NCBI GenBank assembly: GCA_000934665.2
Contig: JYFJ02004038.1
Location: 1 to 35,402 of the forward strand
Reading direction: 5' to 3'
DNA length: 35,402 nt
Source: Catajapyx aquilonaris
Taxonomy: Eukaryota
The position numbers and the translations under genes are program-made. The notes beneath the pieces are model-generated. The model made no database searches and was not told the origin of the DNA. It worked only from the letters and a program-made list of their open reading frames with translations. Shown one piece after another: positions 1 to 35,402 of the stretch. Position 1 is the stretch's first letter, and each line of letters opens with the position of its first letter.

Positions 1-116
1 TAGGTTTATTCTCATGAGTTTTATTAGTTCATATGTTGGGTTAGCTTGTGTCTCCCTTCATCGCTGACTACCCCTCATAGGGAAATGTCGTGATGTTGTT
101 GTTTGTTTGTTTGTTT
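1..116 (+). mobile_element. 3' end of a non-LTR retroelement with a (GTT)/(GTTT)n tail, cut by the window edge
   Basis: Positions 1-100 match 15561-15660 at 99 of 100 bases. Confidence 0.8.
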
Positions 117-195
117 GAAGATAAGCAAAAGAATATGTAGATAAACGGATGGTTTGGGTTCCCTTAGGTGCACTTGTATTCTGCATATGGTGTCA

Positions 196-426
196 CAGGG
201 GTCGAATCTTAAATTTTTTGTCCGCGCGCAAAGTTTGCACTCCAGACTTTCATCTGGAGTGCAGATTGCTGACTCGGAGTGCTTAATTTTTAATTACTGG
301 GTTTAGCGAAGTTAAAAAAGAGGACCAACTGGAGTGCAAACTTTGCACTCCATGGCTCACTTTGGAGTGCAAATCATAATTTTGGAGTGCAAATTGCACC
401 TTTGCATCCGAATATTTCGACCCCTG
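196..426. mobile_element. hAT-like MITE
   Basis: Termini CAGGGGTCGAA / TTCGACCCCTG, internal repeats of GGAGTGC(AAA), and imperfect ggtgtc flanking repeats. Confidence 0.6.
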
Positions 427-505
427 GTGTCTGAACTGCAGTTGAAGTGAGACAGAAGGGTGAAGACTTATCAATTTCTCTTAATGATGAGGTTTAAGAG
501 TTATA

Positions 506-919
506 CAGGGTGGACCAACTTCAAGTGTCGTTTTATAACGGCGATTAATAGCAGTGATTTTGCGATTACGTAGCAGCGACGTGTAAAATGTCCCACTTCG
601 GCGCCATTGAAAATATTAGCTGCCAATAGCAGCACATATGTAATCAACCCTGCTGCTGGGTTGACCTGGAAAAAAGTAGGTGCACACATGACCTGAGATG
701 CGCTTGGGTGAAATGCCTTCTTTGCCGACTGCCGGATTGGCATTGGTGCCGCATGTGGTTGCACTCCTTGCAGCAGGTTCAGTACATGTACGCTAATATT
801 GGCAGCTAATATTTTCGATGGCGCCGAAGTGGGACATTTTTCATGTCGCTGCTACGTCAATCGTAAAGCGCTTCTATTAATAGCCATTATAAAACGACAC
901 TTGAAGTTGGTCCACCCTG
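506..919. mobile_element. Tc1/mariner-type MITE with about 120-bp TIRs
   Basis: ta|CAGGGTGGACCAACTTCAAGTGTCG... (506-628) is inverted at 797-919. Explains the mirror-image ORFs 501-764 and 799-999. Confidence 0.85.
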
Positions 920-1051
920 TGTACATGGTGATGGCACCTGAAAGAAGTGGTGGGGGGTTGCATTTTTTCTGCAGTTTGATGGATTATGTCATTAAATAGT
1001 AAATATGGTGGTATGTGAAAAGTAAATGCCACATTGTGCTAATAATTGCAG

Positions 1052-1270
1052 ACATGGCCAATCGATGGAGGTATCAGTGCATATCCTAAACCAGAGAGTC
1101 GAGATTTGCTTTTGACTGGACATGAGGATGGAACAGTCAGGTTTTGGGATGCCTCCTCACTCACTCTGACTCCACTATACAAGTTCACCGCCTCGCAGCT
1201 CTTTACTGGTGATGAAATGAATGAATCTGGTGGATGTGGAGATGAAGAAGAATGGCCTCCTTTCAGGAAG
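1052..1270 (+). CDS. l(2)gl: Lgl internal exon A (phase 0-0): TWPIDGG...RDLLLTGHEDGTVRFWDAS...EEEWPPFRK, WD40 region
   Basis: ttgcag acceptor ends at 1051 and AAG|gtactg donor starts at 1271. WPIDGG and LLLTGHEDGTVRFWD are hallmark Lgl/tomosyn motifs. The gene continues upstream of the window. Confidence 0.95.
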
Positions 1271-1345
1271 GTACTGGCAGTTTATTGTAGAACTGAAAAC
1301 CAATCATTTGGAATGATAAGTCACAAAGGCAACACACTATTCCAG

Positions 1346-1498
1346 GTTGGCACATTCGACCCTTACTCAGATGATCCTCGCCTGGCAGTGAAGAAGATCC
1401 TCCTGTGTCCCCTCTCAGGGACTCTAGTCGTAGCTGGCACTGCTGGTCAGATACTCATTGCCAAAATCAATAAGGAAGAACTGGATAAGGAATTAAAG
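1346..1498 (+). CDS. l(2)gl: Lgl exon B: VGTFDPYSDDPRLAVKKILLCPLSGTLVVAGTAGQ...KELK
   Basis: tccag acceptor and AAG|gtaatt donor. Splicing to exon A restores the conserved WPPFRKVGxFDPYSDDPRL. Confidence 0.95.
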
Positions 1499-2129
1499 GT
1501 AATTTTTGCATGCAGAACTAAGAACTTATATCGTCATAATTGAAAATTTTCTAAGAAGTGATAGTGATGCAATGGAAGCTACACAAATATATTAAAATTT
1601 TACAAGTACAAGTCTAATACATGACATCAAATTAGTGACATGAATAATCACCTAGTTGGATTATGATAAAATGATAGTATCCAAACCCTACTCTGTTTGC
1701 TTTTGAACGAAGAGCTGGTTTCAAGATGAAATATCAAATTGGGGACTGCACTCCACATGTGAGCCTTGACATGCTTCTCATCTACACCTGCCTTTATTTT
1801 TTATCACCATTGAGTGGACGAACTATGAACAGATGGAATAATTGTGATTTGGATAGGATTTTTTGTCATACCCTCGAATCCAGATTGGGCCAATGATATT
1901 TTTTATGCTGACAGATACTGCCCTCAAAATGACCACCCTACGTTAAGTGCTCTTCAGGTTCACAGCAGGCCGTCATAGAAGTTTGTTATCTTTCTGAATC
2001 ACCCTGTATAATTTAGCAAAAACAATTGATAAAATGTTAATTTTTTTTACATGAAACCCTAGCCTATCACAATATATGTGCATGTGCCAAGTACCTGTGA
2101 ATTACAGAACATCCTTGCATTTTTTGCAG

Positions 2130-2394
2130 ATGACCACCCTGAACATTGTGTCAGATCGAGATGGGTTTGTGTGGAAGGGTCATGACCAACTCACCCTAAA
2201 GTCAGGCTCGACAAAGATGAGTCCTGGATTCCAGCCAACCTCCCTGTTGCAGCTACATCCACCGGCCGCAGTTACTGCACTAACGTTACATGCTGAATGG
2301 GGCTTGGTGGCTGCCGGGACTGCCCATGGCCTGGGCATGTTTGACTACATTCGTGAGAAAGGAGTGGTCACCAAATGCACTCTTAATCCCAATG
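2130..2394 (+). CDS. l(2)gl: Lgl exon C: MTTLNIVSDRDGFVWKGHDQL...LHPPAAVTALTLHAEWGLVAAGTAHGLGMFDY...CTLNPN
   Basis: ttttttgcag acceptor and G|gtaaac donor (phase 1). Contains the Lgl motifs F-x-WKGH, EWGLVA-x-GT-x-HG and CTL-x-P. Confidence 0.95.
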
Positions 2395-2645
2395 GTAAAC
2401 CAGGACAGTGTTATAGATGGCATGCTCCAAATTCTGATATTTGAAATTCTGTAGTGTGCTAAAAAGAGGGAGTGGGATCACTAGGTGATAATAGAGGAGC
2501 TGGTAGCTCGGATTGTTCCAGTGTAGTTATGGCTTAGGAAGATTAGCCTTTAAAATTTTTCTGCTTATCCCCTATCATCTCTGCTAGAGATAACTGCATG
2601 TCAACAACACCTAATGTTCAGTAGTGATCAGTTGATTGTTTGCAG

Positions 2646-2799
2646 ACCTCTCTGGTGCCGGGGATGTTCCAATTTCACGTCGGAAGTCATTCAAAAAGTC
2701 ATTGCGAGAGTCATTCCGTCGACTTCGTAAGGGTCGCTCCCAACACAATGTTGACAAGAGGGCACAGGCATCACCAACAAAAGAAGTGAAGAAAGACGG
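2646..2799 (+). CDS. l(2)gl: Lgl exon D with the aPKC-phosphorylated polybasic domain: DLSGAGDVPISRRKSFKKSLRESFRRLRKGRSQHNVDKRAQASPTKEVKKDG
   Basis: tttgcag acceptor and GG|gtgagt donor (phase 2). Not in the ORF track; translated by hand. Matches the known Lgl SRRKSFKKSLRESFR phospho-cluster, which distinguishes Lgl from tomosyn. Confidence 0.95.
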
Positions 2800-2869
2800 G
2801 TGAGTAATTCATTGTGTACTCTCTTTGTTCGTACTGAAATATCCTGTTCTATGTGGGTGAACCATTTAA

Positions 2870-3054
2870 CCCCTTAAATATGGATATTTGCTGACAATGT
2901 GGATTTATTTTTCTGCCTTTTCTGAGAATGTTGGCTCTTTAAAATCATTGATGGTTGCAGAGTAGTTGAGTGATTAAGACCAGCTTCCTGAGCAGCTCCT
3001 CAAGGAATATGCCTAATAAAAAATTAAGAGCGACATTTTGCATTATTTAAGGGG
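2870..3054. mobile_element. TTAA-flanked (piggyBac-like) MITE
   Basis: ttaa|CCCCTTAAATA ... TATTTAAGGGG|ttaa, 11-bp TIR. Confidence 0.65.
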
Positions 3055-3992
3055 TTAATTATTTGTGTTAAAGACCATTTTCCACTTGAGAAAAATAGGT
3101 GGTAAAACCACAGTATTCCAGTGAAAAAAATTCAATGAGAGTATTTGTAATTTTGTCATTGGCAAGCAGGTTTTTACCTATTTTGCTCCATTTGGAAGCC
3201 TAACAGGAGTGTGTTGTAGTAAGTTTAGATCAACTTGCACTTCTGTATCATAGTTATCCATTTTTTCTACAATCATGTGACACAAATATATGTGGTACGT
3301 AGCATCTGGATGAAGTTGAAAGTGGTAGTTTTGCTGTGTGCATTGTAGACTATGTTTTGGGAAATTTACCTTTTATTGTTGCACCATTTCTGTTGCACCT
3401 ATTTAGTTGGATGAGTTTCGGTTGTCCCTGTCTTTCGCATTAATGCTGACATCCAAAGTGTAGCCCTTGGGTAGTGTTGTTCAGTTGGTAGTCTCTGCAT
3501 ACAAAGAATGGCCAACTAGATCATATCTTCAGAACTAACAGATTGTGGGCCAGCAATAGTAGGGTTAAGGAAAAAACACTACGTTTGTGGACATGTTCTG
3601 GTTATATGTACAGGTTCTTACCTAAAAGAAGCATTATAGCATGCCATGGGAGAATAGGACCAAGCTGGATTGCATTGGAATTGCAGATTCATTCATTGTA
3701 GAGAAAGGGGATCAATGGAAAATAATTTTTGGAACATTATTTTGAAGCAGTACTAAGGTCATGAGGAAGATGTGTGCTTTAATTGAAGATACTTGGGATT
3801 TGTAGAAGTAAATCCTTTTTGGACAGAGTGAGCATTAGGCACAAAAGAAAATGCAAAGAACCAGGGGGGAGGGTGGCAGTGGAATATTATTCTTGCCTAC
3901 GTCATTTAGACAGGTTGTTTAAAAATTCAGCTCAGATCTGGATAGGTGAAATGCTTGCATACCCTTCAGACTCCAGTTGGCATGTTGTGCAA

Positions 3993-4377
3993 GGCCCCGG
4001 TCACACTAGACGGAAATTCCGTCGCCGAATGATTTTGCAAATTTTTTACACGCCGCATTTCCGTCAACCGTGCTGCCACCTTGCTGCCCTTTCAGCTACC
4101 AATCCCCTGGTTTCCATGCCAGAAAAGCCCCTTTTTCCGTCGGTAGTGTGGCCTTTCCCCAGCGGAATCAATGTATTGCAATGGGATTATTGTCCCCGAC
4201 CGAATCAGAGGCCAATTTTTTCCGTCATGTCTTCGGCTGGTGCTCGACGGAAGGATGGAAAATCCGTCGTGTGTGTCGCCTCCCAACCGAGTCCTGTTTA
4301 CTTCCATGTGTTGGATTTTTTTAGCGGAACCCGACGGAATTTCCGTCGGGGAAATTCCGTCTAGTGTGACTGGGGCC
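3993..4377. mobile_element. PIF/Harbinger-like MITE
   Basis: TIR GGCCCC(G/A)GTCACACTAGACGGAA, flanked by caa and taa. Internal GACGGAA/TTCCGTC repeats. Confidence 0.8.
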
Positions 4378-4851
4378 TAAGAGTTGCATATATTGAATAC
4401 AATATGCAAACAGACCTCCCATCTGTGTTGCCCAAAATGCCAAGTGGGAGGTATCAGGTTTCCATTACTGGGCTGACTTTTGGGATACATGATATATGGT
4501 ATGCATTGAAGTAGTTTGTGAAAAAGTTATGTGCCAACAAAATTTTGCAGATGATTCCAACTTGACAATATCACCTGGCAATACCCATTAAGGACCAGTT
4601 GTGTGTTCAAAGGTAATGCCAGAGCTATTGGCTGGTGTATGTCATTCATACTATGTTAGTCACATGATGTGTTTACTTTTGATCATTCAACCAGCCATAA
4701 ATATACTCTCAGCCAAATATTATAATGGCCACTTTCTTACATGAAACACCAGTGAAAGTGGTCACAATATTATTTGGTCGGTAGTACACTACTCTCACAC
4801 TGATGTCACATTAATTGTGGACTGCTCTCATGGTTGCAATCAGCCCCCAGA

Positions 4852-5793
4852 CACTCCCCCTATAATCAGTTCTTATCGCCTAATGGGGCGTTTTGCGGGA
4901 GGTGCTCACTTGAGAGCGCCTGTCTCTGATGTAAATACATGTGGCGACCCTACCGGACCATGCTGACCTTAGGTAGAAGGGAAGAGTTGGTCAAAATTAA
5001 GAATATCATACTAGCATCCTTGCATATCCTCGTATTAGATTCTTAATTTTGACCAATGATGAGAGCACCTTTCACTGATGCAAACACATGTGGCGACCCT
5101 ACCGGATCGCACTGAACTTAGGTAGAAGAGAAGAGTCTGTACACATACCGTATTACCTCTCATATTGCGGCTTGCCGGTGTAGGCGAGGTCGACCAGTTC
5201 TTAAAAATGCTTGATCTGGTGGATATACCGGCATGTCTGTCTAAGTGAGGTATGCCAGTATAAGGCGAGGTTTTCACATAAGTTACATTATCCTTTCTGA
5301 ACTTGACATTGCCTGAAAATCAAAATTCGCGTGAAGGCTATCGAAAAGGCACATTTTCCAAATAGGGTACCCGTACCATATATTGTTTTCAATGGCAGTG
5401 TTTGGCAATAATCTCTATTTAAACAGTATGTTAGAGCAGGGGGTTCCCCTGTCAAAGCAGGCTGACGATGGGATTGGTCATACACTTTACATTTTTTAAA
5501 TGCGCTGTGCAACAGAAGTGACATATTCTCACAGCCTGTACACTTGCCCATTTTCATTGTAATATTATTTTAGTAAGCTACCAGAAGCATTCCAAATTTT
5601 TTGGCAAGGATCAAAATTACGGAAATTTACCTCGGTTATTGCTACATGCCGGGTTATACCGGCATGCTGGTCGACCTCGTTTTATACCGGCGTGCCGCAA
5701 TATGAGAGGTAATACGGTATATTTACATCAGAGACAGGCGCTCTCAAGTGAGCACCTCCCACAAAACGACCCGTCAGGCGATAAGAGGGAGTG
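4852..5793. mobile_element. Non-autonomous TIR element (outer) hosting a nested MITE
   Basis: 4872-4937 (tcttatcgcc...gagagcgcctgtctctgatgtaaata) is inverted at 5720-5787. Termini CACTCCC/GGGAGTG. Internal direct repeat of about 50 bp at 4937-4987 and 5086-5136. Confidence 0.7.
5148..5717. mobile_element. TA-flanked MITE (pogo/Tigger-like CCGTATT ends) nested in the previous element
   Basis: ta|CCGTATTACCTCTCATATTGCGGC ... GCCGCAATATGAGAGGTAATACGG|ta. Confidence 0.85.
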
Positions 5794-7659
5794 ACCAGAC
5801 CTAAGTATTCTAAGGCCATGGTTGCAATTATCTGTTAAAATCTTTCTATGGTATTATAGTGGTTAGTCATCATTACGTGCACAGGAGCATGTTTCTGACT
5901 TTGCGAGTCACTGCTTACTTGCAGTAGAGGTTGTTATTACTGTAGCATTAGAATTTATACTTGGAGGATTGTTGTTAAACAAAAGGTGGTTCAGACTTTT
6001 CTACCTTCTCTAGTGAGGTTAATGTGTTAATCTGCATTCACAGAAGCTCCACAATTGCACACAATCATTGCATAACTTTAATGTAGGCAATGAACGTGCC
6101 AGTATGATAAGACTCTGTGATATATTCTTGTACACCTCATTTCTTGAATGCAGGTAGCTTGTGAAGGACCTCCTGGTAGAATTTAATATACTCTTCACTT
6201 TTCAAGTGATCAACTCTCAAGTGATGCTACGGTGGTTTCACGTAATGTTTAAAGTTTATGGCATGATGTCTTTTTGACATTGTACAAAGTTCTTGAACAG
6301 GAGACTAATTTCTTTCATATAGGCTGACCTTGTTATATGTCCACATTTTTATACTGTCACTACAATGCTGACAGTTGTTTTTTTATCTCCTCCAAAATAT
6401 TCACGTCAGTACATACAGTATCTGTGCTCAAATAATTTAACCAGTATTTAACCCAGATATGCCGGGAAAAGTTTTTGATGAATTTTTGAACTTTTTTTGT
6501 TTCTATTAGTTCGCATTAGTTCCCAAAACACAAAAATCAAGATTAAACATTTTTCTGAATGCTTGTTTGTGAGAAAATGGCAGTTCCCTATAATTATGGG
6601 ATGCTAGGAAAATGTAACCTAGTATGGCTATAACAGGTGTTGATTACATTACCATGGCATCCTTTATGAAATTAATTTGTGTTCTCTCCATACTGAGGAA
6701 GTCTTTTATGATGTATGATATGGTTATTTCTGGGTTCTTGTAGATGTGAATAGCCTGAATACAGAAGGTACGAACTCTATGGTGTAAAGAATGTTGCTTT
6801 GTACTGAAAATCATTTAAAATATTATCATTATCAGTCACTCTGAAGGTCACTTCTTTCATGTGGTAAGTGCCACAAGAAGTGTGACATGTTCATTTGTGT
6901 TCAATTCAGAGGATGATTATTGAAAATATTTGATAGTTGTTTCCTTGATCCATTTAGAATAGGATTGTGCAGGTAGTTATCCATGTGAATGGGGTTCTGG
7001 ACAAAATTTTGAGAACCTGTCTTAACAAATCAGCCGTGGCCTATGAAATGTTTTTGCACAGAAAGAATGTCCAAATTAGTTATCATTTTTCTGTGAGACA
7101 GGGTTGAAAATAATTGAGGGGGGGGGGGGGATTACATTTTAATCCCATTTCTGTGATGTCACAGTAAATAACTAACTGCTTCGAAAAATTTCTAGTTAGA
7201 GTAATGGTATTAAAGCTTCACACATTTGGGCTCTATTGCATACATTGCAAAACTGTATCACTCCCAAGCATTTTACTTGGAAGTTGGCATTCTTCATGCA
7301 CATTTTTCATCTTGGAGGTGTGCCTTTGTTATATTGGGCTATTCAAGAGAACTTAATTCTACTCCTATTGGGTTCAGATGTTACTGTACTGGAATGTATT
7401 GCGGCTTCTTTTTGTTAGATGACAGTACCATATTCTGATTCTTATAATAATGACTTACCTTGGGCAAACAGACAGACCTAGCTGATTAGTAATATAAGAT
7501 GAATGGGTAGATGCACTTGGAAGGTGCATCTTGAAATAAATTATTGGAGTATATTAGTTACACACATGGCCTCATTCAGTGCTGAGGTGCAGCTTTCAGC
7601 TGAGTACTAGCTCAGGAGAAAACTTGTTCTAGTCACACTAACATATCAAGGGACTTGAC

Positions 7660-8673
7660 AATTGAAGACATCACTTGCCACAGGCCCCAACTCCACTAGG
7701 CGAAATTTTTCAGGAGAGACTAAAAACTATGCATAATGGCTCAATTCAGAGTTTCGTGGTTTATGATGCTAAAATGGCTCCATTATACACACCTAGTGGC
7801 ACAGACATCATCTACTAGAAAGCAATAGGTCAAAGTCTATTGATGGTCAAAATCAGTGGATTTGGCCCCTTTGGAAACTGAACGCCCAAAACAATGGTTC
7901 CTGTTGCAAATTTCAGTGGTATAGTCATGCCTGTCCATCTGAACACATCATATTCGTGAAGTAGTACTACAAAGAAAGGTGTGACCAGTTTTATTTTCAT
8001 CCTATGTTAATTATTATTAACATCAATCAAAATCTATTTACGTCCAGTCAGTTGCCAAAGGGCCCAACTCCAGTAGTAGGTAATGGACTGCAAATCGTCA
8101 CATTCAATTTTAAGGCATTTGTGATTGACTTAGGATCTTCATCTTACCAGCCCTACCAACACACGTGACAATGGGGTGCCGATTTTGCCGACTAATCATA
8201 CCGAAATGGTGACTACATTAGATACCTTGGTGTCAACGCCTTTTAGGTGTCATTTGTGTAACTTATTTAATACACTAAATTTTCCAGTACCAGTGAGATG
8301 CCATAATAGTAATGAAAACTTGGCACCAATATTGGTGACAAAGTATAGGCACCGGTTAGGTACCAATCACTAACCAAAATCATCAGTACTTGTTATCTAT
8401 GAACATGTTGGTATTATTTCAGCACCAGTTAGACACCATGCCGACGAAATTCTGCAGTGTCATTGGCACCAGACATATCGGTATCCTATTGGCACTGGTA
8501 AAGTGGCAAATCCTCACCTTTTTGGTACCGCATATTTAAACATGGCACCATTTCGCCACCAAGTGTGTTTGTTGGGAGGGCTGTGAGGTCCGCCTCCAAG
8601 AGTAGGAATCTGCAGTAAAATGGTTTTTCAATATTTTGGGAGTTGGGCCCTTTGGCAAGTGACGTCTTCAATT
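7660..8673. mobile_element. Non-autonomous TIR element with AATT ends; possible nested element at 8151-8580
   Basis: aattgaagacatcacttgccacaggccccaactcc (7660-7694) is inverted at 8639-8673. A third copy of the subterminal motif lies at about 8052-8071. Confidence 0.6.
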
Positions 8674-9432
8674 TGAAATTAGCTAGATATTGAAACTGAC
8701 TTGTGAGTGCTATTGAATAAAGTTTGAGGTGCCATAGTTCTTTATAATTGAACAGTCTTAAGCCTTAGCATGTGTAACCTGGATAACTACCTGTCAGAAT
8801 TGTTGCACTTGGTTGCGTATTCCATAGTACGGGAACCAAGGCTGATTGCTTGATTAGGTAACTGTCTAGGCTGTACCTTCTAAGGGCCTCAGAAAGAATC
8901 CCCCGAAAATCGTGGTTGGGGTGTTCACACATGCCCTTCCTCCACCCGATTGTGATTACCAAGTTGACTCAGGGAATCAGCTTGTAGAAGTTGACTGCCA
9001 GATTTCCAGATTACCTGATGTCACTCCCCCTCCGGACCGGTTCTTAGCCGAGCCACATGGCAGCTCTCTGCTTAGCCCCTTCTGCCGCCTCGCACTGCGG
9101 GCAGCCAAGACCTGTCCAATAATGTAGATAACATGCCTCCATGCTATTTGAGTCAGACCTATTGTAGAGTCACCCATGGCTTTTGCTGTGAGCCGAAGCA
9201 AAAGTCATTTTTTCGCCAGGTGGGAGGGCGTGCTTTCAGTGCCATCTACTGAAAATCGTGAAAAGTACGTGGCTCGTGTGAACAGTCACCAAACTATCCT
9301 GATTTTGCCCGTCAGAATCGTGGTTGAAGATCGAGATTTTGTGGCACGTGTGAATGGCCCTAATATGCCTTTCCATCACCCTTATGTAAGTTAATTGTTA
9401 GCGTGGTATGAAGTGTTGATTCTGTTGTACAG

Positions 9433-9618
9433 TGAAGTTGAAGAGAAAAGGCTGGAAAAAGTGGAAGAGAATGTTGAAGACAAAGCTGAGGGTGCTGAGG
9501 AGAAAGTGCAGGAGAGTAGCGTAACTAATGTAGAAGGAGATGTCGCAAGAGCCGAAGAAGAGCACAAGGAAGAGCACAAGGAAGAAGAAGAAGAAAGCAA
9601 GGAGGTGGAAGATGAGGG
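9433..9618 (+). CDS. l(2)gl: Candidate Lgl cassette exon E, 62 codons, Glu-rich (EVEEKRLEKVEENVEDKAEG...EEHKEEHKEEEEESKEVEDEG)
   Basis: ttgtacag acceptor and GG|gtaaaa donor. 186 nt, phase 2-2, in frame with exons D and F. Purine-rich, coding-like island inside an AT-rich intron. Confidence 0.7.
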
Positions 9619-10211
9619 GTAAAAGCTTTTCAATAACTTGCCAAATGTTTTTGGTGGTTTTTTTCTATGGTATAGTAGTTGGTAATTCCTAGATAATTTT
9701 GCATGGCAGAAGGAAATTATGAGACATTATTATTATTATTGAAACTTTAAGGTGTTATTCTTCAGCATTTCATCTCTTCTGCGTTATTGGCCGTCCTCAT
9801 GTTGTATCTTGCTAATAGGCTTGTGTGTCGCAAGAATTTCCAAATGCATGTAGCCTCTCAGTAGTGTGTTTTATAGCCTCTTTTTCAGTAATTTGCTTAT
9901 TGTGGTAATTTATTTACATTTTTTGGGGGTCCCAGTGTTAATGACAAAAATTAACAGGGAGTGTTGGAGCATATTGAAGTCCTTACTGTTTGGTTAGGGC
10001 ATGGATGTTTTCTGAGTGTCTTGAGATTGCATTGCCAGGGTAACTTGTATTATCTTGGAAATGCATATTGGTGGTGACTTGTGCTAGTGACAGTTTTATG
10101 CATCATACTGATATCCCAGTGTAGTAATTTTCTACTGGTATTTTGCAGGTTACATTTTATAGGACAAACGGGGAAAAAAAAAATCAAGTTGCAATGGTAC
10201 AATTTTATATA

Positions 10212-10654
10212 CATTGTGAAGGGAAACTCGGGGACAATCGCCAGGTTGACTGATTGTACTCGCAAAACTAATATAGGGATGTGCAATTAGTGTTTGGCTC
10301 CATTGAGTAGTTAAATACGTATGGAGCCCTTAAAGTGTAGAGGGCCAGATGGTGGAATATGAGGCAACAACGACAAAGTGCATGGGTGTCGTACCCGGAT
10401 TCTTACTCTGATGGGATTTGATCCCCTTTTGCACAAGGACGATGTGTTAGGGGACCAAGGCAAGGGACCGGAGGCCCTCGAACTGACTTTTGCTTTTAAG
10501 AAGGTGGCGGAATGGATGTGACGTCACAAAACTTTGACAGCGCCGTACGCATTAACTATGCAACTGAGCCCAAAACTAATTGCACATCCCTATATTAGTT
10601 TTACGAGTGCTATCAGTCTACCTGGCGATTGGGCACGAGTTTCCCTTTACCCTG
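10212..10654. mobile_element. TA-flanked MITE with about 115-bp TIRs
   Basis: gggaaactcg...caatcgccagg...aaaactaatatagggatgtgcaattag is inverted at 10540-10654, ending accctg|ta. Confidence 0.8.
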
Positions 10655-13600
10655 TATATCCAATCAGAAAACAAGAAAGCAGGTTGTGTCTGGATGGACA
10701 TAAATTAATTCTTCCATTAGTATCTTGCTTTCACTCTCTCCATGTTTGACCCATATGACATGATTTGACAGTCTTTCAGGTTGTGACAAATTAAAATCAT
10801 CGTGTAATGTGCTTTAGAGATGAATTTCTGCAATCTTCCAGGGTTTATTAAAGTACATCAAATTAATATTGAACGGTGCTCTGGGTTACAAGTTGATAGG
10901 GACACAAATGTGCTAATGCATTTCCCTTGGAAGTAAGCTACTTTGAACTTCTGCATTGTAGACAGTGCATATTTAGTGATTCATCTGGACTTTGAAAACA
11001 TAATATTCCTCCCTTTTTACTCCTTACACAATTACATTCTTGTACCCATCACATGTTATCACGAAATTGCTGCCCTAGCGTGGGTGCAAGGTTTCAAACC
11101 TGGTTTTTCATGGCCACATCTAAACTTGATACAGCAATCTTGTACAGGAAAGCTACTGAATCTGGTATGTAAGAGTGAACATTATGCCAGATTGCACTTT
11201 AATGCATGGAGTTATGTGCCCTTTGGGCCCCTGCCATCCTTGCTTAGGATGCAAGTGTTCCACTTGGATAGCCATGGTAAATCCACTTCTCTTGTCTTCT
11301 TTTCCCTGGGTAATGAGACTGAAAATCTTTCGCATTATTTTATACACCTAATTGTGTTCTCCATGACATGTTACATAGTTGAGATTACTAGCTTTTGCTT
11401 GTAATGCCAAATAGGTGACCAGTTCCTGTTGTGGCAGAAATATATTATTGTTGTGTGAAGAGCAGATAAGTGGTATTACCTTCAGTGCAAAGACCAGTGT
11501 GCCAGTGTAATCATCATATAATGAGTTTCTAACAGCTGATCATTCTTGCTTTTACTTGCATGCAGATGTTAGCATGTTGTATTTGATAAACAACCCAGAT
11601 TAGATAATTCCACTGGGATGGATTAATGAAGCTCATAAAATTGGGTATAGGTTAGGAAACTGAATTCAAGGATGATTGCCAATTTGGATGAAATTCAAGA
11701 GTTAGTGTTCTTAGTAATTGAAGGGGTTGGTTGGTGGAAAAACCAGATATGTACACTTTTGTTACTTTCGAGAAAACAAAGAAAAACTGAATTACCTGCT
11801 AATTTAAAAATGTTTCTAATTATAATTTTTTGTTTAATAGGGGGATACCAAAGTCTGTAGTGAACTGTGGTGCAAAGCACACTTCTTTATGGGTGCATAG
11901 GTACAGGAACTTAAGGCTGGGATATAGATAATCCGGACTTCTTCGAGTTACAACTCCTGCCGAAAGAGCAGGAGACACTGGATCCCACCCTCCCTACACA
12001 AAAGAATGGTCGCATTTGCGGTTGACCATTCCCTCTAGGCACAATAAAAACTGTGAAAATTAGGGTTCCCCCCACTTCTAGTAGTTCTCAAATCAGTCAA
12101 ATTTTGACAAAATTATTATTTGCCGAAAGGTTATAGCTAAATAGAAAAATCGGCTTCACGGGTCCGGAGCACCTCATTTTTCCGCATATTTTGGTGCTTG
12201 TTACGACATCACTTAAAATTTTACGACAGAGTAAATTACTCCCTAATGCAAATGACTTTTTAAAATACTACATTAAGAATATGGGAAAAGTACAGCACAC
12301 ATGTGTAAGAGAGAGGTCAGTTACACTTACACACAAAAAAAATCAGTTCTGCTGCTGTTAGTTAGCAAGAACTTTACTCCCAAATTCTCTATCCCCCCCC
12401 CCCCNGGGGGGGGGGGGGGGGGAATAAATCCAAATGTCCTTATATGATGAGGACTTTAGGACTCTAGAGGCTATATTTTCTCAGTGGAGGGTGTGACAGG
12501 TTTGATTTTTGAGCCAAAAGATGCAGAATGGTCCCAAGATAGCAGAAACACCCATAACTGATTTTCAGCCAAAAATGGACATATCCTGTTTTTCCACCAA
12601 ACCCTTCAATTGTTCATTCCGATAATATATTGTGATTGAACCACAATAGGACAAAAAAAATCACATTTGTGTATTGTGTTTTTAGGCATGGCAAACCAGT
12701 TTTGTGTGCCCCTAAAGGATAAGTGGTTTTTTCCTGCCATTATTAGAAATAAAGGCAAGTTCTATGCTGGTTAGGGTACTTTCATTGAATAAAACAAAAT
12801 CCATCTGCAAAGAAGGAGGGTGGAATGGCTTTTAACTATTTTTTTCTCTCCCTTGTACTCAGTTTTAGGGGATTCATTACTGTAATCCATCTTGGCAGGA
12901 TCCAAATGTCTAATCTTGGGTGCCTAGGGTAATAAACTCTACTGAATTATATTTTTAAAGGGCTGCCTTGTATGAACAGTACTGATGTTGATGAATCTCC
13001 ATTACCTGGAAAGGCTCAATTTTGTACGTGCATTACTCAAACCTGGTTTCGATAAGTGCAGTAAGTGAGGAGTACTACGGCATTTTTTAGTAATGGAATT
13101 ACAGCAATAGTGTGCAGGAAGCTTCCATAATGTAGCATCTGGCACATGGGAAACATCCTGAAGACCTAGTTTAAAACTCAATGGATCATCTGACCAATTT
13201 TTGGGATGTGACAACATTTAAAATTCTGATGTGTACTCATGTGGCTCATGGACTTAAAACAAGTTAGTTTTTTGCAATGATGTGTAATATTTCAAACAAT
13301 GTAAATGTAGGCCTGTGTGTACCCAAGATTACTTGTACAAAGAAAGATATCTGCAAATCATGATTATGCTTGTTTTGGTATGCAGTTATAATAGTAACAG
13401 GAACAGTGTCATGGAGGTTCGCAACTCTGTTTTATTATGATTAAAGGATCAAGGATTTGCAATATTTAAATCTAGAAAGTCAATTGTTTCTAGGAATATA
13501 AAAATGTTGCACATTTTTGGAGCCCTTGTCAAGCCGCTTGAAACTTGGGAGATTTGTAAATTCCCATATGCTTCCTCAAGTTGTAGACCAAGACTACCTC

Positions 13601-14006
13601 TTCAGCAGTATTATAGTTTTTAGGTTTTTTTTTAGCAAACACGACCATGCCATTTAGACCGAAAAGCTGAGGTTACAACACATGTTCCCCATTATTTTGA
13701 AGGAATCCATTCGAGATGTTCATTATTTATCAGTGTATTTGGATGTGATGTACTATGTCGTTCAATGGTTCCATTGCAAAATCGTCTTCATTTTTTTGAG
13801 CAATATAGTACTTGCTTGATTTTTCTGCTTGAGCTTCATGGAAAACTGAAGCATCAACATGTTGTTCTGATGATATAATTTGGTGTTTTTGTATGTTATA
13901 CAAGTAATTCTAATTGCTTCAACCGAAACTGTTGAATTGGCAGCACGTTTCTTATAATGTGTGCATTAAGAACCTATACTAATGTCTTACTCCTTGGAAA
14001 TACCAG

Positions 14007-14161
14007 AGCCACTGCTGTTGAGGCAGAAACTTCACCAGCATCCCCAGCCAGTCCCATTGAATCCAAGCCAGTAGAAAGACAAGTGGAAGCAAGACCCCAA
14101 GATGATGCTCTTGGCAGCATGGTCCGCTGTGTGTACTTGACCAAAAGCTACATTGTCAGTG
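14007..14161 (+). CDS. l(2)gl: Lgl exon F: ATAVEAETSPASPASPIESKPVERQVEARPQDDALGSMVRCVYLTKSYIVS
   Basis: taccag acceptor (phase 2) and G|gtaaga donor (phase 1). Conserved PVERQ-x-EAR...S-x-VRCLY-like motif. Confidence 0.93.
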
Positions 14162-14437
14162 GTAAGAAAGTGTCCTTTGATATCTCCCATGTTAACTAGA
14201 ATGAACCTCCAGGAAGAGCCCTTCTAAAGAGGAGTAAAGGGGGAAGTACTGCTCACAATTTAGGATTACATTTATCATGGGACGCCATGATACAAGGAGC
14301 AAAATAATTTGCCTACTGGATAACAAATAGGAAGGATTCCTGTAAGAGGTTTCTTTCTTGGTAGACCATCCACTAGTTGTAGTTACTAGAATCTAGACCA
14401 TGCTTGCCATAACAGCTGCTTTGTGTCACAATTACAG

Positions 14438-14554
14438 TGCAAAATATGACACCTACATTGTGGGCTGGCACCAACAGTGGCGCCATATACATCTTCACAA
14501 TTGCAGTGCCATATGGCGAGAAGCGGCACACTGAGGAAGTATCATGCTTGCTTG
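14438..14554 (+). CDS. l(2)gl: Lgl exon G: VQNMTPTLWAGTNSGAIYIFTIAVPYGEKRHTEEVSCLL
   Basis: ttacag acceptor and G|gtgagg donor. Conserved P-x-LWAGTNSG motif. Confidence 0.95.
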
Positions 14555-14623
14555 GTGAGGAGTAATTTGAAGGAAATGATTATTTCATGGGGCTTGTTTT
14601 AATATATATTTTATTTTGTGCAG

Positions 14624-15017
14624 CTAAGGAGATTCAGCTGAAACACCGAGCTCCAGTCCTAGCCATAGGAATTGTGGATGGTGTTGGCAGACCCCTACCA
14701 GAGCCCCTAGAAGTTGAGCGTGGTCTAGCAAAGGCTCCAGATGTGTCAGGCCACCACAGGGTCGTGATTTGCTCAGAAGAGCAGTTCAAGGTGTTCCAGC
14801 TACCCAATTTGAGGCCTTTCTGCAAGTTTAAGCTTACTGCACATGAGGGTTCCCGTGTCCGCAAAGTGGGATTCATTACGTACAGGTCTTCAGCAGACAA
14901 CAAGTATATTGAGAGCTGTGTCACCTGTCTGACAAATCAAGGAGACTTGATGATCTTAGCCATCCCTGACCTCAAACGACAGATGACTGTCAACTGCATT
15001 CGGAGGGAGGATATCAA
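14624..15017 (+). CDS. l(2)gl: Lgl exon H: AKEIQLKHRAPV...HRVVICSEEQFKVFQLP...KFKLTAHEGSRVRKV...CLTNQGDL...CIRREDI
   Basis: ttttgtgcag acceptor and AA|gtgagt donor (phase 2). Lgl C-terminal propeller motifs KEIQL-x-HRAPV, SEEQFKVF-x-LP and KLTAHEG. Confidence 0.96.
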
Positions 15018-15398
15018 GTGAGTTGTTTTGAAATTGTGCTGTATTGATTGCTTGATATTATACATTGTTCCAATTGAAGTGTTAAATGGGTACTGACAGG
15101 GGGGTCGAAGACATTACTCCTGTACCATGCTTGCCACTGCCATCATTGGTGTCATGACACAAAGTATGGTGTCAAGTTCACCCATATCAACTACCTCACT
15201 AAACCCTCCCCCCTGAGTTTGAGTTAGAAGTGTGTGAGTCTCAAGTCATTTTTGATATAACAGGGTGTTTTCCAATTTCATGCTTTTCAGTTTAGGCATC
15301 ATCAAATATCATGATGAATTTTTTTTTAAATATTATATTTGTTTTTAAATGTTGTGCTCAAGCTAAAATTCCTGAAATATTCAGGCAGGTAGCTGGTA

Positions 15399-15958
15399 CA
15401 GTCCCGCTCATAAAGAATGGTGCAACTCTATGGACGAAATGTTTATCCTGATTATCGAGCATTATTCCCAACCTTAATTCGACAAAATATGACCAAAATA
15501 TGTCTGAGGATAAGGTGATGTCTGAGGTGGGCAGGGGTGGGGGGTGGGACAGGTTGTTTGTAGGTTTATTCTCATGAGTTTTATTAGTTCATATGTTGGG
15601 TTAGCTTGCGTCTCCCTTCATCGCTGACTACCCCTCATAGGGAAATGTCGTGATGTTGTTGTTGTTGTTGTTAATTCGACAAAACCCTATGGACAACCTT
15701 TTCTGGACCTCTGGTGACTGGTATGACCCATCCCGATTTTTAAATAAAAATTTTAATGACCAAAATGTTCAACCAGGTGCAATGCTTACATAGATTTGAT
15801 GTGGATTTCCCCTTTTTTTCTCTTTTTTAAATTTTATTTTGATTCCCTTTTCCTGGACTTCCTCGTGACCCATAAAAACAAGCTGGCGACCCAGGGGTTG
15901 GGAACATAATAAACACTTCATCCATATAGAGTCGTACCATTCTTTATGAACGGTACTG
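15399..15958. mobile_element. Tc1/mariner-type MITE, copy 1, interrupted by a retroelement fragment
   Basis: ta|CAGTCCCGCTCATAAAGAATGG ... CCATTCTTTATGAACGGTACTG|ta. Homologous, in reverse orientation, to 34435-34820. Confidence 0.85.
15488..15670 (+). mobile_element. Non-LTR retroelement 3' fragment with a (GTT)n tail
   Basis: 14-bp direct repeat ttaattcgacaaaa at 15474-15487 and 15671-15684. Same family as 1-116. Confidence 0.85.
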
Positions 15959-15966
15959 TACATAAT

Positions 15967-16099
15967 GAGTACATTGCTAAACTCAGCCATTGCTGCAGCA
16001 AAACAAAAGAGTAACAATAAAATAACAATAAGTAATATTGTCATTTTATTGTTACTCTTTTGTTTCGCTGCAGCAGTGGCTGAGTTTAGCAATGTACTC
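15967..16099. repeat. 133-bp near-perfect palindrome (64-bp arms, 5-nt loop); foldback MITE
   Basis: gagtacattgctaaactcagcca...caata agtaa tattg...tggctgagtttagcaatgtactc. Confidence 0.9.
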
Positions 16100-16168
16100 T
16101 ATGATTCCCAAAAATCTAGTTCAGCCATTTTTTCACTTGGTTCACTGGCCATCCATCATGGAGCCTTA

Positions 16169-16782
16169 AAGCCTGTTTACGCCCTCACAATGTGAGCCAA
16201 ATTCGCGCAAACAATTTTTCTGTGGGGCACATGTGCGAAGTCGCATACCCAGCAGCTGTTCCTTTCACCTCCTTGATACTCTTTGTGAGGAGGTGGTCAG
16301 CCGTGGTGGGAGGGAAACTGGGTGGGACCGGAGGGGACTGGGGGAGGGGGGGGGGGTTATGTGTCAAGCAGCATTCCTAGCAGTATTAGACCAAGCTCCT
16401 ATGGGTCCTTCTTAGTTGCAGCCATCTTGGTGGAGAAGAAGGGCAGTCTCTATGAGGAAGCTGATTGGTTCCGAAAAGAGGGAGCAGAGGGAAGGCGGTC
16501 ATTCAAGTCAAAGTCGTTGTGCGCACGCCTTTCTGCTAGCTCTTGAGGGAGACTCAGAAGGAGGGAAAGCCTTGGATTGGCCAGGTGAAGTGGGAGGAGG
16601 GGGAAGGAGTAGCAGCAAGGGAGACGGATGCGTGCTTTCCAAGACGACGAAGACTGTCTCAAACAGATATGGTCACATATGCTGGAGTTGTTCCGACAAA
16701 ACCTAGGGCAACCCCCTTTTGTCGTTTGCTAAGCTCCTTGCCGCACGAATTTGGCTCACATCGTAAGGGCGTAAACAGGCCT
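16169..16782. mobile_element. Harbinger-like MITE with a GC-rich interior
   Basis: gcctgtttacgccctcacaatgtgagccaaattcg is inverted at 16745-16780, with tta flanks. Confidence 0.8.
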
Positions 16783-17126
16783 TTAACAGGTGTCAAAAAT
16801 TACACATTCTTAGGCCAGGCTGTATGCCAACCAAGAGGGAGGTCATTGCATCCCTACTGCTGTGGTCCTCTACCTCTGGCTAAGAAGGCAAATCTTTAGG
16901 TCTTTGCCAAGGTTAGGCTTGTCGTCACACAACATAATTTCCCATTTTCGCACACGCATGATTTACTTATGGCAGAAGCTCGAGGGCTAAACTAGTTCCT
17001 GGGGCAAACAACCCCTAACTTCTCCCCAGATTACTGTCTTGAATTGTGGGCTTATGCTGGGCAACACTCTGTATAATAGCCAAGGTGGTGCAGTTGAGGT
17101 AATTTTAAATATCTATTAATTATTAG

Positions 17127-17386
17127 TGGCATCAGCAGCTTGGTGTTCACCTGCAACGGAGAAGCTTTCTATCTGCACTCTTCAAGTGAGATGCAGCGGT
17201 TGACATTGTCCGCTAGCCATGTAACAGCTCCCCGTTGCCACCTGGAACTGCCAGAAGGTGTTCGTGTACCACTGGTATATGATTCAGCAGCTACTGCCGG
17301 TACAGTGGACATTCCTGAGGAGACTGTGGAAGAAGTGGCAGAAGTCAAGGAAGTGAAAGAAAGAGGCATTGAGGCAGAAAGGCCAG
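17127..17386 (+). CDS. l(2)gl: Lgl exon I: NGISSLVFTCNGEAFYLHSSSEMQRLTLSASHVTAPRC... followed by the start of the acidic tail
   Basis: ttattag acceptor and G|gtaagg donor. Joining gives the conserved EDINGISSLVFT...G..FYL.S.SE..R. Confidence 0.93.
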
Positions 17387-18209
17387 GTAAGGGGTGTCCC
17401 ATAATTTTCACAATATTGAGTATTTCACAGTTAGGAGGAGGGAAAGATATGTTGCTTTGTGGATAGTCGAGCCTGCAGTGTCACAAAACAATGAAAAATT
17501 GCTAACAAACCTGAACAAATATAGATTTTGTTCATATTAACTTGACAACCGAAGGTTGAGATGTTTCTCCTGTGCATCCCAAAGTAGTATGCCGTCTGTC
17601 ACCCACTGACCACCTATCTTCCAGACCAAAATCAAATCTAGAGATGAATTGTGGAGTGACTAATCGAAATGGATTGTCTCCTGACAAACACTTTTGAGAC
17701 ATTTGCAACAAAACACACATCCAAACTGTGAGCATTAGATGCATTAGTGCATGAGGGCGTTAGCAGCTGCAATTTTGCCGTTTCCTGAGATGTTCTGGGG
17801 CATGTACATGTGAAATTGACACAATTTTTGAACCTAAAAAATTTATTTATAAGAGTTGCATTTCATCCTTGAGAGATTTGATTTTGTTAAGTTTTGATTA
17901 GTCACCCCAAACACACACACTGTTGTGATCCTTTTCTTTCTGACAGCTGCATTCCTGTGCCTCTTGCAAAGCTTTTTGCAAATAAATGTTGAATCCTCTT
18001 CTCTTAGTAATAGTGCGGTAGCTCTATCCATCTTCCTCTTCACTACAATATATTTGTGTGCTAAGGCTTGGTCTTGGTTGTCTTTTTAAAGCCAAATCCG
18101 TTCGTTTATTCTTCCCTAGCAGTGGTGCTTCTATGCATATGGTGTAAAGGGTCTGTAAATATTGTGTCTTAAGATTGAAACTACTTATATCATTTCTGTT
18201 TATTTACAG

Positions 18210-18372
18210 AGGAGAAAGAAGCTGAAGTTGAAGCTCCCAAGGAAGGGGAGAAGAAAGATGAAGAGAAGAAAGATGAAGACAAGGCAATTGAAGTAAGGGA
18301 GAACAACATAGATGAGGAGAAGCACGATACAAGTGCTGACATTACCATTGATTCTGTCCGGGACCACTTGGT
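18210..18372 (+). CDS. l(2)gl: Lgl exon J: EEKEAEVEAPKEGEKKDEEKKDEDK...HDTSADITIDSVRDHLV
   Basis: tttacag acceptor (phase 1) and GT|gtgagt donor. In frame. DITIDSVRDHL resembles the LLGL1 tail motif DVTVEDVKDFL (recalled from memory). Confidence 0.85.
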
Positions 18373-18433
18373 GTGAGTATTTTGCAAAGAGGTGGATTGA
18401 ATTTGGGAGGAGGTAAATGGAAATGATTGGCAG

Positions 18434-18579
18434 GTCTTCAGCAATGGAGGAGTCGAAAGTGACAGAGTTGAAATCGGAACGGATTGAGATCAGCTCCCGC
18501 AAGATGGAGTCGGTGACAATGACCTCAAAGAAGACAACAACGACAAGTGAAACCACTATGATTAACAACGCAGCTGAAA
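18434..18579 (+). CDS. l(2)gl: Lgl exon K: SSAMEESKVTELKSERIEISSRKMESVTMTSKKTTTTSETTMINNAAE
   Basis: ggcag acceptor after a 61-nt intron and A|gtaagt donor. Phase-consistent and open. Confidence 0.8.
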
Positions 18580-19029
18580 GTAAGTGGTTCTCATGTGCTA
18601 CAAGTGCACATTAGCTAGGCTTTGTTTTTAGGTGTAGTTGTAGTCCTGCATGACCATTATTTTTCAACATTGCTATCTAGCTTATTTGTGGGTCTTTGGA
18701 TTTTATTTGCCAATTGGTTACCAGGCTTTTTTTTACATGCTTTTGTTCCAGTATGTGATAATTTTTACAGTGTAGGCAAAGTCATACATGTGTATAGTTT
18801 TATTTCGATGTTATCTTTGCTTTTAGCCAGGAGTTTTGTCCTATCATGTGAACCTTTCTGTTGCCGATTTGGTTATGGAATCCTCCATTTTTGGGAAGTT
18901 AATGTACTTTTTTGTTTGATTTTTTAAATGTGCTACTAGCTGTTGTGAATTTTGAGATGTCTTAATGTCCCATAGCTGCTGTTGTTGCATTGTCACTGAC
19001 CGACTGAGTGTTTGGTCCCTTCTCCATAG

Positions 19030-19127
19030 CCGTTCGCATTAATCATGATCACGATCATACTAGTGAGACTGCGTCCACTGATCAGAGTGAAGCCCAACCC
19101 AGTACAAGTGTTGCCATGCCTAATGAG
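19030..19127 (+). CDS. l(2)gl: Lgl exon L: TVRINHDHDHTSETASTDQSEAQPSTSVAMPNE
   Basis: cccttctccatag acceptor (phase 1) and GAG|gttaga donor (phase 0). Open in the expected frame. Confidence 0.7.
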
Positions 19128-19427
19128 GTTAGAAAGCTTTCATTCATTCATTCCTTGCAGAATATTAATCAATGGGGGCTTCTTAATAAGCTGACCAACT
19201 GACAATATTTTGCTTTGCCTTTGTTTATAATTTTTTGACACAGTTTTAAGAGTATCCCTTAATAATATTTTCGCTAATTATACCCCCACACCCTCCACCT
19301 GTAAGTACCAGTTCCATTTAGAGAAGTTATGTTTCTGACTCTTTTCTCCCTCTGGTGATTACTGCTATTAACCTGGTAAGCTTGGCACTGCTTGCAAAGG
19401 GGCTTGACTAATTGGTTAGCTGCTCAG

Positions 19428-19484
19428 AGGACATCACGAATGCCCATGCGGGAAAGTGTCACTGAGCAAGCTTCTCCTACATAA
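19428..19484 (+). CDS. l(2)gl: Candidate alternative proximal terminal Lgl exon: RTSRMPMRESVTEQASPT*
   Basis: Branch-like gactaat followed by a ctcag acceptor, phase 0. AATAAA at 19809-19814 downstream. Weak pyrimidine tract. Confidence 0.35.
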   Translation, partial: RTSRMPMRESVTEQASPT

Positions 19485-19951
19485 GGAATATAATTTTAGT
19501 GGCTAATGCACACTAGGCCTACATTTATTGGGGACTAATGGGTATCTAAGGGTGCTGATTTCATTTCATTTGAACCTGAATTGCTGAAGGGCTTCTAAAC
19601 GGTGTTGGGAATCATAAAAGCTACATCACATTTACTGCAGTACAGTATAGCAAACATTGTAACCTTCACGGAGGTTTTAGAAATTCAATTCTAATGTGTG
19701 CATACAAACTTTTCTGAGGCACAGAACACAAAAAGTGCATTATTTTCCATGTGATGCTGCAGACTACTAGAAAACAGTTTTAAGACAAGCATTATGATGT
19801 TGCATTTTAATAAATGTGATGAAGCTAGGTGAACATCTCCATTGTGCTTCCTGATGCTGTTGTGCTTGTCAAGCTTTCTTGTTCTCTGTGGAAATGTTTA
19901 ATAACCGTCTTGTACCTTCTCTTCCACTTGTTTGTCTACCCCCCTGTGTAG

Positions 19952-19960
19952 TCGCCGTGA
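19952..19960 (+). CDS. l(2)gl: Candidate Lgl microexon (TCGCC|gtgagt, 5 nt, or TCGCCGTGA|gtaagt, 9 nt)
   Basis: Long pyrimidine tract (about 19905-19950) and a tag acceptor, immediately followed by two consensus donors 4 nt apart. Confidence 0.4.
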   Translation, partial: SP

Positions 19961-20193
19961 GTAAGTATAATTCCTGTAACTTTTTGGCATGGCCTCAAGA
20001 GAGTAGGGTACTTTGTGTGATGCTTTAGTTTGCACCATACTTAATTACGATGAGCACGCAGCACCATATTGAAGATTAGGTGACAGTTGTGATTGTCTAC
20101 ATTAGTTGCACTTTGGGCATCATCCTCCATGGAGGTAGTTTTGATGCTGCTCCTTGATTGACAAATTTGTAGTTTGTTGGAGAGCATGAATAA

Positions 20194-20474
20194 AGCTGGG
20201 TTCACACTATCTGACAGTAGCATACAAAACGAACAAAACGGTACTACGGACCAATCAGAGCTACCGACCTTCCCTTCTGTTTCCACCAATGGGAGAGGCA
20301 GGAAAGCAGCAGGGTCGGAAGCAATGGACCGGACTACCGTAAAAAGCTGATTCTTTTCATATTTTCCATTTCGTAATTCCTGTCACCTCCCGTCATCCGC
20401 AAGTGGGCTCTGATTGGTCCACTATACCGTTTCGTTCATTTTGTATGCTACCGTCAGCTAGTGTGAACCCCCCT
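20194..20474. mobile_element. Harbinger-like MITE, TAA TSD, about 68-bp TIR
   Basis: taa|agctgggttcacactatctgac...ggaccaatcagagc is inverted at 20407-20474, followed by taa. Confidence 0.8.
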
Positions 20475-21520
20475 TAAGTAGTTGGGGACCTGCAACTTGG
20501 AATATTTCGTTCAGGATATTTTTACCAGCCATCTTATGCCAACATATTTATATCAGTTAGGGCCTGTTACAAAATCTGTAGGAAGCCTTTTTTTTAACAC
20601 AGATTTCGAACCTTGTAGTGGAAGTGCCATACCTCTCCTCTTGCCAGCCAATCACATGCAAAAATCATGTACAGCTGCATGCATGGTTGGCTTGGGGGAA
20701 GAAAGGGCCAGTACTTCGCTGCAAGGTTGGATTAGATTGAGCATAGCGAAGTGCGAGCTAGAATTACAAAAGACTAGGTGAGATCAGAGATGTGTACTGG
20801 TCGGAACTTGGTGACTTTGGAATTTGTATAGATTTTAAATGACTGCAGAGAGTAGCATGCAGGAATTTTTACTTTCAATCTATATGACACTAGCAGATGA
20901 CAGCCAATTTTTACTTGCATATAGTTAACTAAATCCAACATTTTATGAAGCTGATGGTTGTGCACTTCTGCTTACACCCTGTGATATTATAATGCACAAC
21001 CTGTAGTGCGCAATCATCAATATCATTGAATTTTTCTGGGTCAGGCATGGTGGTTTCGACAGAAATTAAGGAATAACCTCCAATTAGGCATTATGATTGT
21101 TATGCATAATTGCAGATTTTCTTCTAATTTGTGTTCATGCCACTAGGCCTTAGTGAACGATTTGTAACTATAAAAATTAGGCTGCTTTTCTGCCATTGCC
21201 AAGGAAATTGAAAATAACAAATCCAAGATATTACATTCATCTCCTGTGGTCATTTGAATTTTGAAAAATTGAAAATTTACTAGTTAACACTACTATGCAT
21301 CTTTGACACCAAAAATATTGTTTGATACAGTTCAGTTAAATTATTTATTAATAGTTCTGTGTGTAGTATAGGCAGCGGACCCCCGAGAATGCATGTCTGG
21401 CACCTCCCACTTTTAATTTTTACAAAGGACTCCCAGGTTGCCAGAAGGCATGTGACATTTTTGAAAGAACGTTGTTACTATATAAAACAACTACATACAG
21501 AAGTACATCATATCTCAATA

Positions 21521-21849
21521 GGGGAGGCTTGGTGGCCGAGTTGGCAACGACTCAGCTTGCTGAGTGAAAGGTCCCGGGTTCGATCCCCACCTGGGAGTTC
21601 CGTTTCGCCTGCGTCAGGAGGGTCTCTGATTGGAGGCGTCTGGCAACCTAACCTCCAGGGAGACTGCACATGACCCCTTTTCCGACATTGCACTTGCACC
21701 TGTCTCCCCTGCCCAGAAATCCCCATCCCTACCGCATGTGCTTTCATCCTTGCACGGTCATTGAAGAAAAAACACAGCAAATTGATGGTAAAATTGCCGT
21801 ATTCCACTCCCCTAAGAGGGAGGTAACAAAAAAGTAAAAAAATAAAAAA
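21521..21849 (+). mobile_element. Full-length tRNA-derived SINE (family 1)
   Basis: Pol III A box TGGCCGAGTTGG, B box GGTTCGATCCC, A-rich tail, and a perfect 17-bp TSD tacatcatatctcaata (21504-21520 and 21850-21866). Second copy at 34961. Confidence 0.92.
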
Positions 21850-21953
21850 TACATCATATCTCAATATCAATTTACATAATGAAAATCACAAGTACCTGAG
21901 TAATATTACCTTTGCCAGTGGAATGTTTTTAATGAGGTAATGTTTGCTTCATT

Positions 21954-22102
21954 GGTATCATCAGTTGAAAAAGAATTGTCCCAGTCATCCTGATGTGTGT
22001 GCTGCCCGCTCGACACACACCATGTAACTTACATGGTGTGTGTCGAGCGGCCAGCCCACACGTCAGGATGACTGGGACAGTTCTTTTTCAACTGATGATA
22101 CC
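21954..22102. repeat. 149-bp near-perfect palindrome (74-bp arms, 1-nt spacer at 22028)
   Basis: ggtatcatcagttgaaaaagaa...accatgtaa c ttacatggt...ttctttttcaactgatgatacc. Confidence 0.92.
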
Positions 22103-22835
22103 CTCACTCCCTCCTTGGAGCATGCGTGGAAATTTGAAAAGTGGGAGGTGCCAGATGTGAATTCTCAGAGAGCCACTGCCTGTAGAAGCCTTTGCGGGAA
22201 CCAGCTAACAGACAACCAAAGAGTGAAGGTTATAGAGAATTGAAGGACAAATTATTAGGAAAAGCAATGGCAATATCTTGTTGACATCATTTGACTCTGG
22301 AGAATTTCTTAAAGCAATTATTCAATTTTGCAGTCACATGCAAGTTGTAGAGAAAGTTTAACAGTAAAACTGTTGGCTACAAGGTGCGGTGTAAATAGCC
22401 TGACTGTCACTACTGTCAATGGGATGTTTCAGTAGATTAGATTTGTTGCTGGAACTTTGCGTGTGTCTTGTGGAGTTGAAATAGTGATTGCTGAAATTTT
22501 AATGCCAATAATTCAAATAATGCGTGTCATTCGGTGAACACATAAAGTAGGAAACTGCCTAGGCATGTTTCATTTGCTGTACTTTTGAGCCACTCATATA
22601 CATGCGGTGTGCATGCTCCACTGGAACATATGCACTATGATTAGGGGCAAAAGGTGATATCATACTACTGGGTGTAATGAGTACCATGTAATTCTCATGT
22701 GAATTTTATGCTAAAAATCAGTGCAGTAATTTAACTATGGAAATCATACATGTGGAGTGCCCTTGCACAGAGAATCCCTGTAATTCTGACACTACTGGTT
22801 ACAAACATAAATAATTTCTGTTAGGGGATATTTAA

Positions 22836-23350
22836 CCCTTTGATGGAGTTGTTTTTTTTTGCCGTTTTTTCTTTTCTTGATGAAAATGTAGTAGGAGTGA
22901 TATTAATGACAAACAATATGCTCAAATATTTATCATTTTAACTCGTGGTGGTCCTTTGGAATGTAAAATGCCGAAAAAATTCATCTACAGGGTGTTACAG
23001 ATTTTTTTTAAAAGGTGCAAATAACTTTAAATGTAATTAAATTTATTTAAAATTTTAAAGTCACTATAAAATTGTTACTATGGTTACAAAATAATACTAA
23101 AACACTACTATGAGAAATTCCTAAGAGTCCAGACTTACGGGACACCCTGTTCTGACGCGGGAGGGGGTATTTTTAGCTAACGCTGGGAGGTGGAAAAACT
23201 TATTAGCATACGCCATGGTAGTTGAGCCCCCTTCCACGAGGTGGTCGGAGCAGTTTGAGCCTCAAACTGCGCCGTTTCTACCCGCGCCCACCCGGGGGGC
23301 CCGCGAAAAAACCAGAAGGACATCATATGACGTCCGTAGGCCTCAAAGGG
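22836..23350. mobile_element. TTAA-flanked (piggyBac-like) MITE with an internal CAGGGTG-type MITE remnant (about 22988-23148)
   Basis: ttaa|CCCTTTGA ... TCAAAGGG|ttaa. The internal end ccagacttacgggacaccctg matches the 31265-31557 family. Confidence 0.6.
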
Positions 23351-23985
23351 TTAACAGATCCATAGCTATTATTGCAAGTGATTTCATGAATAATTGTGAA
23401 AGGAGTTTTGAATGGCATAGACAATTTCATTTCCCACCAACTGGTGTCATATTTCTCAGGTTGCTTTTTCCTTGCACATGCCAGTGGCATGTGCATGCTA
23501 CTTTGCATTTCATGATCAAATATGTGCAGTGTAAGTGTGGCAACATTTGCATTCTTCTGTCAGATGTATGTTGCATATTCTTTTACTTCTGTTGTTCAGT
23601 TTTATAACTAAAATGTAGTGTGTTCTTTGAGGTTGCCTCAGAAATTAATTTTGCACAAATGTAAAATTATGAATAACTATGAAGAAGTCTTGAAGGTTGA
23701 AGCTCCTTAGATAATCGAAATTCCACATCTGCAGTTGCAGAGTAAAAGCCACTGCAGTTTATCCTGCAATATATTCAATAAAATTTGTTGTAAACCTGTC
23801 ACTTCGTATACAGTAGTAGGAAACAAATCACCTGTAACCACTACAGAATGCCACCATAATCTGAGATTCTGTTCCAGTGGCAAACATTGCACTGTGTATG
23901 AGCCCTGGCTACCTGCCAACCCCCCTCCCCCTTTGCATGTTTAAGGGGGTCAGAACTGCCCAAAACCTGCTTTGTCTCTTTCCAG

Positions 23986-24045
23986 ATTAAACCTCACAAA
24001 GCGCCCCTTGCTTCAATAGAAGACATGGAAGATGGGGAAGCTTAG
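23986..24045 (+). CDS. l(2)gl: Lgl distal terminal exon, coding part: IKPHKAPLASIEDMEDGEA*
   Basis: Strong ctttgtctctttccag acceptor; phase 0 matches exon L. TAG at 24043-24045, followed by about 1.8 kb of UTR-like sequence. Confidence 0.7.
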   Translation: MKPHKAPLASIEDMEDGEA

Positions 24046-24482
24046 GAGGCGTCAAGTGGCTTATGAACATGATTTTTTACATAAATTCATTTTTGGTTTA
24101 ATGCATGAAGATATGAATGGAAGTTAAGTTACAATCATCTGATGGATGGTGGATGGTATATAGTAGGTAATCGTTGGCAACTCGAGAAACTAGTTTAATG
24201 CTATTTTGGTATGTGATTGCTTGTTCTGCAGCTGTTTCCTTCTCGTCTCATCCATTTTTTCAGTTGCATAGGAGGATGGTTTTGTGAAGTTGATGGATGC
24301 AACTGTGTTGTATACTTTTAACCAAGTTATTCAGTGAAAAGCTGGTACATTCCCCTTCTGTGTTTTGGGGTCTAATGTGTTGTGTTGTGTGGCTCAATTG
24401 ATATGTTCTTATGTGGAGTTTCACTATTTTAAATGTTGCCAGCTCATCATAATTTACCATTCTGGAAGAGCTGTAATTTGAG

Positions 24483-24581
24483 CTTGTGATGTTCTCAGTT
24501 GTTGCAGGCAGGAAAAAAAAAATTGGCTGAAGTTCAGCCAATTTTTTTTACCTGCCTGCATTCAACTGAGAGCATCACAAG
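24483..24581. repeat. 99-bp palindrome in the putative Lgl 3' UTR
   Basis: cttgtgatgttctcagttg..tgcaggcagg(A)n ttggctgaa g ttcagccaa (T)n cctgcctgca..caactgagagcatcacaag, centred at 24532. Confidence 0.88.
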
Positions 24582-25719
24582 TCCATTCATGGAAAGTATA
24601 CAGTTAAAGCGAAACTTTTCATATGTGATTTTGTTTGCAATCTTGCCAGTTCCATAGCATTCCTTTAGTTACTAGTAGTTAATTCCAAGAATGCTGCCAA
24701 GCTTGTACTTGATGAAAAAGAAGAAAAGAAAAAAGAAAAATTAACATCAGGACTGACGTGGTCAATGACCAGTGTGATCTCACATGAAACCTTCACAGAT
24801 ACTGGTCATGTGATTCGCATGATGCATCATCCCTTTCTCTTTTAGGTACATTTGAAAACACTTCCATGAGACATGACTGTGATTGTTAATATCTATGACT
24901 CATTTTGAAAGGAACTTTCTTCCCACCCTCTCCCCCCTCCCTTTTATTTTCTTGTGAGGGATGGTTGCCCAAATGAATAGCTCAAATCAGAGTACAGTCG
25001 TGGGCCAGATATGCAGATTTGAAGCTTTTTCGTTTGAACACTAAGGGCATTTAACATTCAGTTTACGCCATAAGAAGTTATTGTTGTCAAACAGTATCGT
25101 ACTTCTATGCAGAGAAAAAACCCTAAGCAGAGTAACATAATATTGTATTGAGTTGGTACAAAAGGTTTCTTGAGAGAAGCTTGAGTGATATGGATTAGGC
25201 AAACCATGAACTATACCAGTGTTTCTAACCCAATTTTAAATCCACATCTGCAAAAGTGCAGATACACATCACAACAGAGATCCTTGCAGATATTTTTCCC
25301 TATTTTGACCAATCGATAATTTTTATTATTATTGCTAAGATTGCGCATTGTTTGCATTTCATTTTAGTCAATGAAATGGTTAGGTTCACTTTTGAAACAA
25401 TTTTTTACCACGAAGTCAGTAAGATGGGTTGATATGTTTTAATTGCCATCTGGGCTATTGATATTAGGATTACATAAAAGAATCCTTGTCTTTCTTCCCA
25501 ACAGCCACATGTAACCTGTAAGCCATTTCGCAGGTTTGTCATGTGATGTGAGCATAGCTGTCACAGGCTTTATTGTGGTACTTTTTCAATAGTGCACTTA
25601 GCTAAGGTTTCATTAGGTGTGAGTAGCATTGATTATATCTGATGTAATTTTTTATGTTTGCTACCAATCTTTTCCTGTGGCAAGTAAAATGAATGAAACA
25701 ATTACAATTTGTTTTGTTT

Positions 25720-25725
25720 TTTATT
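25720..25725 (-). terminator. Candidate NUDT8 polyadenylation signal AATAAA
   Basis: tttatt on +. First canonical hexamer outside the MITE downstream of the NUDT8 stop, followed by U-rich sequence on -. Confidence 0.5.
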
Positions 25726-25844
25726 TCCATTTCCGGCCATCACTAATAAGTGCTCATTACTGACGTTCAAAGAGAACTTACACCAAAAAAGTGGTGTTTG
25801 TGAACACGAACATTGGTAAAGACTCGCTTCCAGAGGCAACCAAC

Positions 25845-25850
25845 ATTAAA
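25845..25850 (+). terminator. Candidate Lgl polyadenylation signal ATTAAA
   Basis: Followed by CA at 25861-25862 and a U/GU-rich tract (tctttggttttgt). I saw no AATAAA on + between 24046 and 25890. Confidence 0.4.
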
Positions 25851-25894
25851 AATACCATTGCATCTTTGGTTTTGTAACTGCTCACAGCAACTTA

Positions 25895-26267
25895 GGGGCC
25901 ATGCAAATACCACGTGACCGATTTTAGGCCACTTTTTGACCCCCCCCCCCCCCCCCCCCCCACNCACGTGGTTTTTTTTTCAATGTCAATGCTATCAGAA
26001 AAAAACGTGATCGAAAATGATAGATCCTCGACTAAACTGTTTAAGCACGTGAAAAAACATGTCTCCCCATGTTTTCGGGGTAGATGATTTCGAATTTTAG
26101 GTTATTTTGAACCCATGTGCATCTGTAAAAGCTCCCAAATGTGCCCAGTCACCATGTTCCGAGATACCACGTGAACTGTCGCCGACCCTCCCCCCCGTGA
26201 CCAACCGTGGTATATCAGCAGCACCCCCCATCCCCCCAAAACGGTCACGTGGTATTTGCATGACCCC
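25895..26267. mobile_element. PIF/Harbinger-like MITE, TTA TSD, in the NUDT8 3' UTR
   Basis: tta|GGGGCCATGCAAATACCACGTGACCG ... CGGTCACGTGGTATTTGCATGACCCC|tta; 26-bp TIR with one mismatch. Confidence 0.9.
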
Positions 26268-26990
26268 TTACATACTGCTACTGTCAACAGGTTTCAAATA
26301 CTGAAGCTTTAGTTTGTACAGACCAGGTAAAAGAGCTAGCAGGACTTGATGAGTAAGGATAGCTGTCATGCCCCAAATTCGATGTTCTCCACCCACGAAG
26401 ACAGGTAAAGTGTACCTTGACTTTTTAAACTGGGTGTATCTTGCATTCTCTGGTGAAGCCAGGCTCCTTAATGTCCTGGTGAAGGCAAGTTCAACTTCAG
26501 CATGATTGACACGAAGCTTGCTGATGTCCACTTCACCAATGCACCCTAACAGAGGGCGTATGACAATTTGGCCTGTCTTATCAGTCACTGGAGCAAATTG
26601 TGTCCATATTTTAACTTGTTCCCTGCTGATTCCCAGCTCCTCCTCTTGTTCTCGTAGGGCAGTTTCTATGAGGTCCTTATCTTGTGTATCAGACAGACCA
26701 CCTGGGAAGCTGACCTGACCTGCGTGGCTCCTCATATGTTTATTTCGTAGTGTGTATAATAACGAGGCTTCTTCATTCACAGTACACAGGGGTATTATGA
26801 CTGCAGCTTCACGTCTCACGATGTCAGCTTTTGGGAGGCGGACGCCCCGTGCCTTTGCCAAGCTGGCAATACAATTCCTCTTGTTGTCAGGAGAGAGAGC
26901 ACTCTCAAAAGTGAGGCTGCTAAATGGTGCTAGTCTGATCACTTGGTGGTTTCCAAAGCTGCTAGCCATCTTGGTGTGCATTTTCAACAT
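26268..26990 (-). CDS. NUDT8: Nudix hydrolase, CoA diphosphatase subfamily (NUDT8-like, probably mitochondrial), about 240 aa, single coding exon
   Basis: CoAse motif LLYTLRNKHMRSHAGQVSFPGG followed by the Nudix box GGLSDTQDKDLIETALREQEEELGI. C-terminal YTLPVF.GG.HRIWGMTA typical of NUDT8. First ATG at 26990, alternatives at 26981 and 26969. An acceptor tctattgcag ends at 27003, implying an upstream exon. Confidence 0.92.
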   Translation of the reverse strand: MLKMHTKMASSFGNHQVIRLAPFSSLTFESALSPDNKRNCIASLAKARGVRLPKADIVRREAAVIIPLCTVNEEASLLYTLRNKHMRSHAGQVSFPGGLSDTQDKDLIETALREQEEELGISREQVKIWTQFAPVTDKTGQIVIRPLLGCIGEVDISKLRVNHAEVELAFTRTLRSLASPENARYTQFKKSRYTLPVFVGGEHRIWGMTAILTHQVLLALLPGLYKLKLQYLKPVDSSSM

Positions 26991-27091
26991 GCATCTGGTA
27001 CTCTGCAATAGAGAACATTGCTGTAAATAGGAAACTAGAAAGCAGGGTGTTCTGGTAGGAGTGAGACAGGCTGGAGGGGCATGGCCTAATT

Positions 27092-27214
27092 TGCGGTTTC
27101 CAAACTTTTACCAACTACGACCCCATAAACATGTTTCCATAAATGTGCGACCCTCCCAGTGGACCCCCCCCCCCCCCNNNCCCCCCCCCCCCCCCCCGGG
27201 GTTGGAAACCACTG
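27092..27214. mobile_element. Small degenerate hAT-like MITE
   Basis: gcggtttccaaac ... ggttggaaaccactg, with flanking gcctaat repeats. Contains an N-gapped poly-C run. Confidence 0.4.
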
Positions 27215-27222
27215 GCCTAATA

Positions 27223-27472
27223 TGAGGGGTGTGGTGGAAAAAACATCATAACTGACAAAGGTGTAATTTTGCAGGAGAGCGAATTGAAGTTTGCATTTTC
27301 TAACAAATCATAGGGAATGCTGGTTTTGATCTAGTCAGTGTGGCCGTCTCGTGCATGATACGTGAACTTGGAGTATACCAAACTGTTTGTCATGTCTTAT
27401 ACATAGTTGCTAGGTGTTTAGGTCAAAAATGACAAAAATGTCAGTTATCATGTTTTTCCACCACACCCCTCA
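27223..27472. mobile_element. Mariner-type MITE, TA TSD
   Basis: ta|TGAGGGGTGTGGTGGAAAAA-CAT.ATAACTGACA ... TGTCAGTTATCATGTTTTTCCACCACACCCCTCA|ta. Confidence 0.85.
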
Positions 27473-27949
27473 TATGACCTTTGATTAATCCATTCCTTCT
27501 GAAAGAGAATGATGGGATAGAAGTATGGTCTATCATTGCAGTTTCTGAAAGCCAACCCTGGACTAATAGTAAAATCAGGCAGAGTTTCTCCAAGACACTT
27601 GCTGAGACATGACAAACAATGCGGAATGCAAGAGCTACCAGTTACAGCAGTATCAGGATGCTGTGCAATGTATGAGGGCGGTACCAAAATGATTAACAAT
27701 TTGTTTTTTGCCACAGACACAATGCACATGCAGGTCGAAAAATAGGCACACATTATACTATAGACAGAATCCTCCTGGAGCAGAATTCACTGGCACTGTG
27801 GCCAACTTCTCCAGGCCCTCCAGGAACCACTTTTTGGTGGTGTGACTCACCGACTCCCGGACAACTCTTCACAGTCAACAATGTCCTCGAAATGGCATCG
27901 CGAAGGGACTTTCTTAATATATTCGAACAGATGAAAGTCACTGGAGGCA

Positions 27950-28022
27950 GGGGGCATGGTGGTCTAGTGGCTATTCTACTGGCCAGCCAAGCGGGAGGTC
28001 CAGGGTTCAAATCCCGTCCGCC
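27950..28022 (+). mobile_element. tRNA-like Pol III head (SINE 5' fragment or tRNA pseudogene)
   Basis: A box TGGTCTAGTGG and B box GGTTCAAATCC. Poor acceptor stem; embedded in the mariner relic. Confidence 0.65.
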
Positions 28023-28298
28023 TTAAGAGGAAGGATTAGTTGCGGAGGGGTCCCATTGTCTTCCACGACAACCCTTGCTGTCATGTGGCCATTGCTGTTC
28101 GGAAATTTTCTTCAGAAATGGGAATGGGAGCTGTTGGAACATCCTCCCTATTCATCTGACATTATTATGGTATTGATGCTGCTTTCCGATTTCCCTTTCC
28201 AATTCCATGCAGGTCCATCGCCGGTCCATATCCAACAAAGTTGTCACAGCTTCGATATGGGTCGAGTCTGTTGCGGCATGGAAAGGGGCCTTATTTAA

Positions 28299-28911
28299 CA
28301 CTTAATCACCAACTTTTTGGACCCCACAATGTAGTTAAACCATCGCGATTAATAAATTTTATATGAAATGAAAAATGGCAGGGCTATATTCCTCGGACAT
28401 ACTTTCTTCAATCCAATGAAAAATTTTGACATCAGTAGAATTTTTTTTAGCCGAGTTAACGGTACTTTTATGCTGCTAAGCGTCCCTGTGGGGTCCAGAT
28501 ATACCCCTAGCCAATGTACATAATTTTTTAGAGAACACGTCACAGCGCATCACAGAAAAATTGTATTTTATAAAGTGTGAGTGTTGTTATTCAGCAATAA
28601 ATATTGCTCGGAACTAAAATCTTGCAGACCCTGCAGCTGGGAACGTTTACGTTATAAGTCATTACTTACGGCATCGAGCTGGAAGGCTACGAAGGTTCGA
28701 TAACGAAGTCTCAGGTCCCTTATGACTAAACTAATGGTCACAGGAGATCGATTTTTTTACACATACAGATGAGAATACAGGCCGTATTTAGCGTGGAAGA
28801 ATGGCTTTAGTGCTATTAAGTCAAATTTTTTAAAACATGAAAACTGCGTGGGGTCCGTAAAGACCCCACGTCGTAGCCAATGTATGGCAGATTCATGTTG
28901 GTGATTAAGTG
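28299..28911. mobile_element. TTAA-flanked (piggyBac-like) MITE inserted in the mariner relic
   Basis: ttaa|CACTTAATCACCAAC ... GTTGGTGATTAAGTG|ttaa; perfect 15-bp TIR. Mariner coding remnants lie on both sides. Confidence 0.88.
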
Positions 28912-30029
28912 TTAAAAATGTGTATGAACCTTGCAATGGTATGATACGGAGGCAGTCACCACACGCCTGCACAAGACCTTGATGGTGCTGTCTGGCAGAT
29001 TTTCCACATGAAACAGGGAATTTGATGAAGCAGGGCGCTCACGTAAATGGGTACACTTTGAACAGGCACTGCTCCACACATACTGCTGCGACTGCTTCGC
29101 AAATGGTACTGTATGGTTCCCCAGGGCTGACTCTGAAAGTACCTATCCACATTCGGTCCTGGCAGCCTGGGGTGCCGAGTGGTAACAGTGTTGCCAATAA
29201 TTATTATCGGACAACCCTCTTATATCGCCTGTGCCACGTGTAATGATACCTAGTATTTCTTTCTAAAATTTTCCTCTTCATTTTCCTATTAACTACAGTA
29301 ATAGTTATATTGCTAAATGGACAGCATATAGCTTGTACCATATTGACAATGCTTATACAGTTGACTCCGGATACAAGCGCCTTGGCTATAAGCAACCCTC
29401 GGATTTAGCCAACTCAAAAGGCTAATCCCAGCATATTGCCACTTATTATGGGCTGCAAATTTGGATATAGGAAACTTCAGTTATAGTAAGCAGATTTCTG
29501 AAGTCCCTTGAAGTCTCTCATATCGGGAGTCGACTGGATGTAATTTTCATGATGCTTATATATATGACAGTGACAATATTCTGATTAGAATAGAATTAGA
29601 ATTTTATAGTTGTAGCAAAGTGACATGTGCCCCATTTAGTTGACCTTTTGATGAAGCTGAGAGGTGGACACCATCCTGACCCCATGTAACGTGTAGCGGC
29701 TAGGTGATATAGTTACACTACCTAACGTAATCTCCATTTCAGTGGTCCTCCAGTGACGTTATGGGGTGACCGGGCGACACTGTGGAAAGCAGCCTCACTG
29801 TGAGGTGAAGGTTGGGCCATAAAATCATTACTGCAACATGTAATGGATGTGTTGTCCACGCGTGTCCACGTGAAGTTAGTGAAAAAAAACCTCATTGAGG
29901 GATCACGGCCTAGTCCGGCCTAGTCTGAGAGTGAATAATTTCTCTATTCTCCCTTTTTCAGTTACCTGTGGCTGATTATAAATCTGAAACTAAGTCCGTG
30001 AAAGGCATCATACCATGTTAAAACCAGTA

Positions 30030-30490
30030 CCAAACGTGTCGGCAGGCTCAGTGAAGGATCTTCGGCTCGCCTCGGTTAATTTTCAAGAGTTTGAAATTAT
30101 GCAACCAAAACATCCAACATGGCCGACGTGACGTCATCAAGTAAGGCTCCGAGTTTACTACTAACTTTTTTAATACTAGAAATAATTTTTTATACCCAAT
30201 AATTCCAAAATATGTGTAAATTAAAGGGCACAAATATTTTTATTGGCATTCTGTATTTGTTTAAGTCGGTTGGCAACGCCTGTTGATTTTTTGAGGTCGG
30301 AATATTCTGAAGACGACGGCGGGCAGAATAACGCTATTTTTTTAGCTCCCGTTTTTACACCGGCTTTACGCCGATTTTACTCCTCAGCTAGTGGCCTAAC
30401 CCCTAGAAGATGCCGCGTAGACCACCCCGTAGCGGGCGGAAGCCATTAAATGACCAACCATCGTTCTTGGAAGACCGTGCTATCGGTGAG
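30030..30490. promoter_or_regulatory. CpG-enriched candidate promoter region, possibly driving NUDT8 and/or a divergent transcript
   Basis: Local CpG enrichment in a CpG-poor window. Perfect CRE TGACGTCA at 30129-30136, CAACATGGCCG (YY1-like), GTTGGCAAC (RFX half-site-like) at 30269-30277, and GCGGAAG (ETS-like) at about 30436. Candidate minus-strand donor CAG|gtaac at 29966/29965. Confidence 0.4.
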
Positions 30491-31264
30491 ATTACATTAG
30501 AATCAAAGAAGGCCCTTATTATGGGTGCCATTTATATGCAGTAACTGGAAGTGACTCGAGGTCAAATCCAAACTAACCCTGTGCCTGTGCTAAGACATGA
30601 GTGTAGCCTGTGTAGGTATGTGAGGTGCAGATAAATGAAAGTATGCTAGTTAACCTTAGGCGGACCTGGTCACAATTAAATGAGCTGTAATCATTTACGC
30701 CTGCCTTTGTTACAATGTATAATTGAGTGATTGTTGGGCGTAATGTAATTTGGCGGTCTCAGTTTATGGAATACATTGAATCCTCTGGAACTGCGCATTG
30801 ATAACATTCAAAGGAAGGGCGGGTGGGGGGGGGGGGGGGNGCCCATGGAACAAATATGGGTTTTACCATAGTGGCAGAAGAGCCAGGTGTTCCAAAAGGG
30901 ATGCCTGGCCAGACCTTTCTTGGTCCAACTGCCATGAGGGCAGGTGACACAGGTGGAGGAAAGCAAGAAAAAATGAGAAGGAATAATGAATATCTCGAGT
31001 TCGATCTTTCAAATGTGTTCCACAAGACCCAACAAGACCATAATATTGAGACACTACCTGCCCTACTGCTGGACCAAATGTTCCATACCTGCCTCTGACT
31101 GCTGTGATGCAAATGCTCCTTCAGTTACCAAAGAAACTTTACCGCAGGTGAATGGAACATTATTTTGGTCTAGCTGTTTGACTGGTTGTGTCACGGTGGT
31201 TTTAGAGAATACACTTGAATAAACCATGCACTTTAAGATTTCCTTAGCCTCCTCCTTCTATCTA

Positions 31265-31557
31265 CAGGGTGTCCCAAAAGTCTGGACCCATAGGAATTTC
31301 TCATGTTACAGTGTTGTAGTAAATGGTTACGGTATGTAACATTGTATTATATATAGGCCTATACGGTATATAACGGGCAGCCCGTTTGTGCGCCCCTCCC
31401 GCAGGTTTGCGCGATACGTCGAAGATTCAGCCCTTATTGAGTAAACTTGCGACTATACCAGCACTATACAATGTTTTATGGTTGCGTAGTAACCATCAGT
31501 CACTACAACATTGTAACATGAGAAACACTTATGGTTCCAGACTTATGGGACACCCTG
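31265..31557. mobile_element. Tc1/mariner-type MITE
   Basis: ta|CAGGGTGTCCCAAAAGTCTGGACCCATAGG...tctcatgttaca is inverted at 31490-31557. Confidence 0.82.
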
Positions 31558-32525
31558 CATATACCCGTGTGTCGCTCGCTGGCCAATATGGTGGTTGGTT
31601 CTGAAGAACATTACTGGTTCTCCTGACACTATGAAGCCACCCTATTAGGTCCATTGTTACTATATTAATAATTTTGTTGGAATTGATAACATTTTTCCCT
31701 GGACTTATTCATGACCATGTTACCATGTATGGTTCACTGTCTGACTCGAATTTGATTGAGCCTTGTACATGCAAGAGCTCATGGCTCAGGTTACTCCTTC
31801 GTCATTGCTTTTACTTCGTCAGTGCCTATAAAATGAAGGCATGTGGCAGTGCAGAACATGGGCATATATGCTGCCCAAATTGGGAGGCTTGGTTGACTCA
31901 GTGGAGTCACAGGTTGGGACATGTGTTGATGTCCTTGGCAAGAAAGTAGACTGATCGCTCCATATGCTCCTATGCAGAGTGACCCAAAGTCTGGACCGGT
32001 CTGGACACATCCAGTAGGTAATTGTATTGTATTGTTGATTACCTGGTTGCCAGTTGTCAACCAACAATACAATGCAATTACAATACAATATTATTACCTT
32101 CAACCCAATATGGTCCCAGATTTTGTAAGCCTGTATCGAGCCCTCTTGCTCCGAAAATATGGGGCAGAGGCCATATGACAATGCACATAGGCATTAATCC
32201 AAGTCTTGAACAGTTCAAGTGGTGCACCTTTGACCATGCAGACTGTGGTCCAGGTCTTGCACAAAGGGACCTACTTGTTTCACCACCTCATGACCATGTC
32301 TGAATATAGTTGATATGTCCACTTTCATTTGACTGACCCTTGCAGATACACTCTGATTGTTAAGGTGCCAATCTCACCACCATTGTAATTATTATAAATT
32401 AATTACTTAGTAAATTATAATAGCAATTTTAACATCAATAAAAGTAACAGTAATACAGGTAAATTCTTGATCCATGGTCTATCTTCCATGGTGCAGTCAG
32501 GAATGTGGGATCATCTATCAATGTA

Positions 32526-32877
32526 ATTAATAATATATTAATAATAATTGTTGGGGTAGTGCTCACCCAGAGGGTATTCACATGGACCTTTATTTTTCAA
32601 TCGAACAGTATACATTGTAGAACCATATTCGAAGCGCCCGGGCCCACGGGCAGGATGACAGGAGGGGATGGGCAAGTGCAGTGCGGTAATGGTGCTTGAT
32701 GGTCGTTTTGTGAACTCCCCCGGGTGGTTTAGTCTGTGGATATACCACCCGAGACGAAGCCAGAGATGACCCCAGAACTCTGCACGAGATGAAGGGGGTG
32801 TCCCCGGGCTGGGATCTAACCCGGGACCTTAACATCCGTGGGCGCGCACGTTACCGCAGCGCCACTCCGTCTCCCCT
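32526..32877 (-). mobile_element. Full-length tRNA-derived SINE (family 2)
   Basis: The minus strand begins GGGGAGACGGAG, with A box TGGCGCTGCGG, B box GGTTAGATCCC and a (TTA)n-like tail. 12-bp TSD tctatcaatgta (32514-32525 and 32878-32889). Confidence 0.88.
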
Positions 32878-34434
32878 TCTATCAATGTACATAAATTACT
32901 ATTACTTTTTGGATAGATTACTGTGAAATAATTATCTTGAGTATTGAAATCTTGAATTGAATTGAAATCTAGTGAATTGGTGCACATGGAAGACATGAGG
33001 TGTCCAAGCGGCAGGGGATTCATTTATCGAAACTGTCATCTATTAGGTTTTCAAATGCTGTGGTTTTAGCTAGCATCTGTATCAGAAAAATATTTCATTT
33101 GTTCAGAAGTACTGTTGGCATGTTGGCACTTAACAAGTGAGGGTTTTGCACATGGAGAGAATGCAGCTTCGATTCTTCTGACTAACAAACATGTGGCAGG
33201 TACAGAAGTCAAATAATTAATTAAAGGGGCACTTCATTCAATTTACAAGTTGGATTTTAAGGGTACAACTGTTTAAATCAAAACTGAATGAAGCGGAATA
33301 TAACTGAATGATAATAATCACTTTTTGCAAGGAACCATGTTGTAGCTGTGTTGTTGCAGCATAGGCCTACCTCTGTTTTAGCTGGAATTATAAACTCGTA
33401 AAATGATTTTTTTTTTTCTTCCAGATATCGTACAGAAACTGAAACACAATGACCAGATGCGCAGTCAGGAACGACAGAAAGCCAGTAATAGGATGCGAGA
33501 AAACTCACTGCCACTTGAGAGAGGCACCAATAATATTAGTGCTTCTGGTTGTAAGTGACATTATTGCACATATCTTCTGAATGGTTTTTCTCCCTCTAAT
33601 GTCTTCCACTGGACTTATTTCTGTACCCAAAGGGAAAGCAGTCTCATAAATACAATGTATATATGCATTAGCTGAAATCTGGATTGTTACTGACATAAAT
33701 GCCACATATATTCTACATAAAGCCTCCATAATCCCTCAAAAAATCCAGGTTAAGCATTTTAAAATTGTACACCTAAACAAGTAGTTGTCACAATGGCAGC
33801 TGCTTCATCATCTGCCAAAATACACAATTATGTTCTCATTGCAGGTCTTGACTTTTGCATAGCCATAGGGATCTTACAAGTTAGTGTGACATGAATTAGT
33901 AATTGCTTCGTAGTTTTGGCCATGTGAATGTAACGTAACGGCCTAGACAGGTCATTACGTGGATAAAAGATAGTAGCATCTAGGATGCCACCAACATGTC
34001 CCAATGTTTTTTTGTGTGTTCAGTTGCCCTACATCATACATCAAGTACTGATGTCCATCCTTTTCATTTATCCCAACACCAAAACCACCATTACCTTATG
34101 GACTAAATAATTATTGGGTTCAAATTACAACACTGCCTCCTTTGTTTACATTATGCACCTGGGACTATCTCTGAAATTTTTATGCACCTACTGTATATGG
34201 GTATGAATGTGATGTGCAATGTGACATACTTGCATAATACCTTCGCTTAGACTCTTAGAGGCAGGGCCCTTATTTTATTACACCTCACATTAATTGTTGT
34301 CACACCAGATGACGGTGTATTCTGCTCTGTTGTACTGCAAAGCATGATAAGGCCGTGCTTTTGGATAACTCAAAACTATGACTCTACAGATACATGACAT
34401 AGACATACCCCCCCCCCCTCCCCACCTTGATGTA

Positions 34435-34820
34435 CAGGACCAGTCATAAAGAATGGGACGACTTTATGGACAAAATGTTTATCCTGTTCCCAACCCCTTG
34501 GTCACTAGCATGTTTTAGGGGTCATGAGGAAGGCCAGGAAAAGGGAATTAAAATCAAGAAAAAAAGAGAAGAAAAATACAAGGCAAAGTAAGAAAATTTT
34601 AGGGGGGAAATTCATCTCAAATCTATGTAAGCATTGTACCTGGTAGAACATTTTGGTAATCAATTGTTTTGGAAATAATCAGGATGGGGTCGTACGGGTC
34701 GCCAGAGGTCGAGGACAAGTTGTACATAGGGCCGTGAAGAAATCAAGTTGGGAATAATGCTGGATAGTCAGGATAAACATTTCGTACATGGAGTTGTACC
34801 ATTCTTTATGAGCGGGACTG
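34435..34820. mobile_element. Tc1/mariner-type MITE, copy 2 (uninterrupted)
   Basis: ta|CAGGACCAGTCATAAAGAATGG ... CCATTCTTTATGAGCGGGACTG|ta. Reverse-orientation homolog of 15399-15958, lacking the retro-insert. Confidence 0.85.
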
Positions 34821-34960
34821 TACATTCAAGTACAAGTGAAGACACCTCCACCCCTTGGCCTCTCCCATTTTCTGTCGACTTAATTTACAGATGACCTGAA
34901 ATAAGGTACCATGGGTAGTACTCTAAAATCTAAATCATGAAGTGTATATGATCATAAGTT

Positions 34961-35273
34961 GGGGAGGCCTGGTGGCCAAGATGGTAATGTCTCGGCTTGC
35001 TGTGCAAAAGGTCCTGGGTTCGAACCCTGCCCGGGAGTTCCCTTTCGCCTGCGTCAAGAGGGTCTCTGACCCACCATGGAGGCGTCTGGCAACCTAACCT
35101 CCAGGGAGACTGCACATGACCCCAGTATTACGGCATTACACCTGCACCATTGTCTCCTCCCCAGAAATCCCCATCCCTACCTCATGTCCTTTCTTCCTTG
35201 CACCGGTGATGAAGAAAAAATCAGAAAAATAGATTTTAAAAAAAAACAGTGGTATTCCACCCCCCTCAAAGGG
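34961..35273 (+). mobile_element. tRNA-derived SINE family 1, second copy (no A-tail or TSD recognised)
   Basis: Colinear with 21521-21820, sharing ggaggcgtctggcaacctaacctccagggagactgcacatgacccc. A box TGGCCAAGATGG and B box GGTTCGAACCC. Confidence 0.88.
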
Positions 35274-35402
35274 CCCCCAAGGCCCTATCACAGGGTATTA
35301 ACTTCTAACATATATACAGGGTGATCCAACTCTGTGGCACCAACAGTTATTGGAAAAATCAACAAGCTGCTTGTTTATAAGCAGGTCGTTGCTAAGAGAT
35401 CA

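Follow-up and report, generated by a model that had tools for sequence, protein, structure and literature searches.

A candidate acidic cassette exon between the aPKC phosphosites and the Par6-binding motif of Lgl in Catajapyx aquilonaris

In human Llgl1 and Llgl2 (PDB 8R3Y and 6N8P; PMC11996676, PMC12216845), loop 10-11 carries an N-terminal P-site with three serines and a C-terminal motif that binds the PDZ domain of Par6, with a variable middle part in between. According to the description of the structure, the loop is about 72 amino acids long, both of its ends are conserved and parts of it form a "plug" (PMC11996676). The ends are tethered to the kinase domain of aPKC and to the PDZ domain of Par6 (PMC11996676). 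The polybasic domain of Lgl binds membrane phosphoinositides electrostatically and phosphorylation neutralizes it (PMC4621827). In this type of switch, for which MARCKS is named as well in PMC4621827, negative charge beside a polybasic motif releases the protein from the membrane.

Tomosyn (STXBP5) belongs to the same superfamily as Lgl and its isoforms arise by exon skipping; the region that varies lies at about residue 730 of the propeller part, and skipping removes the K730 region in tomosyn-s1 (PMC3948876). In contrast to the exon described below, that region is not described as acidic or as adjoining a polybasic motif in the parts of PMC3948876 that deal with the isoforms. The initial annotation of the present locus had pointed out, correctly, that tomosyn is alternatively spliced, in what it took to be a comparable variable loop. 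We take the K730 region to be the "hypervariable loop" of tomosyn.

We analyzed a stretch of 35,402 nucleotides of Catajapyx aquilonaris (contig JYFJ02004038.1), called here the window. Its plus strand contains roughly the C-terminal 60% of the Lgl (lethal(2) giant larvae, or LLGL) gene. Judged from the sequence, the host gene is Lgl, and here the initial annotation agrees with homology searches, with tblastn and with alignments to the human Llgl chains. Three Lgl proteins compared by tblastn fall on 6–7 colinear exons; the exons of Table 1 are based on stop-to-stop frames and on tblastn with three Lgl proteins. With the exon sequence 14626–15015, 1,210 of 1,573 candidate proteins match at E ≤ 0.001, and most of those that bear a name are lethal(2) giant larvae or LLGL proteins. 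The best identity is only 67–69% (spiders, a scorpion and another record), with 64% for a cricket. For the polybasic exon, 613 of 658 candidate proteins match, and the best matches with a name (77–84% identity) come from Polyneoptera. In a quick maximum-likelihood tree of 35 rows, which gives a rough placement, the Lgl of the window is sister to all sampled winged insects (SH-aLRT 90).

Some other features of the window can be described. The frame 1046–1543 (plus strand) is open through a likely short intron at about 1265–1340, as judged by the homologs; an extra ...LAVYCRTENQSFGMISHKGNTLFQ... is present in that frame between FRKV and GTFDPYSDD, and a retained intron would keep the frame. The tail exon starts with an E/K-rich acidic run (EEKEAEVEAPKEGEKKDEEKKDEDK...), followed by a conserved ...ADITIDSVRDHL motif, and in style it resembles the cassette. 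On the minus strand, an open frame of 279 codons at 26268–27107 contains a NUDIX hydrolase domain (Pfam PF00293, E 7.6e-08) and is probably a neighboring gene in the opposite orientation. Six isolated N bases occur (12405, 25964, 27178–27180 and 30840); they are single- or 3-base ambiguities and there are no large gaps.

Table 1. Positions of the Lgl exons, of the candidate cassette exon and of associated elements in the window
Feature	Position	Strand	Description
Lgl exon	about 1049–1501	+	contains a short in-frame intron
Lgl exon	2124–2405	+	from frames and tblastn
Lgl exon, start of loop 10-11 with polybasic/aPKC phosphosite motif	2646–2799	+	ends GG/gtgagt, phase 2
Polybasic P-site SRRKSFKKSLRESFRRLRKGRS	2675–2740	+	aligns to the P-site of 8r3y_L and 6n8p_A
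Upstream intron	2800–9432	+	6,633 nt, with probable interspersed repeats
Acceptor region gtgttgattctgttgtacag	9413–9432	+	moderate pyrimidine tract, possible branch point TTGAT, then AG
Candidate cassette exon	9433–9618	+	186 nt, phase 2-2, 62 codons, 80% purine
Donor GGG/gtaaaagct	9619–9627	+	GT, A at +3 and +4, no G at +5
Downstream intron	9619–14006	+	4,388 nt
Following Lgl exon, with the end of loop 10-11 and the first WD11 strand (GSMVRC...)	14007–14161	+	
VERQVEA	14071–14091	+	aligns with VQRRIEP of 8r3y_L (V706–P712), the internal Par6-PDZ-binding motif of human Llgl1
Lgl exon	14431–15015	+	from frames and tblastn
Lgl exon	17122–17277	+	from frames and tblastn
Lgl tail exon	about 18208–18373	+	confirmed

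The candidate cassette exon reads ...ttgtacag/T GAA GTT ... GAT GAG GG/gtaaaag. Upstream, the polybasic exon terminates with ...GAC GG/gtgagt; downstream, the next exon begins with ccag/A GCC (the end of the latter is corrected here to 14161, with the donor gt at 14162–14163). At both introns, a Gly codon is split after its second base. When 2799 and 14007 are joined by script, the frame stays intact with or without the candidate, which has AG and GT at its borders and only one open frame, the one that joins both flanking Lgl exons. Counted with both split Gly codons, the 63 codons comprise 28 D/E, 9 K/R and 2 H, for a net charge of about −19. The exon starts 20 residues past ...RKGRS and ends 21 residues before VERQVEA. 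This anatomy (borders, phase, charge, distance to the polybasic motif and a skip that preserves the frame) had been given in the initial annotation and is found again when read directly and recomputed. At codon position 1 of the exon, G amounts to 69% and T to 0%.

Judged by eye against the metazoan consensus, the acceptor is moderate and the donor at 9619 is weaker than the gtgagt donor at 2800. Internal AG acceptors at 9451, 9517, 9520 and 9550 would equally preserve the frame. Purine-rich sequences can serve as splicing enhancers. Inclusion that depends on an enhancer is probable because of the weak donor (no G at +5), the moderate pyrimidine tract and the purine-rich body; the latter would then offset the weak splice sites by acting itself as the enhancer.

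The alignment with the human chains places the three serines of the P-site opposite S655, S659 and S663 of Llgl1 (chain index plus 14 gives the numbering of the paper). This puts the cassette in the middle of loop 10-11 of the second β-propeller, with the aPKC phosphosites on its N-terminal side and the Par6-PDZ-binding motif on its C-terminal side. Loop 10-11 would contain 87 residues in the skipped form and 149 in the included form. The spacer between the S663 equivalent and VERQVEA would be 50 residues without the exon and 112 residues with it; in the human chain, 42 residues separate S663 and V706. Unlike the cassette, the middle of the human loop is, as far as it is aligned, not acidic. 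The aligned loops of the Llgl1 and Llgl2 chains are without insert, in line with the initial annotation, which knew of no such insert in human Lgl.

The initial annotation also noted that the exon is alone in an 11-kb interval. As a distinguishing feature, this does not stand. The intron between 2799 and 14007 (11.2 kb) contains 349 phase-compatible open AG..GT candidates of at least 60 nt, and an open AG..GT frame of at least 186 nt is present in 196 out of 200 mononucleotide shuffles of the intron. Since an open frame of such size is expected by chance, being alone in 11 kb has no weight by itself. These counts speak for a reading in which there is no exon at all and in which 9433–9618 is a degenerate GAA/GAG-type, purine-rich intronic patch, open by chance and flanked by chance with AG and GT; the only mRNA would then join 2799 to 14007. 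The same reading would account for the short tandem structure within the exon (a 12-nt unit repeated 3.3 times at 9547–9585 and five GAA at 9581–9595) and for splice sites that are only moderate, and it agrees with a skipped form of the commonest linker length (see below). Besides, a GA-rich patch of whatever origin gives an E-rich reading in one frame out of three.

Several other properties do single out the patch. No other 186-nt stretch of the window reaches 72% purines (or pyrimidines), and its intron is the very one at which other insects carry an acidic insert. The purine-rich composition begins and ends exactly at the AG and the GT: in 50-nt bins, the share of purines is 0.52 before and 0.82 after the acceptor, and 0.80 before and 0.42 after the donor. 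The 186 nt are divisible by three, and it is the E-coding frame that continues the phase of the flanking exons. With the exon's own bases shuffled, the needed frame is open in 443 of 20,000 mononucleotide and in 125 of 5,000 dinucleotide shuffles (2.2–2.5%). Among the 349 candidates, a D/E content of at least 30% is reached by only five, all nested in 9433–9618 and all with the same donor. The tests that single out the exon were picked after the exon had been seen and are, therefore, supportive and not decisive. With this in mind, we consider that 9433–9618 is probably a real exon of the Lgl gene, and rather unlikely to be an intronic patch that is never spliced in.

The stretch could also be part of something else, such as a nested or antisense gene, or an exonized fragment of a repeat or transposon. 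The minus strand is open over 9391–9726 (111 codons, Ser-rich), an openness due to the low T content; in neither strand does the frame hold an ORF started by ATG. The surrounding introns do contain repeats, but the cassette itself matches no Pfam family and has no second copy in the window beyond weak matches to Lgl's own acidic tail exons. These are its only DNA matches there (67–79% over 33–71 nt, of low complexity), and the best one is the tail exon 18208–18373 (67–77% over 43–71 nt). A match to a repeat family, which the initial annotation would have counted against its own proposal, is thus found neither by Pfam nor as a repeat copy within the window. A repeat or transposon origin was rejected on these grounds, and an unrelated element of any of these kinds is extremely improbable.

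The repeats of the introns are apparent with run X1, which over 900–17600 behaves as low-coverage DNA, with contigs that cover intron sequence (DNA-like contigs span 13394–13632 and 13766–14011 in the downstream intron). Contigs pile up, with many differences, at 5293–5626, 6448–6616, 10300–10570, 11911–12401 and 15400–15950. There, the word depth is 6.5–39x for the longest pieces listed, with summed bins up to 181, and the unique parts are at 1–5x. The intron segments with such pile-ups are probably interspersed repeats. X1 is the one run listed for the exon, with no RNA run beside it; none of its contigs spans a junction 2799–9433, 9618–14007 or 2799–14007, a result that has no bearing on expression. 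The contig of the exon has a depth of 2.7, against 2.7 and 4.6 for intron contigs and 6.5–39 for intron repeats, which is at most a weak hint of a single copy. Related translated motifs (SYRL.GRF.GGAHLRAPVSDVN) occur at 4745–4966 on the plus strand and at 5682–5834 on the minus strand.

The closest relatives by position are annotated in insects. The linker between ...RKGRS and the PVERQ-type motif was taken from 208 Lgl proteins or fragments, of which 187 have both anchors (the other 21 were dropped). The linker has 30–39 amino acids in 150 proteins, 20–29 in 15, 40–49 in 12, 50–59 in three and at least 60 in seven. In the window, it would have 39 amino acids in the skipped form and 101 in the included form. 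Five of the seven proteins with long linkers are from named insects and have an acidic insert directly after K[KR][DE](G). The inserts comprise 23 amino acids in Gryllus, 31 in Periplaneta, 31 in Cryptotermes, 22 in Timema and 61 in Ischnura, with 7–15 D/E vs. 0–2 K/R. All come from gene models (among them, isoform X2 of Periplaneta americana, Cryptotermes secundus, Timema tahoe and isoform X2 of Ischnura elegans). In the five species, the insert is preceded by KKRDG, RKREG, RKKDG, KRKEG and RKRKD; in the window, the polybasic exon ends with ...KKDG.

The likeness with the window extends to several points. The inserts occur at the same junction, after the polybasic exon and before a Ser/Pro-rich run that leads to PVERQ. 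They have Gly at both sides, as expected for split GG/N codons, and they are strongly acidic with few basic residues. They are present in some annotated forms and absent from others, both within Gryllus and between termite records. In Gryllus bimaculatus, GBIM_06018 and its "isoform B" (P0002 vs. P0005) differ at the junction by a 23-amino acid acidic insert. On the other hand, the window exon is longer (62 amino acids vs. 22–31, with 61 in Ischnura), and it has more Lys and His-Lys repeats. A comparison of arthropod Lgl, of the kind that the initial annotation had proposed, turns up acidic inserts at the same junction in five insects, and the idea of an optional acidic insert gains comparative support from the Gryllus isoforms, which differ by exactly such an insert.

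The phase 2-2 unit with split Gly codons is read directly in the window; for the insects, it is only suggested by the Gly at both ends of the inserts and by the stops of ORF fragments. Two genomic ORF fragments of termite-like origin (P0001 and P0054) terminate in ...KKDG, a sign of an exon end at the same codon. A Blattodea-like record (P0013) is without insert at the same point, and termite records differ in its presence. Outside the named insect lineages, most annotated forms have no insert (spiders, scorpion, horseshoe crab, centipede, ants, bees, beetles and moths). Many short beetle-like fragments read through the junction in frame, which indicates that there is no intron there. In an ant-like metagenome locus (L001, 3698–3935), an intron is present at the same codon, after ...KKKD, and with some 50–70 nt it is so short that it leaves no room for a cassette. 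Among 25 metagenome loci, the rest of which are cDNA-like or too short, no genomic copy of a cassette from another species was found.

Alternative forms of Lgl are frequent in insect annotations. The same two Gryllus isoforms differ further by a 44-amino acid insert near residue 933, in the C-terminal part. Annotated isoforms are numerous in bees and ants (up to X16), with 1,003–1,186 amino acids. Such numbers, together with the differences in Gryllus, indicate that Lgl is heavily spliced alternatively in insects.

Searches with the exon peptide give no relative among longer proteins at E ≤ 10, nor any among 1.84 billion representatives at E ≤ 0.001, which again would fit an intronic patch. 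In blastp against the 208 Lgl proteins, the peptide reaches at best 30.8 bits, with acidic C-terminal tails, and 20 of 30 shuffled peptides equal or beat that score. In the reverse direction, with the insect insert peptides in tblastn, 9433–9618 is the best match in three out of five cases, with E of 0.04–0.3, one of them tied with an unrelated place. No similarity beyond composition was therefore found between the cassette and the insect inserts by tblastn or by blastp with shuffles, and the link between them is through place, presumed phase and composition only. Accepting the exon as real, we regard 9433–9618 as a positional counterpart of the acidic inserts of insects, for which common descent and convergence are both possible.

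If the exon is real, it might still be constitutive, with a long acidic loop in every Lgl molecule and no switch by splicing. Three cDNA-like records would fit such an arrangement, since they show long E/K-rich linkers in a single open frame: P0159 with 68 amino acids, L009 with about 63 and L013 with about 107. The existence of these linkers indicates that the length and the acidity of the middle of the loop have varied repeatedly. The three records (L009 at 108–4028, L013 at 119–3871, and P0159) have P-site ends of the RLRKRRSE type and linkers rich in E, K and S; in the quick tree, P0159 sits on a long branch and groups with the vertebrate outgroup. In Gryllus, however, both forms are annotated. 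Regulated cassette exons typically preserve the frame, lie between long introns and combine a weak donor with a purine-rich body, and the window exon has all four traits; the skipped product, moreover, fits the commonest linker class (150 of 187). A constitutive exon seems to us improbable. On balance, we lean toward a real exon of the acidic-insert kind that is alternatively included.

Another possibility is that the exon acts by its stiffness and not by its charge, as a helical spacer or ruler that holds the phosphosite motif off the Par6-binding motif or off the propeller. AlphaFold2, with a single sequence, predicts one helix over residues 2–59 of 61 (mean pLDDT 81.5); for an E/K-rich peptide, such a prediction is weak evidence. 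Stable single α-helices (ER/K) have near-equal numbers of E and K/R, with frequent opposite-charge pairs at i,i+4. In the cassette, acidic residues dominate (28 D/E vs. 9 K/R), six of the i,i+4 pairs are of opposite charge vs. 14 acid–acid, and the assignment to single α-helices was rejected for the charge imbalance and the few opposite-charge pairs. The insect inserts, in addition, contain several Gly. A role as a helical spacer is accordingly quite improbable, even a little more so than a constitutive exon.

With alternative inclusion as the preferred reading, two forms of Lgl would be produced. The skipped form would have the 87-residue loop, with a linker of the commonest length class. In the included form, 62 acidic, E/K-rich residues with a net charge of about −19 would be put into the poorly conserved middle of loop 10-11. 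The acidic segment could fold back on, or screen, the polybasic motif (+12), with a lower electrostatic affinity for the membrane as a result and no need of phosphorylation. The insert would thereby supply in cis the negative charge that acts in the polybasic phosphorylation switch. The two cases differ in that the charge of the cassette is fixed by splicing, instead of depending on a reversible kinase, and in that it is 20 residues away and not within the motif.

The insert would, in addition, nearly double the tether between the loop ends held by aPKC and Par6, and capture and multisite phosphorylation would be altered. From the P-site to the Par6-binding motif, the spacer would be more than doubled (from 50 to 112 residues), which could lead to a looser two-point capture by aPKC–Par6. 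Since the exon is located between the aPKC phosphosites and the Par6-PDZ motif, an effect on capture by aPKC–Par6 is at least as plausible as an effect on the membrane. The initial annotation had spoken of a switch of cortical localization; the exon may be one, as its charge leads us to infer. The functional idea is reasonable, and it should be widened from membrane binding to aPKC–Par6 capture. Either mechanism, charge screening or tether lengthening, is put forward tentatively, as somewhat unlikely on present evidence.

One could go further and see in the exon an old optional acidic module that predates winged insects. Such a module would have been kept in the lineage of the window, in Odonata and in Polyneoptera, and its loss would have gone along with a shortened or missing intron (as in the ant-like L001). 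By screening the polybasic motif and lengthening the aPKC–Par6 tether, it would work as a brake independent of phosphorylation. Through the choice of splice form, a cell could then adjust the cortical share of Lgl and the ease with which aPKC–Par6 captures and releases it. Taken as a whole, this scenario is improbable.

Taken by itself, the window yields only a modest gain, namely a probable exon of the sort that an annotation pipeline lacking RNA data would overlook. The exon joins a kind of insert that is annotated in databases for several insect orders and that appears to be unstudied; a full-text search, which covered texts outside subscription journals and supplements, found no paper on alternative splicing or on an acidic insert in loop 10-11 of Lgl. 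The membrane binding of Lgl and its antagonism with aPKC–Par6 are explained today by the phosphorylation of one loop. An optional insert of 62 residues with a charge of about −19 in that loop would be a second control, at the level of splicing. The inserts annotated in several insect orders suggest that a layer of polarity regulation has been overlooked outside flies and mammals, for which the cricket and the cockroach are tractable organisms.
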